From positions 20,373-84,372 of IMG/VR virus record IMGVR_UViG_3300012984_000568: DNA of 64,000 nt. One strand, 5' to 3'. The stretch is from a virus. A model generated the notes under the pieces. It searched no databases and was not told where the DNA came from. It saw only the letters and a program-made list of their open reading frames with translations. The number at the start of each line of letters is the position of its first letter. Positions within the stretch are counted from its first letter, which is position 1. Of the stretch, positions 1 to 64,000 are shown one piece after another. The position numbers were made by a program, and so were the translations under genes.

Positions 1-2
1 GC

Positions 3-470
3 CGGCTCATTGCCGCGATCGTGAGCGCCATCGAGAAGGACAAGGCCTGGGGTGGCGTCGAGCTCGGCGTGCTGCAAGGGCTTGCGCTCTGCGCGCGCAC
101 CTCGGTGTGGAGCGAGTACGAGCGCAAGGCCATCAAGCGCCGCGGCTGGGACCAGACACCGGAGGTGGACGGCAAGCGTCAGAAACCCGTCGACGACATC
201 TTCGAGAACCGCGTGCTCACATCGTCCAAGAGCGTGATCGCGGGGCTCATTGTCGAGCTGCTGATCGGCCGTGAGGTGCCGGGCAAGAACCGAGAAGAGG
301 CTGACACCGGCGTATCGCTGATTTGCGCGGCGCTTGGGCTCAGCTTCGAAAAGGAGCTCGAAACGGTACAGAAGGAGCGCGCCTCCAAGTCTGGCGCCAA
401 GGCTGGCAAGAAATCCACAATGGCTACGCCGCCGAAGTCGAAGGTCAAAAACAAGGGGCGGAAGAGGTGA
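3..470 (+). CDS. 5'-truncated phage protein with a Lys-rich C-terminal tail
   Basis: Frame is open from base 3 to the TGA at 468-470; ends in a K-rich tail; start lies outside the window. Confidence 0.6.
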   Translation, partial: RLIAAIVSAIEKDKAWGGVELGVLQGLALCARTSVWSEYERKAIKRRGWDQTPEVDGKRQKPVDDIFENRVLTSSKSVIAGLIVELLIGREVPGKNREEADTGVSLICAALGLSFEKELETVQKERASKSGAKAGKKSTMATPPKSKVKNKGRKR

Positions 471-995
471 GGCGGGGAGACCAACCCAAGCATCCAACGC
501 TCACACCGTTGCGGGCGCTCGATCTGCTCCTGGTGGTGATCGAGAAAGCCGGGCAGACCCGCGGCTCCGGACACAACACGTCGAGCGCCACTGACAGAAC
601 GATCCGAGAACTCACCGATCACGTGAAAGCCGCGCTTGTGCGCGGGAGGAAACGTCGATGACCACCAAACCAGACTCCCCGCACTCACCAAGTCGTGCGC
701 CCAGAAACGTGAACGAAGCTCTAACCCCGGATTCGCCGGGAGTGGGGCTGACCAAAAGTCCTGATGGGGGCGGCGAGGCTCTCAACCAAACCGCTAGCGC
801 CGTAGCCTACGCCGCCCTGTCTGCAATCGAAGCGGGGAGGGACCGAGTGGAGCTGGTGAATGCGATCCCTGATGAGCGCCTCGATTCGATTGCGTCTTCG
901 GCGCGCAAGTGTCTACCCGACAGCATTGGCGTTGCGATACCCGCGGCGGACTTGCTGCTGATGATCGCCGAAATTCGGCAAGGAAGGACCACGCG

Positions 996-1547
996 ATGAG
1001 CACCGAACCCCATACCAAGCAACCAATCCAACCCGGCGCCTGGCTCAAGTGCATCGACGCCTACAACACCGACAACGCCCTGATCGTTGGCAGCCAATAC
1101 CTCGTCACCGCAATGCACGACGCGACGAACGTTGTGCTTCTAGGCGTTGACTCTCTGCCGTTCTGGCATGTGTCACGCTTCGTGGTTGGCGAGTGCACAG
1201 CGGCAAGCTCTACCCCTGGGAGTGGGGAAGCTCGCTCCGAATCCGATTGTCGGCGCTGCGGCGAGGTCCCGTGTGTCTGCGACAACCCTCAGCGGCCGGC
1301 GGCCCCGTTCTGCTCGACGCCCGCATGCTCAGTTCGCGGCGTAGTGGCTACATGTGACAATCTCTGCACCTACTGCGCTCATCGCCTCGGCGATGTCGGC
1401 TGGGACCCTGGGCCTTTTCACGCGAGCGCGGAGAACGTCGCTGCTCGCGCTCGCCTTGCCGCTTGGAGCAAGCCAGTCCGCCCATTGGCATCGCCGAAAG
1501 CACTAGGCGAACTGGCCAAGCCACACCCGTGGGTCTGCGATGAATAG
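996..1547 (+). CDS. Cys-rich hypothetical phage protein
   Basis: ATG at 996 overlaps the upstream stop; several CxxC motifs. Confidence 0.55.
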   Translation: MSTEPHTKQPIQPGAWLKCIDAYNTDNALIVGSQYLVTAMHDATNVVLLGVDSLPFWHVSRFVVGECTAASSTPGSGEARSESDCRRCGEVPCVCDNPQRPAAPFCSTPACSVRGVVATCDNLCTYCAHRLGDVGWDPGPFHASAENVAARARLAAWSKPVRPLASPKALGELAKPHPWVCDE

Positions 1548-1626
1548 CGAATCACGAGTCGTAGAGGTCCCGCTGACCCGGGGCAAGATCGCGATCATCG
1601 ACGCTCGTCGGCTGCCGCGCTGTTGA
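1540..1626 (+). pseudogene. Remnant of the N-terminus of an HNH/AP2-type phage endonuclease
   Basis: Translates MNSESRVVEVPLTRGKIAIIDA.., resembling the xPLTxGKxAxxD start of HNH-AP2 proteins, then stops after 28 aa. Confidence 0.45.
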
Positions 1627-1696
1627 ATTGGCATCGTGCCCTGTCCGGTGTCGACATGCGCATGCGACCAGGAACCGAACAACTCACGGAGACCAC

Positions 1697-1951
1697 ATGA
1701 AAGAGATCATCGAGCCCGTTGCCGCCGCTGTGCACAACTCTTGGATGGCTGAGAAGCGCATGCAGGGAGTGGACGACAAGCGCTCCGAAACAGGCGAAAA
1801 CCTGCTTGTCCCGTATGACCAGCTGAGCGAGGACGCCAAGGACCTGGACCGAGTGCTGGTCCGCTCAGTGATCGGCGCGCTGCTCGGTCTCGGCTACACG
1901 CTTCAGCGACCAACGTCGCCGAGCGCTCCCGTAGCGGCGGTGGTCAGATGA
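1697..1951 (+). CDS. RyR-repeat domain protein
   Basis: Pattern AAAVHNSW..K...G....LVPYDQLSEDAKDLDR; GGAG RBS before ATG 1697. Confidence 0.7.
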   Translation: MKEIIEPVAAAVHNSWMAEKRMQGVDDKRSETGENLLVPYDQLSEDAKDLDRVLVRSVIGALLGLGYTLQRPTSPSAPVAAVVR

Positions 1952-2478
1952 TTACGCGAGACCCTATCAGCTACCCCGGTGGTCTCTCAGGTCACTACGG
2001 AAGCCCGATGCCGCCGGTGTTCGCCGAAGCGCTGGAACGCTGCGGCATCAAGGTTCTCAGCGGAACGCCCATTGTCGGACAGCTCGGCGCGTTCACGTTC
2101 CGTTTTCACAACTACTACTGGATCGTTGATGGCCCGATGCCGCTCGACGTGGCGCTGAAGCTGTACGCCGATCCGGTTGGGAAGACCGACATCCGGAGCG
2201 GCGGGCACTGCGGGTGTCCGAGTCCTGAAGAATATGGCGCCGATTACTTCGACGCGGATGGGAAACAGCTCTGCAGTGATCCAGACGGGAAGGAAGCCGC
2301 TTCGCTTGCCGGGTTCATCGAGCGCGGTACGCTCCCGCCTGACGCGGCAGATGACTACCGTTTCGTCCCAGACAAGCGCGTCGGCTACGCCCGCGCTGAG
2401 GTGCGTTGCTACCACGTCGACAGCGAACTCGGGCTCTACATCTTGGCGAATGCGATTCGCGGATTGGGGGCGCCATGA
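1948..2478 (+). CDS. Hypothetical phage protein
   Basis: 176 aa ORF coupled by ATGA on both sides. Confidence 0.65.
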   Translation: MITRDPISYPGGLSGHYGSPMPPVFAEALERCGIKVLSGTPIVGQLGAFTFRFHNYYWIVDGPMPLDVALKLYADPVGKTDIRSGGHCGCPSPEEYGADYFDADGKQLCSDPDGKEAASLAGFIERGTLPPDAADDYRFVPDKRVGYARAEVRCYHVDSELGLYILANAIRGLGAP

Positions 2479-2676
2479 ACCTTGCCGCCGAACGCGCCCG
2501 TCTCCTCCGCGAATACGTCAGCGAGGGAATCAAAGACGCCGCTGCAGCTGAGTTCGCGGGCTACCCTCCTTGGGACAACGAAGGGAGGCCGCTCAGAAGT
2601 GGGATTCCGTGTTTGGCTCGGTACAACTCGTGGAACCGCGAGTACTCGGCACTCGTACAACGAATGAGGGAATCGA

Positions 2677-3093
2677 ATGGTTGACCGTTGCTTGTTTTTC
2701 GGGTGCTGGAACGGGCCGGGGCATCAACTTGTCGGGCCAGGCCGTCGCTGTACCGGATTGCCAAACGCAGAGGCCGATCGGCTTGAGTGCGCGCTCGACT
2801 CAAAGTTTGCTCCACAGCGCGATCGAGGCGGCCCGATCACTTTCGGAGAGCGCTGGCTTGACGAGTGCCCCCAAGGCCAGTTCCTCCGTCACCAGCTGCT
2901 CGGCTACACCTTGATCCAGTGGTGGGACCGCTGCCAGGGCGACAAGCGCGGGGCGTGCAACAGCACCGTCTTGCTCGAAGGTGAGCACACGACAGAGGAG
3001 ATGCTCGCCGCTCTGGCGCTCCACTTCCAGCATGTGCTCGAGAATCTGAAGCGTGCCGGCGTGGAGCTGGTGGAGGTGTTTGTGAATGGCTGA
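2677..3093 (+). CDS. Hypothetical phage protein
   Basis: 138 aa ORF, GAGGG RBS, globular composition. Confidence 0.65.
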   Translation: MVDRCLFFGCWNGPGHQLVGPGRRCTGLPNAEADRLECALDSKFAPQRDRGGPITFGERWLDECPQGQFLRHQLLGYTLIQWWDRCQGDKRGACNSTVLLEGEHTTEEMLAALALHFQHVLENLKRAGVELVEVFVNG

Positions 3094-3511
3094 GCCCACC
3101 GAAGAAGAGCGCGCGGAGCTCCGGAAACTAGCCGTGGCGGCAACGCCTGGCCCTTGGTCTCAGGGTCCCGGCTCGGAATCTCGCTCCTTCGTCTACAACA
3201 CAACCGGAATGCGTCGACAGGTGGCGCGCACGCTGAAGCTTGGCGACAACCACGACGCTCGCTTCATCGCCGCAGCCAACCCAGCAGTCGTGCTCTCCCT
3301 GCTCGACGCTCTCGACTCCAGGGATAGGGCGTTGGCCGAAATCAAGGCCGCGCTGCGCCGCTTCGTCCCATCGAAGCTCGACTCCACTCGGTGTCGCAAC
3401 TGCGAGGAGCCCCGTCACGAGCACTACTCGGGCCCATTTGCCGAACCAGACACGCTGTATTGCTCCAAGTACTTCGTGCCCATGAGGCCTACGGAGGGGC
3501 AATCCCGATGA
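3086..3511 (+). CDS. Ead/Ea22-like protein
   Basis: LRKLAVAATPGPW...DARFIAAANPAVVLSLLD signature. Confidence 0.75.
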   Translation: MAEPTEEERAELRKLAVAATPGPWSQGPGSESRSFVYNTTGMRRQVARTLKLGDNHDARFIAAANPAVVLSLLDALDSRDRALAEIKAALRRFVPSKLDSTRCRNCEEPRHEHYSGPFAEPDTLYCSKYFVPMRPTEGQSR

Positions 3512-4965
3512 ACATCGACAACATCGCCACGTGGACGCAGATCGCCTACCGCGCACCGGATAAGCGCCCATCACGCAAGCATAAGAAACGGCGCGCCCGC
3601 AACCTTCGACGCTGCCGAGTCGCGCTCGTTCGCTTCGCTGGCCACCACTTCACGGTGACAAGTGATCCCGCGAAGGTCAAGGCACACATCCAGCGGTTCG
3701 TCGACCAGTGGATGTTTTCGAAACCAATCAGGGTCCCGACGTCGCTGCGCGGACTTCTCGGAAAAACCGTGGGCACCGCTTGGTCGACCTGGAAGATGAC
3801 GCTCGACATGCAGGAGTTGATCGCCCAGGCAACGGCCATGGCGAATCAGATGAAGGCGAGTAACCCAGATGAGTAGTATTACTGACCAAGTCCGTTGCAT
3901 GGCCTGCGTAACCGAGAGCCTCGGCCCGCCGTTTCCAACGCCGCAACCGCAGCATGTCGATAGGTGCCCGTACGCGCCGACTACCCCAGCATCACCCGAG
4001 CCAGTGGAGCGATGTCCTGATTGCGACAGGCCGCTGTCTGGCGGCGATACCGGGACACTCGCGACGCATTGCTTCGCCAATCGTCAGGGTGATTGGCTCG
4101 GCGAGCGCCTCTGTCGCGACAACACCATCGCCCGCCTGCGCTCAGAGCTCGCCAGTGTACAGGCACTGAATGCGGCCGAGAAGAACGTGCTGTTTTCAGC
4201 CGAGCAGCTGCACAAGAAGCTCGTGAGCGAGTCGATTGACGACGAAGACACCGGGGTCGAGCTCGAGCTCGTGAACAGCGCGGTTCGCGTGCTCTTGGAC
4301 CTTCGAAAGGAAACGCCCAATGTTCCATTGTAGCATCAGCATCCTCACCCGAGACCTCCACCAAGTAGAGCGCGACATCATCACCGTCACCCAAGCTCGA
4401 ATGCGGGCGCCGACCCTGGCCAACCTGATATGCCTGGAAGAGTTGTTTGCGCGACGGGAGCGGGCGGTTCGTGATGTGGAGAGTCAGGTGCGTTGTGGTG
4501 CTTGAGACCGCCGAGGAATTCGAAAAGCGCGCGTCCGCCGGAGCGCCGACGCATGCGGAAGCCGTGGCGCTCATCAAGGAGCGAGATGCCGCCGTAGCTC
4601 GGGCTGCGAGGCTGGAGCTGCTGGATGAGCTAACCGAGCGAGGTTGCGAGTTGATGCGCGAAGCAGCAAACAACCCAGCGCTCGACCACGACACGGTGAT
4701 GTCGCGCATTGCCGGCGTGTTCGCGCAAGCGATTCGCGAGGCAAAGTCCAAATACGGAGCAGCAAAGGAGCCCGGGTGATGCGAAACCACAAGGTCGTTT
4801 TCAGGCTCTACGGCATCCGACGCCCGCTCAAGTGGCGCCGGCGCATGGCGCGCCAGAACCGCCGACTCGCTGACCAGCTTGGAAAGAAGTGGCGCGCGTG
4901 CCGCGGATCCCACTCTCGCTGGTGGGAGCAGGGGTTGATTGAATCGATGTTCGAAGGAGTTCGCT

Positions 4966-6138
4966 TTGACTGACCAATCTCGCCTCCAACGCGCCCTCCT
5001 GCTTGCCGACCTAGTTCCTGGAAAACCGAGTGACCCGGCGTCGCCTGGCTGGGGCGGAGTCGAAGCTGACCAGCTCACGGAAGCGCTGCTAGCCCACCGT
5101 GACCCTCAGGTGCGCATCGCGATAGCTGTCTCGAATCTGCTGCTCAAGGAGGCGAGCCGCGGCGCATTGCAGTCCTTCGACGAGCGAGAGGAGCAGGTGC
5201 ACCCGATTGCGAGGGCTCACCAGCCGTTACTCGACGGGCTGCGTGAGGCTCAATCCGAAGCCGAGGCAAACCCGAAGCTTCAGGAAAGAGTCGACGCGCA
5301 CCCGAGTGGATTCGTTCACCCAGCGCCAGCATCGCCACCCACAAAAGAACAAGAGCCGCCCGAAGACGACTCCCGCTCTGACCCTCGGCAGAAGAATCGC
5401 CAGAGAGCCGCCGTCCAAACTGACAAGGCCGGACAGGGAATGCATACCATGCCGCACGCTGAAAGTTACCTGGCCCCAGGTCTGCAATTCAAAACGCTAC
5501 GCGAGGAGCGCGACACCCTCCGCGCCAGAGTGGAGGAGCTGGAGGCGCGGCTCGGCGTGCTACCAGGCAACCCCGTCGAGGACGCAACGACTCGCCAGCA
5601 GCTGCAGCGAGGGCTCGACGACGTGGCCGGCGCGCTGGGCCGCCCGGCGCTTCTTGTAAGCGAGCACGGTCCGGCGGTGAAGGCCCGCATCCAGCAGCTC
5701 GAAGGCGAGCTAGCCACCCTGGGCTCAGCGTGCGACAAGATGCGCGTTCAGCACTCCGAGACATGCCGCGGCTTGGATGACGAAGCGAGCGAGCTGCGCA
5801 CCGAGGTCAACCGCATCAACGCCGAGCTAACCGAGCTGAAGCGCCAGCAGCCCTACATGGACGAAGAGCAGCGCGAGCTAGGGAGGCGTGAGCGGGATGG
5901 CGAGGTAGCGGAGCTGGTCAAGAAGCTGGAGGGCTGGGATGTAGTCGGCGACGCGCTTCGGGAGAGAGAGGCTGTTGTCGAAGCCGCGCGCCGAACGGCT
6001 GACGTGTGGGAGCGGATGTTTCGTGAGTCGCATTCCAGATTGAGTCGCGCCCGCACCCTGATGATGGTCGGCACTCGTGACGAGATTTCGAAGTTCGCGG
6101 AAAACCTAGACCACGAACCAAGCGAGACGAAGACATGA
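4966..6138 (+). CDS. Coiled-coil hypothetical protein
   Basis: TTG start after GAAGGAG; long E/R/L heptad-rich C-terminal half. Confidence 0.65.
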   Translation: MTDQSRLQRALLLADLVPGKPSDPASPGWGGVEADQLTEALLAHRDPQVRIAIAVSNLLLKEASRGALQSFDEREEQVHPIARAHQPLLDGLREAQSEAEANPKLQERVDAHPSGFVHPAPASPPTKEQEPPEDDSRSDPRQKNRQRAAVQTDKAGQGMHTMPHAESYLAPGLQFKTLREERDTLRARVEELEARLGVLPGNPVEDATTRQQLQRGLDDVAGALGRPALLVSEHGPAVKARIQQLEGELATLGSACDKMRVQHSETCRGLDDEASELRTEVNRINAELTELKRQQPYMDEEQRELGRRERDGEVAELVKKLEGWDVVGDALREREAVVEAARRTADVWERMFRESHSRLSRARTLMMVGTRDEISKFAENLDHEPSETKT

Positions 6139-6315
6139 GCAAGCGGGCGCCGAAGCGAATTTACCTCGAGATTTGGCCAGAGGGCACAAGTCGCGAAGAC
6201 CAGGTGCACTGCGAGCCTACTGGATACGGCGTCGACATGCGTACCGGGGCGACAAGTCGCATTGTCGCCTACGAGCGCGTGGCTCGACAGATGGCTACTG
6301 AACGAAAGGCGAAGC

Positions 6316-7341
6316 GTGGCACACGAAAACGATGACTACGACTTTCGGAGAGCTGCCCAACGAATGGCGCTCGATCCGACCGACGAGAACATGGGGGTGA
6401 CACTATCGGAAGACTTCTTGAACGAAGTTGCGCCGAAGGCCACACCCAACGACCTCCAATCCAAACTCGAAGACTCCAGCAACGTCATCACGCTTCACCA
6501 GCCGCTGAAGCCAGCACCTTGCCCGTTCTGTGGATGCGACGAGTGGGAATTCAATGGCGGCGACTCGGATGTCGTCGTCCAGTGTTGCGCTTGCTTGGCG
6601 GAGGGGCCGGTTGCGACCGTCGGGTGCCGCGGCGAGGATGAACTCGAAGGCGTTGACCTGGAATCGGAAGCGACGGAGCTCTGGAATAAGCGGCCCACTC
6701 AACAGCTCGCTGAGCTATGCGGAGACGCGAGTGGCTCGCTGCTTCTTGATGTCCAGCAGGATTGCATTGCGGCGAACAAACGATGCGCAGACCTAGAATC
6801 CAAGCTCGAAGCCCTCACCAACGCCGCCGCTGGCGCCCTCGGCTTCCTCCCTAGGAATGACCCTGGGGCTAGGATGGCGGCGGATAGGATTGAGAGGGTG
6901 CTGGGGGAGATTGGGGTGGCGTTACCGGCTCCAGCGCGTCCAATCGTTGTCGGTTCGAAGTGGCGCGACTCGGCGACCGAGAGCGAATTCACAGTGAAGA
7001 GAGTGGCGCGCGGAAAGGTGACGTACCTGACGCCAAAGGATGAATGCTGGGCGTTCCCAGAATACACGTGGGCTGAGGCGGTGTTCCGCAACAGCTTCGT
7101 TTGGGTCAGCGACCCCGAGCCAGCCAGCGAGCCTCGCGCGGTCGTCGTAAACAGCATCTGGCGCGGCAATGCCGGGCGCCGTTGTACGGTGCTCAAAATA
7201 TATCCAGGGGAAGACAGGTGCGTAAGCGCGGCATGGGAGGACGACCCAATCCCGATGCTTCTGTTTTCGAAGCATGCCTTCGTTGAGTTCTTTACCTGGA
7301 TCAGTGACCCTCCCGCCACCAGTGAGGGTGGGGAGCCGTGA
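6316..7341 (+). CDS. Lar-family zinc-ribbon protein with two C-terminal repeats
   Basis: LKPAPCPFCG...VQCCACLAEGP...WNKR Lar-like motif; two ~65 aa repeats (VVxSxWR..TV..F.W.SDP). Confidence 0.65.
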   Translation: MAHENDDYDFRRAAQRMALDPTDENMGVTLSEDFLNEVAPKATPNDLQSKLEDSSNVITLHQPLKPAPCPFCGCDEWEFNGGDSDVVVQCCACLAEGPVATVGCRGEDELEGVDLESEATELWNKRPTQQLAELCGDASGSLLLDVQQDCIAANKRCADLESKLEALTNAAAGALGFLPRNDPGARMAADRIERVLGEIGVALPAPARPIVVGSKWRDSATESEFTVKRVARGKVTYLTPKDECWAFPEYTWAEAVFRNSFVWVSDPEPASEPRAVVVNSIWRGNAGRRCTVLKIYPGEDRCVSAAWEDDPIPMLLFSKHAFVEFFTWISDPPATSEGGEP

Positions 7342-7485
7342 GGGCCTACACCCGAATGCGAATCAGGCAAGCCTGGGATACCGGGCCAGCAATTTTCGGA
7401 CGCTACCTAGCGACGTCAGTGGTAATTGGCTATGCAACGTGGCGCTTTACGATCTGGTTCTTTGGCCGGTGGTAGAGTCGAAGCC

Positions 7486-7833
7486 ATGAGCGAGCCAACC
7501 GAACCAAAGTGGATGGTCATCGCCAACGTGAAGCGCGAGACTACTCATGGCACCGGTCGCGCCGACGTCGAATCTGGCCTGAAGCACTTCTCGCCCGGAA
7601 CCAAGGTGTACGTCACGCGGACGATGCACGACCGTGCGCATGTTCTCGGGCGTCATCGTGGCGGCTCGCGCTTGGTGAGCATGGTGGTGGAGCTCCGACA
7701 TCTGGAGAACTTTCGCGCGAAGCTCGTCTATGACCCGGGTGTGCTCGGTAATTGGGACGCTGCTCCGCTGAGCGAGTCCGATGCTCAGGACTATCTGGCG
7801 CGCGCGATCGCTGGATCGAGGTGGGGACAGTGA
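7486..7833 (+). CDS. Hypothetical phage protein
   Basis: Coupled ORF with GLKHFSPGTKVY..VLGRHRG motif. Confidence 0.6.
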   Translation: MSEPTEPKWMVIANVKRETTHGTGRADVESGLKHFSPGTKVYVTRTMHDRAHVLGRHRGGSRLVSMVVELRHLENFRAKLVYDPGVLGNWDAAPLSESDAQDYLARAIAGSRWGQ

Positions 7834-9226
7834 CTGACTCCGATCGTCCCATTCTCCAACCGTACGATCTCGTGCGCGCCACGTTCGCGCCGAAGCGCAT
7901 CGACGACCTGAAGCCCGAAGCGGCATGGTGGGTAGGAAAAACCGCGAGCTGGCGCGTTGCGTGGCTCATAACGCCTGAGGATGGCGGCCCATACGTGGGT
8001 CAATGGGCGATGACGCTCAGTCGCGAATCGGACGCCGAGACCGGGCCGCACAACGCAGTTGGGTGGGTTCCGTCGGGTGACTTGGAGGATGTCGAGCTGT
8101 TGCGGAGAATAGTCGATGGCTGACCCCGACCGCCCCATGGTTTCGCCCCCGCTCCCAGCTGGAGGCAAGCCCTGTCCCGACTGCGAGAGACCTTGGAGCG
8201 GTTCCGGCGTGCGCCACTGCCAGCGCGCGGCGCCGGGGAGCAAGTGCGTGGTCGAGGGATGCAATAGCCGGCCGCTCACCGAATGCATTGGTGCGGACGG
8301 GCAGCGGCTTGCGGTGATTTGCGCGAAGGGCGGCGCGCACCGGTGGAGAAAGCCAGCGTGACAACAACGGAAGAGACAGCGCTGGAAGTTCTGAAGCTCC
8401 GTCGAGAATTGGAGGACCAGCAGCGCTCCTTTTCGGCTCAGAGCCAGCTGCTCTGCTCGGTCGTAGAGGCAGCCCGGTCGGTCGAGGCGTTATTCTCGAC
8501 CAACCACTGCGAAGAGTTAGAGAGCCTACGCGCAGAGCTTCACGCGCTAGATACAGCTCCCAGCCAGTGGGAGCCCGAGCCCCAGCATGGCTGGCGCCCA
8601 CCGGAGGATGGCTAGGAGCATGAGCGAACAGACCCACTATCGAAAGCTCGTGCAGGCCAAGGACGTGCCCGACCTGCCGCTGCTCTACGCGATCAAGCGC
8701 TGCGAGCCGCATTGGGCGCTCATCTGGGATTTGGCGGAGCTCCCAGAAATGGCCACGTTCCCGTTCAAAGTGGTGCGCGCCAAGCTTCAGCAGATGATCA
8801 ACAGCGGGCTCATCTCGGGCTGCTGCTGCGGATGCCGCGGCGGGTTCGAACTCAAGCCTGCAGGCGTCGAGCGACTAGGAGCGAACTAATGCTAACGATC
8901 ACGTCCTACCCATGGGCAAACATTCGCGTCACTGGCGAGCCGTCGCTGGATGTCATGTCGCGGCCGGCTCGTTCACCGTTGCCAGCCGGCCCAGCACCGA
9001 CGGAGGTGCTCTTCTCGCTGTACTACTCCGGCTCTGACAAGAGCGTGCTGGCGCTGATTCAGGACGCCATTGGGTCAACCGCAGACTCGCCGAGCCCGCG
9101 CACGCCAACCATCGAGGAATGCACCTCGCTACTCGAGCGGTTGCACGCGCTACATCCAGAGGCAACGTTCCGCGCGATTGGGCCTGGTTACAAGCTCGCG
9201 ATTAATCGCACGGGCTGGCTTGACGC

Positions 9227-9481
9227 CTAGCCGCGCGTCTCGACCATTCCAACGCCGCGATCATCAAACGGCGCTCTGCAGCACGCGACGACGTGCATCA
9301 TCGACGGCGATGTGTGGCAAGAGCATGTGCACCGCTCATGAGCCGGAGCAGGGACGTCCGGCAGCTGCTCGACCGATGCCTTGATTCCGCAATCCGCTAG
9401 CACGGACGCGAAAGCGTTCACCAGTTCGGGAGGCACACCGGAACCATGCGCGATCGTCGCTCCCTTTGATTGCTCGCTCAT
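9227..9481 (-). CDS. Small Cys/His-rich hypothetical protein
   Basis: 84 aa ORF, CTCSCH..HVVACC; shares the CTAG stop palindrome at 9227-9230 with the convergent + gene. Confidence 0.5.
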   Translation of the reverse strand: MSEQSKGATIAHGSGVPPELVNAFASVLADCGIKASVEQLPDVPAPAHERCTCSCHTSPSMMHVVACCRAPFDDRGVGMVETRG

Positions 9482-9507
9482 GAGCGTAATGATGCCACAA
9501 ACGAGCT

Positions 9508-9541
9508 AACGCCCGCCAACCTTTGCGGCTGACGGGCGTTT
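9508..9541. terminator. Hairpin terminator at the end of the late operon
   Basis: AACGCCCG-N17-CGGGCGTT inverted repeat downstream of the last lysis-region gene. Confidence 0.5.
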
Positions 9542-9567
9542 CGGGTGGAGCTCGAAATGGCTCGGGG

Positions 9568-9828
9568 CTAAGTTTTGCTTCCGCGCGCGGCGTACTGTCT
9601 TGCGAGTCTCAGCACGTAGTCCCGGTCTGCCTGTTGGTCTATCGCGCGGAACGACTGACAGAGCTGATCGAGCTCGAGTTCCAGCCGCGTCGTCGCCGCG
9701 TCCGGCTTGGTTGGCTCATCATCAGGGATGCTCTCGAGTGGCGGTCGCTCCCCGTCGAGCAGCTGCGCCAGGGTGACGGTCTGAGAGACCTGGCGCCGGC
9801 GAGGTGGCAGCGGCGGCGGCTTGTTCAC
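9568..9828 (-). CDS. Hypothetical protein
   Basis: 86 aa ORF with GTGA overlap to the upstream gene. Confidence 0.55.
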   Translation of the reverse strand: MNKPPPLPPRRRQVSQTVTLAQLLDGERPPLESIPDDEPTKPDAATTRLELELDQLCQSFRAIDQQADRDYVLRLARQYAARGSKT

Positions 9829-10511
9829 GGCAGCGGGGGCGGGGGCGTTTTCACCTCGAGGATGATGCCGCCAGTGACGCGAGCCTTAGCGCGCGGCGCC
9901 GAGAACTCGACCGTTGTGCTCGGCAAGGCGTTGGGCTGCTTTGGAATGGCGACGCCGAACCGCGCCCAGATTTGGCGGTTGTAGTCGTCATAGTCGCGCG
10001 CCCACGCACGGCACTTGGTGGCGCCCAGCGCGGCAGCATCCACGGCTTCGGGGAGGGGCTTGGTGACCGTCTCTTGCGCCTGCACCTTGGCTTCGGTGTT
10101 GTCCTGCTTCTGGCGAATTTGACCGGCGTAGAGCTCGGCGAGCACGGTCACGGCGCCGAGAAACGCGGTCACCGCGGCGAGGAACTTGAAGACCGCGCTC
10201 TTCCACTGTCCGCGGCTTGGTGGTCGCTCGCTCGACGTTCCGCGCGCGCGGAGTTCGGCGAGCTCGTCCCGCTGCGCCGGAGGCCCCATGCCGACCAGGG
10301 TTGGCTCGTGCTCCGCCGGCTCGAGCAGCGGCTGGCTCCCCACACGCGTGCGCGGCATCGCGAGCGCGCGTGGCGGATCCATCCGCATCGCCGGCGGCGG
10401 CTCTGTGGGGGCTGCGTGCGCGTCCGGGATTGGGGTGTGCGGCGCGTTTGAGACGTTGGGCTCTGCCACGGAGCGCGGCAAGCCGTCGGGGCGTGGCGGA
10501 GGGCGAGGCAT
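9825..10511 (-). CDS. Single-TM membrane protein of the lysis region (possibly spanin-like)
   Basis: Pro-rich N-terminus, TM segment FLAAVTAFLGAVTVLA, then a helical domain; lies downstream of the endolysin. Confidence 0.5.
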   Translation of the reverse strand: MPRPPPRPDGLPRSVAEPNVSNAPHTPIPDAHAAPTEPPPAMRMDPPRALAMPRTRVGSQPLLEPAEHEPTLVGMGPPAQRDELAELRARGTSSERPPSRGQWKSAVFKFLAAVTAFLGAVTVLAELYAGQIRQKQDNTEAKVQAQETVTKPLPEAVDAAALGATKCRAWARDYDDYNRQIWARFGVAIPKQPNALPSTTVEFSAPRAKARVTGGIILEVKTPPPPLP

Positions 10512-10514
10512 TGG

Positions 10515-10964
10515 TCAACGGAAGGTGCGAATTAGGGCGAGCACGGCGATGGCGCCAATGACGAGCAGAGCGACGTACGGCACCCACCGGCGCTCGAGGT
10601 CATACGCTCGTTGTCTTCGGTCGATCGCTTTTACGAGCTCGTTGGTCTCGATCGAGAGCTGCGCCGCCTTTCGGCTGCTCTTTTTGATGATCGTGAGGTC
10701 TTCGCCGCGCTTGCGGTCCGATTCTTCTAGCTTGGTGAGCCGCTCCATCACGCGAATTTCAAAAGGCCTCTCGGCTGGGGTGAGTTCGTCGTGGTCGGTG
10801 TCGCGGATCTCGTGATCGGCTTGCCCCAGGTTCGACAGCGGGCGCAGGCGCGTGACGCCGGCTACCGCTTCAGCGATTTGGAGCTTTGGGCGAGAGTCGA
10901 ACGACTCCATCGGTGTGATCGCGCGATCGGCGTCGTCGAACTTGGGGGGCAACTCGCTTGCCAT
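10515..10964 (-). CDS. Coiled-coil protein with C-terminal TM anchor (lysis region)
   Basis: ATG 10964 overlaps the endolysin stop; ends VPYVALLVIGAIAVLALIRTFR. Confidence 0.6.
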   Translation of the reverse strand: MASELPPKFDDADRAITPMESFDSRPKLQIAEAVAGVTRLRPLSNLGQADHEIRDTDHDELTPAERPFEIRVMERLTKLEESDRKRGEDLTIIKKSSRKAAQLSIETNELVKAIDRRQRAYDLERRWVPYVALLVIGAIAVLALIRTFR

Positions 10965-11761
10965 CAGGAGTTTTTCTCCGCGTTCAGATCGAGGCCAGCG
11001 GCAAGGTCGGTGGTGAGCTTGTCCCAACCGGCAGCGTTGTACGCTTCTTGCTCGGCAAGGCGCTGCGCGAGCAACTCTTCGCGCGTCACCGGCGCTGGGA
11101 TCTCGTGCGGCGGCACCGCATCGCTAGGGTTCGTCTTGGCCAGCGGCAGCGGCCCGTCCGCGACGTTCTGATCGAGCAGCATCGGCTTGATCGCCCCACC
11201 GGGGCCGCCTGGATTGTACGGACCGACCGTGCGCTGCCAGATCGCGAACGGCCTGTCTCCTGGCGTCGCTGGCTTCGCTGCGTGCGTGTAGTGAGCGACC
11301 CAAAGCGGGCGAGCGAGAACCCACGCCGGCTTGCCGAGGCGGCCGAAGTCGCGCTGCGTGATGTAGATCATCACCTCGCCGAACTCGCTCAGCAGCCCAT
11401 CGCAAAACTGGCTTAGCTTCGGCTCCCACGACGGCTCGAGCTTCGCGGTCAGGTCGTCTTCGACGTCGATCGCCGGCGCGATGTCGCCCGCTCCGATTCC
11501 GCAGGTGATGGCCTGCGCGCAGAATGCGTCGAGCTGCTCGGTGACGCCCTGGGTTGACCGAAAAAAATGATAGAGCCCGACCTGGAGCCGGGCCGCCCGC
11601 GCGTTCTTGATGTGGGCCTGAGCGCTAGCGTCCTTCGATGAGCCGTAGGTTGCGCGCACGATTGCGAACTTGCTGGCCTGCGCGATGGTTGACCAGGAAA
11701 CGCCTGCGGGGGCGCTAGTGTTTTGGAAATGCGAAACGTCGACGCCGTAGATGCGGGGCAT
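10964..11761 (-). CDS. Endolysin, glycoside hydrolase family 25 (muramidase)
   Basis: GVDVSHFQ, IVRATYG, GLYHFF, AIDVED, LWVAHY and IWQ motifs of GH25. Confidence 0.9.
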   Translation of the reverse strand: MPRIYGVDVSHFQNTSAPAGVSWSTIAQASKFAIVRATYGSSKDASAQAHIKNARAARLQVGLYHFFRSTQGVTEQLDAFCAQAITCGIGAGDIAPAIDVEDDLTAKLEPSWEPKLSQFCDGLLSEFGEVMIYITQRDFGRLGKPAWVLARPLWVAHYTHAAKPATPGDRPFAIWQRTVGPYNPGGPGGAIKPMLLDQNVADGPLPLAKTNPSDAVPPHEIPAPVTREELLAQRLAEQEAYNAAGWDKLTTDLAAGLDLNAEKNS

Positions 11762-12063
11762 CACAGGTTTTCCCCACCAGGAACGAGCACGATGCCTTTG
11801 GCCGCACACTCGTCGGTAAGTCGGACCACTTCCGCGCCATTATTCGCGCCGTGGCGTTGAGCCTCGACGAGCGCGTTGTATTCGCGATGCAACCGGCGCG
11901 ACTCCTCGCCCATGCCGTCAGGGTAGTGAGACACGGCGGGCTGGGGAGGCGACCAGCCACTCAATTCTGCCGCAAGCGCATCGGCGAAGCGCTTGCGCTG
12001 ACCGGCAGGCGAATCTGGCACCCAACTTGCGGCCCAATCAATCAACGATTCACGCGTTAGCAT
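11761..12063 (-). CDS. Hypothetical protein
   Basis: ATG 12063 after GAGGG; TGATG coupling to the endolysin. Confidence 0.55.
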   Translation of the reverse strand: MLTRESLIDWAASWVPDSPAGQRKRFADALAAELSGWSPPQPAVSHYPDGMGEESRRLHREYNALVEAQRHGANNGAEVVRLTDECAAKGIVLVPGGENL

Positions 12064-12084
12064 CTTATTCTCGTCCCTCTCTCG

Positions 12085-12107
12085 AACGTCGCCCGCTCTG
12101 CGCGGCA
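12085..12107. repeat. Left copy of a perfect 23-bp inverted repeat
   Basis: AACGTCGCCCGCTCTGCGCGGCA is the exact reverse complement of 12442-12464. Confidence 0.95.
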
Positions 12108-12159
12108 TCGAAGTCACGGCCGTTGGCGCCTCATCGGTACCGACCGCGGCTCTCAGGAA

Positions 12160-12414
12160 TCAGACCTCGTCAGCCCAGCGCCAGCACCAGGCGCCCGCGG
12201 GATTCGAGCTCTTATGCACCACCGAAGTGAAGCGCTCGAGCTGTTGTCCATACGGGTCCGTTTTGGACTCGTCTCCCGACACGATCACGAGGTTGCACCC
12301 CGGAATCGTTCCGCCGCCGCAACCTGGCCAGACCTTGGTGACAAGGGCCGGATGGGCCTCACGGTGCGCGTCAATGTAGACGATGCTGTCGCCGATCTTG
12401 AGTTCTCGTTCCAT
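12160..12414 (-). CDS. Small SH3-like phage protein
   Basis: 84 aa; KIGDSIVY..PALVTKVW..NLVIV..TSVVH..W.W pattern of a small beta-rich phage family. Confidence 0.7.
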   Translation of the reverse strand: MERELKIGDSIVYIDAHREAHPALVTKVWPGCGGGTIPGCNLVIVSGDESKTDPYGQQLERFTSVVHKSSNPAGAWCWRWADEV

Positions 12415-12441
12415 TTCGATGCTCGCTTTCCGCGGCTGCTT

Positions 12442-12464
12442 TGCCGCGCAGAGCGGGCGACGTT
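12442..12464. repeat. Right copy of a perfect 23-bp inverted repeat
   Basis: TGCCGCGCAGAGCGGGCGACGTT; also the arm of a local hairpin 12421-12458 followed by T8 on the + strand. Confidence 0.95.
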
Positions 12465-12574
12465 TTTTTTCGCAACTGGGCGCGCGAGCGCCCGAACAGT
12501 TCCCGCCACGGCGCGCCAGCCGACCCGCACGCTGAACCGACCAGCGTCAGGGAACCGGCGGCGCCGTAGGCTGC

Positions 12575-12712
12575 TTATCCGCTCACGAAATCTCTAAACA
12601 TCTGCCGTGCCACACCGAGCGCGCCCTTGCTGAAGTAGTAGCCACACACACCGAGAGCGACGACGATTGCCGCCGCCTCGCAGGTGCGGACGAAGGCCTT
12701 GCTCGAGCGCAT
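12575..12712 (-). CDS. 45-aa single-TM protein (not in the ORF track)
   Basis: TGATG coupling at 12712; MRSSKAFVRTCEAAAIVVALGVCGYYFSKGALGVARQMFRDFVSG. Confidence 0.5.
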   Translation of the reverse strand: MRSSKAFVRTCEAAAIVVALGVCGYYFSKGALGVARQMFRDFVSG

Positions 12713-13407
12713 CACGCAATGACGCTGGCTCGGCGCATCGACTGCGGAATGCCGCGGCGCGCGAGGCGACTGCCGTTCGTCTTCTTGGGCTCAGCCGCAA
12801 AGCGCTGCTGCCAGCCCTTGCTCACGGCATGGAGGTCCAAATAGGCGAGGTAACCTCCAGTCAGGATTTGCAGCGGCTTGGTGACGGCGCCCGTGTAGCT
12901 CAGTGGTCCCGTCACGGGGACCGAGGGCATCCAGAACTTCGGCAGCACGAAGTCCGACACGTACACGCCGTCGATCGGGTACGCGAACGAGTCGTCCTCG
13001 CACGCGTCGCAGACCTCCGTCGCGTAGAGCTTTTGCCCCGACTCGTCGAGCAAGCAGGCGTTGATTTCGGGATCGGCCAGGAGCTCGAGCAGCTCGTGGC
13101 TGAACGTCACCGTCCAGTTTCCGCCGTTCTTGCGCGTGGTCTCGGCGAAGCAGTACCCGATCGGCGTGCCCGCCTTCGTGGTCTCGTGATAGCCAAGCGA
13201 CCCGGCGACGTCGGCGTTGTCGACCACGATCAGCTGCCAATCGTAGGCGCTCATCGGGGTGTCCTTCGCCGAGAAATGGCATTGCGCTTGGATGCCATAG
13301 GCCTTGCCGAAGTGGTGCTCGACCTGCTTGTTGCAGGCGTCGATCACGCGCTTCACGTCGGTGTCCGCAACCACGGTGGAGTGGTTTTTGACCTGTACCG
13401 CGATCAT
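12712..13407 (-). CDS. Putative zinc metallopeptidase
   Basis: GSLGYH..SHELLELLADP..EVCDACE (HExxE-type) motifs; ATGA coupling at 13404-13407. Confidence 0.6.
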   Translation of the reverse strand: MIAVQVKNHSTVVADTDVKRVIDACNKQVEHHFGKAYGIQAQCHFSAKDTPMSAYDWQLIVVDNADVAGSLGYHETTKAGTPIGYCFAETTRKNGGNWTVTFSHELLELLADPEINACLLDESGQKLYATEVCDACEDDSFAYPIDGVYVSDFVLPKFWMPSVPVTGPLSYTGAVTKPLQILTGGYLAYLDLHAVSKGWQQRFAAEPKKTNGSRLARRGIPQSMRRASVIA

Positions 13408-13724
13408 TTGCTCGCCTCCGTGCACCGGCTGTTCGCCAAACAATTCTTCGCGCCAGACAGGCACTTGACCTGCGCGGCGGTTAGCGTTTTGCACCACGCA
13501 TCCGGATCGGCCGCCTCGAAGCCGCAGCCGAGGCGCTTGGTGTTTTCGATCGCGTTGGCGCAGCTCGAGCCACCCGCCGCGGCGAACACCGTGCCGTCGA
13601 CTGACGGGTCATCTGCTGGCCAGCTGGGATCGGGGGTAGTCGGGTCCTTCGAGAGCGAACCGACGTTGCAGGAATTGCACGCGAGCGCGAGGGCTCCAAC
13701 CAGGAGCAAGGCGAGCCGGTTCAT
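13404..13724 (-). CDS. Cys-rich lipoprotein
   Basis: Signal MNRLALLLVGALALAC with lipobox; Cys-rich C-terminal domain. Confidence 0.7.
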   Translation of the reverse strand: MNRLALLLVGALALACNSCNVGSLSKDPTTPDPSWPADDPSVDGTVFAAAGGSSCANAIENTKRLGCGFEAADPDAWCKTLTAAQVKCLSGAKNCLANSRCTEASK

Positions 13725-14368
13725 TTGTACGCCGCCTCGATCTTGGCCAAGAAAGCCTTGCCGCGCGCGACTCCGATACCCTCGTCCGGGGTGATGCGTT
13801 CGCCCGGTTTCCGCGCTGCAATCCTCGCTGAGAGCTGCTCGACGACGGCTTTGACCGCGCACTCCACGAACGCGAGGCCTTCCGTCTTGCCGAGCGCCAG
13901 TAGGTCGTCTTCGTAGCTGCCGCCGCTCGACGTCAGAACCGACTCGACTTCGCTGAAGAGCGTATCGGGCGTCGGTGCGCACTCGCCAATCTTGGGCCAC
14001 ACCGAGCCGCCAGGGCCGAACAGGCTGCACCCGGGGAGACCGCAGGCGAGCATGAGCGTCAGAAGGAACATCGGCAACGGCGGGACGAACGGCTTCGCAG
14101 CCTTCAGCGGCGCGCTCGAGCGATTCGACGGCGCACCAGGGAGCAGCAATGCCGCCGAGACGATCACAGCCACCGCAAAGTCGGTCCACGTGGTTGCGCC
14201 CGTCAGCGTGGCCTGCAGTGACGCCACGAACGGCAGAATCGGCGGAAGCCACACCTGAACGACAGCGGGGAGCTTTCCCCAAAAGGGCTTGGTGGCGGAG
14301 AAAATGCGGGTGAATTGGGCGAAGAACGCGAGCGAGATCGCGACGACTTGGGCGACGGTGAAGTGCAT
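13721..14368 (-). CDS. Holin-like multi-TM protein with C-terminal lipoprotein-like domain
   Basis: N-terminal hydrophobic segments, then a further hydrophobic stretch ending LMLACGLPGC; first gene of the lysis block. Confidence 0.55.
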   Translation of the reverse strand: MHFTVAQVVAISLAFFAQFTRIFSATKPFWGKLPAVVQVWLPPILPFVASLQATLTGATTWTDFAVAVIVSAALLLPGAPSNRSSAPLKAAKPFVPPLPMFLLTLMLACGLPGCSLFGPGGSVWPKIGECAPTPDTLFSEVESVLTSSGGSYEDDLLALGKTEGLAFVECAVKAVVEQLSARIAARKPGERITPDEGIGVARGKAFLAKIEAAYK

Positions 14369-14392
14369 GAGTTCCCTCTTTCGTTGTGTGAA

Positions 14393-14485
14393 TCGCCGAG
14401 ACGCAGAAGACCGGCCTCAGTGCTCCGCCCAGTGGGAGGGTGGAACCAACCGGGCGGCAGAGGCCGTTCTTCTGCGTCTTGGTGG
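14393..14485. promoter_or_regulatory. Long imperfect intergenic hairpin (~90 nt)
   Basis: CCGAGACGCAGAAGA/TCTTCTGCGTCTTGG, CGGCCTC/GAGGCCG and CCGCCC/GGGCGG arms. Confidence 0.7.
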
Positions 14486-14487
14486 AG

Positions 14488-14847
14488 CTAGTTGTTGCCG
14501 ACGTAGAGTTCGAGCGTCTTGTCGCGGGTCGCGCCGTTGGATAGGAACCAACGGCTTCGGAGCAAGTAGCGCTTTGGATCGGGGCGCACGCCTGGCGTCA
14601 CGACCGGATTAGCGACACCACCGTCGACGCTGCACGTCGCCTTCCAAAACACGTCGAACGTCACCACGACGAGGCCGAGCGTGAACGCGGACGGAACCAC
14701 GGGAACATCCGCGTCATCAACCTCAGTGACCGTAACCGATGTGACCGTCACGCCCTCCGGAACGTCGCCGCCCCTGAACGTGATGGCGACGCGATCGTCC
14801 GGGTCTTTGACGCCTGGAAACCTGGGGAGTTTTGCGCTTGCGCTCAT
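14488..14847 (-). CDS. Fibre-tail adaptor-like protein
   Basis: KDPDD..I.F N-terminal motif and beta-sandwich pattern ending TRDKTLELYV; ATGA coupled to the upstream fibre gene. Confidence 0.55.
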   Translation of the reverse strand: MSASAKLPRFPGVKDPDDRVAITFRGGDVPEGVTVTSVTVTEVDDADVPVVPSAFTLGLVVVTFDVFWKATCSVDGGVANPVVTPGVRPDPKRYLLRSRWFLSNGATRDKTLELYVGNN

Positions 14848-17800
14848 TTCAAAACCAGGAGCGGTGAGGTGAACGGAGCATCGCCGAGATCGAACAGCGG
14901 AGAGCAGAACAGCAGCGACGCCACCGGCGCCCCGCTTGGGTCGAACGTCTTGGACGCGCCTGAGCGCTCGAGCGAGCGCACGCTGGTGCACGCCGTGAGC
15001 GCCGTGGTCGTGGTTGCTCCCGAGCTCGCCAGCGAACGAGTGACGCTTGGCGCCGAAATCGACCCTGAGAAATCCACCGACGCGCTCGACACTGCCATGC
15101 TGCGCGATGGGCTGCAGACGGTGCCTAGCGCAACCTGGGCGGCGCTTGAGCGTGCCAGCGAGCGGCTAGCGGAGGGGGAGCTCGTCGACAGCGTCGTGTC
15201 GACCGAAGCCCCCGAGCTCGCCAGGCTGCGGCTGCTCGAGCAGACAAGGGCAGCCGCGGCCACTGCGGCGCACGAGCTGCCGAGTCCGCGGGAAGCAGCG
15301 CAGACGGCGCCCACGGTGAGCACAGGAGCGCTCGAGCGGGCGAGAGAACGCGTCGTCGACGGGGCCGACGTCGAACCGGTGGTGTCGACCGAGGCCCCAC
15401 TGGTCGCCAGGCTCCGCGTGCTTGAGCAAACCGTCCCCGTGTCGCTCACCGTCGCACCGGAGCGCGCGAGTGAGCGTGAGGCGGACGGCACCGAGACCGA
15501 GCCCGTTGAGTCGACGGATGCCCCAGAGCTGGCCTGGGACCGGACCGCCGAGCATGCCGCGAGGAGCAAGGCTGCGGCGGCCCCGCTCGAGCTCAGCGAT
15601 CGGGACAGGCCCGGCGCGACCGTCGGTGACTCCAGAGGGGCGCCCGACTTGGCGAGCGAGCGGATTGGCTGCCCCAGGGCGCTTGGGTTAGGGCTTACCG
15701 CGCCGCTATTGGCCGCGCTGCGCGTTGCCGCCGGCGCGTCGCCCGTCGTGTCAACCGCAGCTCCCGACGTCGCCAGCGAGCGCGTGGTGCTCGGAACCGA
15801 GGCCGTAGCCGTCGAGTCCACGGAAGCCCCCGAGTTCGCGAGGGAGCGACTCGGCTGCGCAGCGGCGCCGGCGGTGGTCTGAGTCGCCCCTGACGTTGCC
15901 TGCGAGCGCGCTGGGGTGGCAGCAATGACGGCTGACGAGAGAGTCGCGCCAGAAACGCAGTCGCCCGGCCCACCAATCGAGATCGAAACCGCGGTGACGC
16001 TGGAAGCGCACGGGGAGAGCGGAGACCGAGATGGCGACGAAATATCGCTGGCGACGCATACCGCAGCGAACGCGCGGGCAGCGCTTCGGGTCGCGCTCGG
16101 CGCGCTCACTGAGCCGGTGCTATCGACAGACGCGCCAGATCGCGCCTGGGTGCGAGCAATAGCGGGAGCTGCGGTGACGTAGGTCTGCGTTGCCCCGGAC
16201 CGGGCCTGCGACCGGCTCGTGGACGGAGCGCTCGCGCTCGTTCCAGTCGCGCGCATCCTGAGCACCACGCCAGGCCCGCGCGCGTTGGTAGTCGTACCGC
16301 CCGTCGTAGCCGTGAAGACCGGCGCCGCCGAACTCGTGCCGCTCAGCGCCTTCGCTGAAGCAATAAACCCGGCGATCTGATTGCCAGTCGCGGTGGTTGG
16401 TTCCGCCAGCTCCGTGACCGAGCTGTAGGTGATTCCCGTCGTGGTGACGGCTTCGGCTGAGTAGGTCGCTGCGTTCGACGCACCGTTAAATGCCAGCAGC
16501 ACAACGTCGCCAGCAACTTCTCCAGGATCACTTCCAGCCGTGATCGATACGTTGCCGGAGGTAGTGTCGCTTCCAGTTGCGCTCGCATAAGAGATCGTCG
16601 AACCAGCAATCGGACGCAGCAGAACGAACGTTGCAGAGCAAACGTTGTTCGTCCCGACCGTGACAGATAGCGTCCCGCTCTCGCTTCCAGTTGCAGGGGT
16701 CGTCTTGCGATAGACGAACGTATTCGTGTTGCCCGTGCCCGAGCCGAGCGTTGTCGAGTAGCCGCCCGCGCCCGTGAGCGAGTCGATCAGTGTATAGCCG
16801 GTCGGTGTCGTAACCGTGCCGCTATTCGCTGTGCTCGGCTTCTGCGCGACAATCAGGATGATCTCATCGCCGGCCTGGATGGTCGGCAACGTCGAATAGC
16901 TAGGCGCGACGCTGGTACCGCCGCTCGTCGAATAGACGGGCGTGTTCGCGCCTAGGTTGCGCGTTCCGACGTAGACGAGCGCAGGCGAACTCGTGGTCGT
17001 TCCAGCATTCGTGCCGCCAGTCTCAGTGACCGCGCACGTATAGCTTCCGAGATCGTCAGTGTACGCAAGCGCAGCAGTCGTGTAGCTCGAAGTAGTGCCA
17101 CCGCTACCCGTGCTGACGTTGGTGCCGTTGATCTTCCACTGGTAGGAGAGAGTGCCGCCGCCAGATGCCGTCGCGGTGACCGAGAACGAAGCCGTCGCTC
17201 CGCTTGCAACCTGAGTCGACGCCGGCTGACCTGTGATGTTCGGGCCGACGCTGCCGGGAATCAGCGCAATCGCAGTCGCTGACCACGCAGCGGCACTCGG
17301 CCCACCCGTCGAGATCGAGACCGAGCCACCAGACGAAAAGCCATCGAGTGTCGCGACGTCGGGAAATGCGCTGCTTTTTACATAGCTCGAGTTTGTGCCG
17401 CAGCTGCCCGCTGTCTGAGTAGAGCCGTCGTTGGCGTTGACGAGCAGAACGCAAACATCGCCGGAGGTCGTGCCGGTTAGCGATACCGACGGTGCCGAGG
17501 CGGTGCCGGAACTCTGATTCTGGACGCGCAACCCGCTGCACGCAGGCAGCTCGACGATCGACATCGTGATGCCGTCGCCGCCTGAGATTGCCGCCGATGT
17601 GACAGTGTTGGCGCCAGCCGCAATGCCGAGCGCGTAGAAAATCCTAACCCACTTGAGGGTGCTTGGATCCTGAAAGGCGGTTGTCGCCGTGTACGAATTG
17701 CCGCGCGTGTCGCTGACCGATACGGGCGAATTGTCAGTTGACCACACGCATGCCGCGATCGTGTTGCCTGCGGTGTTGGCTGAACCGAATGCGACGGGGT

Positions 17801-17855
17801 TCGCTACCCCGCCGAAAACAACAGCGGAGGCCGATTGGATTGCGGGATCTGCCAT
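14844..17855 (-). CDS. Large S/T/A-rich fibre or adhesin-like virion protein with Ig domain and repeat shaft
   Basis: Ig-like segment (PNITGQP..SYQWK..SYTCAVT) between beta-rich domains; about 21 repeats of R-S-x-A-x-S-G-A at 20-22 aa spacing. Confidence 0.7.
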   Translation of the reverse strand: MADPAIQSASAVVFGGVANPVAFGSANTAGNTIAACVWSTDNSPVSVSDTRGNSYTATTAFQDPSTLKWVRIFYALGIAAGANTVTSAAISGGDGITMSIVELPACSGLRVQNQSSGTASAPSVSLTGTTSGDVCVLLVNANDGSTQTAGSCGTNSSYVKSSAFPDVATLDGFSSGGSVSISTGGPSAAAWSATAIALIPGSVGPNITGQPASTQVASGATASFSVTATASGGGTLSYQWKINGTNVSTGSGGTTSSYTTAALAYTDDLGSYTCAVTETGGTNAGTTTSSPALVYVGTRNLGANTPVYSTSGGTSVAPSYSTLPTIQAGDEIILIVAQKPSTANSGTVTTPTGYTLIDSLTGAGGYSTTLGSGTGNTNTFVYRKTTPATGSESGTLSVTVGTNNVCSATFVLLRPIAGSTISYASATGSDTTSGNVSITAGSDPGEVAGDVVLLAFNGASNAATYSAEAVTTTGITYSSVTELAEPTTATGNQIAGFIASAKALSGTSSAAPVFTATTGGTTTNARGPGVVLRMRATGTSASAPSTSRSQARSGATQTYVTAAPAIARTQARSGASVDSTGSVSAPSATRSAARAFAAVCVASDISSPSRSPLSPCASSVTAVSISIGGPGDCVSGATLSSAVIAATPARSQATSGATQTTAGAAAQPSRSLANSGASVDSTATASVPSTTRSLATSGAAVDTTGDAPAATRSAANSGAVSPNPSALGQPIRSLAKSGAPLESPTVAPGLSRSLSSSGAAAALLLAACSAVRSQASSGASVDSTGSVSVPSASRSLARSGATVSDTGTVCSSTRSLATSGASVDTTGSTSAPSTTRSLARSSAPVLTVGAVCAASRGLGSSCAAVAAAALVCSSSRSLASSGASVDTTLSTSSPSASRSLARSSAAQVALGTVCSPSRSMAVSSASVDFSGSISAPSVTRSLASSGATTTTALTACTSVRSLERSGASKTFDPSGAPVASLLFCSPLFDLGDAPFTSPLLVLK

Positions 17856-17858
17856 TGC

Positions 17859-19034
17859 TCAAAACAATCGCTTGCGGAACAGCCCAGCGGTCCAACCAGA
17901 CCAATAAAGAATCCCGTCCTGGCTGATCATGTTTACGGGGCCGTCGCCCGTGGAGAGATCCGTCAGTTCAGTCCAGCTCGTCGGATTTGAGACCGGCGCC
18001 CGCCAAAGCTGATCCATGTAGTCGAACGATCGCCAGGTGCGCCCCGTGTAGATGTAGCCATCTCCGCCATTGCACACGCCGGTGTAGATGCCACTCGGCA
18101 AAGCCGACAACGCCGCCCACGTAAGCCCATTGTCGCTCGAGATGATCGGTTGCCCGCCTGCGCCCGCAATCAACCGACCATCGGGCAGGTACATAATGTG
18201 CTGGCCGACGTGAACCGCACTGAAAGCGCTGGTCACTTGCGTCCACGAGCTGCCGGCATTGGTCGTCCGCCAAATCCCGCTCCCGTCAGTGCCGACGAGC
18301 CACGTGTTTGCGTTGCCCTGTCCTGTTGCTGGATCGTAGAGAAACGCAGGGGGCTGCGTTCCGCCAGGCCATCCAGCGGGTGGGTTGTGGGCGGTCCACG
18401 TGCTCCCACCGTCAGTCGTCTCTAGGATCCCGCTCGTAGAGAACCCTGTCCAGGGTGAATGTCCTCCGACAATCACATGATTGAAGTCAGTCGGATCGAC
18501 AGAAAACGACGTGACGTCCTGAGAGCCAACCGTGCTCGAAATAGACACGTAGCCCGCTGGCTTAAACCAGTTCGCGCCGCCGTCAGTTGTTTTCCAGAAC
18601 CCAAAAACATCCGCAGTTTCACTGCGGACACCGACAGTCAGATAGCCGAGCAGCGGATTCGTTGGGTGCCACCGGAGCTGATTCGGTGAATCGAAATACG
18701 TTGTGTTGTTGGTACCATTGACCGGCGAGATCTGTCCGCCCGTCCACGTGGCTCCGTAGTCGGTAGATTTCCAGAGCCCTTTTTGGTCTACGCAACACCA
18801 GATCTCACCCGCGCGAGAAGGGTTCGCTACGACCCACACGACGCCATACGTAGCGGGGCTGGGCGGCACCATCGACCCGACGGGTGGGGTGATGTTGTTC
18901 CAAACATTGAGCGGCAATCCGGGCAAGCTCGAAACGCTTGCGCCGCTTCTTGCCTGCGAGCGCGAAGCGCTGGGCGCGGTCGACAGCACGCATACAGCGG
19001 CCGCCGCGCGCCCTATCCCTCGTTGTACCGGCAC
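17859..19034 (-). CDS. BNR/Asp-box beta-propeller (sialidase/GH74-like fold) receptor-binding protein
   Basis: Repeated S/T-T-D-G-G-x-x-W Asp-boxes (KSTDYGATW, KTTDGGANW, ETTDGGSTW, SSDNGLTW). Confidence 0.75.
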   Translation of the reverse strand: MPVQRGIGRAAAAVCVLSTAPSASRSQARSGASVSSLPGLPLNVWNNITPPVGSMVPPSPATYGVVWVVANPSRAGEIWCCVDQKGLWKSTDYGATWTGGQISPVNGTNNTTYFDSPNQLRWHPTNPLLGYLTVGVRSETADVFGFWKTTDGGANWFKPAGYVSISSTVGSQDVTSFSVDPTDFNHVIVGGHSPWTGFSTSGILETTDGGSTWTAHNPPAGWPGGTQPPAFLYDPATGQGNANTWLVGTDGSGIWRTTNAGSSWTQVTSAFSAVHVGQHIMYLPDGRLIAGAGGQPIISSDNGLTWAALSALPSGIYTGVCNGGDGYIYTGRTWRSFDYMDQLWRAPVSNPTSWTELTDLSTGDGPVNMISQDGILYWSGWTAGLFRKRLF

Positions 19035-19040
19035 AAAGCC

Positions 19041-19910
19041 TCAGATCGTACCGATGCCCGCCGAAATATCGTGATTGAACGTGCCGGACGAAGCCGTGAT
19101 TGGCAGGCCGCTATTCGTGGTCTGCGCGTCGCCGTGGTGCCCCGCCACGATGCCCGCCGAGAGGGCGTTGACCGAGATGCTGCGTGCGCCAAGCGCTGCC
19201 AAGGCGCTCAATGTCACAGTGACGCCGTTGGTCATCTGAATCACCGTTCCGGAAGGCAGCGGGCCCTCGAGTGGTTCGACCCACAACGTGGTGTCGCTCG
19301 TGCTCGCATCCTTCACGCAGCGGACCAAGGTGCGGCCGTCGCAGAAGTGGACCAGGCGCGAGGACGCTGCGGTGTTGCTGATGTTGTCGACCAACACCAT
19401 GCCGTGCACGGTATCGTTCAACGTGATGCCAGTAACGTTTGCCGCGCCAATCGTGCCGTTTACGTTCGTCTTGCTCGAGAGCAATGCCGCAGAGGCGAAA
19501 GCGGGAGCTCCCGTGCACAGCGCGCCGTCGACCTTGTCGTAGGTATCGGCGGCGGTGAGGTTGATCGCGCAACCACCGCTCGAATACGTGCCTGTGCCAA
19601 CGACGTTTTGGCCGTCGAGCGTGGTCAGCTGGTAGGTGTTCGTGGTGACGCCGGCGACCTTGAAAGTACCGTTGGCGTTCAGCATGCCAGCGACCCCGCG
19701 CTGCACGATGATGTCACCATTCGAAAAGCCGTGAGAGTTGCTGGTGACGACAGCGGGCGTAGCAGTCGTGATGCCGGTGATCGCTTTGATGCACGTGTCC
19801 GTCAGCGTGCCGTCGAGCTTGAGCGGCATGAAACAGAAGTTGTGTGCATCCCAGTCGATGTCCGCAGCAACGAATCCCTGGCGGCCCTTATCGAAGAATC
19901 GGTTAGACAT
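19041..19910 (-). CDS. Virion structural protein with E1-FCCH-like beta domain
   Basis: ITGITTATPAVVTSNSHGFSNGD..GVAGM..NG motif; N-terminus NRFFDKGRQGF..DIDW is typical of phage structural proteins. Confidence 0.6.
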   Translation of the reverse strand: MSNRFFDKGRQGFVAADIDWDAHNFCFMPLKLDGTLTDTCIKAITGITTATPAVVTSNSHGFSNGDIIVQRGVAGMLNANGTFKVAGVTTNTYQLTTLDGQNVVGTGTYSSGGCAINLTAADTYDKVDGALCTGAPAFASAALLSSKTNVNGTIGAANVTGITLNDTVHGMVLVDNISNTAASSRLVHFCDGRTLVRCVKDASTSDTTLWVEPLEGPLPSGTVIQMTNGVTVTLSALAALGARSISVNALSAGIVAGHHGDAQTTNSGLPITASSGTFNHDISAGIGTI

Positions 19911-20005
19911 TCGTTTCCCTTGGTTGGTCGTGCGCCGAGCAGGGCTCGGCCTCTGCAGCGCGTGGGCTGCGGTGGATGTTGTGAGTCGACTGCGCTAAGT
20001 CCGGC

Positions 20006-21382
20006 TCAATTGGGGAGCGCGAAGACGTACGTCGGAGGCACGGTTGCTTGGTACAACCGAGAGACCGTGAGATTGGTGCCGTTGGCGCCCAAGAGCTCTG
20101 CTTGCAGCTCGGTCACCAGCACCGGGTCCCAAAGCAGATATCCGCCCTCGGCCAGATGGGTGCCGTCGACAGACAGGGAGCGGTTTGCCATGTCGGCCTG
20201 CGTTAGAACCTGGCCAACGTTCGCCATGCGGTGCGCGAATGTTGGCCACGTCGACAACAGGTCCGCGTTGATGATCTGTCGCGCGGCTTCGAAATTTGCG
20301 TCGCCTTGGACAGCTGACAACGTGCAGGCGATCACGCGGAAGCCATCCGCCATGCCGCGGCTGCACACCGACTTGTATGCAGGGAGGACGAGCGCGGCGA
20401 CTTGACTTGGCGTAAGCGTGCCCAGCCCGGCGGACACGTCGTTGATCGAGATGCCCTGGCAGACGAGAATGTTTTTCGCTCTCGATGCCGAGTAGCGAGG
20501 GAGAGCATCGGTCAGATAGAACGCGGGGATTTGCGCCGGATTCGTCGTACCCGTACCCGCCGCCGCAACGTTGATCGCGCGAGGGGGATTAGCCAGTCCA
20601 TTCAAGGACGATTGCCACGCCGGGCGCCAAGCCGCGCCAACGGAATCTCCCAGGATGATAATCAGCGGCGCGGACGTCGGAGGGTTGCCGACGGGCTTGC
20701 TCACCAAATACGCTTGGAGATCGCCTTGGTCGGTCGACGACAGCGCCTGATAGAAAACCGCGTACTGACTTACTGCTAGGTGGGAGTTCGCGTATCCGGT
20801 CCAACGCCCCAGCTGGAAGTTGGTCAGCGTTCCGGCGGTGGGCGCCGTCGCGATCACCTTCGTCGACGTGACGCCGTTGATCGTGAGTCTGATCTCAAAC
20901 TGAGTCGGGCTGCATGTCAGAAGTAGGTTGCACTCGGTGACGTTGTGACCCGGCTGAATACCAGTCAGCCCGGGTATGACTGCGGTGTACGCGGGCGATT
21001 GGAGAACAAAGCTCCCACCCTGCATATACATCGCAAGATCGGTCCCGGCGCTGTGCGTAGCATACAGCAACGGCATGGTCTGCTGCCCGCCGCGTGACTG
21101 CCATGCGAGGCCGATCGTGCAGTTGTTCGCCGGCACCGGACTCGCCGGCGCAGGGAACACCATGTAATTCGGATCGCCCGAGTGAAAGTCGAGCGCGGCC
21201 GTTTCGCGCCAAGGCCTAGCGCTCCCACTGGCCGTGATGTTTCCGGACAGCGGCGCAGGCTGCGCGATCTGCTGAACGCGACCGTATGGCGTCGCGGCGA
21301 TCGTCGAGCCCGCGTCTGAGTAGGCGGTCTGAGATCCGTCGAACCAGAGCGCCAAGTTCGGCAGGGTTGCCGGCGTGCTCAT
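20006..21382 (-). CDS. Lectin-like domain fused to SGNH/GDSL hydrolase
   Basis: IILGDSV (block I), AAGTG, INDV, DGTHL (block V); N-terminal LALWFDG LamG-like start. Confidence 0.7.
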   Translation of the reverse strand: MSTPATLPNLALWFDGSQTAYSDAGSTIAATPYGRVQQIAQPAPLSGNITASGSARPWRETAALDFHSGDPNYMVFPAPASPVPANNCTIGLAWQSRGGQQTMPLLYATHSAGTDLAMYMQGGSFVLQSPAYTAVIPGLTGIQPGHNVTECNLLLTCSPTQFEIRLTINGVTSTKVIATAPTAGTLTNFQLGRWTGYANSHLAVSQYAVFYQALSSTDQGDLQAYLVSKPVGNPPTSAPLIIILGDSVGAAWRPAWQSSLNGLANPPRAINVAAAGTGTTNPAQIPAFYLTDALPRYSASRAKNILVCQGISINDVSAGLGTLTPSQVAALVLPAYKSVCSRGMADGFRVIACTLSAVQGDANFEAARQIINADLLSTWPTFAHRMANVGQVLTQADMANRSLSVDGTHLAEGGYLLWDPVLVTELQAELLGANGTNLTVSRLYQATVPPTYVFALPN

Positions 21383-22407
21383 ACAGCAACCGATCCGCCG
21401 TACTTCGCGGTGACCGCCGCGCGCACTGCCGACCAGTCGGGAAGATTCGGAGTGTAAACGAGCACCAAGAGCTCTGCGTTCGCGGGTACCCCAGCTCCGG
21501 GGGAGTGGAATACTCGAACGTTCGAAACTGCGTCGTTACCTGCGTTGCCCGTAGCCGAAACGGCGCCGATCTTGGTTGTGTCGCTCGCATTATTCGAGCG
21601 TTTGATCTCCAGGATGTTCCAGTTAAGCGGATTGATAGTTACGCTGACGCCCGCGACGTTGGCGTTCTTATGGTAAAACCCTGTCGACGGCGTAGCGCTG
21701 AGACAGCCGACGCGATTGCCATACGCGGCGTCGCCGTTACCAAGCAGGCACGCATCCGCCGCCGTTGCCAAGTAGCGGAATACAGCAAATACGTAATACG
21801 GCGTGGTTCCCGGCGCGGGCAGCGTGAGGCCGGAAATGGAAAGCACGTCGTCAGAGCCGTCTGCAACGAGACTGTTGCAGCCTCCAAGACTTGCTGTGAT
21901 AGCGGCGCGCGCAGTGCCTGAGGCAGTGCCGTTCTTGCCGTTGCCGCTACGATCAGTAACGGTCAACGTGGTCCCGTTGTCGGTCGTACCGACGTTCGGC
22001 TCCAAGATCGCCCAGGCGCCTGGGAAGTAGGTTGTCCAGTCGACAGAGGCAGCCGAAACCGTCACGTTCACCGCGGGAGAGTCGCCGGTTCCGCCAGCGG
22101 ATGCCGTAGCGGTCGCGGTCAGAGAAGCAGCGCCTGTGCTCGAAGGCGTCCAGCTGTACGTCCACGACGTGCCGGATCCAGTCATCGATCCCACAGTCGA
22201 GCCGTTCACTTTGAAGGCGACGCCGCTCGCACTGACGCTCGTGGTTACATTGACCGTTACCGGCGTACCCTGCGTCACGGTCGCACCCGCGGTAGGCGAG
22301 GTGATCGCGCAGGTGATGCCACCGATGTCGTCAGCGGTTGTCGAGTTCTTCAGAGAAAATAGGTACTGCGACCCACCGAGAGCTTTCTCGATCGTCAATG
22401 CGCGCAT
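21379..22407 (-). CDS. Ig-like plus lectin-like virion protein
   Basis: AITSPTAGATV..V.FKVNG..W.YSWTP..LTATAT bacterial Ig-like domain, then DRSGNG LamG-like domain. Confidence 0.65.
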   Translation of the reverse strand: MRALTIEKALGGSQYLFSLKNSTTADDIGGITCAITSPTAGATVTQGTPVTVNVTTSVSASGVAFKVNGSTVGSMTGSGTSWTYSWTPSSTGAASLTATATASAGGTGDSPAVNVTVSAASVDWTTYFPGAWAILEPNVGTTDNGTTLTVTDRSGNGKNGTASGTARAAITASLGGCNSLVADGSDDVLSISGLTLPAPGTTPYYVFAVFRYLATAADACLLGNGDAAYGNRVGCLSATPSTGFYHKNANVAGVSVTINPLNWNILEIKRSNNASDTTKIGAVSATGNAGNDAVSNVRVFHSPGAGVPANAELLVLVYTPNLPDWSAVRAAVTAKYGGSVAV

Positions 22408-22442
22408 GCGTTCAACCTTTCAAACGAGATTGCGAGTCGCGG

Positions 22443-23213
22443 TCAGAGCAATCGCCAGGTCAGCTCGACGTCCCACGTGTAGGTGGTCGAAGCTTTTCCG
22501 GTGACCGTCATCACGACGCTGTTGCCGACGACGGCGAGAGCCGGTGTGCCGCACGCAGCGTCGTCCTTCTGAATTGCGAAGACGTTGTTCACCGAGCCCC
22601 AGATGGTCGGCGCAGCTGAGGCAATGCGGCGATAGACGGCGCGCTGCTCGAGAAACACCATGTTCCCGGCAGCGTCCACACCCTTCCAGCGCGCGAACAG
22701 TGAAACGAGGTTGTTTGCTGCTAGCGGTATACTGAGCGTGTTCGCCGTGGTCGCGTTGGCTGTCGTGTAGCGACCGACGGTGCGCGTCTCGACCTTACGC
22801 AACGTGGTAGCGTCGTGCAGCTGCAGCTCGTACGAGGTTCCGCCGCCATTGGCGTCCTGAATGAAGCGGAGGATGCCAACGTCGTCGAAGCTCGGCGGGT
22901 TGATGCCAGTTGAGCGCGCAACGAACTCGGCAATTGCATCGCCGTTCTGCGTTTCGTCGGGCGAACCGGAGACAACGCGGCTCTTTTTCGCGATGAAGCG
23001 AGCGGGCACCGCATCGCTGCTGAACTGATACGACACCCAGCCGCGCTCGGCTGAGCTACCAGTGCTCAGCGCCGCATCTCCGGGGAATACGACGGAATCG
23101 GCCGTGTCGCGCATCACGCTGCCGACTCGGTTCGCCGTGTTCGCGTTCGCCGCGGTTTCGGTTTTGACGACGTCGGCAGAGGCCTGAAGCGTTGCTCGAG
23201 AGACAGCGGTCAT
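22443..23213 (-). CDS. Fibre-associated structural protein
   Basis: N-terminal ETAANANTANRVG motif; position between baseplate and fibre genes. Confidence 0.55.
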   Translation of the reverse strand: MTAVSRATLQASADVVKTETAANANTANRVGSVMRDTADSVVFPGDAALSTGSSAERGWVSYQFSSDAVPARFIAKKSRVVSGSPDETQNGDAIAEFVARSTGINPPSFDDVGILRFIQDANGGGTSYELQLHDATTLRKVETRTVGRYTTANATTANTLSIPLAANNLVSLFARWKGVDAAGNMVFLEQRAVYRRIASAAPTIWGSVNNVFAIQKDDAACGTPALAVVGNSVVMTVTGKASTTYTWDVELTWRLL

Positions 23214-23222
23214 CGGGATTCC

Positions 23223-23999
23223 TCAGACAAACGAGTCATCGAAAGTCACATCGAAAATGTCGGTGTAATCGACGAGCAGGACCGGCCACAGGTGGGTCGG
23301 GCGTAGCTTCAGCACCAGGCGCTCGAACTCTTCGCGGCGCGTGTTCAGCACGTCAGCGTGGTTGGGAAACGTCGATGCGCCGATGTAGAAGAAGTACGGC
23401 CAAGTCGTTGGATCGTCGGGGACTGGCGGTGGCGCGCGGCGCGTCAGGTCTTTGTTGACCAGATAGTGAGTGTCGTTCGCCAGGAACGTGTTGCACTGGG
23501 GTTGCGTGGCATTGGGTAGCCCATATGCGGTGCACTGCGGTTGCACCGAGAGCAGCGAGTTGGGCGTGCACTGCACCGTGCCAATGCGCGGGCGCTGCGT
23601 GTAAGCTCGAGGGTCGCGGGCGACGTAGGGCGGACCAGAGCTCCACCAGTCGTGCACGTACACGTCGAAGCCCGCCGCGCGGAGGACACCTTGGATGTAG
23701 CTCGGTGATTGCCCACCGGTTGAGCGCCACTCCGCAGCAAGCGCCAGCCGTCGCAACGCGACGTCGGCGGTCGCGGCTGGGACGAGCCCAAACTCCCGTT
23801 CCCACTCCTCAAGAGCCCCTGGCGTGCGGGCGGTGGCCGGGAATTGGTCCGACCAGATATCGTCGACGAATTGCCGGAGCGCGTCAGGGGTGCCGGTCAG
23901 CCCCTCGAACAGCTTTCGCAGCGTCTTGTTGCCGGTGAGCGCCCACGTCGGGCTGCGCGGCAAAAGGTGCTGGAGGGTGGCGAGAAACCGGGATGGCAT
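23223..23999 (-). CDS. Baseplate wedge protein (Mu gp48/DUF2313-like)
   Basis: LQHLLP..W, FP.TA..LEEWEREFGL, GGQSPSYI and LKLRPTH motifs. Confidence 0.75.
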   Translation of the reverse strand: MPSRFLATLQHLLPRSPTWALTGNKTLRKLFEGLTGTPDALRQFVDDIWSDQFPATARTPGALEEWEREFGLVPAATADVALRRLALAAEWRSTGGQSPSYIQGVLRAAGFDVYVHDWWSSGPPYVARDPRAYTQRPRIGTVQCTPNSLLSVQPQCTAYGLPNATQPQCNTFLANDTHYLVNKDLTRRAPPPVPDDPTTWPYFFYIGASTFPNHADVLNTRREEFERLVLKLRPTHLWPVLLVDYTDIFDVTFDDSFV

Positions 24000-24067
24000 G
24001 AGGCGGCAGACACACGGTGGTCGGGCGAGCAGTTGCGCGAGCTTGCGGGCCGACTTAGCGTTGCTGG

Positions 24068-24853
24068 ATGTTCAGAGGGCTGTGCGCGTTGGGGCTGGTG
24101 GCGCTTGGATGCGGTGGGACAGCGGCTGAACCGCCTGAGCACGGGTTGCTGGCGGCACAGGCAGGGTCACCAAGCGATGCGCGCGGTGGCTCTGGGTCGG
24201 GGAGCATTGGCGGCTCTGCGCCGACTGCGCAGGGCGGAAGAGGCGGCAGCACGGCGCCCAAGGGCGGCGCCGGCGGTAGGTTGAGCATCGAAGACCGAGG
24301 CGGTGAGTCGAGTGGCGGCAGCGCCGGACGAGCGAGCAGCGGTGGTCAGGGCGGAGACCCGGTCGAAGCAGGCGGTTCCGCGCCGGCGGTGGCAGGCTCG
24401 TCTAGCGGTGGTCAGGCAATCGTCGACAGCGGCGGATCGGCGTGGGGCGGCAGCTCTGCTGGTGGCTCGTGGGCTGGCAACGGCGGTGCCGCCAGCACCG
24501 GCGGCGGCGGGGCGGGTGGCTCCGTCGATAGCGGATCGGGAGGTGCGAGTGCGGGTTCAGGCGGTAGCGCACCGTGCGTTTGCTCGAGCGGCGAGTGTTG
24601 CGATGGGTGCCAGTTCCGACCCTATTCCTATTTCCTGGGGGAGTTCCCGTCTACCACTCGCTGCTCCTCGGCGACTTGGCTCGAGACAGGATACCGAAAC
24701 AAGTTCTGCACCGGTGCGTCAGCTACCGACGTTCGCTGGAGTCCAACGCCTTGGTTCGTAGATAAGAATTGTGACGATGGTACCAGTACCGGCATGGTCT
24801 GCGCCGCAGTCGGCACCGGAAGCCTTGCCGCTCAATGCGTGCCGAAACCTTAA
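24068..24853 (+). CDS. Gly/Ser-rich, Cys-rich lipoprotein (moron, antisense to late operon)
   Basis: Signal MFRGLCALGLVALGC lipobox, long GGS linker, C-terminal disulfide-rich domain; shares TTAA stop with the fibre gene at 24850-24853. Confidence 0.75.
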   Translation: MFRGLCALGLVALGCGGTAAEPPEHGLLAAQAGSPSDARGGSGSGSIGGSAPTAQGGRGGSTAPKGGAGGRLSIEDRGGESSGGSAGRASSGGQGGDPVEAGGSAPAVAGSSSGGQAIVDSGGSAWGGSSAGGSWAGNGGAASTGGGGAGGSVDSGSGGASAGSGGSAPCVCSSGECCDGCQFRPYSYFLGEFPSTTRCSSATWLETGYRNKFCTGASATDVRWSPTPWFVDKNCDDGTSTGMVCAAVGTGSLAAQCVPKP

Positions 24854-26073
24854 GCGCGCACCGACAGAGCAATTTCAGTTTGCGCACCAGTGGCATGCGC
24901 GACGACGAATCTCCCGTCCGCCACCACGATTCGATTCCAACCCGCCGTTGCGACGCGGTGATTGCCGACCGCAACCGTTGACCAACTCGCGCCCTTGTTC
25001 GTCGAGTAAGCGATTCCGCCAAAGCTGGCGCTCTGGGTCACCATCACCCAGAGTGGACCGATTACCGCGAGGTCATTCGCTGCTGGCGGGCCAGGCGTAA
25101 GCGTCCAGGTCAAGCCGTCTGGCGATGTCGAATAGCCGAGGCCGTTTCCGATCGCCATCCACAGTCCATCGTACGAGCTGTAGGCAACGCCAACCCAAAG
25201 GCCTGAGCCTCCGAGTGCTCTTTCTGTCCAGTTGATGCCGTCAGGTGACGTGAGGCACTTGCTGTAGGAACCGAGCGGGAGGATCACAAAGAGTGACCCG
25301 TTCCACACGATTCGCCGCGCGCCACCGCAGCCAGAGACCCACGCGCCTGGCGTAGTGCGCACTGTCCAGCTGCCAGCAAGCCCAGTCGGCGACGTATAGA
25401 TCACCCCAGCATCGCCAGCGAGAACCCACAGGCTGAGGCTCTCTGCCCAGCAAGCGACGGCGTGCGCCGGCACCGTCGCAGAGAGAGGGCCCCAGGCGAG
25501 ACCGTCTACCGACGTGTAGTATCCGGTCGGCGCAGCCCAGGTCATCAGGAAGCCCGGCGCGCCGTTGATTTTTCCGTATGCAACGCACTGATACGCCGCG
25601 TTGTTCAGCCCCGAGTGATCCCACTCGGTGCCATCCTCTGACGACCAAGGGCGGAACCCAGAAGTATTGCTCGGAGAGATGACCACGTAGCGTCCGCCGA
25701 GACTGACTCCGAGCGTTGGTGCCCACGCGATGTCCACCGGTCCGTCAGGCGTAACTAAATCGCCAGCGTCGTGGAAGCTTCCGCGCTCAGGCCAATTGAT
25801 AGCTTGTTTCTTTTGAATTTCGCGGCGACAGGCATCTCGAAGGGCATCGAGATATTGCGACGCGCCGACCTTGTCGGGCGTGTTCGTCGGAGTGATGCGC
25901 GCGGCATCGAGTAGCGCCTGCTCGAAGCCGAGGAAGTCGTTGACGAGGTCCTGCTCCCAGGGTGTACCCGTGCCGTCGTTGACGACTACAATGTTCTGCG
26001 CCTTGCCATTGGGATAGCCAGGATCGAGCGTCGATACCTGCCCTGGATAGCGAGTCTTTGGATCGAGTGCCAT
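24850..26073 (-). CDS. Tail fibre/receptor-binding protein with beta-propeller
   Basis: N-terminal anchor (YPNGKAQN..GTPW..ITP..PD..SQYLDAL), then SPDG..W repeats; follows baseplate J. Confidence 0.75.
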   Translation of the reverse strand: MALDPKTRYPGQVSTLDPGYPNGKAQNIVVVNDGTGTPWEQDLVNDFLGFEQALLDAARITPTNTPDKVGASQYLDALRDACRREIQKKQAINWPERGSFHDAGDLVTPDGPVDIAWAPTLGVSLGGRYVVISPSNTSGFRPWSSEDGTEWDHSGLNNAAYQCVAYGKINGAPGFLMTWAAPTGYYTSVDGLAWGPLSATVPAHAVACWAESLSLWVLAGDAGVIYTSPTGLAGSWTVRTTPGAWVSGCGGARRIVWNGSLFVILPLGSYSKCLTSPDGINWTERALGGSGLWVGVAYSSYDGLWMAIGNGLGYSTSPDGLTWTLTPGPPAANDLAVIGPLWVMVTQSASFGGIAYSTNKGASWSTVAVGNHRVATAGWNRIVVADGRFVVAHATGAQTEIALSVRA

Positions 26074-26089
26074 GCTGTTTCGCGCTCGC

Positions 26090-27274
26090 TCAGGCGTAGT
26101 TGATATGGTCCAGTTTGGCTTTTTGCCCTGGGCCAAGAGTGAATGCCGGACCAGGCGAAGCGGTAACCTTCGTCACGCTCGCGCCGTTGGCATCAACGAT
26201 CGTTTGCACGACGCCACCAATGGCAGAATCGGTGACGCGGTCTCGGCGTGGCAACGTCGACAACCCTTCGATGTACGGCTCTCGGGTGCGCAAGAACTCG
26301 TCTACGCCAGCCTTCAAAGCTTCCCGCGTTGCTTGCACATCAGGGTCGAATCCAGCAACGGTGACGAGAACTGCTGTTCGAGTGATCGGGTAAACGTTGA
26401 TCGCGGCGCCTACGGGCCGGCGGCTAGCAAGCCCAGAGCTGTCGATAAACTGGAGCGCGTTGAAAACCGCCGTGATCTGCGCTGGCGTGGCAATGCCATC
26501 CGCGCTCCCCGAACTCGCCTGGTCCGCCTCGACGTAGATGTCGACTTCGCCCGGGCGTGGGCTGGCGTACGGATAGACGTTGATGATCCCCGGAACTTCG
26601 AGCGCCCAGTCAACGTAGTCGGCGTAGCAGCCGCCCTGGGGCTTGCCCTGAGTTTTGGTAAGCAGGCGCGCGCGGTAAGCGTCGGTGGTTTCGGCATCTG
26701 TGCCTGCGACTTCCTGACCAACAACCGTTGCCTTGCTGACGACGTTTGGCGGCGGGTTGGCGAACTCGAGCACATCGCCGTTCTGCCGGTTTCCAATGCT
26801 GCCTGACCCGTCGCCGCCGGATTGGTCCGAAACGGCGCGCACGTTCACGGTAACCGTCGAAGCGTCGAGCGCCACTTCAGCTACGGTCTCATAAATGATG
26901 TTGGCTGCCGGAAAGAGCAGTGCGGTGCCGCTCGCCAACTTGCCGGTCTGGACCGTGACCGTGACGCTGATCTTGTGCTGCGCCTGTATCGCTGGCTCGG
27001 GGTCACCGATGCCACTGCGTCGGCCGAGTTCGACGAGCGGGCGAACGATCTTGCCGTTGATCGTCGTCTCTTTGTCCGTCGCATAGGCGACGAAAAGCTG
27101 CAGGAAGATAAAGCCGCAGTATTTCCACAGAATGACGACGAGGCCGGCGAGCACCTTGGCCAGGACGTTGATGAACGCCTTGGGCAGGATTGGCACGGTC
27201 TGCTCGAGCGACGCGCCAATCTGATCGGAGATGTTGCCGCTCAGCTCCTGAGTCGATGGTGTGGGCAGGCTCAC
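26090..27274 (-). CDS. Baseplate J/gp47-like protein
   Basis: GSIGN, GTDAETTDAYRARL, GGCYADYVDWALEVPGI, PGEVDIYV. Confidence 0.9.
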   Translation of the reverse strand: MSLPTPSTQELSGNISDQIGASLEQTVPILPKAFINVLAKVLAGLVVILWKYCGFIFLQLFVAYATDKETTINGKIVRPLVELGRRSGIGDPEPAIQAQHKISVTVTVQTGKLASGTALLFPAANIIYETVAEVALDASTVTVNVRAVSDQSGGDGSGSIGNRQNGDVLEFANPPPNVVSKATVVGQEVAGTDAETTDAYRARLLTKTQGKPQGGCYADYVDWALEVPGIINVYPYASPRPGEVDIYVEADQASSGSADGIATPAQITAVFNALQFIDSSGLASRRPVGAAINVYPITRTAVLVTVAGFDPDVQATREALKAGVDEFLRTREPYIEGLSTLPRRDRVTDSAIGGVVQTIVDANGASVTKVTASPGPAFTLGPGQKAKLDHINYA

Positions 27275-27699
27275 TTGGAGATTCCGGGCGGCTTGAGACT
27301 GAAGAGAGTTTTTTCGCCGTTGATGACGACGGCGATGTCGACCTGGACCTTGTCGACGCCGGGCATGGTGGCGCGCGCAGCGACCGAATCAGCGACGCTC
27401 TCTTGCATCCAAGAGAGGTCTTTGACCGCTGCGTCCTCGAAGCGAGTTAGGTTTGCCGGGATGAGCGGCAGGGTCTTCAGCGCGTGCTGCAGTTCGCTGC
27501 GATAACGCTTGTCCGGATCAGACTCGTCGAAGTTCGCCCAGAACTGCTTTGAATCGTCAGCGGAGAGTCCAGAGTCATCAGAGTTCCCTCCGAAGCAGCT
27601 CAGGTACGCGGCAACGTCGAGCCCTTCGGTAAGGGTGATTTGCCCGTTTTCCGCGATGATTTCGCCACCGTCTGGCGTCTGAAAGATCAGGACGTCCAT
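27271..27699 (-). CDS. Mu gp46-like baseplate protein
   Basis: GLDVAAYLSCFGGN..W..SEL..DLSWM motifs; directly upstream of J. Confidence 0.75.
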   Translation of the reverse strand: MDVLIFQTPDGGEIIAENGQITLTEGLDVAAYLSCFGGNSDDSGLSADDSKQFWANFDESDPDKRYRSELQHALKTLPLIPANLTRFEDAAVKDLSWMQESVADSVAARATMPGVDKVQVDIAVVINGEKTLFSLKPPGISK

Positions 27700-27705
27700 T
27701 TCGAT

Positions 27706-28146
27706 TCAGGACCAGGGGATGACAGTGTTGGGTGGAGCGACGAGAGTGCTCAGCCCCGTTTTCATCCACGTGTTGATCAGCGAGGCGATCGCGCTCGCCG
27801 CTGCGGCTGCTGTGGGCGGCTTCGCACCGCCGAACTGCGCAGCAAAACCGACGGGGGCCGGCGGGGGCGTGGGCACGAATCCGGCCATGCCACCGCCAAC
27901 AGTCACCGCGAACGCTGCGAACGCGCTCTCCATGCCGGGGATCGCGGAGGGCGCCGCGAACGCGCCGGCGAGCGATGAGGCTAGCGCAGCACTTGCGCTG
28001 GCGACCGTCGTTGACGCCGGTACGATGCTAGCTGCCCAGCCCTGTACTGCGTCTGCCCACGACTGCGCGCACGCGGCGTAGCCGTCAGGCGGACTCTCGA
28101 AAGTCGACTGTAGCCCGCTCGAGAGAGCGGAAAGATTGAGGGGCAT
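27706..28146 (-). CDS. Ala-rich baseplate-region protein
   Basis: 146 aa ORF coupled to the spike gene. Confidence 0.6.
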   Translation of the reverse strand: MPLNLSALSSGLQSTFESPPDGYAACAQSWADAVQGWAASIVPASTTVASASAALASSLAGAFAAPSAIPGMESAFAAFAVTVGGGMAGFVPTPPPAPVGFAAQFGGAKPPTAAAAASAIASLINTWMKTGLSTLVAPPNTVIPWS

Positions 28147-28691
28147 CAGGTGCCCGGGGTGGGCTTGTCCGTGGGACCGACGCCCGTCGGGTGCAGATGC
28201 GTCGAGAGCGAAACACTCGCGCCGCCCGTCATCGCAGTGACTTCACCCGGGGCTTTGATGCTGCCGTCCTTGTCGATGACGACTCCGTTGATGATCACTT
28301 TGCCGCCGCTCACTGCCGTGGAAAGTTCGATGTCGGCGCCGTCCTTGAGTGCCGAGATCGCAATCTTGCCTGGGCCCTTCAGCCATATCTCGCAGACGAC
28401 AGAGCCGTCGGCGGGGTCGCGCGCGTAGATGCGTTTCTCGCCCGGCAGCGCTTTCCCCTTCGTCTTGGTGTTGGCATAGCCAGCGGAGCGCAGCGCGCCT
28501 TGCCCGGTCGAGTCAGCGGCGCCAGCGAAGTCGTCGGGCAACGGCAGAGAATCATCGCCGGCGTCCGCGACGTGCTCGAGCGTGAGCAGCTCGCCGCCGC
28601 CGGCGTCGACCGTAACCTCGACGAGCTCGCGGCCGTCATCTTTGGTTACTCGCTCGCTCGATTGAACGACGCCCGTTCGCGCATGCGCCAT
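28146..28691 (-). CDS. Baseplate spike (Mu gp45/gpV-like)
   Basis: GDDSLPLPDD, PGEKRIYARD and C-terminal SLSTHLH iron-binding HxH tip. Confidence 0.8.
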   Translation of the reverse strand: MAHARTGVVQSSERVTKDDGRELVEVTVDAGGGELLTLEHVADAGDDSLPLPDDFAGAADSTGQGALRSAGYANTKTKGKALPGEKRIYARDPADGSVVCEIWLKGPGKIAISALKDGADIELSTAVSGGKVIINGVVIDKDGSIKAPGEVTAMTGGASVSLSTHLHPTGVGPTDKPTPGT

Positions 28692-29797
28692 CAGTCCGCC
28701 TCATCCCAGGGCAAAACGTCCGGGGTCTCGCCGCTGAAGGCGCCAGGCAACACGAGGTTGAGCGATGCACTGAGCTTTTCCGTGCTCTGGCGCAGGGTCA
28801 CCTCGCGGATGAGCATTTCCGTTTCTCGGTAAACCATCGCACCAGGAGCGAGCAGCGTGAGGCTCGTGTTCGGGTCCCAAAGCTTCCCGTCCGGATCTCG
28901 CCAGGTGGGGAGATCGTCAATCGTGTAGCTCACAATGTTCGCGAACATTCTCCCCATCATGGCTTTCGCCGAATCGGGAGCATCCGCGCGCTCGGTGTCG
29001 TTGAACTTCTTCGATATCGGACGGTATTCGTTGATTGGCGCGCCCGAGTCGAGGCGCGTTCCGAGGTGCGGGTTCAACGCCACCGTGACGCCGCCTTTTT
29101 TGCCTTTGCACGCCGGGGCGTAGCCAGTGATTTGGCTGTAGAAGTCCTGGGGCGAGAAGTTTGCGCTCACCTTCGTCAACGGCGGGACGGCTTCGACGAA
29201 CTGCACGACCGGCGCGCCGCGTTTGATGGTGCGCCAAAACAGCACCTTCCCCGCCTCGGTATTCGTAATCACGAATCCGCGCTGCTGCGCGAGAGGGACG
29301 AGGAAGGCGTGGATCTTCTTTTCGATCTCGATGCTGACCCGATCGAACTTCGGGCCCGGGTCGCCGCGAAACTCGCAGTCCAAATCGAACGGGTCGCAGA
29401 GCTGCTGCGCGATCGCCTGCAGCGTCATCTTGGTGAACTGCGTCTTGATTGCGCCTTTCGGCCGGCGCCCCTTGTAGCCTTCGCCGGTTGGCGCGGTGCA
29501 GTCGCAGAGCATGCCGGGGAAGGCGTAGCAGGACACCGACACCGTCTTCGAATCACGGTCTATCCTCGGGTCCGGCGTCAGCATCGTCCCAGTGAACAGC
29601 GGGTCGCCGTTCAGCAGGACCTGCACAGGCTGGTACGAGAAGGGCCGGAATAGGGTGCGAAATTCCTTCCGGGATGGCTCGAACGGAGCCGAGAATCGAA
29701 TCGAATCGAACTTGTCGACCGACAGCGTGACCTCGAGATCGAGCCAGTTTGCGAACTTCTTGCCGGCGATCACCAGCTCGATTTTCTCGTCGAGCAT
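28691..29797 (-). CDS. Baseplate hub (Mu gpP/gp44-like)
   Basis: IAGKKFANW..V..S.D..F, L..DCT, W.PN motifs; synteny. Confidence 0.8.
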   Translation of the reverse strand: MLDEKIELVIAGKKFANWLDLEVTLSVDKFDSIRFSAPFEPSRKEFRTLFRPFSYQPVQVLLNGDPLFTGTMLTPDPRIDRDSKTVSVSCYAFPGMLCDCTAPTGEGYKGRRPKGAIKTQFTKMTLQAIAQQLCDPFDLDCEFRGDPGPKFDRVSIEIEKKIHAFLVPLAQQRGFVITNTEAGKVLFWRTIKRGAPVVQFVEAVPPLTKVSANFSPQDFYSQITGYAPACKGKKGGVTVALNPHLGTRLDSGAPINEYRPISKKFNDTERADAPDSAKAMMGRMFANIVSYTIDDLPTWRDPDGKLWDPNTSLTLLAPGAMVYRETEMLIREVTLRQSTEKLSASLNLVLPGAFSGETPDVLPWDEAD

Positions 29798-31200
29798 CAG
29801 GCCGCAGTCGGGTAGTAGACGATGCGTTTGCTCGCCGGCAGCTCGAGCAGCTCATCACCAGTGAGGTCGTTGCTCGTGATCAGCAGGTCGAGCTTCCCGT
29901 CCTTGTCGACGGTGCCGTAGAGCTCGGCGCACAAGTCGATGACGGTGCGCGGGCGGGTCAGGACCACAGCGCGCTCCGGCAGCGCCGAGAACGACGCTTG
30001 AATCAGGTAGCCAGCCGTCTTCGCCACTACGTTCTGCAGCGCGGCGTAGGCTTCGCCGGTGTCGATGGCTTGGCTGGCATCGCCGATGGGGCCGAGTGCC
30101 GCAAACCCGTCGTCCCGCCAAGCCACGAGCGCGTCCATTTGCTCGAGCACCGCAGCAGCTGTCGAGAGGATCTGCGTTCGATTGCTGAAGCCCGCCGCAA
30201 GCGCGACGGTTGGCGCCTTGATCGGCTGCGAAATCGCGGTGACCACTGACCCCGCGACGGCGTTCATCGAGAAGAGGCTCGCGATGTGGAAGTCGTTGGC
30301 TACTTCCGCTTGATGCCCCGCGAGAACTGACGCCGAACTGAGCGCTTTCGCTGGACTGCCTGCGCTGGAGCCGAAGATCTCCGTGGCGAGCCGCGCATAC
30401 GCGTCCAAGCGCGAGGCGATGCCAGCGAGCGCCCGTCCCGGCGCCTGGATCAGGTTCGAAATCTGCAGCGCAAGCGCCAGCGGGTTGCCAATGAGCACAT
30501 CCATTCCGCCGTTGACCGCGGCCAATCCTTTGCCAAAGCCGTTGCGGACATCGGCAATAGAATCGGAGATCTTTCCTAGCGCCGCCTTGACCTTCTTCAG
30601 CAATCCCTTGAGCGTGCCAATGGCCGCCTGCTTCCGCACCGTGGCGAGTAGGTTGGTGTTCGACAAGAACTGCGCGGCGACGGCAGCATTGAAAAGATCG
30701 AGCAAGCCTTCGATGTCGCCGGTACCGCTGCTCGTGTCGTCCGGGTAGATCGCGGGGATGCTGGTCCAAAACGTCACCGTGACGACGCTCTGATTTGAGG
30801 CCGTGACCAGCGCGTCGTTTCGCTCGACGGTACCAAACGGCAGGGCCGCGATCGTGCCGTAGAGAGGGTGCTCGAGCCGCCCAATCCCTGGCTCCATCAG
30901 CGCCGCTTCGAAGCCGCCGGCGAGCAGGTCGCAGTTCTTCCCGCCGAAGAAACAGACCATTGGATACTTGCGCGAGCTATACCCAGTCTGCTGCACATAA
31001 GAATCGCTGACGCCGGGAAAGTCGAAGGCTGTGCCGCGGACGTCGAAGCTGCGCCCGACGTCGGTGTACGCAAACGGCACACGCGTACCGGTGACGGGTG
31101 ACGTGTATGCCGCTTCCTTGAGCCGATCGCGCCAGCTGCTTTGACCACCGAAGCCAATCAGCTTCGAGGCGACACTCGATACGGGTCCGAGGTCGGGCAT
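29797..31200 (-). CDS. DNA circularization N-terminal domain protein (Mu gpN-like)
   Basis: SWRDRLKEAAYTS, F.FPG, G.GRLEHPLYG; C-terminal LCAELYG..LI..NDL. Confidence 0.85.
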   Translation of the reverse strand: MPDLGPVSSVASKLIGFGGQSSWRDRLKEAAYTSPVTGTRVPFAYTDVGRSFDVRGTAFDFPGVSDSYVQQTGYSSRKYPMVCFFGGKNCDLLAGGFEAALMEPGIGRLEHPLYGTIAALPFGTVERNDALVTASNQSVVTVTFWTSIPAIYPDDTSSGTGDIEGLLDLFNAAVAAQFLSNTNLLATVRKQAAIGTLKGLLKKVKAALGKISDSIADVRNGFGKGLAAVNGGMDVLIGNPLALALQISNLIQAPGRALAGIASRLDAYARLATEIFGSSAGSPAKALSSASVLAGHQAEVANDFHIASLFSMNAVAGSVVTAISQPIKAPTVALAAGFSNRTQILSTAAAVLEQMDALVAWRDDGFAALGPIGDASQAIDTGEAYAALQNVVAKTAGYLIQASFSALPERAVVLTRPRTVIDLCAELYGTVDKDGKLDLLITSNDLTGDELLELPASKRIVYYPTAA

Positions 31201-33479
31201 CAGAAAGCACCGCTGGGCGTGAGGTTGAGGCTCACGCCGCCCTTGGACTGGCTCACAACGCGTGCGGCCGATCCGCCCTCGGCGCGCACGGCGATCTCGC
31301 CGTTGAATTGACCGGAGCCAGCCGCGCGCTCGGCTGGCGTGACCACTTGCGGCCCACTGCCTTCGCTGGGCGACGCACCTTGTTCACCACCGCCAAGCGC
31401 GCCTTCCGTGACTCCGTGACCAACACCTTGCACGAACTTGATTGCGCGCTCGATGCCGGAAACGATGGCCTCGACTTTGCCGATCACCCACCCCAATGCA
31501 GTTTCGAACGCATTAGAGATTGTGCTCCACAGCCCAGCAAAGAACGTGGACAGTGGTGTCCAGATGGCGACGAACACGCCATAAAGATCCTTTGCCGTCT
31601 GTACGATCCCGCCCCACCAGAACGAGAATACCGTCTTCACGCCTTGCCAGAGCGCGCTGTAAAACGCCGACAACGGCCCCCAGATCGCCTTGATATCCTC
31701 GATATAGACGTTGGCGACCGCGACGATTGCGTCCCATGCGAGTGAGAACGCCGTTCCGACGACACCCCACAACCAAGTGAAAAAAGCGACAATCGGCTCC
31801 CACATCGGCCTGAACAGATTGACGACGAAGCGCATGACCGTGCTCAGCGCATAAAGCTCGAGCGTCCAAATGCCGACGATGAAGTCGACTACGCCACGCA
31901 CGGTCGACTTGAGGCCGTCCCAGAAGGCGCTGAAGAACGACGCGACCGGTCTCCAAACACTCAGGAAGGCATCCGAAACCTTGTGCCAGAGGTTCGAGAA
32001 CCAGGCACCGACCGCCGCGGCGCCTTCCTTGATCGTCGTCCAGAGACGAGAGAAGAACGCCGAGATCTCGGGCCAGTATGCGACGATCAGCGCGATCGCG
32101 GCGACGATGGCTAGGGCGAGCGCGACGTAGGGATTGCTCGCGACGAAGTTGGCGATGTTGATCGCGGCGTTCGCCGTCTTGACGGCCGCCGAGAACGCCA
32201 TGAAGACCGCGATGATCTTCAGAATGCGCATTCCCCACGTCACGATCTTCGGCATGTTGTCGGCAATGCTCTTGATGAAGTCGCTGACCCGAGTGACGAT
32301 CAGTTCCTGATTCGCCTGGATCCACGCGTTCACCTGGTCGATGACTTGCCGAAGCGCGCCGCTCTTCAGCTGGAAGAGCTTCACTTCGAGCACTTCAATC
32401 GTAGAGAGCAGCAGTTTCCAGCTGCCCATCGTGGTGTCGAGGCGGATCTGTGCGACCTTTTCGGCGTAATTGCCGGTGTTCTTGAGGCTCTCGAGCAGCT
32501 TGTCGAACTCCCCGGACTAGGCCATGCGCTCGAGCCCGAGCGCCGCCTTGTCGCCGCGCAACCCGACGAGCTCGGCAAAGAAGCTCATCTTGCTCATGTT
32601 GCCGCCAGCCTTGTCGCCGGCTTTCACGAACTGGCCGAGGACGTCGCGGAACGAGAGCATGTTGCCCTTCGCGTCCTGAAACTTGACCCCCATCGCCCTC
32701 ATCTTGTCCGCCGCCTCCTTTGAGGGGTGGGAGATTTTGGCGAGCATGGTGGCGACCGCGCTGCCCGCGGTCGACGAGTCGATACCCGTCTTCTGCAGCA
32801 AGCCTACCGCCGCCGCGGTGTCTTCGATCGACACGCCGAGGGCCTGAGCAGTTGGCGCCGCGATCGCGAGCGCCGTGCCCATGTCGGTGATCTTGGCGCC
32901 GGTCTTTTCCGCGGTGAAGGCCAGTACGTTCGCGACGTAGCCAGCCTGCTTCGCCTCCAAGCCGAAACCGCGGATTGCGCTACCAACGACGGTCGCGACT
33001 TCGGCCATGCCCTCTCCGGAGGCCGCGATCGCGTTCAAAACGCCGGGAATGCCCTGCAGGATTTCCTCGGCGTCAAAGCCCTTGCGGGCCATGAACTCCA
33101 TCGCTTCGGAGACTTCGGACGCCGAGAACTGCGTAGTTACACCGAGGCTCAGCGCTGACTGTTCGAGCTCCGAGATCTGCGCGCGGGTCTTACCCATGAC
33201 CGCGCCGACGTTCGTGATCGACTGCTCGAACTCAGCGCCGGAATGCACCACGTGATGCAGGCCGGCGCCGACGGCAGCACCGATCACAGCGCCTGCCGCT
33301 ATCGCCTTGTGCGCTACGGCCTCAAAGCTCGCGCCGATCTTCTCATTGGCCTCGGCAATGCCGTGGATCGCTTTGGACGCACCAACACTGAAGCCGGACA
33401 CGTTCGAGCGGATCTTCGCGATGACCGCGGAGACCTGGTCGTTGCCCTTGAAAAGGGCCTCGATTGAGAAGCGAGACAC
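31200..33479 (-). CDS. Tape measure protein interrupted by one in-frame TAG (32517-32519)
   Basis: TP901-type core (FEQSI.NV.AV, TQFSASEVSEAM), then W/F-periodic repeats; ORFs 32517-33479 and 31200-32429 share a frame and the 29 codons between them are open. Confidence 0.85.
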
Positions 33480-34111
33480 TTACGCTTTCGTGTGCTTTTT
33501 GAGTGCTTCGCGAATGCCGTTGTAGAAGAACCGAATCTCCTGCATCGACAACGTTCGTGGGTCGGGCAAACCTGGATAGTCACTGCATATCTGCAGCAAC
33601 ATCTCGCGGTAGACGGGAACCAGCCTATGGCACTCGGCGCCGGTTTTTCTGTCTCTCTCGAGCCGCGCATCGACGCCGTTGCGCACGATTAGGTCGACGA
33701 CCCTTACCCCAAAAAAAGGCCGACCAACGCTGCGCAGAACGTGTAGTCGGGCGCCGCAAGCTTCGACAATTCGCCCCTCGGCCATCCGGTGAGGTCGGCG
33801 AGCATGGCGATCATCATGTGCTGTTCGCCCTGCTCTTTGCCGTCGTCCATCGCCATGAAGGTCGCGCCCTTGGCCATCCGGAACGTTAGCGGCTTGGCGC
33901 CGTCCACGGGCGGCGTGTACGTCGCCGTGCCGTCTTCTCCGACGACGAGCGTCCCCACGGAGATCTCTTTCACGATCTTCGCGCGGAGCTTCTTGAGCGA
34001 TGTGAGCTCCTTTTTGGTCAGCCCGTCTTCGTCGATGTCGATGCGCCGCAACGTGCACAGCCGCTCGAACTCTTTTTCAGCGGCTTCCACCGCAACACGC
34101 AATTCAGCCAT
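33480..34111 (-). CDS. Tail assembly chaperone pair (G and -1 frameshift GT product)
   Basis: ORF 33704-34111 ends ..CTT TTT TTG GGG TAA; slippery T TTT TTG at 33716-33710; -1 frame open to 33480. Confidence 0.8.
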
Positions 34112-34145
34112 GATTTACCCTCGTCCGTTTCTTCAAACAGCCGCT

Positions 34146-34529
34146 TTACTGCGGCGTGAGCTTGCCCTGGCCCATGAGCGTGATACTCGTGGTTGCCTTG
34201 GCGGTGCTGAAGTCGTGATCGTCCGCGACGATGCCCTTGCCCTGGTAGGTGGTGCCGTCGATGTACGTGATTGTGCAGGGCACGATCTCCATCGCGTCGG
34301 CCTTGTCCTGCAGGAACTCGTTGTCAGCCTTGTCGTTGTCGATTGTGATCGTGATGTCGCTGACCGACCACGGCTCAACCGTGCCGAGCACTCGGACCGT
34401 GCCATCACCGTTGGCTTCGACGGCCACCTTCTTGCCGCCGAGCTTCACCTTCGCGTCCGCATCGGTCGCGACGGCGAACGGGCGCCCGTCGATCTCGATG
34501 CCTTTGATCGAACCACCTACTGCTGCCAT
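34146..34529 (-). CDS. Tail tube protein
   Basis: 127 aa between sheath and chaperone; ATG after GAGG. Confidence 0.75.
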   Translation of the reverse strand: MAAVGGSIKGIEIDGRPFAVATDADAKVKLGGKKVAVEANGDGTVRVLGTVEPWSVSDITITIDNDKADNEFLQDKADAMEIVPCTITYIDGTTYQGKGIVADDHDFSTAKATTSITLMGQGKLTPQ

Positions 34530-34562
34530 TTGAATCCTCGCTCGTGCGTGGGGGAAGTGCGG

Positions 34563-34621
34563 GCACACCGCGGCCTTCCCGACTGCGCAGCTGGGCGCTC
34601 AGGGGTCAGGCCGCGACGCGC
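34563..34621 (-). promoter_or_regulatory. Long intergenic hairpin before tube gene
   Basis: GCGCGTCGCGGCCT/AGGCCGCGGTGTGC pairing with G-U on the - strand. Confidence 0.55.
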
Positions 34622-34633
34622 GGTGATTGGTTG

Positions 34634-36421
34634 TTAGGCGACCAGCGTCTGCGGGTCGATGTAGTACGAGAACTCGAGCGTGACGGCCTTTTGCTTCGTG
34701 TTTCCCGAGATGTACCAAGTAGACTTGGTGTCGATTCGATTCGGAGCAGCGATGCGCGCCGTTGTCGACTTCTTGGTAGCCGCTGGGTCGCTGATGAGCG
34801 CCGCCAAACCGAGGTCATCCGCGAGCGCGGAGATTTCGGCGATCGCTGCGGACGGCTTGCGCGCGTCCGGGTTTGACGTCGCTTGGTCGGACGGAATGAG
34901 CACCGCGCGGCGCCACTTCGGACCGCCGAAGATCAGGGCTTCGTTGAAGATAATATTCATGATCTTCACGAGGTCCTTCACGTGGCGGTAAGCCGGAGGC
35001 TCCTCGCCAGTGGGCGCGTAACACGTCAAGATGTCCTCGAGCACCACGACCTTGTCCTCGATCGAGGTGGTCGAGCACCCCGCCAAGTTGGCTTGGTTGC
35101 GCGTCGGGAAGTCCCATTGCGCCGCGTCGGAGCCAGGGACAACGCCCTGTCCCGCGCTCGTGATCGGCAGCCCGCAATAGTCGAGTGCTGGGTTGGAGGC
35201 GGCTTGCACGGCAATGCGCGCGAGCGCTCGAGCGGCGACCACCAAAGGCAGGGTGGGTGAGTCCGGGGCAGCGATGATCGAGTTGATCCGGTCCGTTTTG
35301 CGCGTCGAGCTCACGGCGGACGCCTGGTCGACCGTGCTGTGGATCGTGCCGGTGAAGAAGACGATCGGCTTGTGGACGGTCGTCCCCCAACGCCCATCAC
35401 CGAAGTTCTGGTAGGCGTCGAGCGCGTTCGTGTTGGCGACCGGCAGGGTGTTCAGACCGAACACCTCCCAAACGTTGCCAACCCAACCGAGCTGAGTGGT
35501 GGGGTCCGGGTCGGTGAGGCCGCCGTTCATCGCTGTCGCGGCGAACACGACGCCGGTCTGCTGCATGAGGACCTCGATCTTCATGAGGTTCCCCATCGTG
35601 CCCTTCCAGCCTGCCGTGAAGTTGATCTTCGTCGCCGGCACGGTGATCGTGAACGTCGCGCCGACGCCGAAGTCGGTCGAGCCGTCCGTGATGGTAAAGC
35701 TCAGGCCGTTGACCGTGAACACGGTTGCAGCGCTGGCGCCGACCGTCTGAGTCAGAGTGCGCGAGAGCACATTGCCGAGCGGGTCGGTGAGCGTCCACAC
35801 GCCACCGTTCACCACCGCGGTGTTCAGCACGAGCTTATAGGCGCCGGGCAGCGCGGGACCAACGACAGAGAGCGCACCGATCGTGCCGTTGCCGGTACCA
35901 GACAGCGCGGAAGCCGTAGGCGTGCCGTAGGCGAACGACGTCGTGACCGGCATGTGCAACACGGAGTTCATCGCGAACCCGATCTTGGCCAGAGTCAGAT
36001 TGACGTCGATGGCGCCGGCCGGGATACCGAACGACTTCGACGCCACTCCGCCGACGCGAACGACGTAGTCCGCCGCAAAGGCTGCTGTGCCAGAGGGGGT
36101 GAGGTCGCCCGTGGCAGCGGTCGCGCCGACCGCGTCCGTCATCGGATAGACGGTGACCGGGATGGTGCCCACGCCATCACCGTTGGACGGAAAAAGCTCG
36201 CGCATCGCGAGGTAGATGGCCGACTTGTAGCCGTAGAGCGCGCCCGCGGCGCCAGCGCTCGTGAGCTCCTGCTTGGCAGCAGGGAACGAAACGCCGGTTT
36301 GCCCCTGAGCAAACACTGCAATGCGCGGCGGCAGGACGGCGCGAGAACCACCCGCCAAGGCCTTGTATTGGACGTCGATGCCAAGGACGCTGGCAATGGC
36401 GGTGCTATCGATCTGAGTCAT
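34634..36421 (-). CDS. Contractile tail sheath protein (Mu gpL-like)
   Basis: LPPRIAVFAQG, A.ALYGYKS, RN.A.LAG.ST, PPAYR, NRID motifs; 595 aa. Confidence 0.85.
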   Translation of the reverse strand: MTQIDSTAIASVLGIDVQYKALAGGSRAVLPPRIAVFAQGQTGVSFPAAKQELTSAGAAGALYGYKSAIYLAMRELFPSNGDGVGTIPVTVYPMTDAVGATAATGDLTPSGTAAFAADYVVRVGGVASKSFGIPAGAIDVNLTLAKIGFAMNSVLHMPVTTSFAYGTPTASALSGTGNGTIGALSVVGPALPGAYKLVLNTAVVNGGVWTLTDPLGNVLSRTLTQTVGASAATVFTVNGLSFTITDGSTDFGVGATFTITVPATKINFTAGWKGTMGNLMKIEVLMQQTGVVFAATAMNGGLTDPDPTTQLGWVGNVWEVFGLNTLPVANTNALDAYQNFGDGRWGTTVHKPIVFFTGTIHSTVDQASAVSSTRKTDRINSIIAAPDSPTLPLVVAARALARIAVQAASNPALDYCGLPITSAGQGVVPGSDAAQWDFPTRNQANLAGCSTTSIEDKVVVLEDILTCYAPTGEEPPAYRHVKDLVKIMNIIFNEALIFGGPKWRRAVLIPSDQATSNPDARKPSAAIAEISALADDLGLAALISDPAATKKSTTARIAAPNRIDTKSTWYISGNTKQKAVTLEFSYYIDPQTLVA

Positions 36422-37170
36422 GGATTCTCAGGCTCCTGGGAAATCGGGAAGTCTGCGGTGAACAGGAGTTCGCCGGTTTCGGCGCGCATGAACGACGACG
36501 AGATGAGCTCGAGCGGCGCGCCCTGAACTTGTTCGGAGAACTCGTTGAACGTGACGGCGAGCGAGACGCGCGCGCCTACGATGTGCTGCGCGACCCGCTC
36601 ACTGGGGCCGACGGGCGACATCTGAATGCTTTGGACCCAACGTCCGCCCCAAATGACTTTGTTCTCACCCTTGGCCATTGGAAAGCCGAGGGTGATGTAG
36701 TGCGCCGACATGAGGATCGTGCGCACGAGGCGGTAAGCCCGCTTCGCTTCGATTGCGGCGAGTTCGTCACCGGTGAAGTGGCCCAACCCGTTTGGGTTGT
36801 CGGCAGTCAGGCCCAAGCCAAAACAGTCAATTAAGAACGTCCCGTCGGCGGCTTGGCGCTCGTGCGGGTCGCCCTTCGACTTGTCGAACGCCTCTTGGTC
36901 GAACGACACGTTGACGATGGGCGAGCGGTCGAAATCGGGCTTCGGCTTGCCCGCGCTCGGGGCGTCGGACCACATCTCCCACGCGTTCGAGCGCTCGACG
37001 AAAACGCGGAGTTTCCAGAGCTTCTCGTTCTTGCTAGCCGCTTTCGCCATCGCCTGCTGCGACAGCGACTCGGCGAGAAGAATTGCCCCGATTTGGTAGC
37101 AAATCAGCTCGGAGTTGTCCTGCCGATCGATCAGGGTGGTGATCTTCGACGGGATAGTCGCGATCGTCAT
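36418..37170 (-). CDS. Tail terminator/neck protein
   Basis: Position directly upstream of the sheath, ATGA coupled. Confidence 0.55.
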   Translation of the reverse strand: MTIATIPSKITTLIDRQDNSELICYQIGAILLAESLSQQAMAKAASKNEKLWKLRVFVERSNAWEMWSDAPSAGKPKPDFDRSPIVNVSFDQEAFDKSKGDPHERQAADGTFLIDCFGLGLTADNPNGLGHFTGDELAAIEAKRAYRLVRTILMSAHYITLGFPMAKGENKVIWGGRWVQSIQMSPVGPSERVAQHIVGARVSLAVTFNEFSEQVQGAPLELISSSFMRAETGELLFTADFPISQEPENP

Positions 37171-37174
37171 TTAG

Positions 37175-37564
37175 CTATCCGGGCGGCGGAGCGAGCTCGA
37201 AGAACTCGAGAATCAGGACGAGGCAGCCGAGCGTGCGATCGGGAATCGTCTCGGCGATCGTGAACGTCTGCGACTGGCAGCCGACGGTCTCAGCGAACGT
37301 CACCTGCCAGCACTTCGACTTGTCGGCGTCGAGCACACGGACCGGCTCCATGTTGACGAGCGCCAGGTCGCGCATCGACAGCGCCACCGAGCAGCGCCGC
37401 AGGCTCACCGTCTTGCCCGTCTCGGGATCGACCGCGTGGGCGATGTCCGCCTGCATGCCGCGGAGCTCGGCCGTCCTGCCGCCGGGCTCTTGGAGGGTGA
37501 CGACGCAGCCGTCGGCGTTCAGGATCGCCTGAATGTCGGCGGCTGCGATATCAGCGAGGCTCAC
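37175..37564 (-). CDS. Head-tail joining protein
   Basis: MSLADIAAADI..L..DG..VTL..DPETG pattern; synteny. Confidence 0.55.
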   Translation of the reverse strand: MSLADIAAADIQAILNADGCVVTLQEPGGRTAELRGMQADIAHAVDPETGKTVSLRRCSVALSMRDLALVNMEPVRVLDADKSKCWQVTFAETVGCQSQTFTIAETIPDRTLGCLVLILEFFELAPPPG

Positions 37565-38076
37565 TTGACGAAGTGGCCTTCGGCGTCTAGTTGGGCGAGA
37601 CGCTCGGCGCCGTTGTGCATGATGTCGGCAGCGAAGACCTCTTCGCCCTCACCAAGCACGCCCCGCAGGCAGTGAATGGACTTGTTTTGGGCGAGTACGT
37701 AGCGCCGATCACTCGGCTGGCCCTGAGCGTCAGCAGCGCGAGCGATGCTCGACGACTGCGCGTCCGCTTGCTTTGCTAGCGCCGCATCCACGAGCAGTCC
37801 ATGCTCGTATTCCGCGAAGTAATTTTCGTAGTTCTCGGCACGATATCCCTTCGCCACGAATTCGTCCACGGAGGGGCGCGTGTAGCCTTCGGGAAGTTTC
37901 TCGGTGCCATCGAGAACCACGGCGGCTCGAGCCTTCTCTTTCACCTGAGACTCCAGATCGGCAACTAGCGCAGTGAGTTGCGCATGGTTCAGACCATCCG
38001 TCTTCACTTCGGCGCTGAGTTGGACACCAAGCGCCAGGGCGCGTTCCGAGAGTTGCTTTTTGCTGAGATCTGCCAT
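37561..38076 (-). CDS. Head-associated hypothetical protein (FI-like position)
   Basis: Follows the capsid gene. Confidence 0.5.
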   Translation of the reverse strand: MADLSKKQLSERALALGVQLSAEVKTDGLNHAQLTALVADLESQVKEKARAAVVLDGTEKLPEGYTRPSVDEFVAKGYRAENYENYFAEYEHGLLVDAALAKQADAQSSSIARAADAQGQPSDRRYVLAQNKSIHCLRGVLGEGEEVFAADIMHNGAERLAQLDAEGHFVK

Positions 38077-38137
38077 TCGAATCACCAATCGGTTGATGCG
38101 AGTAAAGTGAGGGCGCGCAGAGGCGCCCCCAAATCGC

Positions 38138-39226
38138 TCAGAACACGGTGATGCAACCGAAGGTATCGATTGCGACGGGGATGGTTAGCGGTCGCGTGCC
38201 AGCCGACACCTTCAGGTGCTGACCGTCTTGGGTGATCCACGCGTACGTGGACAGGTCGAACCCGTTGCCACTCATGCGAGTCGGCAGGTACGGGAGCACA
38301 CGCGGATCGGGAGCAACGATGCGCGGGATGCCACCGAACGATAGGTCCATGCGCGCGCTGGGCGACGTCATGATGACCTTGTTGTCGGCGACGTACGGCG
38401 TCAGCACCTTGGTCTGCGGATGAATGTACGACCCGTCGTACAGCCACATTTCGAACCGGTAGTTCTGCACTACGATGGTGCCGGCGAACGTCGCATCTTG
38501 TGGACCTGCCTCAGCGGAGGGCACGGCAAGCTTGACCAAGTCCTGCATACCGATGCTGGCGATCGCAGCCTTGACGTCTGCGTTCTTGGTGAAGCGCTGC
38601 CATGCGCCGGCGCCGAAGGTGAGCTTGGCCGGGCGCTTGCGTCCGTCCTTGCGCAAAATGGCCGCCAATGCAGCCAGGTCACCCATCGGATCGCCGGTCG
38701 ATCCGTTGGCCGCCCACGTCGTGCCGACGGTGAAGAAGTGCGTGGACTTCGGCTGAAAGTCCAAGGTGTACAGTTCGACTCCCGCGTCATCGAACAAATG
38801 CAGTTCGCCGGTCTGCAAGACCTGCGAGGACATGAGTTCGACAGCGCGATTGACCTTGTTGCCCAGCTTCCGGAAAATGCTGAACGCCTTGACGATCGCG
38901 GTCGCTTGGAATACCGGGTCTTCGAACGGAACCACGCCCGGCTGACGCTTCAGGAGGTCGAACGACGTGATCGTTCCTTCCTCGTTGAACAACGGCGGGC
39001 GAAAGCTCTTGTTGGTGAATTTTCCGTCGGCGTTTTGGCGCGCGCCGGTGGAAAGGTCCTGAATTACGACAGCGACTTCTTCCGAGTCGCGCTGTACGTC
39101 GATCTCGACCTCTTCCGTGTTGTGGATTTGGCGCGGACCGGTGTGGAACTGGCTCGACAGGTACATCGGCGCCGGAGCTTCATCCGTGTACGCCTCGATC
39201 ATCCGTCGGGTGGATGAATCACTCAT
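38138..39226 (-). CDS. Major capsid protein, lambda gpE family
   Basis: TEEVEID, F.PP...E, NRAVELM..QVL.TG, S.PL-type C-terminus; 362 aa. Confidence 0.9.
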   Translation of the reverse strand: MSDSSTRRMIEAYTDEAPAPMYLSSQFHTGPRQIHNTEEVEIDVQRDSEEVAVVIQDLSTGARQNADGKFTNKSFRPPLFNEEGTITSFDLLKRQPGVVPFEDPVFQATAIVKAFSIFRKLGNKVNRAVELMSSQVLQTGELHLFDDAGVELYTLDFQPKSTHFFTVGTTWAANGSTGDPMGDLAALAAILRKDGRKRPAKLTFGAGAWQRFTKNADVKAAIASIGMQDLVKLAVPSAEAGPQDATFAGTIVVQNYRFEMWLYDGSYIHPQTKVLTPYVADNKVIMTSPSARMDLSFGGIPRIVAPDPRVLPYLPTRMSGNGFDLSTYAWITQDGQHLKVSAGTRPLTIPVAIDTFGCITVF

Positions 39227-39356
39227 TGGGATTGTTCCTTATTGCGGTACGGAGAACGCACGAACGCCAATGGGCGATGCGTACCCGTCAAAACGAGTTG
39301 GGTTGTTTGAGGGCGGCGCCGACTCCGTAAACGGGAGCGCCGCCCCAGAGTGTCAA

Positions 39357-39767
39357 TCAGTCGTGGGTGTCGAAACCTGCGATGTGATTCACATCGATCG
39401 GGATGATGTCGTAGTCACGCAGCTGGTCGAGCACCGCGCCGTCGATGTTCACGCCGGTACCGTCCACGTCGATGATGAGCTTCGACTTGTCTACGGTGCC
39501 TTTCACGAGCGCGCGGACCTTGTAGTCAGCCGCGCCGGTCGTAGTGAGCGGATAGGTCAAAACGGCTTTGGGAATGCCGTTTTGGTTGGTCGAACCGCCT
39601 TTGGCAAACACCACGAGCTTCAAGCTCACGCTGTCGCGCGCAAAGATTGTTCCTGCGGGAAAGGTCTTCGCGCTAGCCGCGGTGAACACCTCGTCGCGAA
39701 ATTCTTCGTCACGAAGGGCGACGGCACTGACCTCGATGTCAGTGACGGTCATGCTGTTTGCGGGCAT
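39357..39767 (-). CDS. Head decoration protein (lambda gpD-like)
   Basis: GTIFARDS, PKAVL, G.V.KSKL; lies between protease and capsid. Confidence 0.75.
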   Translation of the reverse strand: MPANSMTVTDIEVSAVALRDEEFRDEVFTAASAKTFPAGTIFARDSVSLKLVVFAKGGSTNQNGIPKAVLTYPLTTTGAADYKVRALVKGTVDKSKLIIDVDGTGVNIDGAVLDQLRDYDIIPIDVNHIAGFDTHD

Positions 39768-41143
39768 TACGCCACCTTCTTGCTGGTGCGGCCGAGTTGG
39801 CGATCGATTTCGTCAGCGACCTTGTCGCCCTTGTCTTCCGAGGAAGCCTCGGGAGTAGCTGCGGCAGCAGCCGCCGGGGAAGCGCCGGCGACAACTGCGC
39901 CAGCGGCGTCAGAATCGTCCTGGCGAGCACCACGCGATGCGCGGTTCATCCCAGCAGCCATGTACTTGGCTTGCAGGGTTGCGGTCATTGCGGTGCCGGC
40001 GTTGATGGCGGCAATTGCCGTCGGCATGTCGCCAGATGCTTCGCCCATGGTGAGGTGGGCGCAGACGCGATCGCGCTCTTGAGTGACGCCCTGAGCCAGC
40101 ACCGCCGCGTGAAGTTCCGGGTGCTGCGCGAGCAGTTCTTTCTCGTTCATTTTGGTCTTTCTGCTTTCGTGCCCGGGTTCCCGGGGCGGTGATGGTGGCG
40201 GCTCCGCGGCGGCCGAGACCGACGGGGGCTGCTGCGGTGCAGGCGCGCCATTGTTGGCGGCCGCAACTCTTGACGCGGGGGTCGGGTCAACCTCGACTTC
40301 ATCGTCACCGGAGGCCTTGGTGCCGCGCTTAGGCTTCTTTGGCTTCTTGTCGATGAGTCCAGCTTCGAAGGCCGCCGCGGCCAGCATCGTGGCGCCGCGG
40401 CCGAAGTCACTGTTGACGCGCTCGACCGTGAACTGCATGCCAGTGGCATTGGTGCGCCCCCGAGCGATCGCATCAGCGAACAGCTCGTGGCAGGCATCGA
40501 GTTCCGCCACGATGACCGCCTTGCCATCGGGCGTGCGGGGGTCCGGGCGCTTGTTCGGCGCCGGCGTACTCGTCACATTGATGATCTCCTGGTCGGCCCA
40601 GAAGCTGTAGGTCTGCACGACTCCAATGCTGCCGAACTCGGACGCTGGACCTAGCGGGGTGATTGGCCCTGCCATGGCGGCTAGTGCGTAGGCGGCGGAG
40701 CACGCTAGCGACGCCTGCACAGCGATCGGCTTGCCAAACGCCTCGATCGCCGAGAGCGTGTCGAACATTCCGTCGCAGTAGCCGCCGGGGCTGTGTACGT
40801 CGAGAATCACGCTCTGGACGTTCGGATCGGCTCCGGCGAGCGCGAAGGAGTCGCGAATGTCCTGATAGCAGGTCTGATCTTCACCCATCAGCCACGCCCA
40901 AAAGTCGGGCGTTTCGGAGAGCACGCCCGCGACGCGGATTTGCGCAACGGTACCGACAACTGCGTAGTTTTCAGGATCGGACGAGGACGCGGCTCGAGCG
41001 CCTTCGACTGTAGCCGAGTAACGCGGGCGCGCAGCGAGCGCGGCGTTGAAGTCCTCGCGTTGCTTGATCGAAAGAGAGAGGCCCGACTTGTACAGCCGAC
41101 CGATTTTCTCGGCGACGTCCGGGCGCAGGAACATTTGAAGCAT
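39767..41143 (-). CDS. S49 prohead protease with C-terminal scaffold
   Basis: LDVHSPGG, ACSAAYALA, GSIGV motifs; scaffold-like GVTQERDR tail. Confidence 0.9.
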   Translation of the reverse strand: MLQMFLRPDVAEKIGRLYKSGLSLSIKQREDFNAALAARPRYSATVEGARAASSSDPENYAVVGTVAQIRVAGVLSETPDFWAWLMGEDQTCYQDIRDSFALAGADPNVQSVILDVHSPGGYCDGMFDTLSAIEAFGKPIAVQASLACSAAYALAAMAGPITPLGPASEFGSIGVVQTYSFWADQEIINVTSTPAPNKRPDPRTPDGKAVIVAELDACHELFADAIARGRTNATGMQFTVERVNSDFGRGATMLAAAAFEAGLIDKKPKKPKRGTKASGDDEVEVDPTPASRVAAANNGAPAPQQPPSVSAAAEPPPSPPREPGHESRKTKMNEKELLAQHPELHAAVLAQGVTQERDRVCAHLTMGEASGDMPTAIAAINAGTAMTATLQAKYMAAGMNRASRGARQDDSDAAGAVVAGASPAAAAAATPEASSEDKGDKVADEIDRQLGRTSKKVA

Positions 41144-41145
41144 TT

Positions 41146-42798
41146 TTAGGCGGCTCTCTCGAGGCGAAGGCGCGTGCGGGCGAGCTCGATATCCTCGAGT
41201 GCGTCGAGCGCATCTTGGCCTTCGGCGAAATCGTCTTGTGGTTTGCTCTCGTCGGCCGCTGGCTGCTTTGGCGCTTTTGTGGCGGCTTCCAGGGCAGCAA
41301 GCGGGGCGTTCGCAGCAGCGATCAGCTCGTTTTCTCGCTTTAGCTTTGGCGCGTTCTTCGAGAACTTAGTCCCGAACGTTTCGCGCGCCGCGCGATCACG
41401 GGTCATGAAGCCTTCTTTGACGGCTTCCGCGTACCCCTTGACCATCTTCATGATGTCGACCGACGGCTTGATTTGCCCGGTCCAATCGCTAGATGTCCAC
41501 GCCGCGAAGATGTCGAACTTCGACCAATCGCGCCAAGCTTCAATGAAGCCGTCTGCTCGCACGCGCCCAGCAAGCGTCTCAGCTAGGAGCCACTCCGTGT
41601 AAATCGGCTGGCAGAAGTTGTCTCCGAATTCCTGACGAACCTTGTTCAGGTACATCTTGAATTCGTTGATGGCGGCCTGCGAAGCGCTGTAGTTCGAGTT
41701 GAAAGAGAGCAGCAGAATCTCGGGCGGCATCTCGTGCGCCCACGCAATTCCCTGGATGATCGCGGCTTCGAACACACCGAACGTCTCGACGGTGCCGTTC
41801 GACTGGAAAGCCTGAGGCTTTTCGCCTTTTTGCAGCTGCTCGATCACGAGCCCTGGAACGTGCTGGGCGGTTCTGAATGCGCGATCTGGACCAGAAGACT
41901 CCGAGGAAGCGACCTCGACACCATTCTTGGTTGCGCTGCGTGTCAGCGGACGGGACGACACAGCGTCCTCGCCCTTCTCGATATACATCGCGAGGCAACT
42001 GAGGATGAACGCCTTGCGTTGCGTGCTGTCTCTGAAGCGATCGATCTCCTTCAAGCTTTGCAGGACGAGCGACAGCAACGGCTTGCCGCGGACGTCGTCC
42101 ATGCGCTTGTCGGTGCCGTAAAGCAGCCAAGCTAGCCGGCGCCCAGACTTTTCCCCGAAAGCCGGTAGCCGCTTCGACGTACCGTCGGGCTGCCGCACCC
42201 AATAGGCCACCTGGCGACCCATCGAGTCGACCTCAACACCATGCTTGATTTCGTTCCCGCCTTGAGGGCTTGCTTCAATTGGAGTCTGGACGGCCTCCCC
42301 GTTGATCAGCTGCACGCGCGGGAGCTGCGTGCGGGGGTCCTGACGCAGCAGCACAAGCACATCGCCGGCGACGAGCGCTTCGGTGCGCGCGATCGCTTGG
42401 AGCGCACCGAACGTTAGCTTTTCGCCCTGGTCACAGAGCCATGCGTTGGAGCGCCAAAGCGAGAAGCGGTTCTCCGTCTCTTCGGTCCAGTCCGCGAGCT
42501 CGTCCTCAGCGAAACCGAGGATCGCCTCCTCTGGAGTGGCCTCGAGGTGCAACCCGACGTTGATTTCGTTCGTGACGAGACGGCGAATCAGGCCGCGGGC
42601 GTACAGGTTTTTTTCGTACAGCTCCGCACTGCGGCGCCGAAGGGTCCAGTAGTCCGGAATCAGGACTTCAGTCGCGCCGAATCCGCCGGCGAACTTGGAA
42701 CCGTCATCCCACGAGAAACGGACATCGGGGAGTTGCCCGAGCGTTAGTTTCGGAACTTTCGGCCGAAACCAGCTCTTTACGACGTCGACGATGTACAT
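41146..42798 (-). CDS. Portal protein, lambda family
   Basis: LRRRS.EL..N..ARG, GVEVD..GR.VAYW, RG.P.L, NYSASQ. Confidence 0.9.
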   Translation of the reverse strand: MYIVDVVKSWFRPKVPKLTLGQLPDVRFSWDDGSKFAGGFGATEVLIPDYWTLRRRSAELYEKNLYARGLIRRLVTNEINVGLHLEATPEEAILGFAEDELADWTEETENRFSLWRSNAWLCDQGEKLTFGALQAIARTEALVAGDVLVLLRQDPRTQLPRVQLINGEAVQTPIEASPQGGNEIKHGVEVDSMGRQVAYWVRQPDGTSKRLPAFGEKSGRRLAWLLYGTDKRMDDVRGKPLLSLVLQSLKEIDRFRDSTQRKAFILSCLAMYIEKGEDAVSSRPLTRSATKNGVEVASSESSGPDRAFRTAQHVPGLVIEQLQKGEKPQAFQSNGTVETFGVFEAAIIQGIAWAHEMPPEILLLSFNSNYSASQAAINEFKMYLNKVRQEFGDNFCQPIYTEWLLAETLAGRVRADGFIEAWRDWSKFDIFAAWTSSDWTGQIKPSVDIMKMVKGYAEAVKEGFMTRDRAARETFGTKFSKNAPKLKRENELIAAANAPLAALEAATKAPKQPAADESKPQDDFAEGQDALDALEDIELARTRLRLERAA

Positions 42799-43061
42799 CA
42801 GAAGCCTGGCACTACGTGCGTCGATCCGGTGCGGCAGAGCATCGACTCAAGCATGGTGACCTGATTGAACAACCACGCGGCGTGCTCACGCATCGAGGTG
42901 AGATTCAGTCTGGTCACAAGGTGACGCGTTTGCCCGCTGTCGAATTGGTAGCTGGCCATCCCGTCTACAGCGACCTTCGCGATCGCCGTGTTGAGCGACG
43001 CGAGCTGAAGCTTGAACGCCGCGAGCTGCGTCGAAAGCGTCTCGTCGCAGGAGTCGGCCAT
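42798..43061 (-). CDS. Head-tail joining protein gpW-like
   Basis: 87 aa between terminase and portal; SY.FDSGQTR..VTR. Confidence 0.7.
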   Translation of the reverse strand: MADSCDETLSTQLAAFKLQLASLNTAIAKVAVDGMASYQFDSGQTRHLVTRLNLTSMREHAAWLFNQVTMLESMLCRTGSTHVVPGF

Positions 43062-43064
43062 TGT

Positions 43065-45095
43065 TCAGTTTGGGGCTTCGTAGAAGAAAAGTTGCTGCTC
43101 GATGCAAGCCGAGAAGAATTCATCCCAGTCCACGAACTCGCGCTTTTTCTGCTTCACGCAATAGTCGTGAGCGATCATCTCGAGTGCCGCGTTGGCGTAC
43201 ACAAGACAGTCCCATAGCTCGTTTTTTGCGCCGCTTGGCCGGCGCCATTCAGTCCCGATGCGCTCATTCGTGACAGCGTCGCGCTTCTCGACTTTGACCT
43301 CGACCGTAAGCTCTTTCAGCTGATCGTCGACGACGTCTTGTGGCGCGTTGAAGTGCCCGTGCGGTTGCAGCCCATCGCCGATCCAACTGCGGCGCAAGCG
43401 CGCGCTCCAACGGTCCTTGTAGATGTCGACCGTGATGCCGTAGGCGATGGTGCCCATGGTGGTCGTGAATTCCGAGAATTCTTTGAGGTTCGCGCCCTTC
43501 GGCGGCAGTTCGCGCCCCTTGATCGGGAACACGCCGGCGCCGCAATCAGCGGCGAAGCGATAGACTTGGTCCGTTAGATGACCTGAATCGATGAGCGTGA
43601 GTTCGATCCGGTACCGCTTGCCGTCGTCAGCCTTGTATTCCTTGCTCTCGATGAGTTCGCGCAGCTTGCCCCAAGTCGTTGGACTGTCGGTTTGCTCCGT
43701 ATCGCCGGCGTAACGCCAATAATCGATGAGAAAGGCTCGACCCCCGGTGCACCAACCGAACACAGATACGGCGAGGTTGTCACCGTGCACGTCTACCGTG
43801 CAGACGAGCAGAAGAATCGGGCCGCCCGCGTGCTCTTTTGCCCACTTGTTCGGAATTTCTCCGAACTTGTAGATACCGATGCGTCGATGCGGCGAAACGG
43901 CTTCGAACCGAACGCGGTCACCCTGCGGCTTGAACGGAGCGCCCAGGTCGTTGTTGTAGAACACCTGCAGCTTCTTGACGCTTCGGGCTACGTTCCTTTC
44001 GGGGTCCCACGCTTCAAGAAAATCGCGAACGATCGCTTCCCATGTGCGCATCCCAGGCGGCGAATACAAGCCGCTCAGGTGATAGCTGCGCAGCTGCTCG
44101 TGCTGCGGCTGTACAGTCGGCTTCCACTTCGCTCCGTTTGCCGGTGCGAGCAGCTTGAGCTTGTCGTCGTTGGTGTGCCTGTGACCACATCCTGCGTTTT
44201 CGCAGATGTAGTGCACCGACCCTGGGGTAACGATACGCGTTTCACCTTCACCCTTGTCTGTCTCCCACCAAATTCCGGAGACGGAGCCTGTCAGGTTGTC
44301 GGTGCGATTCCACCGCAACACTTGCGGGAAACCGCAGCGAAGACACCTGATGAAATAATAGCGCTGGTCACCCCGGCGGAAGCGATCGGCGATCCGCGAC
44401 GTGCCCTCCTCGTTCGGTGTTGACCCGTCGAGTAGCTTGTAACTCTTCTCGAAGGAGTTGCAGCGAGCCGCCGACAACTTCATTGGGTCGCCGTCTTTAC
44501 CGACGACGAGAGGCCAAGAGTCGACCTCGTCCCGGCACATGAACCGGATCGGCTGCTGCCGAAACTTGTTCGGCGATTTGGCGCCGTTGGGCAGTAGGGC
44601 GCCGCCACCAGCCCATTCTAGTTTTTTGGCGGTCTTTCCGGTCTTGCGGGCGTTGCCGACGTCCGACGACTGAATCAGATGCGCGAGGCCCGACTCCTCG
44701 AGCATCGGGATGATCGACAAGTCGATGCGCGTCTTCGCGAGGCTGTCGTCACTTGTGACGTACATCATCGCGGCGGTCTTCACGTGCGCGATCGAGTAAC
44801 CGATGAAGTTCTCGAGCACTGCGGTCGTGAAGCCGACCTGCGCGCCTTTCATGACCGCCACTTCGCGCACGGGCGAGGTGACGCTCAGGCAATCAACAAC
44901 CTCCTGCCAGTAGGGAGTTACCGCAAAACGGAACGGCCCGGGCATCGCCGCCGCGGCCTGCGGAAGATAGCGCTCAGACTCCGCCCACTCGGACGGTGTT
45001 TTGAACACCATCCTTGTCGTGAGCGCGCCGAACTGCTGATCGAGAAAGAGTAGCTGGTCCTCAGTCGGTTCGGTTGGCACCGATTGCACGCTCAA
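43065..45095 (-). CDS. Terminase large subunit (GpA family)
   Basis: MKGAQVGFT Walker A variant, DEVD Walker B, STP, DVH and NELWDC nuclease motifs. Confidence 0.93.
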   Translation of the reverse strand: MSVQSVPTEPTEDQLLFLDQQFGALTTRMVFKTPSEWAESERYLPQAAAAMPGPFRFAVTPYWQEVVDCLSVTSPVREVAVMKGAQVGFTTAVLENFIGYSIAHVKTAAMMYVTSDDSLAKTRIDLSIIPMLEESGLAHLIQSSDVGNARKTGKTAKKLEWAGGGALLPNGAKSPNKFRQQPIRFMCRDEVDSWPLVVGKDGDPMKLSAARCNSFEKSYKLLDGSTPNEEGTSRIADRFRRGDQRYYFIRCLRCGFPQVLRWNRTDNLTGSVSGIWWETDKGEGETRIVTPGSVHYICENAGCGHRHTNDDKLKLLAPANGAKWKPTVQPQHEQLRSYHLSGLYSPPGMRTWEAIVRDFLEAWDPERNVARSVKKLQVFYNNDLGAPFKPQGDRVRFEAVSPHRRIGIYKFGEIPNKWAKEHAGGPILLLVCTVDVHGDNLAVSVFGWCTGGRAFLIDYWRYAGDTEQTDSPTTWGKLRELIESKEYKADDGKRYRIELTLIDSGHLTDQVYRFAADCGAGVFPIKGRELPPKGANLKEFSEFTTTMGTIAYGITVDIYKDRWSARLRRSWIGDGLQPHGHFNAPQDVVDDQLKELTVEVKVEKRDAVTNERIGTEWRRPSGAKNELWDCLVYANAALEMIAHDYCVKQKKREFVDWDEFFSACIEQQLFFYEAPN

Positions 45096-45768
45096 CTTCG
45101 CGCGTCATGGGATCGAGCTGAGAGCTGATCAGATCGCGCACCACATCCTCAGCGACTTCGGGCGGTGTGTCCGTGCTCGCCAGCGCGTACACTCGAGCAA
45201 CGAGCGTCTTGGGCAAGTCACCGAGCAGCCTGCGATTGCAGGCTTCGATGCGACCAAACACGTGTGTGCGCACGAGGCTGCGCGCTATGAGCTCGCCTTC
45301 GGTCTCTTCGTTGCCAAGGCGCTTCTCACGGATGACTTCGATTTCCTTGAGCGCTAGCAACCAATCACGGAAAGTGCTCTCGGTGCCGAACCGCTCGAGC
45401 ATCGGCCGAAGCAGCTCTGCGATCCGCTCAAGCTCCTCGGGCGAGCCGTCGAATTGCAGCTCGCCTTCGCCGGCTTCAGGTCGTCGCGCAGTCGGTTTCT
45501 CTGCTCGCTTCGGGCGCCCATCCGCGACCTTCGGCGGTGCCGGCGGCGGCTCCGGCTCGGGTTTCGACTGCCTGGTCGGGGCCCGGGTGGCCTTGGGGAT
45601 TTCTACTCCACGAGACGCCAACCATGCCCGGCAAGCCGGATGGTCGAGGTCGACGCGGTCGCCAGCGGCGGCTGCCGCGAGACCCTTCGCGCACTGCTTG
45701 GTGATCGCGGCTTTGGAAACGCCAGCGAGCTTCGCGAGCTCGGCGCGTGAGATTGTTCGCTGGGGCAT
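45061..45768 (-). CDS. Terminase small subunit
   Basis: N-terminal HTH ISRAELAKLAGVSKAAIT; EGELI motif; directly upstream of GpA. Confidence 0.8.
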   Translation of the reverse strand: MPQRTISRAELAKLAGVSKAAITKQCAKGLAAAAAGDRVDLDHPACRAWLASRGVEIPKATRAPTRQSKPEPEPPPAPPKVADGRPKRAEKPTARRPEAGEGELQFDGSPEELERIAELLRPMLERFGTESTFRDWLLALKEIEVIREKRLGNEETEGELIARSLVRTHVFGRIEACNRRLLGDLPKTLVARVYALASTDTPPEVAEDVVRDLISSQLDPMTREVERAIGANRTD

Positions 45769-45794
45769 ACAACGCCGGCGGGGGCCGGCCGAGG

Positions 45795-45915
45795 AGAGCG
45801 GTTAACGGTTAACGGTGCTTGGTTAACCCCGCGAGGAAAGTCAGATTGTCGTGAGAGGCCGCGGTCGCAATGTTGAACGGCACACCTGGGCGTACAGCGT
45901 TACAGTACCTTTGGA
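45795..45915. promoter_or_regulatory. Candidate cos packaging region
   Basis: Non-coding gap before the small terminase; on the - strand AAAGGTACTG..TTGCGACCGCGG, then three GTTAAC palindromes (45801, 45808, 45822). Confidence 0.5.
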
Positions 45916-45953
45916 ATTTACAGTTAGGGCTGCATTCCACGTATGCTGCAACG

Positions 45954-46649
45954 CTACGTGCCGATGCTGAGCCGCTGCATCTGCTGCGTGAGCGCAGCCT
46001 GCATCATGTGCTCGACCTTGGGCCTTACTGCTGCCACTGAGCGCTCCAAGGTGGGCTCGGGCTTCACCCGCACAGACCCACGTGACACGTCGTACAGCAG
46101 CCGCGTCTTCAGCTTGCGCTTGCCACCACTGATGCTGAACAGCCCCTGGCCACCCCTCGGTCTGGTGAGCAGCACGACCGTCTTGCCCTGCTTGCGGGCC
46201 ACGGCGATGGCGATGGCGTTCTTCTGTCGTCGTCCGCCATGTAGCGCAGGGTGGGCCACCTGCACCGCCCCCAACTTGAAGCGTCCAGCTACCAGCCTGG
46301 TGCGCTTCCCTGAGCCAGCAGCCTGCCCAGCAGCCGAGGGGCCAGGGATAGCCACCACGCGCCGGTTGGCATGCACCACGCCACCGTCCTCCTGAGTGCG
46401 CAGCCAGGGAGCGACGCTGCCCGTCCGCGCTTCGAGCTTGGTGACGCTGGCCTGCTCGACCCGAACCGAGTTGGCCGTGAAGGTGTTGCGGTTCGTGAAC
46501 GTCGACTTGATGTCACGCTGCCAGATCGACCGGACTTCGAAAGCGCACGTGTTGAGCGCGTTCCGAATGGCGAACGGAACGGCCTTGGCCCGCATCTTGG
46601 CCAGGTCGTCCACCATGCGCTTGTCGCCCTTGAGTTCGACGGTGATCAT
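45954..46649 (-). CDS. Basic virion morphogenesis protein (gpZ-like)
   Basis: PFAIRNALN.CAF..F..R..FT.NS motif; upstream of the cos/terminase region. Confidence 0.6.
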   Translation of the reverse strand: MITVELKGDKRMVDDLAKMRAKAVPFAIRNALNTCAFEVRSIWQRDIKSTFTNRNTFTANSVRVEQASVTKLEARTGSVAPWLRTQEDGGVVHANRRVVAIPGPSAAGQAAGSGKRTRLVAGRFKLGAVQVAHPALHGGRRQKNAIAIAVARKQGKTVVLLTRPRGGQGLFSISGGKRKLKTRLLYDVSRGSVRVKPEPTLERSVAAVRPKVEHMMQAALTQQMQRLSIGT

Positions 46650-47118
46650 TGGATTGGGACCAGCCCGCTACTTGCGCGCAAACACTTTCACGGGCCTAGG
46701 TGCGGACTCTGCCTCGGATGGCCTTTGCGAGCCGCCTTCGACGCTCCGACCGTGCTCAACGCCGAGCGCGCGGCATGCGCTGCGCTTCGGCGAATAGTTC
46801 CTCGACCTCTTGGGTGATGCCTGTGCGGCGCCGCTCAGTCGGTCGAGGCTGCTTCCCCTCCAGGAAGTTCCGCAACGATATCGCCCAAAGCGCGTCCGGT
46901 TCCGCTTTGCTCAGCTGTTCGAGCCCAGAGTTTTCGCTGAGCTGCGGTCGGAGGCGGCGGTGTACCGGTGCGGCGCGAAGCGGGGTTGTGTCGGTGATCA
47001 AAGGTGGCGACTTCGGCGGCGAGGCTTGGCCTGTGGTCGTACATGTCGGTGCGTGCGTCCTCGCGCCTAGGCGCGGTCGGCTATGAGTGGGCTGCGGCGC
47101 ATGCGGCGAACGTGCGTC

Positions 47119-47550
47119 CTAAGTGCGTCCAATCTCTTCCAAGAGCGGTGCGATTCGCAGCTGGAATGCCGCGGTTTCACTCGAAATGCGCTCTACGATT
47201 TTTAGCCGCTTCGCGTGGTCTGAAAGCAGCCGCTTGTGGTCGCTGAGGAGTGTGGTGTGCCCCTTTACCTGTCGCCGGAGCGCTCGCTGGTTCTGCGCCA
47301 ACTTGCCGAACTCCACGTCGAGCCGATCGACGGTCGCTTCGTCCGATGGGAGTAGGTAGGCCAGCGCGCTCACGCTGATGAGCATGCGCCGGCCCTCGCG
47401 CTTCGAACAGCGCACGCTCTCGAGCCGCTCGGCGCGCTCGACTAGGCGTCGGGCATATTCGGCACGACGACGCGAGCTCAGTTTGGCCACGCGTGGCGAC
47501 TTCGCTGCCAAGGCATCACCCAATTGGGTGGTGGTGAGCCAGCGCTTCAT
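47119..47550 (-). CDS. Putative DNA-binding protein with coiled coil
   Basis: WLTTTQLGDAL HTH-like start, basic, C-terminal heptads. Confidence 0.5.
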   Translation of the reverse strand: MKRWLTTTQLGDALAAKSPRVAKLSSRRRAEYARRLVERAERLESVRCSKREGRRMLISVSALAYLLPSDEATVDRLDVEFGKLAQNQRALRRQVKGHTTLLSDHKRLLSDHAKRLKIVERISSETAAFQLRIAPLLEEIGRT

Positions 47551-47846
47551 GCGCCCTCTTTTTTGAACAACGCGACGGCCTGCCCTATTACCTCGCTCGC
47601 AAGCGACTTTCTTGCCTTCTTTGGCAGGCAGCCGACCTCACGCTGCTGTCCTACCCAAACCCAATCTGTTGCTGCGGGCGGTCGATGGTCAGCGCGACAA
47701 TGCTCCAATAGGCGCCTGACAAGCGTTGTCTTCAATTCAGGCGCCTTCTTAGAATATCCGGCTTGCACGGAATTGCGGTTCTTAGAGCCTTTACCCCTGG
47801 ATCCCCACGGGCCAACATTGGGCTGCGCAGCGCCAGCGTTCGCCAT

Positions 47847-48743
47847 TTATTGTCCCTCCAGCTCGAATAGGATGCGCGCGCAGGTCCACCACTGCTTGCG
47901 GCGTGTCGCATCAACTGGAACCGGAGACACGTCCATCAGCCGCTCGCCGAAATCCTCCAACGTACGCCTTGGTGTTTCACTGGCGGTTCTAGTCGTCGTC
48001 GGCTTCACAGTCGCTCTAGATGCTGCTGCCTCTTGGGCTTTCTTTTCCTTCATCGCCTCAGCTTCAGCCCGCTGGCGAGCCTCCGCTTCCTGGGTTTTGC
48101 GTCCAAGCTCCAGAGCCGCCAGTCGGCGTTCCTCGGCCTCGCGCACTTTTTCCTTGGTGTAGTCCAGCGCTTTGCTGAGCGGATCGAGCGGACAGTCGAG
48201 CACGTCCGAAACCCTCAACACCACCCCATCGTCAGGAATGACCTCTCCTGACTCGATTGCGTCGAGTTCCTTCAGCTGGATTCGCAACATCTTCGCCATG
48301 GTCTTTGGCTCGATGCCGTTCGTCGTGCGCGCTGAGCGAATCGCAGCGCCGATCCCTTGCGGATCTCGGGCGTGCCCAGAGGGATCAAAAAACGGCGGCG
48401 TGGTGGTCGGGGTAGCGGTCTTTGCCATGATGATCTCTCCAAGATTTGCGGATAGCGGTTTACTTGTTGTTGGCGCCTTGCTTCGCGGAGCAGGAGGCGG
48501 CCGAGGTGGTCCGATTGGCGCAACGGGCGCTGGCGCAATAACCGACTGAGACAACCACTCATCGTCGGTCACCTTGCGGACTGACGCTAAATCGATGGTT
48601 TCATTGCGGCCGTTGATTTTTACGACAACCGTGTACCCGCGCATCTGTACGACGCGACCAGGCAGTTCCGTGACGCTGCCGCTGGTCGTTCGCCAGCGCA
48701 CGACCACGTCTTCGCCGCGATGAAATCTTTTCTTCTCACCCAC
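47847..48743 (-). CDS. XRE-family HTH protein with N-terminal SH3/KOW-like domain
   Basis: GTG 48743 after GGAGG; IGAAIRSARTTNGI...MAKML.I...L..IESG. Confidence 0.7.
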   Translation of the reverse strand: MGEKKRFHRGEDVVVRWRTTSGSVTELPGRVVQMRGYTVVVKINGRNETIDLASVRKVTDDEWLSQSVIAPAPVAPIGPPRPPPAPRSKAPTTSKPLSANLGEIIMAKTATPTTTPPFFDPSGHARDPQGIGAAIRSARTTNGIEPKTMAKMLRIQLKELDAIESGEVIPDDGVVLRVSDVLDCPLDPLSKALDYTKEKVREAEERRLAALELGRKTQEAEARQRAEAEAMKEKKAQEAAASRATVKPTTTRTASETPRRTLEDFGERLMDVSPVPVDATRRKQWWTCARILFELEGQ

Positions 48744-49533
48744 GGGAACCTCCGACGCGCTGCGCGCGCGTTCGCACAGGGTCAGCGCCGGCCTTCGACT
48801 CCGCCCACTCAGCATGGGCCTTTTCGCTAGCCGCCTTCGCAGTGGCGATTGCGCTAGAGCGCAATTCGCGATTGCCCTTCTTTGGCAGCTCACACGCGGC
48901 TAGTAGCTTGTCAGGCGCGGCACTGAGCAAGATCGCGAGACCGGCCCACTCCCCGAGCTCGGCCTCCACGCTAGTGCGACGGACCGCGGACCAAATGCGA
49001 CCCATGGTGCGCTCCCAGCGCGCCAATCTGGCCTCATACTGCTTTTTCTTGATTGGCTTGCCCCGCTTCCCAATCTCCTGGATTGGACGCTCGCCTACTG
49101 GGTGCTGCCCCTTCACGTATTGGTCGCGCGCGCCGTACCCCTCATCACTGCGGAACTCAGCCGGCGGCGGAGCATAGCGCGCCAGCAGCACACGCTGACT
49201 CTCATGGGTGAGAGCGAGCCAGGCCGTGCTCAGCCACCGATGGCGCTCGACCTGGCCGATCTCCTCGCCATTGCGCCCCCAACCCAGCTGGGCGTCCTTG
49301 TAGGGGTGAGTGTTCGGCACGCCACCGCCGGGGCCGCCGCGCTCGAGCTGCGCGATGATGCCGCCAAGCGTGCCCTTCTCACCAAGCGCGGCGTTGCCCG
49401 CCTCCAAGAACCACGCGAGGTCAGGATCGATTCCAGTGCGCGATCGTCGTGGCTTCGCGACGGGCAGCCCCGTCCACACGCGGTCCTTCGCGCTCGTTCG
49501 CTTCTGTGTCTGCATTGCCGCCTCGCTCGCCAT
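48736..49533 (-). CDS. Hypothetical protein, possible late transcription regulator
   Basis: GGAGG RBS; AWLAL..SQRVLLARY resembles a Q/sigma-4-like helix; located upstream of late genes. Confidence 0.4.
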   Translation of the reverse strand: MASEAAMQTQKRTSAKDRVWTGLPVAKPRRSRTGIDPDLAWFLEAGNAALGEKGTLGGIIAQLERGGPGGGVPNTHPYKDAQLGWGRNGEEIGQVERHRWLSTAWLALTHESQRVLLARYAPPPAEFRSDEGYGARDQYVKGQHPVGERPIQEIGKRGKPIKKKQYEARLARWERTMGRIWSAVRRTSVEAELGEWAGLAILLSAAPDKLLAACELPKKGNRELRSSAIATAKAASEKAHAEWAESKAGADPVRTRAQRVGGSRG

Positions 49534-49597
49534 CGTGTAGCCTCCTTGGAGCCGACCAAGCTTCCAAGAGCCTCACGCGAGTGGGGCTTTTGCGTTT

Positions 49598-51763
49598 CTA
49601 TTTGGCGGGCAACAGCGCGCGCAGCCAATGGCGCTGCGCCAAGTACGTCACCTGGTCATTGTTCCGAAACAGTTCCTCCGCGCTGAAACGGGTGCTTGGC
49701 CCTACTGATCGACCCTTGAAGGCCGGCGCACGCGGACCGCTCGCCTTGAGCCTGTTCCCGTCAGCGAAGCGCAGCTCGTCAACTAGCTCGGGGTTGCTTT
49801 CGAGCACGCCCATCGTCGAACCGGTGGCGCGCCCCTTGAACACGGTGACTGTCTTTGGCTCCGCCACCCCCGCCTTGATGCGCTTCCACGCTGCTCTGTC
49901 GATGCGGGTCATTCGGAAGTGCTTTCCCGCGACCGTGGCGCGGTGACGATGACGCGCCCGCCGGCAATCTCAGCTGTCCAGCCCGCCACGCCGGACCGGC
50001 TCGTCAACTCATCGACCAATACGCGCAATGGGAACCCCATGCCTGCGAAGCGCGTAGCCAAGTATGTGAACACCGCCGAGACGGTGTCATGCACCGTTGG
50101 CCCATCAGGGCTGTCGTCTAGCGCTGACTTTTCACGCGGCGCGTCTGGTGGCCAGGGATAGGCCTTGGTCACGGGAGGTCCGCCCCTGCCGATATCGACA
50201 GCGACTGAACGCGATGGGCGCGGCAGCTGGCTAGTTGGCGGTCGCAGTGCCTCGACGAGCGTTCGTAGCCAAAAACCAGTCAATTCGCCGCGCTGCCCAC
50301 ATGCCTGGCACTCTCCGTCACCGTAATACCGCGACAGCTGCTCAAGCTGAGGCGTGCAGTTGACGCAGAGTTTGACGATGGTGTTCACGCGCCCTCCGGG
50401 TTTGCGTTCAGGTTGCAGTGCTCGCGCCAGCGTTCCGCGTCGGCCTCGCTGTGCTGCAGACGCGCGGCCAGCTCGAGCGCGCCTTCTGGGCTCAGCGTTG
50501 CCTTGTACGCGCGGAGCTCGTGCACTTCGTTAACCAGCGCGAGCAGCGCTTCGTTCGAGACTTTCGTCTCAAAGCTGCCAGGCGGCAGCATCGACAGCTC
50601 GCGCAGGGTCTCATCGGTCAATGGGCGAACATTGGCGAGCAGCTGCTCGCGCTCGTTGTTCAGCAGCCGCTCTCGAAGCTTCGCAACATCGAGCGCCGGT
50701 TTCGGCTGCGCCAATGGAATGAAGAGGGAAAGCGTCAACATCTTGCCGCTTCGGTGAGCGACTTCGGCAGCCTCGTACTCCGCCATGCTGTAAAGCGGAA
50801 GCACCACCTCACCGAATACGCCGCCTGAGCGCAGCGTGCATGACCCCACTGGTGCGCGCGAGTCGCGGAATGGGTTCGGCGATTCGTAGAGTAGGTCCGT
50901 GGCGTACACGCGCCAGTTGATACGCCCGTGTGGATGCGCCTCGACGAAGCTCTCGGGAGGTGGCGGCAGACGGTCAAAGACGGTGGTCACGCGCCCTCAC
51001 GCTTCCCGCCGATGCGTGGCGTCGCTGCACCCGGAGCGGTGGCGGCAATCAGCCTAGCAGCGCCGTCGGCGAGCTCGTGCACCTCGTGAGCGCTCAGCCG
51101 CAGCGGGTGCGCAGCGTCACCGGTGCTGACGGGTCTCGGTACTGCGGGAGCGGTGTGCTCCTTCAGCATTGCGAACATCTCGCGTGCAAGGGCAACGCGC
51201 TCTGAAGTGTCGGTTTGGTTGGTTTGTTCAGTCATTCGATTCTCACTTTCGGGCCAGGGTCGTCTTGAAGCGGGTAGGGTGGTGGCCAAATACAGGCCGC
51301 ATTCCAGCGTTCGGGCGATCCGATTGGCGCCGGCAGCGGCACTAGCTCTGGGATCCTCAATACTGCAGCGGTAGCAAGGTAGCGCGGCCACGTGAGCGTC
51401 AGCCCCACGCTGTCAACGCTCCCCCGATGGTCGCACGTATGCGAGTCGTCCAGCCGGCACCACACCTTCGTCTTCTCGCGAGTGGCAATCCACGTCACCT
51501 CTGTGTATGAGCCGCAGCGAATCACTTGCCGCTCCGATGCCTGGCTTTGAGAGCATGCTCCGCTACCGAATCCAGGAAACTGGACGTGCTGCGCAATTCT
51601 GCTCCAAGCAAGATGCAGAGCGTGCCCATGAAGGCAATGGGCCAAATGAAGAAGTTCAGCAGTGCTGTGTCCGATCCGGCGAAGCGCGCCGCGAACCACA
51701 CGGTTGCGCTGCCGAGAACCATCCAGGCCAAGATGATCGCGATAATGACCAGCGCCGTCGTCA
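49598..51763 (-). other. Run of small coupled hypothetical genes
   Basis: ORFs 49598-49912, 49909-50388, 50385-50990, 50987-51235, 51232-51525 and a TM protein ending at 51522, with 4-nt overlaps. Confidence 0.6.
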
Positions 51764-51975
51764 CGTGTTGCGCTCCGTGTCGGGGGTTGGCTCGAGCGGC
51801 GCGCCAACAGGGGCACATTGGCGCTGCTCAATTGCGACAAGGCGTGCTTCGACGCTGGCTTGGAATTCGTCGAGCACTTGGCAGAGTGAAGCGTTGATTC
51901 CCAGATGCCCCGAGTTCAGCTCTGTTTTTGGCATGAAGAACTCCAGGTAGCGCTCACTGATCTTCTGGCCTGGCT

Positions 51976-53448
51976 TCACTCGATCCTCCCTGGGCGCTTC
52001 TCGATGCCGCCCGGCTGAGCGCCGCCCATCGCGTCGCACTTCTCGATCACGAGCTCGGTCAGCTTTGATGCCAACAGTTCGGCGTAGCTCTCGCGCACCG
52101 CGTCTTGGATGTCATAGCGAATCAGCCCCGTCGCTTCTCCGGTGGCTCGGTGGCGCTGCAGCGCGCGCCGGGTAGCGCGGTTGACGATGCCAGTTACCAG
52201 CGCGCCGTTCAGCGCGTCACGGAGGCGAATCAGCTCAGCGCCATGTCGAAACTGCAACTCGTATAGAGTGGCAGTCTCACTATGCAGCAGCTGAGTGGCG
52301 TACTCGGCTAGTTCGTCGACGCTGGAATCGACATGGCGACCGCGCAGCGCGAGCGCCATGATCGTCTTGGTCGCCGCCGCATCAGGACGCCCGATCCGGA
52401 TCTTCCGGTCGATGCGCCCGTCTCGAACGATCGCCGGGTCGAGCGAGTCGGGGCGGTTCGTCGAGAGCATGACGAAGCACCCCGACTCGTCGAGGCCGTC
52501 CATTTCGGCCAGGAACATCGGGACGAGCGTTTGCGTGATCGCCATCGTGAGACCCTGGCCCTCGCGGGTGCCGAGCAGCGCATCGGCCTCATCGATGAAC
52601 AGCACCGCAGGGTTGCCCGTCTTTTCCTTGTGCGCTCGAGCGCGCGCGAACAACCCGCGCACCGCAGCCTCCGACGCACCCACGAATCGGTTCAGGACCT
52701 CGGCCGCTTTGACGTAGATGAACCCGCTCGAGTCACCGTCGACAGCGAGCGCGGTCGCGACGGCCTTGCCGAGCATCGTCTTGCCGGTACCGGGAGGGCC
52801 GTAGAGCAGCACGCCCTTGGTCGGCTTCTGGCCGTACGCCTTGTACGCCTCGGCGTAGCGAATCGGGTACTCGATGGCCTCGCGCAGCGCTTCTTTCGCT
52901 TCCTCGTGCCCGCCGATGTCATCCCAAGAAACACCCGGTGATTTGTGCACCACGTAGTCCGACGGCTCCTCGTTGCCGACGTTGCGCAGCACCACTTTGC
53001 CCGTGGGGTCGAGCTGCACCTTGTCCCCGACTCGGGCGCTGATGGTCGAGGGCAGGAAGGCTGTTTGCTGCAGCATGCCCTGGTCGTACATGACGTCGTG
53101 CCCAGTCTTGCCGGCCACGGTCACCACGGGACCGAAGTTCACGTGCGCTGGGAGGACTTCGAGGATCGAATTCGATTCAGCCGCGATCGAGACCTGAGCG
53201 CCAGCCTTGCAGCCGTCGGGCAGCTTCAGGCTCATCTGCCCATTCATCGCGAATACCATGCCGCGCTGGCCGGGTAGAACGCAGCCGACAGTGCCGATGA
53301 GCTGAGGCTTTTCTCGCGTGCGGTTGAGCGTGTCGTTCGCCTGTTTAAGCTGGTAACGGAGCTTTTCCTCCTCGGTTCGGAACTCGTCAGGTTGAATCTG
53401 GAATGGGTTGACGGTGAATGGCCTGGTGAAGAGTTTGTATTCGGTCAC
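51976..53448 (-). CDS. ARC/Mpa-like proteasome-type AAA+ ATPase
   Basis: N-terminal coiled coil, beta-rich interdomain, VSWDDIGG, GPPGTGKT, VLNRFVG pore loop, FIDEAD, STNRPDSLDPAIVRDGRID; ARC-like helical lid. Confidence 0.85.
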   Translation of the reverse strand: MTEYKLFTRPFTVNPFQIQPDEFRTEEEKLRYQLKQANDTLNRTREKPQLIGTVGCVLPGQRGMVFAMNGQMSLKLPDGCKAGAQVSIAAESNSILEVLPAHVNFGPVVTVAGKTGHDVMYDQGMLQQTAFLPSTISARVGDKVQLDPTGKVVLRNVGNEEPSDYVVHKSPGVSWDDIGGHEEAKEALREAIEYPIRYAEAYKAYGQKPTKGVLLYGPPGTGKTMLGKAVATALAVDGDSSGFIYVKAAEVLNRFVGASEAAVRGLFARARAHKEKTGNPAVLFIDEADALLGTREGQGLTMAITQTLVPMFLAEMDGLDESGCFVMLSTNRPDSLDPAIVRDGRIDRKIRIGRPDAAATKTIMALALRGRHVDSSVDELAEYATQLLHSETATLYELQFRHGAELIRLRDALNGALVTGIVNRATRRALQRHRATGEATGLIRYDIQDAVRESYAELLASKLTELVIEKCDAMGGAQPGGIEKRPGRIE

Positions 53449-53840
53449 GGAGCAGAGGAGCCTTTCTTCAATTCGGAGATGGAGAAACAGACTTCGCCGA
53501 TGGCGTCTGGGCCGTGGCGGCGGTTGATGCTCGCTGCGCGGTGGAGCAGCTGGCGAGCGAGTGTTTCGTCACGCTTTGCGACGATGAGCACGCGCTCGCA
53601 CTCTTCGGGACTGAACGGGAACTCGACCGCGAGCGCTTTCGCTTGCGTCAGGTCGGGACCTGGCGGTTCAGTCCGCGGCGCTGGTGGCTTCGGGTCGGGC
53701 CCGAATGTGGTGGTGAGCCAGCCGAAAATCTCGTCAGGCGTGACGAGCGGACCCGCTGCGGGCTTCACGCGCGGCAGCCGCGGCCCGCGGTCGATGTACG
53801 GGTGTTCCGGATCTTCACTGTTCCAGCGATCGTCACTCAT
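53445..53840 (-). CDS. Protein with C-terminal UBA-like three-helix motif
   Basis: KALAVEFPFSPEECERVLIVAKRDETLARQLL after a Pro-rich linker; GTGA coupled to the ATPase. Confidence 0.5.
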   Translation of the reverse strand: MSDDRWNSEDPEHPYIDRGPRLPRVKPAAGPLVTPDEIFGWLTTTFGPDPKPPAPRTEPPGPDLTQAKALAVEFPFSPEECERVLIVAKRDETLARQLLHRAASINRRHGPDAIGEVCFSISELKKGSSAP

Positions 53841-54459
53841 CGCAGGATGTCCTTCGGATCGCGCGTCCTGTTGAGGTAGTCCCGAACCTGGTCCGTCAAG
53901 CGCGCGAGTCGGGTGGCTCGAGGTGTCACGGCTCGGTCTTCGGTAACGTACTTCACCATGCGGTGGAGCAGTGCTCGGCCCTCGCGGCGTCGCCCATCAA
54001 GCTCAGCGATGCGCGCTTGGCTCGATGCGGCACCGCGCTCGAACGCCGAGAGCGCGACTACCTGCAGAGGCGCCGAGCGGCAGCAGCGGGGGCACCACCA
54101 ATGGTCTGCTTCGCTATTCACAATCTCGGAGTCGCACCCGTACGGGCATGCTAGGTGAGGGCCGGCGAGGGTCATCGGCTCCGTCATCGGCGGCCTGCCT
54201 TTCGCTTGGCGCGCTCGGCTTTGCGCTTTGCCCGCTTGGCCTTCTGCGCAGCGGTGAACACCGGTTGGTGTTGGCGCTTCGGTGGTTCAGGCGCCGGCGG
54301 CGCGGCGGGCAGAGCTCGCCTGGGTTCGGGCATCGCTGGCCCTGGCGCGAAGTCCGGTCGGCCGCTTCCGCCGAAGCCAATGCCGCCGGTGCTCGCGATC
54401 GCCATGAGTGCCATCAGCTGCAGCGGGCTACGGCGGCGTAGCGGGTTTTGGTCAGCCAT
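53837..54459 (-). other. Two small hypothetical genes (53837-54187, 54184-54459)
   Basis: Coupled ORFs; one has a CxxxC/CxxC zinc ribbon, the other a basic tail. Confidence 0.55.
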
Positions 54460-55306
54460 CGGCGGCGAGCCTCATCGCTGGGCGTGGAGTCTTCGCGAGT
54501 CGGTCAGCAAGCGCGGTCAGCTCGGCACCGCGCAGGGTTTTCGCGGCATCGCGCGCCTTGGCGCCGTACAGGCCCGCCTCGGCGTTCTCGAGCGCCAGGT
54601 TGCGCGCGCGCCGTAGCTCTTCGTCCGACGCTGGCGGTGGCCCGCCACGGGGCGAGGCGCGCGGCTCTGAGCGCTTGGGCTTCTTGGCCTCGTCGCGCAG
54701 CCAAAGCTCAAAACAGGCGTCCTGGTCGACCATCTGCCGCCCCTTGCCCTTGGCCTGAGCCTTGAAGCGCTTGAACTCGTAGGCGACGTCCAACCCGAGC
54801 TCGGCGCCGAGTGCTTGGTGCTCTGGGGTTGGCTCTGCCAATTCGCTGGTGTGTGTGTGATCCGGAGAGGAGGGGGAGTGGAGAGGAGAGGGAATCGTGA
54901 CGCCTACCGTGACAGGCTGCGGCGGTTCGTCGTCTGTCCCACCGTGACCACCTCCGTGACCGCCACGTGACTTGGCTTTTCTGAGCCGTGCCGCTTCGCG
55001 CGCCTTCAGCACCTCGTCACGCGAGGACGACCAGTCGAGGTAGTCGTGCATGAGCATTTGGTCATCGGCTTCGTGGAGCAAACCGACCGTAACCAGTGCG
55101 GCAAGGGCCGCGGCGCGCTTCTTTGGGTTGGCTGGCCCACGTACCTCATCGAGCATGTCCTTGGGGATCGCGCCGTCTGTCAGGTGCTTGCCGCAATATG
55201 CGCGCAGCCCAAGCCAAAGGTGAATTGCCTCACTGCCCCCGAGCTTCGCCGCTCTGATGAACTTCGGGTGATCGAGAATACCGTCGTCGAGTTCCAGCCA
55301 GCTCAT
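54452..55306 (-). CDS. Phage replication initiator/replisome organizer
   Basis: MSWLELDDGILDHPKF, A..LW, TDG.I, MHDYLDW; P/S-rich linker typical of O-like proteins. Confidence 0.75.
   Translation of the reverse strand: MSWLELDDGILDHPKFIRAAKLGGSEAIHLWLGLRAYCGKHLTDGAIPKDMLDEVRGPANPKKRAAALAALVTVGLLHEADDQMLMHDYLDWSSSRDEVLKAREAARLRKAKSRGGHGGGHGGTDDEPPQPVTVGVTIPSPLHSPSSPDHTHTSELAEPTPEHQALGAELGLDVAYEFKRFKAQAKGKGRQMVDQDACFELWLRDEAKKPKRSEPRASPRGGPPPASDEELRRARNLALENAEAGLYGAKARDAAKTLRGAELTALADRLAKTPRPAMRLAADG
54896..54971. repeat. Iteron-like CGTGAC repeats (candidate origin)
   Basis: CGTGAC at 54896, 54908, 54943, 54955 and 54966 inside the initiator gene. Confidence 0.6.
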
Positions 55307-55588
55307 CTCACCATCCCGTCCATTTCGTTTCCACCAATGTGCCCCTGTCCATCGGTTGCTTTGCGCGCGAGACACGTGTGCGCGCGGCCTTGCCGGCGCG
55401 TCGGCGAGCTGACTCAGCCCTGCCAGCGTCGAGCTCGGCTTCGGTCTTTGACGTGATCGCTCGAGCGCGCCACGCTGGAAGCCTCGAGGCAAGCGTCACG
55501 ACCGTTGGAGGCGTCGTTGCTGGCGTGCCGCCGCCGCGATTCAGACAAGCATCGCAGTCGCAGCACAGCGCGTGCCCCTCGGTGAAGC

Positions 55589-56191
55589 TCATTGGCGGGC
55601 CCCCGTTCGCAGCTCGATGATCACGCAACCTTCACCAGGCGGAGCCGGCTCCCAAATCTGGTGCACCTCGATCACCGAGCCCTTGTCGTTGACCAGGTAG
55701 CCGAGCCCCGGCACCGAGCGCTTACTGGTCTTCTTGCGCTTCGTTGGCACGCACAGCTTGTCGACCGGGATTTTCCCCCAATCGCTCGTTGGGTCCGTTT
55801 CGATGTGCGAGAAGCGGCGACAAATCACCTGCGGTCGCCCGCCCAACGGCGCGCTCGCTCGGCCGTTCGCTTGCAGCAGCATCAGCTGCCCGACCTTCGC
55901 TTTTATCTCCCCCTGCGACCAACCCGACGCGCCACGGGTGGCGTTCGAGGTCGGGCACAGGTGCAGTGGAAGCGCGCACTGAAGCACGAGCTGCCCCTTG
56001 GGCTTCGGGCGAACGATCCAGTTCAGCGCCGGCGGCCGAGACAAGATGTCGTGTGCCAGCGCGAACGCCTTCGGAATGTTGAAGTGCGGATGAGCCTTCG
56101 GGCGGCGTTTCGGTGCCTTCTTGCCTGTGACCAGCGCGGTCACCTTGGCCATCAGTGACGCCTTCGAGAGGCGCTTCTTTGCGACCTTCAT
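55589..56191 (-). CDS. RusA-like Holliday junction resolvase
   Basis: LP..PTSN, D..SD.GK..VDKL, G.LVND motifs. Confidence 0.55.
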   Translation of the reverse strand: MKVAKKRLSKASLMAKVTALVTGKKAPKRRPKAHPHFNIPKAFALAHDILSRPPALNWIVRPKPKGQLVLQCALPLHLCPTSNATRGASGWSQGEIKAKVGQLMLLQANGRASAPLGGRPQVICRRFSHIETDPTSDWGKIPVDKLCVPTKRKKTSKRSVPGLGYLVNDKGSVIEVHQIWEPAPPGEGCVIIELRTGARQ

Positions 56192-56426
56192 TGCTTCGGC
56201 CCCTCCATCACGCAGTGCGGGCAAAGCTCGCCGTTGTAGAGCGTTTGCTTGTGCTTCGGGCACTCGGTGACCGTGCAGCACGCCTCGGCCTTCTCGTGAA
56301 ACCTGACGAGCTCCAGCGCCGAGACGCCGCCCTGGATGCCAAACTGCGGAACATGCAAGCGCCCGCACTTCGAGCAGTAGAACCCCACCGCTCTGCCGCT
56401 CTCTTGCTCGGCTAGGCCAACAGCGT

Positions 56427-56942
56427 TCATCGCGCGCCCTCGCTGACGGTGATGTGAATGCGTCCCGTCTCGATGCCCGCGTCGGTTCCGAACGACATCG
56501 TGACCGCGATATTCGCCGGGAGGGTTTCGCGCAGGGCGTCAGCGATTGCGGATCTCACCGCAGCTTTCGAGCCGAGCGGTCCAGCGAAACGCCGATAGAT
56601 ACGTTCGCGCAGCTCTTCGTCGCTCTCCTCCGAATGGAGCGTGTCGCCCGCAATCACCGCGCAGATGCGCGCGACGCGGGAATTTTTCCGGGTGAAGGCG
56701 ATGGCGAGCAGGACCCACACCGAGTTGACGGCGAACACGGCGAAGCCAGCGAACCAGCTGAGGCGCTGTCCTATCTGAAAGTAGTAGACTAGGTTCCATG
56801 CGCCCCAGCACTGGTACCAAACCGTCGGTGCGATGCGCACACCTGCGAGCTTCCGATCACGCCAGAGCGCGCGGATATTGAGCAGCAGCACCAGAGCGCC
56901 ACCGAACTCGAATAGTGCATTGATTGCGTCGAAGGCACTCAC
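56427..56942 (-). CDS. PQ-loop/SemiSWEET-like 3-TM protein with soluble C-terminal extension
   Basis: D.IN.LFE..G, L.RDRK.AGV, WG.WNL.YY; three hydrophobic helices. Confidence 0.55.
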   Translation of the reverse strand: MSAFDAINALFEFGGALVLLLNIRALWRDRKLAGVRIAPTVWYQCWGAWNLVYYFQIGQRLSWFAGFAVFAVNSVWVLLAIAFTRKNSRVARICAVIAGDTLHSEESDEELRERIYRRFAGPLGSKAAVRSAIADALRETLPANIAVTMSFGTDAGIETGRIHITVSEGAR

Positions 56943-57101
56943 GTCAATTTCTCCAATTGCTCGATGAATGCGCGCCACTCGGCAGCGCGCTCCGGATGTC
57001 CCCACCGCTCGCACTCGCGCATCGACGCTCGAGCGTGTGAGAGGGTGATGTCGAGTGGCGTGCCCCACTCTCGTGTCTGTTGCTGATTCCCACTTTGCTC
57101 C

Positions 57102-57968
57102 TCACTCAGCCGCAACGGTGTCGTCCTCGAACACGAGCGCATCGAGCAACCGCGTAAGGCGATAGACGTCCGCGGCGGTGAGGTTTTCCGGCAGCACAAG
57201 GCTCGCTACGAAGTCGCGGCGCAGCGGGAACTCGTAGGTTTTCGGCGTTGCCGAGCTGGTCAGCGCGGGCGACGGCGCGGGGCGCTCGGCGCTTCCGGTG
57301 CGCGGGGCGCTCTGCGCTTCCGGTGTGGGCGCTGGCACCGCGCCTGACTTAACCGCTTGGCAAATTTTGCAGCGGCGATTGCGCCCAGTCTTTGCATTGC
57401 TGTTCAGCGAGAAGGCCAGGACGTTGTCCTCGTGCCCGCATTGCGGGAACCGCACTCTGCACAACTGGCCGGCGCCTTGGCTGGGAAGGCCGGCTAGGAC
57501 GATGACGCCTGCAATCTCCTTTCCGACCATCACGCCTTCGATGTCGATGGGTCTTCTTGACATGGGCTCCTCGTTCTTCGTCGCTAGTTGTGGTGGCTTC
57601 GTGGTGAACGCCGGCGGCGGGACAGCCGGTGCCGGCGATGGAACCGCGGCGAGCTCGAGCCCGATGATCGGCAGGGACGAGCGCGCTGAACGCGGGGCGC
57701 GCAGCGGGACGCCCGGCATGTGCTTGCGCGAGGCGCGTGCACCGGCGTGAGGGTCGACATCGACGTCTGCGGCGCGGCGCTTCACCTCGCGCCCGAGTTC
57801 GCACCCCTTGCAAAGCATGAGGTGGGCGGGCGGAAAGGCCGAATCAGCCTGCGCCTGGCGCGTGACGCACGAGCGCGCCAGCATGCCGCAGTTGTACGGA
57901 ACACAGCGGAACAGCTGCGCGCCCGTGGTGAGCTGCTCAACCGGCACCAGGGAGAGTGTCGCCGTCAC
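57102..57968 (-). CDS. Multi-domain Cys-rich hypothetical protein
   Basis: Two Cys clusters separated by Pro-rich linkers; C-terminal FPLR..LVLP.NLT..D..RL domain. Confidence 0.6.
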   Translation of the reverse strand: MTATLSLVPVEQLTTGAQLFRCVPYNCGMLARSCVTRQAQADSAFPPAHLMLCKGCELGREVKRRAADVDVDPHAGARASRKHMPGVPLRAPRSARSSLPIIGLELAAVPSPAPAVPPPAFTTKPPQLATKNEEPMSRRPIDIEGVMVGKEIAGVIVLAGLPSQGAGQLCRVRFPQCGHEDNVLAFSLNSNAKTGRNRRCKICQAVKSGAVPAPTPEAQSAPRTGSAERPAPSPALTSSATPKTYEFPLRRDFVASLVLPENLTAADVYRLTRLLDALVFEDDTVAAE

Positions 57969-58738
57969 TGCGCACCTCCGGCCGCACGCGTTCGCGGCGC
58001 AACGCCGAAGCGCGGACTAGAGTCCCAACCCAGCGCCCGGCGCCCACAAGCTCGAGCAGCCTCGATCGTGCTCCCGCTGCCCGCGTACGGGTCGACTACG
58101 AGATCACCGTGGTTCGAGTACTGCCGCACCAGGTTGCAGAGCAGGTCGATCGGCTTTTGCTGTGGGTGCGCGCGGTGCTCGTTGTTCGTCGGCACCGTGC
58201 CGAAATGCAGGACCGAGCGCGGGTGACGGTCAGTTGCGCCGGCGCGCGACTTCGCTGTCTGCGCCATGCTCCCGTAGTTCTCGCTGCCCGTGGCAACGCC
58301 GGCGCCGACCGAGCTCACCGGCACGCCGGTCTCGACCATCTGCGGGTTGAACACCGTGGTCCCCTTGCGGGCGAAAATCAGGATGAACTCGTGCGCGCGA
58401 AGCGGTCGGTTCGCCGCGTTCAGGTGGCCGGTGGCGAGGGTCTTTTCCCACATGAGGTCGTAGCGGTAGGCCTTGGGTTGCGAGGCGATCACCGCGGCCG
58501 CGAAGCGGAGCGAGGACGTCATCAGCACGGCGCAGCCGGTCGCGCTCAGCGCGTGCCACACGGCAGGCCAGAAACGCGCGAAATCCGGGGCGCGATCGAA
58601 CTTGGCCGCGGTCTCGCCCGAGGGCAGGTCCGAGAGAATCAGCGCAGCGCTGCCGGCGCCGAGCGACTCGAGCCCCTCGATTCCGTCCCCGAGCTCGGGA
58701 GCGTAGAAGGGCAGGGGGCGGAGCTTGAGCTTAGGCAT
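57965..58738 (-). CDS. N6/N4 DNA methyltransferase (beta class) with DLPS catalytic variant
   Basis: SDLPSG, YDLMWEK, HE.ILIF, HPQQKP, VVDPYAGSGST. Confidence 0.8.
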   Translation of the reverse strand: MPKLKLRPLPFYAPELGDGIEGLESLGAGSAALILSDLPSGETAAKFDRAPDFARFWPAVWHALSATGCAVLMTSSLRFAAAVIASQPKAYRYDLMWEKTLATGHLNAANRPLRAHEFILIFARKGTTVFNPQMVETGVPVSSVGAGVATGSENYGSMAQTAKSRAGATDRHPRSVLHFGTVPTNNEHRAHPQQKPIDLLCNLVRQYSNHGDLVVDPYAGSGSTIEAARACGRRALGWDSSPRFGVAPRTRAAGGAQ

Positions 58739-59168
58739 GCTCCACCGTCCCCACCTTGGCGCGAAGAGCGCGGAGCTCCGCGGCTACCTCTTTGACCCGG
58801 TCAAAATAGAACCCCTTTTCGGCCACGCCGCCGAACTCCTCAGCGATGAGTTCGCGCAGCTCGTCGAGCTCGATCGAATGGTAGGGGTCGTAGCCAAGCC
58901 CGAGATTCGGTGCCTCGACGCCATCAAACCGCCGCGCCGCATTCAGGACTGCGCAGACCAAGTCCTCGCATTGCTCGGTGGTCAGCGTTTCGTTCACCGC
59001 AACGCGGACGCCGGCGGCAACAACGCAAACACCCTTCGCCTCCGGTTGCGCGAGGTCGAGACCCAACTCTTGGGCATGCTCCGCCACGGAGGCCTTGAGA
59101 GCTGCGCGCTTTCGAGTTCGGCGCGCGGTGGCCAGGTCGACGAGTTCGCCAGGCTTGCGGTCGCTCAT
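58731..59168 (-). CDS. Hypothetical protein
   Basis: 145 aa ORF coupled on both sides. Confidence 0.55.
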   Translation of the reverse strand: MSDRKPGELVDLATARRTRKRAALKASVAEHAQELGLDLAQPEAKGVCVVAAGVRVAVNETLTTEQCEDLVCAVLNAARRFDGVEAPNLGLGYDPYHSIELDELRELIAEEFGGVAEKGFYFDRVKEVAAELRALRAKVGTVEHA

Positions 59169-60169
59169 TCGCCCCTCGCTGGACCGAAAAGTGCGGCGTC
59201 AATGTGGTCGCGTGTCGGATGCTCAGTGGTTTTGGGCAAAAAAAGAGGCGCAGCTGCTCCCAGCGACTCCGGAGTACTCCCGCGACGCGCGTGTCGGCTC
59301 GAGCAGGGAGCGACGTCGCCCGCGCCGGCGGCAGCGGCGCGACCTGGATCCGGCGACGTTGCCGGCGCCGAGCGACGGTGCGCCACGGAGGCCTTCAGCG
59401 ACGTGTCGCCTCGATGGTGGAGCGACGTCCGCTTGAACTCGGCGAACGCGCGACCCACCACGCCAGTCCCAGGAAAGAGGTCGTCGAAGTCATCGCCGGG
59501 CGACGCGCCGAGCAGGCGGAACAGGAACGCGCAGAACGCAAGCGGCTTGCGCCCGGGCAGGGTGCCGCCGCCTCGCGCCGGCTGCGCCGATAGAAAGTCC
59601 GGAAACCCTGGGCGGCGCAGCCGAGCAGGCACGTAGATGATCGGCTCCCACGCGTTGTGCGCGCCGCGGGTCTTCGAGCTGACGCCGTGTGGCTTGCCCC
59701 ACGCGGCAACGCGGGCCTCGGGTGGGCAGAGGGGCAGTATGTGCCGCAGGGCCTTGGCGGAGGTCGATAACGCCCAGCCGTCGTACGTGACCAGCTTGGC
59801 GACGAGCGCCTCGTGGTCGACTTCACCGGCGTAGGTCGGTTCGTCGCGGTAGTACTTCCGCGACGTCCCAGGGTAGGGCGGGTCCCCGTAGCCGAGCCGC
59901 TTTGGCGTGTCGCCGAGGTCCTCCGCGACGCAGAGCTGGCGCATGCGCCACGCCGTCTGGCGGCACTTCTTCGAGCACCATCGGAACCGTTCCGCAGGAA
60001 GGGAAACGCCGCACCACAGGCAGCGTCGCTCCGAGCAGCTCTCGACGTCGCCCGCGGCCGCGCTGGCCTCGGGGCGTCCGCTCGAGCACCCAGCGACCCC
60101 GCGTCGCTCCGGTACCGCGGCGACGTCGTTCGGCGCCGTCGCGGTTGCCGTCGGCAGACGCGCGGTCAC
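59165..60169 (-). CDS. DNA amino-methyltransferase with N-terminal zinc finger
   Basis: CLWCG..WCSKKCRQ finger, YGDPPYPG (motif IV), GRKP, DLFPGTG (motif I); start uncertain. Confidence 0.75.
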   Translation of the reverse strand: MTARLPTATATAPNDVAAVPERRGVAGCSSGRPEASAAAGDVESCSERRCLWCGVSLPAERFRWCSKKCRQTAWRMRQLCVAEDLGDTPKRLGYGDPPYPGTSRKYYRDEPTYAGEVDHEALVAKLVTYDGWALSTSAKALRHILPLCPPEARVAAWGKPHGVSSKTRGAHNAWEPIIYVPARLRRPGFPDFLSAQPARGGGTLPGRKPLAFCAFLFRLLGASPGDDFDDLFPGTGVVGRAFAEFKRTSLHHRGDTSLKASVAHRRSAPATSPDPGRAAAAGAGDVAPCSSRHARRGSTPESLGAAAPLFLPKTTEHPTRDHIDAALFGPARGE

Positions 60170-60263
60170 GCCCACCCCCGAGCGACAGCGAAACGCAGCA
60201 CGGCTCGGCGAGTCCCCAAGTAGGCGGGGATACCCGTGAGCAGGGAGGCAGCGGTGAGCAGGA

Positions 60264-60545
60264 TCACTGCTTCCTCCCGAGCTTGCCGGCGGCTCGAGCG
60301 CGCGAGAGCTTGTTGCGCAGCTTGGTGTCACTCGACTTCTGGAAGGTGGCGATCGTCTGTCGTGCGCTTGCCATTCCGCGGCCAAGGCACGCGGCGTAGG
60401 CGTCGCTCAGTATCGCGTCGGTTTTGACCCGTTTGCGCAGCGCGGCCTGACCAATGCCGACGAGCCGGCACGCGCCGGCGACGGACGGTGCCACGCGGAG
60501 CGCACGCGCGAGCTCGGTGGTGGAGTACTTCCGCGGAGGGGCCAT
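60264..60545 (-). CDS. Small HTH protein
   Basis: SVAGACRLVGIGQAALRKR helix-turn-helix. Confidence 0.6.
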   Translation of the reverse strand: MAPPRKYSTTELARALRVAPSVAGACRLVGIGQAALRKRVKTDAILSDAYAACLGRGMASARQTIATFQKSSDTKLRNKLSRARAAGKLGRKQ

Positions 60546-61711
60546 CAGACTCGAGCCTCCGGGAACTGGCGAACGCGCAGCGACTCAGGCCACTCCGATG
60601 GGTCGCCGCCTTTCTTGTCGCGCAGCATGTGAGCGTGACGCGCCCAGCCCTTGATCGGGGTGACATGCTGACGCTGAAGCGACTCAAGTACCGCGGCCTT
60701 CGCTAGCTCAACGGTCGGCTCACTCGCGTTCTCACCGCCGGTGCCGCGGCGGTCCCAAGTGTGCCAAACACCGTTCTTCCAAACCGTCGCGAGTTCCGTC
60801 TTCTTGCCCATGCAGTCGACTGCGACGGCTTCTAGCGAGCCTTGCGAACGCACGTTGTCGCGCCACTCGACCCTCCAAGGCGCGAAGCAGTTGCCGCCGA
60901 GCTGCTTCACGAAACACGGAATCGCGTTCTCGCGGCACTCGTCCACGATGCTCTCGATCCAAGCCACATCGCACGGGCGCGATCCTGGGCCGCTCTCGCC
61001 GCCGATGATCACCCAATCAAGATGCAGGTGACCAGTGCCGCGGAGCCGCATCGGGCCAAGCATCGGCTCGATGCTGACGAAGTGAACCGCCGCGGGGCAG
61101 CCATGCACGAGCGTGGGCACGCGCGCGTTGTAGGTTTCCTGGTTCTCGGCGGAGGTGCCGAGGTGGACGTTTGGGATGGGCCAGCGTTGCGAGCCTCGAC
61201 CAGGAGCAAATGCCATCGCGCGCGCGGGGCGCGGCAACAGATTCAGCAGTGCGTCGTCGGCCAAACTCGCGCACCGGTCGATCGGTAGCGATTCAATGCC
61301 TGCGCCGCTGCCGTCGACCCACTTGAACCACTCGGCCGCCCGCTTCGGTTGCTTCGTGAGCACCTGAAACGTGTGCTGCGGACACGCCGCCATCACGCCG
61401 AACACCGCCGCGATCTCCTCGTTCGAAAGCGACGGGTGGAACAGGTCGCTCATGCTGTTCACGAAGATGCGGGCCGGCTTGCGCCACTTCATCGGGGCTG
61501 CGAGCTGGCCGGGGATGAAGCGCGCCACGCCGGTCCAATCGACCTTGCCGCGGCGGATCGTCGTCAGCCCCTCAAACGGTTTGCCGGCGCCTGAGAAACG
61601 GTGCGCCATGTTCATCGCGTAGCAGTTGTCGCAGCCTGCACTCACACGGGAGCAACCGCGCACTGGGTTCCAGGTGCGATCGGTCCACTGTATCGAGGTG
61701 AGCGCGCTCAT
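60545..61711 (-). CDS. DUF5131 (Gp37/Gp68 family, three-Cys radical-SAM-like) protein
   Basis: IQWTDRTWNPVRGCSRVSAGCDNCYA, FVNSMSDLFH, WVIIGGESG, FVKQLG. Confidence 0.92.
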   Translation of the reverse strand: MSALTSIQWTDRTWNPVRGCSRVSAGCDNCYAMNMAHRFSGAGKPFEGLTTIRRGKVDWTGVARFIPGQLAAPMKWRKPARIFVNSMSDLFHPSLSNEEIAAVFGVMAACPQHTFQVLTKQPKRAAEWFKWVDGSGAGIESLPIDRCASLADDALLNLLPRPARAMAFAPGRGSQRWPIPNVHLGTSAENQETYNARVPTLVHGCPAAVHFVSIEPMLGPMRLRGTGHLHLDWVIIGGESGPGSRPCDVAWIESIVDECRENAIPCFVKQLGGNCFAPWRVEWRDNVRSQGSLEAVAVDCMGKKTELATVWKNGVWHTWDRRGTGGENASEPTVELAKAAVLESLQRQHVTPIKGWARHAHMLRDKKGGDPSEWPESLRVRQFPEARV

Positions 61712-62124
61712 CGAACAACCGTCCCCTTCCAGCAGCACCACTGCCGGCCAGCTGTTTCACTGCAATACGCGCCGCACGGCAGCTCCGTGCAATTCGGGAA
61801 TTCGATATCAGGCGGCGCAACCACGAGCTGAACATTGGTGTTCCCGGGTGAGCAGTCCGGCAGAGCAGGGGTGGGCTCGTAGGTACCGCCGCACGCGGGC
61901 AGCGCGAGCAGCGTGGCACCCAATGCAAGCGCAGCGACGAGCCGAGCTCGGCGCTGGCGGTCGTCCAGGATAGCCGCCAACCGCAGCGAGCTCTGCGTCA
62001 AATCCTGGACGAGATTTCCCAGGATTTGCGCGCGCCGCCCTTGCCGCTGCTCGAAGGCCCTGGCGAGCGCAGCGCGCGGCGGATGCGAGTGCGTGATGAC
62101 GTCCCCTGGTTTGAACTGACTCAA
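61708..62124 (-). CDS. Membrane/lipoprotein-like Cys-rich protein
   Basis: TTG after AGGAGG; internal LALGATLLALPAC then Cys-rich tail. Confidence 0.5.
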   Translation of the reverse strand: MSQFKPGDVITHSHPPRAALARAFEQRQGRRAQILGNLVQDLTQSSLRLAAILDDRQRRARLVAALALGATLLALPACGGTYEPTPALPDCSPGNTNVQLVVAPPDIEFPNCTELPCGAYCSETAGRQWCCWKGTVVR

Positions 62125-62495
62125 GACGCCCTCCTGACTGGCCACGCCTGCTCGAGCGCTGCGTCGACCTGGTCCTGGTCAATGCCGACTTCTTCGGCGA
62201 GAAATGCGCGAAGCACCGAGCGCTCCACTCTCGCTCTGCCGCGTGTGTATTGGACGAAGTCCAGGAGCTCCTCGACGCAACGCGGTGGTTGGTCAGCAGG
62301 CCGCGGGCCATGCCAAAACGACGAGTACTCGTACGCCAGTCCCTCGACCTCTTCAGCGGTGAGCGTTCTGCTCTGTCGCGGGTTTCCCTGGGTGATGCCC
62401 ACGCACGGAAGGAGCTTGTTCCAGCAGCCAGCGCGCAGGCAGTAGTCGCACACCACGACCTCGGCAGGCGCGGGCAAGTGGTCGGGCAGCTTCAC
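62121..62495 (-). CDS. Hypothetical protein
   Basis: VCDYCLRAGCW..C..E..S.W motif; coupled ORF. Confidence 0.6.
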   Translation of the reverse strand: MKLPDHLPAPAEVVVCDYCLRAGCWNKLLPCVGITQGNPRQSRTLTAEEVEGLAYEYSSFWHGPRPADQPPRCVEELLDFVQYTRGRARVERSVLRAFLAEEVGIDQDQVDAALEQAWPVRRAS

Positions 62496-62622
62496 CGCGC
62501 CCTCCGATCACGCCGCTCGAGCCGCTCAGCGGCAACCATCGCCACCAGCGTCAGCGCTCCCAGCACCAGGCCGAGAGCGCCGAGCGCTGCGACGGCAACA
62601 CCCACCTTTGCTCTGTGCGCGA

Positions 62623-63495
62623 TCATTGAGCAGCCTCCATTTCGACCAAGCCAAGCGCTGCCGCTGCTGACTTCAGCACCTTCGCTTCTTGTCGCAGAGT
62701 TTCAGCCGCTGACTTGGATTGCCGCTCGATGCGGTCCGCGGCTTGCTCGAGCTCGGCAATTGGGTCGGCTTTGTGCCCAAAGCGGCGGACCTTCATCAGG
62801 TCGTCAACGGCCTTGCCGATGTTTCCCGCATCCCAGCTGTTGATTTTGAGCCCGGAGAGCTTCTCGAATTCATCGAGATTCGACTGCAGCATTTCCAGCG
62901 CGCGCTGTGTGTTGGCGAGCTTCGCAACGTGCTCCTCGGGACCGCGCTTCTCGCCGAGCTCGATGCCCTCTCGCTTCGCCACCGCGATGGATCGGTCGAG
63001 GCCTTCGCTCGCTCGACGGAGCAGAGCCGCTACGAAACTGCGGGTCAGCGCCTCCGGCTCGAGCTTCGGTGCTTCGGTCTTGCAGACCATCTTGTCGCCC
63101 TTGAGCACCAGCAGGCCCCAGTTCGCGGGGAGCTCGCCGGGCTGCACGATCGACTCGTCGCCGGCGGCCAGCCACCAGCGGTCGCAGTACTTCGCGATCG
63201 CGTCGGCCTTTTTCGGATTCTTGAGCTCGCTCAGCCAGTCCGAGCGCGAGACCTTGATTTCGATGCCCTCGATCAGCAGACCGCGCGAGGGCCAGAGCCC
63301 AACTGCGACGGCGTCAGCGTGACGAGCGACGCCGGCGCCCGTGGCATTGCCGACCTCCTCGAAGAAACCGAACGCACCATTGGGGTAGCGCAATCGCAGG
63401 GCTGCTTTGACGTCGACGGCGGTGGCTCGCGTTGCCGATTTCTTCCCCTCATTTGAGGGAGCAAAACCGGAACCGGCGGCCTTCTTGGCGCTCAC
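62623..63495 (-). CDS. MmcB-like PD-(D/E)xK nuclease-family protein
   Basis: ADAVAVGLWPS..GIEIKVSRSDW..EL..P.K, CDRWW, ELP..WGL. Confidence 0.75.
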   Translation of the reverse strand: MSAKKAAGSGFAPSNEGKKSATRATAVDVKAALRLRYPNGAFGFFEEVGNATGAGVARHADAVAVGLWPSRGLLIEGIEIKVSRSDWLSELKNPKKADAIAKYCDRWWLAAGDESIVQPGELPANWGLLVLKGDKMVCKTEAPKLEPEALTRSFVAALLRRASEGLDRSIAVAKREGIELGEKRGPEEHVAKLANTQRALEMLQSNLDEFEKLSGLKINSWDAGNIGKAVDDLMKVRRFGHKADPIAELEQAADRIERQSKSAAETLRQEAKVLKSAAAALGLVEMEAAQ

Positions 63496-63710
63496 TGGGC
63501 ACCTCGGGCTTCCTCGGCCTCAAGGGCGGGGATGAAGTTGTCGAGCATGTCCCGCCAGAAGCGGGCCTGGGCGGCGGTCAGCTTCAGCCGCTCAACCGGG
63601 GCGGGGAACATGACGCAGAGCACCCCGTCCTGGAGCTCAGCGTAGGTGTGCCGGCGGCTACCGAGCCGGCGGGCGCGCTCCGTCTCGAGGTCGATGACGA
63701 CGCGCGGCAT
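63492..63710 (-). CDS. Hypothetical protein
   Basis: ATG 63710 after GGAGG; GTGA coupled downstream. Confidence 0.55.
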   Translation of the reverse strand: MPRVVIDLETERARRLGSRRHTYAELQDGVLCVMFPAPVERLKLTAAQARFWRDMLDNFIPALEAEEARGAQ

Positions 63711-63882
63711 CAGCCGACCTCCGGGAGGACGCCGACTTTGTGGGCCGCAAACACGAGTCCCCACGCCTCGACACTAAGGCGCGTGTCTATTGGGCGCGGC
63801 GATGCGCCAATGCACGCGGATTCACTTGTCCGCGTACTTTGGCGCGTTTCGCTATCGTCGCTTAATTCTCGCTCTGTCTCAG

Positions 63883-64000
63883 TGGAGGCGCCGGGAATTG
63901 AACCCGGGTCCGCGAGGCATCGAGACAACCTTCGTTCACGTGCGTAGCCGGTGGTTGCCCCCGCCGGCAGGAGTTCGTGGATTCGGCCACGACCTAGCCT
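63883..64000 (-). ncRNA. ssrA: tmRNA, 3' portion (5' part beyond the window)
   Basis: - strand reads ..CTACGCACGTGAACG..GCGGACCCGGGTTCAATTCCCGGCGCCTCCA: T-arm, Ala-type acceptor strand with the U of G3-U70, no anticodon arm, and an upstream H-type pseudoknot (CTCCT/GGGGG, GCCGG/CCGGC); CCA not encoded. Confidence 0.8.

Follow-up and report, generated by a model that had tools for sequence, protein, structure and literature searches.

A long inverted repeat around a small phage gene as the probable closing helix of a cis-acting mRNA shell

Why should a single small phage gene be enclosed by a perfect inverted repeat? The question arises in a stretch of 64,000 nucleotides (the window) taken from an 84-kb IMG/VR provirus record, in which positions 12085–12107 and 12442–12464 are exact reverse complements over 23 nt. 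The genes around the repeat all lie on the minus strand, in the order 261-aa protein, 46-aa membrane-type peptide, 84-aa ORF (12160–12414), 100-aa ORF (p100; 12063–11761), and GH25 endolysin (11809–10964). The two copies bracket the 84-aa gene, with 334 bp between them, just as the first-pass annotation of the window had described, and a match this exact does not look accidental: a search of the window allowing ≤3 mismatches returned two matches, compared with 0 in 100 dinucleotide shuffles, and the arms occur in just these two copies in the whole 84-kb record, with one cassette per genome. Pairing extends imperfectly to 35 nt at 86% (12085–12119 with 12430–12464). The same annotation had placed the gene just upstream of the endolysin, which needs correcting: because the 100-aa ORF intervenes between cassette and endolysin, the 84-aa gene is not directly upstream of it. 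An assembly artefact was rejected, since the same architecture is found in many independent assemblies and in cultured phages.

We propose that the repeat is the closing helix, here called P1, of a cis-acting mRNA “shell” folded on the sense strand around one small gene, a reading that we hold to be probable, if by no means certain. In the sense RNA, the right copy becomes the 5′ strand of P1 (12442–12464, minus strand) and the left copy its 3′ strand (12085–12107, minus strand), which ends 21 nt ahead of the start codon of the next gene (12063). The inner part of the 5′ strand holds an anti-SD-like pyrimidine tract, CUCU, and a conserved core, X (CGCGGC, 12443–12448), and its outer part is freely variable. 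The 3′ strand carries the complement of the core, X″ (GCCGCG, 12101–12106), and an SD-like purine tract, CAGAG.

If P1 matters as a helix, relatives should keep the pairing while the letters change. Homologous loci were gathered by a protein-alignment scan of viral and metagenome contigs, which gave about 120 loci and, from these, 80 non-redundant cassettes. Complementarity of the flanks was measured with an ungapped-helix score and matching controls; this replaced RNAduplex over whole flanks, which over-extends through interior loops. A P1 helix with a score of ≥30 was present in at least 46 of the 80 non-redundant loci, at −47 to −18 (nt before the start codon) and +42 to +75 (nt after the stop). 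The scores ranged from 30 to 56; among shuffled flanks the 99th percentile was 24, and among flank pairs taken across loci the 95th percentile was 28. Among P1-bearing relatives, the helix measures 19–51 bp (median 30), in the range of the near-perfect duplex of ∼20 bp or more expected of an RNase III substrate, and its sequence differs from one relative to another. A relative with 98% aa identity (L003) has one C-to-U change in the 5′ arm, which leaves a G·U pair on the sense RNA; another, with 56% aa identity (L004), has a perfect 19-bp repeat of other sequence in the same two places. P1 is absent from 34 of the 80 relatives, which keep the helices P2 and P3 of the 3′ UTR described below.

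We aligned 45 full cassettes (alignment A3). In this alignment, 85% of P1 cells pair, compared with 35–44% in slid registers, which were scored on the whole tested structure. The first-pass annotation had suggested looking for covariation in homologous loci, and it is there: the flanks are complementary, and two-sided (compensatory) changes occur in 25 of the 28 P1 pairs, one of which, for example, is CG in 17 sequences, UA in 16, AU in 4, and GC in 3. For the A3 structure as a whole, 0 of 500 shuffles reached any of the five measures. Given the alignment alone, RNAalifold recovers P1 and P3 together with a single invariant 2-bp pairing within the ORF, and P1 is part of the MFE structure in 10 of 10 full cassettes tested. 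A quick, poorly resolved tree needs 8 changes of the P1 label compared with 25.6 for shuffled labels; to judge from this tree, P1 is a feature of large clades. Because compensatory mutations keep it in dozens of diverged phages, P1 most likely controls the folding, stability, and translation of the 84-aa gene’s message.

The 5′ strand of P1 has a second potential partner close at hand. It had been noted at first sight that the right copy can instead pair locally, over the sequence that holds the ribosome-binding site, and this competing hairpin proved real at the comparative level. Core X pairs across a 6-nt loop (12437–12442) with X′ (GCCGCG, 12431–12436, minus strand), the 3′ half of a local “holding” hairpin that competes with P1 for the core. 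Below it, the pyrimidine tract of the 5′ arm can pair in part with the SD-like purine tract of the 84-aa gene (GGAAAG, 12426–12431, minus strand) to form the lower local hairpin. X:X′ is paired in 95% of cells, with two-sided changes in four of its six pairs. Moreover, wherever the X core varies (seven of seven sequences), both X′ and X″ compensate, a coupled three-way covariation. At one position X′ stays C, whereas X″ is U in 23 sequences, a difference suggestive of a balance tuned between these partners. The 5′ arm is rich in pyrimidines upstream of X (CUUCC, CUCU), and the matching part of the 3′ arm is SD-like. Pairs 46–79, 47–78, and 49–76 of the lower stem are kept in 35–40 of the 45 sequences, with UA/CG exchanges; over the lower stem as a whole, 65% of cells pair compared with 38–52% in slid registers, which is moderate support. 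On this comparative evidence, the local hairpin and P1 both exist, are conserved, and are mutually exclusive.

Wobble pairs tell the two strands apart, as G·U on one strand reads A·C on the other. When G·U pairs were allowed, the sense model beat the antisense model in 35 loci vs. 9. The well-paired columns hold 786 Watson–Crick, 60 G·U, and 18 A·C cells; because G·U outnumber A·C 60 to 18, the constraint appears to lie on the sense RNA. Two pairs of A3 are G·U or U·G in as many as 15 and 23 sequences. We read the orientation of neighboring genes from tRNA genes and dropped longest ORFs, which include spurious antisense ORFs in high-GC DNA; tRNA genes within 300 nt are on the strand of the 84-aa gene in eight of eight loci. 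By these counts, the sense strand (minus in the window) is the one on which P1 and the local hairpin act.

Folding calculations indicate how an exchange between the two helices would affect the ribosome-binding site. Folded by itself, the 5′ UTR forms the local hairpin. In nascent RNA, the SD tract has a predicted probability of 0.35 of being unpaired, which increases to 0.54 once the RNA is full-length; this predicted opening, a moderate shift among related sequences, holds for 43 of 45 cassettes. The inner 3′ arm has a second possible partner, the pre-AUG segment c (GCAUCGAA, 12415–12422, minus strand), to which c′ in the 3′ UTR (UUCGAUGC, 12105–12112, minus strand) is complementary; in the window, the state with this pairing lies just 0.6 kcal/mol above the MFE. 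In relatives, c′ could instead pair with the local hairpin’s loop. Relatives show c/c′ as GGCAUC/GAUGCC, GGCAGC/GCUGCC, GGCACC/GGUGCC, and GACAUC/GAUGUC, and the covariation statistic for c:c′ is weakly above controls.

The direction of the predicted control is not the same throughout the family. In Rhizobium phages and in two further loci (L072 and L061), long-range pairing covers the SD rather than freeing it. Among P1-less relatives, pairing of the 3′ UTR with the start region gives a signal that is weak (p 0.03; 7 of 35 lie past the control’s 5th percentile), and we dropped it as a family-wide rule for these relatives. The first model offered in the first-pass annotation, a fold-back switch on the late mRNA, is the one of the three that the comparative data bear out: both helices are kept by compensation, their wobbles fall on the sense strand, and SD opening is predicted in the great majority of cassettes, but the direction differs among relatives. 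Because control direction varies and 34 of 80 relatives are without P1, gating of translation by P1 cannot be the family’s core function.

The element that we regard as the gene’s core companion is P2/P3, because it is kept even in the 34 relatives without P1. It occupies 12115–12148 of the 3′ UTR (minus strand), where a flanking hairpin had already been noticed. The P2 stem (12142–12148 with 12115–12121, and a 3-nt bulge at 12122–12124) encloses the P3 hairpin, GGUACC-GAUGA-GGCGCC (12125–12141). Two-sided changes occur in seven of seven P2 pairs in the main type, and the outer pairs of P3 covary. The P3 consensus is GGNNCC-GANGA-GGNNCC; its strict form lies ≤80 nt past the stop codon in 93 of 117 loci, and the loci without it mostly have a P3 variant. 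Across 68 representatives, the loop is GAUGA in 43, GACGA in 8, and GAAGA in 3, and distant relatives have other loops (UUGAC, UUAAC). The two central pairs are of wobble or purine–purine type (UG/UG 23, UA/CG 22, AA/GA 9). Away from the gene, the distribution of a relaxed P3 pattern over 1.1 Mb looks random, and the window holds a single P3 copy; P3 is linked one-to-one to the 84-aa gene. This hairpin is probably a protein-binding site, and the gene’s own product is possibly what binds it.

Known RNA classes gave no match to this region. Rfam 15 covariance models returned no match at E up to 5 on either strand of 11500–13000. Readings of P3, made by eye, as hammerhead-like (CUGAUGA-type), as a K-turn, or as a sarcin–ricin loop were rejected, the partner elements being missing and Rfam giving no match. 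A scan for the exact P3 18-mer in 185,579 genomes was likewise dropped: it gave 23 matches compared with ∼17 by chance (our own estimate), none of them adjoining the gene.

The product of the enclosed gene had been called SH3-like, and its generic fold agrees with that name: the 84-aa protein is predicted as a five-strand SH3/Tudor/KOW-type barrel (pLDDT 89), soluble and with no hydrophobic helix. A named family is another matter. The protein belongs to no Pfam or PHROG family, the best hit of a PDB sequence search had an E of 0.56, and Foldseek against the PDB and viral models gave nothing at E 0.001 or better. The best VIA match, with a Z of 7.0, was to Tudor/KOW-type barrels and lies within the background range. 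In the ESM Atlas, the nearest clusters are viral hypothetical proteins, with no informative match. At 50% identity, a profile search found 748 clusters. These are almost all small stand-alone proteins, and the phages that carry them come from soil, sediment, rhizosphere, and marine sources. The family links a widespread unannotated small phage protein to an invariant RNA hairpin and thereby offers a concrete hypothesis.

We also examined where the cassette begins and ends. Between the window and its closest relative, the cassette is 85–89% identical and the flanks are at shuffle level, with similarity ending at the arms; near-identical pieces from two other soil metagenomes lose similarity at 12084 and 12467. 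One relative (L089) is of the window’s own phage lineage; a homologue of p100 and a lysin follow downstream. When the window’s cassette (WIN) is compared with L088 and L089, the UTRs are 91–92% identical and the coding sequences 66–69%, and the L089 protein groups with a different clade from the window’s in a quick, poorly resolved tree; because identity and clade differ in this way, shell and cargo appear to have different histories. Elsewhere, the cassette has tail, lysis, and baseplate genes as neighbors and, repeatedly, tRNA genes on either side. A search for empty sites through relatives of the flanking genes led to five loci (L151–L155). The first of these has a small TM gene with a p100-like gene immediately after it, but it was rejected as a clean empty site, the small proteins not being detectably homologous.

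The tRNA neighborhoods include cultured phages. In Vibrio phage Va2 and several metagenomic loci, the arms lie 7–22 nt from tRNA ends. The Va2 relative of the 84-aa gene sits between tRNA-Glu and tRNA-Arg; its P1 is AT-rich, starts 7 nt past one tRNA, and ends ∼10 nt ahead of the next, and the whole inter-tRNA RNA has a closing helix of ∼31 bp (z −4.4). In the Rhizobium Cuauhnahuacvirus phages, the gene lies between tRNA-Thr and tRNA-Ala, and the 3′ UTR pairs with the SD region itself. Because the cassette is present in these cultured phages (Va2 and Rhizobium Cuauhnahuacvirus), RNA processing between tRNAs, the timing of translation, and the binder of P3 are all directly testable.

Such sharp borders could also be those of DNA. 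The arms might be the terminal inverted repeats of an ultra-small mobile element (MPME- or MITE-like), with RNA pairing as a by-product. Near-identical cassettes in different phages and metagenomes lose similarity exactly at the outer edges of the arms, their neighborhoods are unrelated (tail genes, lysis genes, tRNA arrays), and UTRs and coding sequence of differing histories meet inside one cassette, all of which a mobile element would produce. The mycobacteriophage MPMEs, elements of ∼440 bp, likewise have a single small ORF and short inverted repeats (PMC3029335), and in Neisseria the Correia repeat-enclosed elements form folds within transcripts, where RNase III is bound by them or cuts them (PMC2649163). 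The cassette resembles both in being a small inverted-repeat-bounded unit between genes. However, their repeats are conserved and present in many copies, whereas the cassette is single-copy, the sequence of its arms is free, and an arm covaries with the translation start region. Ends bound by a transposase would be constrained in sequence, whereas the outer arms of the cassette are free to vary and preserve nothing but their complementarity. Nor would a DNA end be expected to have strand-specific wobble pairs, and covariation of an arm with a third, internal partner beside the SD would be meaningless for it. There is one copy per genome and no visible target-site duplication, the 34 relatives without repeats still have the gene and the hairpin, and an SH3-like protein of 84 aa is unlikely as a transposase. 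Selection on mosaic phage genomes also yields breakpoints at gene boundaries. The mobile-element reading thus accounts for the sharp borders, but it leaves unexplained why the arms are free to vary, why the wobbles are strand-specific, and why there is a third partner at the SD, and we consider it unlikely.

In the window’s lineage, a transcript from the other strand might also be involved. Immediately outside the 5′ arm is a run of A8 on the sense strand and T8 on the plus strand (12465–12472), present as first annotated, and the second model put forward at that stage was that the plus-strand local hairpin and T8 terminate an antisense transcript, either a Sok-like RNA over the ribosome-binding site or converging transcription that would stop here. 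The plus-strand hairpin at ∼12420–12459 is indeed unusually stable (z −3.15, 0 of 200 shuffles) and is followed 4 nt later by U8, and the A/T run is kept in the window and three relatives (L088, L089, and L090). Furthermore, hok-type fold-back mRNAs come with antisense RNAs (PMC9841398). The run is nevertheless missing from the other ∼40 P1-bearing lineages; because it belongs to this lineage only, the model cannot explain the conserved structure. A sigma-70 consensus scan, which may be of limited relevance to the host, found no promoter-like site on the plus strand, and no terminator was called. In addition, wobble statistics favor the sense strand for the conserved pairs, and the product is not a small hydrophobic toxin. 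Although the local features that prompted it are real, we therefore regard an antisense terminator as distinctly unlikely.

The structure might instead act in sense-strand ssDNA, as a hairpin for recombination, replication, or packaging. Strand asymmetry alone cannot separate RNA from ssDNA of the same strand, since G·T pairs are tolerated in hairpins, and the boundaries of the cassette coincide with the helix. On the other hand, the sequences that compete for pairing are the SD tract and the stretch just ahead of the start codon, and the arms lie within 7–22 nt of tRNA ends in co-oriented arrays; both point to transcripts. No ssDNA-recombinase gene was noticed nearby, and we hold an ssDNA function to be very unlikely. 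The last of the early models, in which recombination between the repeats inverts the segment and so switches the gene on or off, was suggested by a perfect 23-bp inverted repeat around a 334-bp segment and is scarcely credible, as no inversion junction occurs in contigs of the source run and other runs (which could miss rare forms), one 28-kb contig has the window’s orientation, the adjacent tRNA genes are co-oriented with the gene at every locus scored, the covariation and the wobble asymmetry fit base pairing and would not be expected of protein-bound recombination sites, and the segment is a whole gene with its own SD and no promoter. All four rivals are weaker than the fold-back mRNA shell.

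How might the shell work? From the pairings above, we infer an order of folding, effects on translation and stability, possible nuclease cutting, and a binder for P3. As the 5′ UTR is transcribed, its arm would be parked in the local hairpin, with X paired to X′ and the anti-SD-like tract to the SD purines, so that the ribosome-binding site would be partly masked. Once the 3′ UTR emerges, its own arm, with the SD-like mimic and X″, would capture the 5′ arm into an end-to-end duplex of 19–51 bp. This duplex would free X′ and the SD, and it would insulate the folding of the cassette from flanking genes or tRNAs and probably stabilize or mark the message. With its ends double-helical, the RNA could be held by a stabilizing clamp, which would also be long enough to serve as an RNase III substrate. 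Alternatively, c′ may pair just ahead of the start codon and give a further closed state. The invariant P3 would be a separate module, probably a protein-binding site and possibly one for the gene’s own product. A helix-closed design of this kind may have a practical use as a natural context-insulating expression cassette.

The mechanism has its closest counterpart in the hok mRNA of the hok/Sok type I toxin–antitoxin system, with its tac/fbi fold-back, ucb anti-SD, and metastable 5′ hairpin, for which the signature termed “coupled covariation” was also described (PMC9841398, citing Thisted 1995, Franch 1997, Gultyaev 1997). Both are small ORFs in an mRNA closed by a long-distance 5′–3′ stem (P1 here, tac/fbi in hok), both include anti-SD/SD pairing in the switch, and both have a metastable 5′ hairpin on the same 5′ element with coupled covariation. 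However, the cassette encodes a predicted soluble 84-aa beta-barrel rather than a hydrophobic killer peptide, and because its product differs in nature, we place it outside the hok family. Its anti-SD is in the 5′ arm, so that closing the stem is predicted to open the SD instead of locking it. Neither sequence nor Rfam relates the two, and P3 is without a hok counterpart.

In Staphylococcus aureus, the 3′ UTR of the icaR mRNA base-pairs to the SD region of the 5′ UTR and creates an RNase III substrate (PMC3868564); other tested fold-back mRNAs are aapA3 (PMC6733600) and dinQ (PMC5066626). The cassette is like icaR in its intramolecular 5′–3′ UTR pairing, its SD-like and anti-SD-like motifs, and its long duplex, and in the variants from Rhizobium phages and L072 the SD itself is paired to the 3′ UTR, as in icaR. 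The main cassette subfamily departs from icaR in that its helix is placed upstream of the SD, reaches a much greater length (median 30 bp), is conserved and covaries in hundreds of divergent phage loci, and has a competing 5′ hairpin. RNase III stems also enclose 16S and 23S rRNA, and RNase III sites lie between genes of phage T7. There too, a long duplex of at least two helical turns flanks a functional unit in a polycistronic transcript, but the helix of the cassette encloses a protein-coding gene, and its cleavage is hypothetical. As for P3, the lambdoid boxB hairpins have GNRA-like pentaloops that are bound by N. The P3 loop GANGA could fold as such a GNRA-like pentaloop on a short G–C-closed stem, which we take as a lead; the P3 stem differs in that a tandem wobble or mismatch (UG/UG, UA/CG) is conserved in it, boxA is absent, and the neighboring protein is without an arginine-rich motif.

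Intramolecular fold-back control between 5′ and 3′ UTRs is so far known from a handful of bacterial mRNAs (hok, aapA3, dinQ, icaR), to which the cassette would add a large phage-borne family. The comparative support is unusually clean, and the coupled covariation would expose the folding pathway itself. A bolder reading, which we consider unlikely, makes the cassette a portable RNA–protein module: the barrel protein would bind P3 on its own message, and the helix-closed message would be excised as a stable RNP and spread from phage to phage as a cassette. Excision in this form, to which we give the same limited credence, could take place from any host transcript, whether an operon or a tRNA precursor, and the borders of the cassette would be set by RNA structure. 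If true, phages would have a self-contained RNP cassette of a new class, for which a regulator, a decoy, and an addiction module are all possible roles.

Two extra GC-rich hairpins, also among those first noticed around the gene, are present at 12474–12571 (minus strand; z −2.59), in the spacer that separates the cassette from the 46-aa gene. Both lie outside the conserved cassette, as similarity to relatives stops at the arm.

Phage tRNA arrays are a recurrent site for the cassette, the 84-aa gene with its flanking untranslated structures closed by the long-range helix P1. In these arrays (loci L117, L118, L126, L142, L098/L100, and L157/L158), the helix arms lie 8–22 nt from tRNA genes, a spacing at which tRNA-processing enzymes would be expected to free the helix-closed message from the array. 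Separately, ARAGORN called a suppressor-like tRNA with the anticodon UUA ("tRNA-Stop") at 1285–1359 of Vibrio phage Va2 (L156, MW073017.1), in the phage's tRNA array and two genes upstream of the cassette.

A pair of metagenome loci that are near-copies of each other, L138 and L146, differ in the elements of the proposed switch between the local hairpin and P1. Compared with L138, L146 has lost X′, the local competing partner of the 5′ arm core, together with the SD from the 5′ UTR, and in a separate loss, X″, the alternative partner, is gone from the 3′ arm. The ORF is nevertheless intact. L146 would represent a naturally occurring form of the switch with two deletions; possibly it is instead an assembly variant.

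In the window, a 110-nt spacer separates the upstream 46-aa gene from the cassette and is predicted to fold into two GC-rich hairpins (12474–12571, minus strand; z −2.6; 3/200 shuffles), which lie outside the conserved cassette. Farther upstream, a 261-aa protein (12712–13497, minus strand) carries a HELLE motif and has no match in Pfam or PHROG; its relatives in four other viral contigs (L152–L155; 34–45% identity) are not adjacent to the cassette. Downstream of the cassette, a 100-aa protein (11761–12063) shares 77% identity over its C-terminal 47 residues with the end of a 198-aa protein from another phage (L151:2548–3144), whose gene has that of a small membrane peptide on one side and one of lysin size on the other. 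The shared C-terminal part looks like the product of domain shuffling in the lysis region.

Follow-up and report, generated by a model that had tools for sequence, protein, structure and literature searches.

A AAA+ ATPase gene in the early operon of a temperate phage raises two questions: what an unfoldase of the ARC/Mpa type does away from a proteasome, and whether the gene that overlaps it upstream encodes a dedicated partner. To our knowledge, work on ARC/Mpa has dealt almost solely with its gatekeeping of the Pup-proteasome in actinobacteria. A literature search retrieved no paper on phage ARC-like ATPases, the sole trace being an incidental "mpa" annotation in Prevotella. The window analysed here is a stretch of 64,000 nucleotides from the 84-kb provirus record of a temperate myovirus, assembled from a soil metagenome; the nearest terminases of cultured phages are just 44–47% identical and come from mixed hosts. 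A preliminary description of this DNA had named two ORFs, for a 490-aa AAA+ ATPase and a 131-aa protein, and both are found on the minus strand where it had placed them (Table 1). We consider it probable that the ATPase is a ring-forming, ATP-driven and substrate-threading unfoldase on the ARC/Mpa plan, most likely acting free of a proteasome and carried as an accessory cassette.

Table 1. Features of the ATPase locus, with nucleotide positions in the window and residue numbers of the ATPase unless stated otherwise.
Feature	Residues	Position	Strand	Basis or remark
Replication initiation protein		54452..55492	-	phrog_2447, E 1.5e-30; opens the same minus-strand early operon
131-aa protein		53445..53840	-	beta-hairpin, Pro-rich linker, four-helix C-terminal domain (its residues 63-127)
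ATPase gene, ARC/Mpa-like AAA+, 490 aa		51976..53448	-	GTG start, TGA stop; best family TIGR03689
N-terminal helix, then conserved Pro junction EKPQLIGTV (46-54)	26-45	53314..53373	-	AF2 secondary structure
Tandem OB-like beta domains	47-100 and 106-160	52969..53310	-	two five-strand sets, AF2 model
Classical AAA module	170-385	52294..52941	-	PF00004
Walker A, GPPGTGKT	217-224	52777-52800	-	
Pore loop, RFVG	254-257	52678-52689	-	
Walker B, LFIDEAD	283-289	52582-52602	-	
Sensor-1, STNRPD	329-334	52447-52464	-	
Arg-finger block, RDGRIDRK	342-349	52402-52425	-	
Mpa-type C-terminal domain (beta-hairpin 394-408 and helices)	386-490	51979..52293	-	TIGR03689, structure alignment
57-aa ORF, unlisted		51761..51934	-	frame reading; GGAG ribosome-binding site; backbone gene
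Two-TM ORF, ~80 aa		51522..51764	-	frame reading; starts at GTG, in a GTGA overlap with the end of the 57-aa ORF; backbone gene

Domain plan and family placement of the ATPase

The motor of the ATPase is intact. A motif search located all the elements that had been described, namely Walker A and B, the pore loop and the second region of homology. Across the 35 relatives in the family alignment (A1), Walker A and B, the pore-loop Gly, sensor-1 and the Arg fingers are invariant. The protein therefore carries the features of a classical AAA unfoldase (Walker A/B, an aromatic-hydrophobic-Gly pore loop, sensor-1 and the second region of homology), and it matches PF00004 with an E-value of 7e-33.

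The domains around the motor were examined in an AF2 model (pLDDT 86). A helix is present where an N-terminal coiled coil had been proposed, although it is predicted as one helix of only 20 residues; in the family profile it aligns with the distal part of the Mpa coiled coil, starting at Mpa residue 67. The Pro of the junction that follows is conserved in the family alignment. What had been described as a beta-rich interdomain is resolved in the predicted model into two five-stranded beta domains (49–98 and 108–158), whose structural counterparts in Mpa are its tandem OB domains. By sequence, this N-region gives weak matches to PAN/Rpt coiled-coil-OB segments and to PF16450, including PAN and Rpt3. 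One assignment had to be corrected: the segment quoted as a lid (LYELQF...IVNRA, residues 395–425) is not the AAA lid, and corresponds to a beta-hairpin and helix of the Mpa-type C-terminal domain. The C-terminal 105 aa, used alone as a query, match TIGR03689 only (positions 415–481, E 5e-4).

Structural comparison extends this similarity throughout the protein. In VIA-align, the best match of the model is Mpa, with residues 47–487 superposed on Mpa 97–589 (Z 30.4, 431 residues), a stretch which takes in the two OB domains, the AAA module and also the C-terminal domain specific to Mpa; the PAN AAA part is aligned with Z 26.8 over 258 residues. Mpa chains fill the first ~30 places in Foldseek, with a best E of 4e-33 and alignments of about 470–480 columns, and Rpt subunits come next at E-25. 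The ATPase is thus of the ARC/Mpa type over its whole length.

Family profiles give the same order. The best family for the full ATPase is TIGR03689 (248.8 bits, residues 65–457), which is also best-scoring for every part of the protein, while scores of PAN/Rpt families are lower, at 178–192 bits. For the AAA module alone, pup_AAA (210 bits) exceeds CDC48 (193), PAN (178) and FtsH (155). Compared with Mpa, the profile of the ATPase family aligns in a single stretch (profile 9–455 to Mpa 67–564, 300 bits). The score of 248.8 bits does not reach the curated TIGR03689 cutoff of 504.75 bits, and true ARC controls (L113, L114 and L132) score 552–578 bits. On these scores the ATPase is not an ARC orthologue, and because it stands at half the family cutoff, ARC function is not transferable to it by orthology.

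In a tree built by FastTree only, with Cdc48-like proteins as outgroup and without rows for PAN, Rpt and FtsH, true ARC and archaeal ARC-like proteins join a phage/CPR group in a single clade (97*) that is distinct from the Cdc48-like proteins. The ATPase of the window falls within the phage/CPR group, comprised of 110 rows, which adjoins true ARC and is separate from it. It thereby belongs to an extensive set of ARC-like ATPases, carried chiefly by phages, CPR and DPANN, next to canonical actinobacterial ARC. A grouping with generic FtsH/Cdc48-like proteins devoid of OB domains was not seen, as family scores, structure matches and the tree all place the protein with ARC.

Relative to known systems, the ATPase is collinear with Mpa/ARC (TIGR03689; PDB 5KWA, 5KZF, 7PX9-7PXD, 7LJF) along its entire length and shares all four parts of its plan, from the N-terminal helix and the pair of OB domains to the classical AAA module, with its aromatic-hydrophobic-Gly pore loop, and the C-terminal domain specific to Mpa. 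It differs from Mpa/ARC in being only ~30% identical, in a much shorter N-terminal helix and in missing GQYL, and also in being phage-borne, cassette-like and placed in a separate clade. With PAN/Rpt1-6 it shares the coiled-coil-Pro-OB junction and the AAA module (Z 25–27 on the AAA part). Cdc48/p97 proteins are built of an N-domain and two tandem AAA modules, whereas the phage ATPase has only one AAA module, preceded by an OB N-region. PAN and Rpt have a single OB domain and a HbYX tail (PMC8142254); the phage protein carries a second OB-like domain and an additional C-terminal domain, and lacks HbYX.

A variable slot in the early operon

The ATPase gene lies ~1 kb downstream of the gene for the replication initiation protein, in the same operon, and the initiation protein is conserved in the related loci L068 and L069. 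An Rfam search at the gathering threshold gave no match within the window, and a scan for promoters and terminators around the genes gave nothing exceeding the shuffled expectation.

Phages that share these surroundings differ in the presence of the ATPase. In L068, a homologue of the 131-aa protein (69% identity) and the flanks are kept, and the ATPase is missing. The same is seen in a 46.6-kb rhizosphere contig from another study (X2), in which the flanks match at 92–95%, the 131-aa gene is kept and 661 nt stand in place of the 1570 nt that hold the ATPase in the window. On the downstream side, the 57-aa ORF is 95% conserved in the X2 contig and its tail (...PDTERNT) is common to o114 of L068, while the two-TM ORF is conserved in X2 and in one further contig, X4. 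The ATPase is therefore an exchangeable accessory cassette in a temperate soil myovirus, present or absent between conserved flanks. The cassette would have been inserted at a variable slot of the early/replication operon, with the 131-aa gene on one side and the 57-aa/two-TM pair on the other. These natural "minus" variants of the same backbone offer a clean genetic comparison, between near-isogenic phages with and without the ATPase.

A gene that comes and goes at a variable position flanked by conserved backbone genes might also be an accessory (moron-type) gene of defence or counter-defence, whose product would unfold an immune complex of the host or the proteins of superinfecting phages. 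A PADLOC search indicated weak similarity to defence AAA proteins (IetA, 73 bits; TRIP13, 61 bits), although these matches represent generic AAA similarity, far under the ARC score, and no known defence partner gene is adjacent. We regard such a function as conceivable, if doubtful.

The distance of only ~1 kb to the initiator gene, within one operon, points to another possible task, that of a replication-module remodeller which would, for example, act at the phage origin to release or recycle the initiator, a helicase loader or SSB complexes. The closest relatives for which context is available follow genes of DnaB-like helicase, SSB and primase, and in 39 viral loci the annotated neighbours of ATPase relatives are helicases, SSB, primase, Erf and similar, with no protease among them. 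However, close phages with the same initiator replicate without the ATPase, which is accordingly dispensable for that replication module, and placement in an early operon is typical of accessory genes too. A role in replication is thus unlikely. The functions put forward in the preliminary description, which are counter-defence, opposition to ubiquitin-like tagging and remodelling of the replisome, are all speculative.

Pup-proteasome context and mode of action

The C-terminal GQYL motif of ARC/Mpa opens the 20S gate, while its long N-terminal coiled coil binds Pup and a beta-grasp domain follows the AAA module. The phage ATPase ends in KRPGRIE; its PGRIE ending, as already noticed in the preliminary description, is neither GQYL nor HbYX, the latter being absent because the penultimate residue is Ile (tail R-I-E). 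C-termini of the closest relatives read GRLE, GRIQ or GRVD in the family alignment. In its tandem OB domains, intact motor and lack of a proteasome-docking tail, the protein agrees with the phage ARC/Mpa-type unfoldase that had been proposed.

The absence of pup, pafA, dop and 20S genes, previously stated for the window, holds for the whole 84-kb provirus in profile searches with PF03136, PF05639 and PF00227. Within the window, an HMM search for a Pup-like ORF yielded nothing below E 3.8, and neither a ubiquitin-like nor a Pup-like gene was found. Unlike Mpa/ARC, the ATPase is accordingly encoded without Pup, Dop, PafA and PrcAB. Its clade also occurs in hosts devoid of Pup ligase: PF03136 was found in none of seven genomes with phage-clade ATPase genes, a sample that does not include the phage's own host, whereas all three true-ARC control genomes have Dop and PafA.

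ARC, PAN and Rpt all feed peptidases (PMC8142254), and the ATPase could by analogy be the unfoldase half of a protease, docking on host 20S, on an HslV/Anbu-like peptidase or on ClpP through a non-canonical tail. The extreme C-termini do follow a common pattern inside a subclade, which is GR[IVL][EQD] for the five closest sequences and ...GGAxN for the subclade next to them, but conservation of the tail among proteins that are 58–83% identical is not above background. Neither canonical tail is present, no peptidase gene adjoins any ATPase relative examined, and phage-clade genes reside in bacteria without a Pup system, all of which makes docking on a peptidase quite unlikely.

As the stand-alone unfoldase or segregase that we favour, most likely working without any proteasome, the ATPase would draw a target polypeptide through the OB/AAA channel, by which the target would be unfolded or stripped from its complex. 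For this enzyme we infer hexamer formation, unfolding activity, independence of proteases and early timing. Since the N-terminal helix is as short as 20 residues, substrate recognition may differ from that of Mpa.

Many relatives of the ATPase have in their locus genes of two further proteins, a Pup-like CxC mini-protein and a DUF1360 membrane protein. The mini-protein is a small ORF directly after the ATPase, characterized by a Pup-type helix (..VDDLL.EID.aL..) and usually by a C-terminal CxC. Its family (A3) matches true Pup in hhalign (prob 81%, E 1.3e-5), while the Pfam Pup profile matched just 2 of the 30 mini-proteins (E ~0.07). Profile-profile comparison was needed to show their likeness to Pup. 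The DUF1360 (CPYCxSHW) gene is located downstream in 18 of 67 viral loci. These cassettes resemble the locus studied here in belonging to the same ATPase clade and in being likewise without ligase and proteasome genes. The window differs in having neither partner, as no match was obtained with Pup/mini-protein or DUF1360 profiles, and the 57-aa and two-TM ORFs that follow its ATPase belong to the backbone and are also kept in an ATPase-less relative. The 57-aa ORF was rejected as a Pup-like partner (hhalign prob 0.2%) and the two-TM ORF as DUF1360, there being no profile match; the two-TM ORF also has no match in Pfam or PADLOC.

A large phage/CPR clade with the same four-part architecture, and with no proteasome, ligase or docking tail, implies a second, proteasome-free use of the motor, and suggests that phages trade the ARC-like motor as a module. 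The window represents the minimal case, the motor alone, even without the Pup-like peptide of its relatives. In a speculative extension, which we consider rather improbable, phage ARC-like unfoldases would constitute a class of "unfold-only" machines, proteasome-free, widespread and unstudied, that are swapped as cassettes. In the orphan version, where the Pup-like peptide has been lost or was never present, direct recognition of the target may proceed via the short N-terminal helix and the OB ring, and the unfoldase would dismantle a specific host complex (for instance immune or replication-control) early after induction or infection.

The 131-aa protein encoded upstream

The 131-aa protein belongs to a family of eight members (A2) and was modelled by AF2 with pLDDT 69. 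The three-helix pattern noticed at its C-terminal side is present, as helix-loop-helix-loop-helix at residues 63–106. In its length of ~45 residues this pattern is similar to UBA and TS-N domains, from which it differs in the loop after helix 1, EF-PFSP in place of the usual Gly-aromatic UBA loop, and in a fourth helix that follows. The proposed resemblance to UBA or EF-Ts N-terminal domains stands as a superposition of three helices and does not extend to any significant fold or sequence match. In VIA-align, helices 65–106 superpose on EF-Ts N-domains with Z 6.2 (rmsd 1.7–1.8 Å, 48 residues, 15–23% identity), a score obtained with a model of pLDDT 69 and tied with those of AAA+ lid domains and a chitosanase. 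All Foldseek matches have E >= 1.4, with UBA rows among the top ones (E 1.8–4.5), and the ESM Atlas gave sub-threshold leads only (YccJ, 0.77; a UBA-containing cluster in row 1, TM 0.33). None of the eight members matches Pfam UBA, TS-N or CUE, even with the threshold relaxed to E <= 10. Likewise, the 131-aa protein has no match in Pfam, PHROGs, NCBIfam, PDB sequences, the phage collection or PADLOC, and a search for longer, fused forms found none. The UBA/EF-Ts-like fold of the predicted model is thus a weak, non-significant resemblance.

Distribution of the gene bears on its relation to the ATPase. The overlap between the two genes is confirmed, one ccGTGAcc containing both the stop of the upstream ORF and the GTG at which the ATPase begins. 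The adaptor-plus-unfoldase module that had been suggested is nevertheless not supported, since the two genes do not co-occur in the relatives examined: L068 and the X2 contig have the 131-aa gene and lack the ATPase, and no homologue of the 131-aa protein is present at any of 147 loci with ATPase relatives, of which 67 are viral and 80 genomic. The 131-aa gene is part of the backbone of this phage group and not a partner specific to the ATPase. Despite the GTGA overlap, the EF-Ts superposition and the UBA entries in Foldseek and the Atlas, it is very unlikely that the protein is a UBA-type adaptor bringing tagged substrates to the ATPase in a dedicated two-gene remodelling module, given fold matches that are all below significance, the separate occurrence of the genes and a window without ubiquitin-like or Pup-like genes. 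On present evidence, this misleading lead is not worth pursuing in the search for a partner of the ATPase. The GTGA overlap probably reflects tight translational coupling used across the operon, with no dedicated partnership. In L068, the homologue of the 131-aa gene is coupled through ATGA to a different, unrelated gene.

A gene pair and a variable slot

The preliminary description had proposed an ARC/Mpa-type unfoldase and a UBA-like adaptor as a two-gene module. Both open reading frames do exist: a 131-aa gene terminating in ...SSAP-TGA and a 490-aa ATPase gene whose GTG start lies within ccGTGAcc. They are placed inside the long minus-strand early operon of an 84-kb IMG/VR provirus record (~97% complete according to CheckV) from a soil metagenome, of which the window covers bases 20373-84372. 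The provirus is a myovirus that encodes terminase, portal, prohead protease, major head, tail sheath and baseplate hub. Near the two genes, a promoter/terminator scan gave no sites exceeding chance. Upstream, the 131-aa gene is adjoined by a 116-aa zinc-ribbon-like ORF (CPYGC...CPRCC), 55% conserved in L069.

Features of the ATPase region, of the AF2 model and of related loci (L numbers: loci with relatives of the ATPase or of the 131-aa gene)
Feature	Location	Strand	Remark
Replication initiator	54452-55492	minus	first gene of early operon; phrog_2447
116-aa zinc-ribbon-like ORF	53837-54187	minus	
131-aa gene	53445-53840	minus	
ATPase gene	51976-53448	minus	
ATPase helix	residues 26-45		AF2 model
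ATPase two five-stranded beta domains			AF2 model
ATPase AAA fold			AF2 model
ATPase C-terminal beta-hairpin and helices			AF2 model
57-aa ORF	51761-51934	minus	GGAG ribosome-binding site
~80-aa two-TM ORF	51522-51764	minus	GTG start overlaps 57-aa ORF stop (GTGA)
CxC(W) mini-protein loci	L002, L003, L006, L007, L010-L013, L016, L023, L034, L071-L083, L111		
DUF1360 examples	L013 3075-3461; L006 7253-7672		

Co-occurrence of the two genes, named as the decisive check, was not borne out. A homologue of the 131-aa gene is absent from all 67 viral loci with ATPase relatives, none was detected in 80 genomic loci with such relatives, and the gene is kept where the ATPase is missing. Metagenome contig L068, which has the same backbone (an o259 homologue, an initiator of 79% identity and a 131-aa homologue of 69%), lacks the ATPase; its 131-aa homologue is ATGA-coupled to a 161-aa gene, the C-terminal half of which matches the window gene at 50987-51391. 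Logan contigs were compared over window 50300-55600. Contig X2 (46.6 kb), which stems from another study's rhizosphere metagenome, matches 50461-51252 (92%) and 51382-51995 (95%), and also the initiator and portions of the 131-aa gene. This contig bridges 51995 to 53566 by 661 other nt, compared to 1570 nt in the window; this space is too short for the 1473-nt ATPase gene, and X2 is therefore without the ATPase there. Because of the loci without the pair, L068 and X2, we conclude that the 131-aa gene belongs to the backbone of this phage group and that the ATPase occupies a variable slot as an exchangeable insert.

The variable slot, which lies on the downstream side of the 131-aa gene (window 51995-53566), is a mosaic hot spot, occupied by the ATPase in the window, by the 161-aa gene in L068 (L068 2604-3089) and by the 661-nt segment in X2. 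At the X2 junction, the final 20 nt of the gene (...PGRIE-stop) are preserved despite the missing ATPase.

The 131-aa protein has seven relatives (48-69% identity), and no family could be assigned to it in Pfam, PHROGs, NCBIfam, PDB sequences or the phage collection. Its AF2 model is mediocre (pLDDT 69), with a Pro-rich linker between a beta-hairpin and four helices (65-127). The suggested resemblance to UBA/EF-Ts N-domains is real in that these (Mud1, Cbl-b, EF-Ts) are among the best Foldseek matches, and VIA-align against EF-Ts gave Z 6.2 (rmsd 1.7-1.8 A, 48 residues). It is not diagnostic, however, with Foldseek E values of at least 1.4 and a Z score equalled by AAA+ lid domains and chitosanase.

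Architecture of the ATPase and its distance from ARC

All ATPase motifs named previously were found and are invariant in 35 relatives, and the C-terminus was read as KRPGRIE, with GQYL and HbYX absent. Pfam detects the AAA domain only. Among NCBIfam models, TIGR03689, the ARC/Mpa family model, ranks first for the whole protein (248.8 bits, residues 65-457; cutoff 504.75). When three parts were scanned separately, the N-terminal 165 residues matched solely the PAN coiled-coil/OB region (E 0.004), the AAA module scored highest with ARC (210 bits, followed by CDC48 with 193, PAN with 178 and FtsH with 155), and the C-terminal 105 residues matched ARC alone (E 5e-4). A profile of the 35 relatives aligns continuously with Mpa, the mycobacterial proteasome ATPase (profile 9-455 to Mpa 67-564, 300 bits).

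With the AF2 model (pLDDT 86), Mpa chains fill the first ~30 places among the Foldseek matches (best E 4e-33, ~470-480 columns), followed by Rpt subunits at E-25. VIA-align gave Z 30.4 over 431 residues for Mpa (model 47-487 to Mpa 97-589) and Z 26.8 over 258 residues for the PAN AAA domain. Mpa is set apart from PAN and Rpt by two OB domains and an extra C-terminal domain (PMC8142254), and both features are present in the predicted model. The segment quoted earlier as a lid belongs instead to this Mpa-type C-terminal domain.

Nevertheless, the ATPase is not an ARC orthologue, because it reaches half the cutoff score, lacks GQYL/HbYX and has no Pup-system context. Three Actinomycetaceae ARC proteins, each adjoined by Dop, Pup and PafA, score 552-578 bits against TIGR03689, whereas the window ATPase remains at about half of the cutoff. 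The absence of pup, pafA, dop and 20S genes, noted before for the window, holds across the provirus record, in which searches found neither Pup nor its ligase nor any gene of the proteasome families. Pup ligase is also absent from all seven genomes that harbour relatives belonging to the phage clade (Hyphomicrobium, Bosea, Ancylobacter, Sphingobium, Maritalea, a Pseudobdellovibrionaceae MAG and a gammaproteobacterial MAG).

A tree of the AAA and C-terminal region was built with FastTree, a fast method, from 139 rows, PAN, Rpt and FtsH not included. Cdc48-like proteins fall outside one clade (support 97) that joins true ARC with six ARC-like proteins of archaea and with a group of 110 rows from phages, CPR bacteria, Bacteroidales and Alphaproteobacteria; in this tree without PAN, Rpt and FtsH, the window ATPase falls inside the 110-row group. 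The family is a large one: 67 IMG/VR loci belong to it, and species-representative genomes contribute at least 475 stretches. Many metagenome relatives carry the JGI name 'proteasome-associated ATPase', as do two Brevundimonas phages in their annotation, and a literature search found no paper studying phage-type ARC-like ATPase genes.

Several further observations concern individual loci. The Actinomycetaceae true ARC proteins beside dop-pup-pafA (L113, L114 and L132, with L150-L155) end in IPES, ANRD or GKLI, without GQYL. Viral locus L017 has two tandem AAA ATPase genes (4309-5802 and 6043-7479), the upstream copy matching another PHROG, phrog_10440. In L128-L149, from Thermodesulfobacteriota, Planctomycetota and others, the gene after a two-domain Cdc48-like ATPase encodes a conserved protein of 270-340 aa with the terminus ...GPWPPYSF (e.g. 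L128 9671-10696, L136 9663-10469). This recurrent gene pair has no connection with the pair in the window.

Companions of the family and putative function

In many loci, mini-proteins of 59-89 aa directly follow the ATPase stop, combining a Pup-like helix (..P.VDD.L.EID.AL..) with a C-terminal CxC(W). Their profile aligns with three extracted true Pup sequences across the Mpa-binding helix (hhalign probability 81%, E 1.3e-5). In 18 of the 67 viral loci, a membrane protein of the DUF1360 family (PF07098), bearing the motif CPYCxSHW, comes after the ATPase and mini-protein. Bacteroidales mini-proteins (L087-L101) have the helix and an acidic tail and no Cys, and a third type has the terminus C.C.....C.IGPF (L022, L024, L028, L030).

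In the window, frame reading showed that the 585-nt apparent gap 3' of the ATPase holds two small genes, both kept at 95% identity in ATPase-less X2; the end of the 57-aa ORF is also present in L068, with no ATPase near it. The 57-aa ORF was rejected as a Pup or mini-protein match (hhalign probability 0.2%, neither profile), no other ORF in the window matched these profiles, and the two-TM ORF had no match to DUF1360. As judged from sequence, the window ATPase is thus an orphan motor without the usual family companions, since Pup-like mini-protein and DUF1360 are missing from the window and the two small genes occur in X2 without it.

We favour a putative proteasome-independent, ring-forming unfoldase or segregase, which is carried as an accessory cassette and would be expressed together with early/replication genes. 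The ARC of corynebacteria, which acts without a proteasome, offers a precedent. Annotated neighbours of ATPase relatives in 39 viral loci are replication and recombination genes, and remodelling of a replication complex is a less probable reading; so is a defence or counter-defence role, PADLOC returning generic AAA similarity only. Delivery to a host peptidase is likewise a minority reading, and peptidases never occur among the annotated neighbours.

In the family alignment A1, members P0006-P0024 form a subclade with a conserved C-terminal extension ...VQ..(G)GAxN (columns ~700-734), which the window ATPase does not have and which could be a candidate docking peptide.
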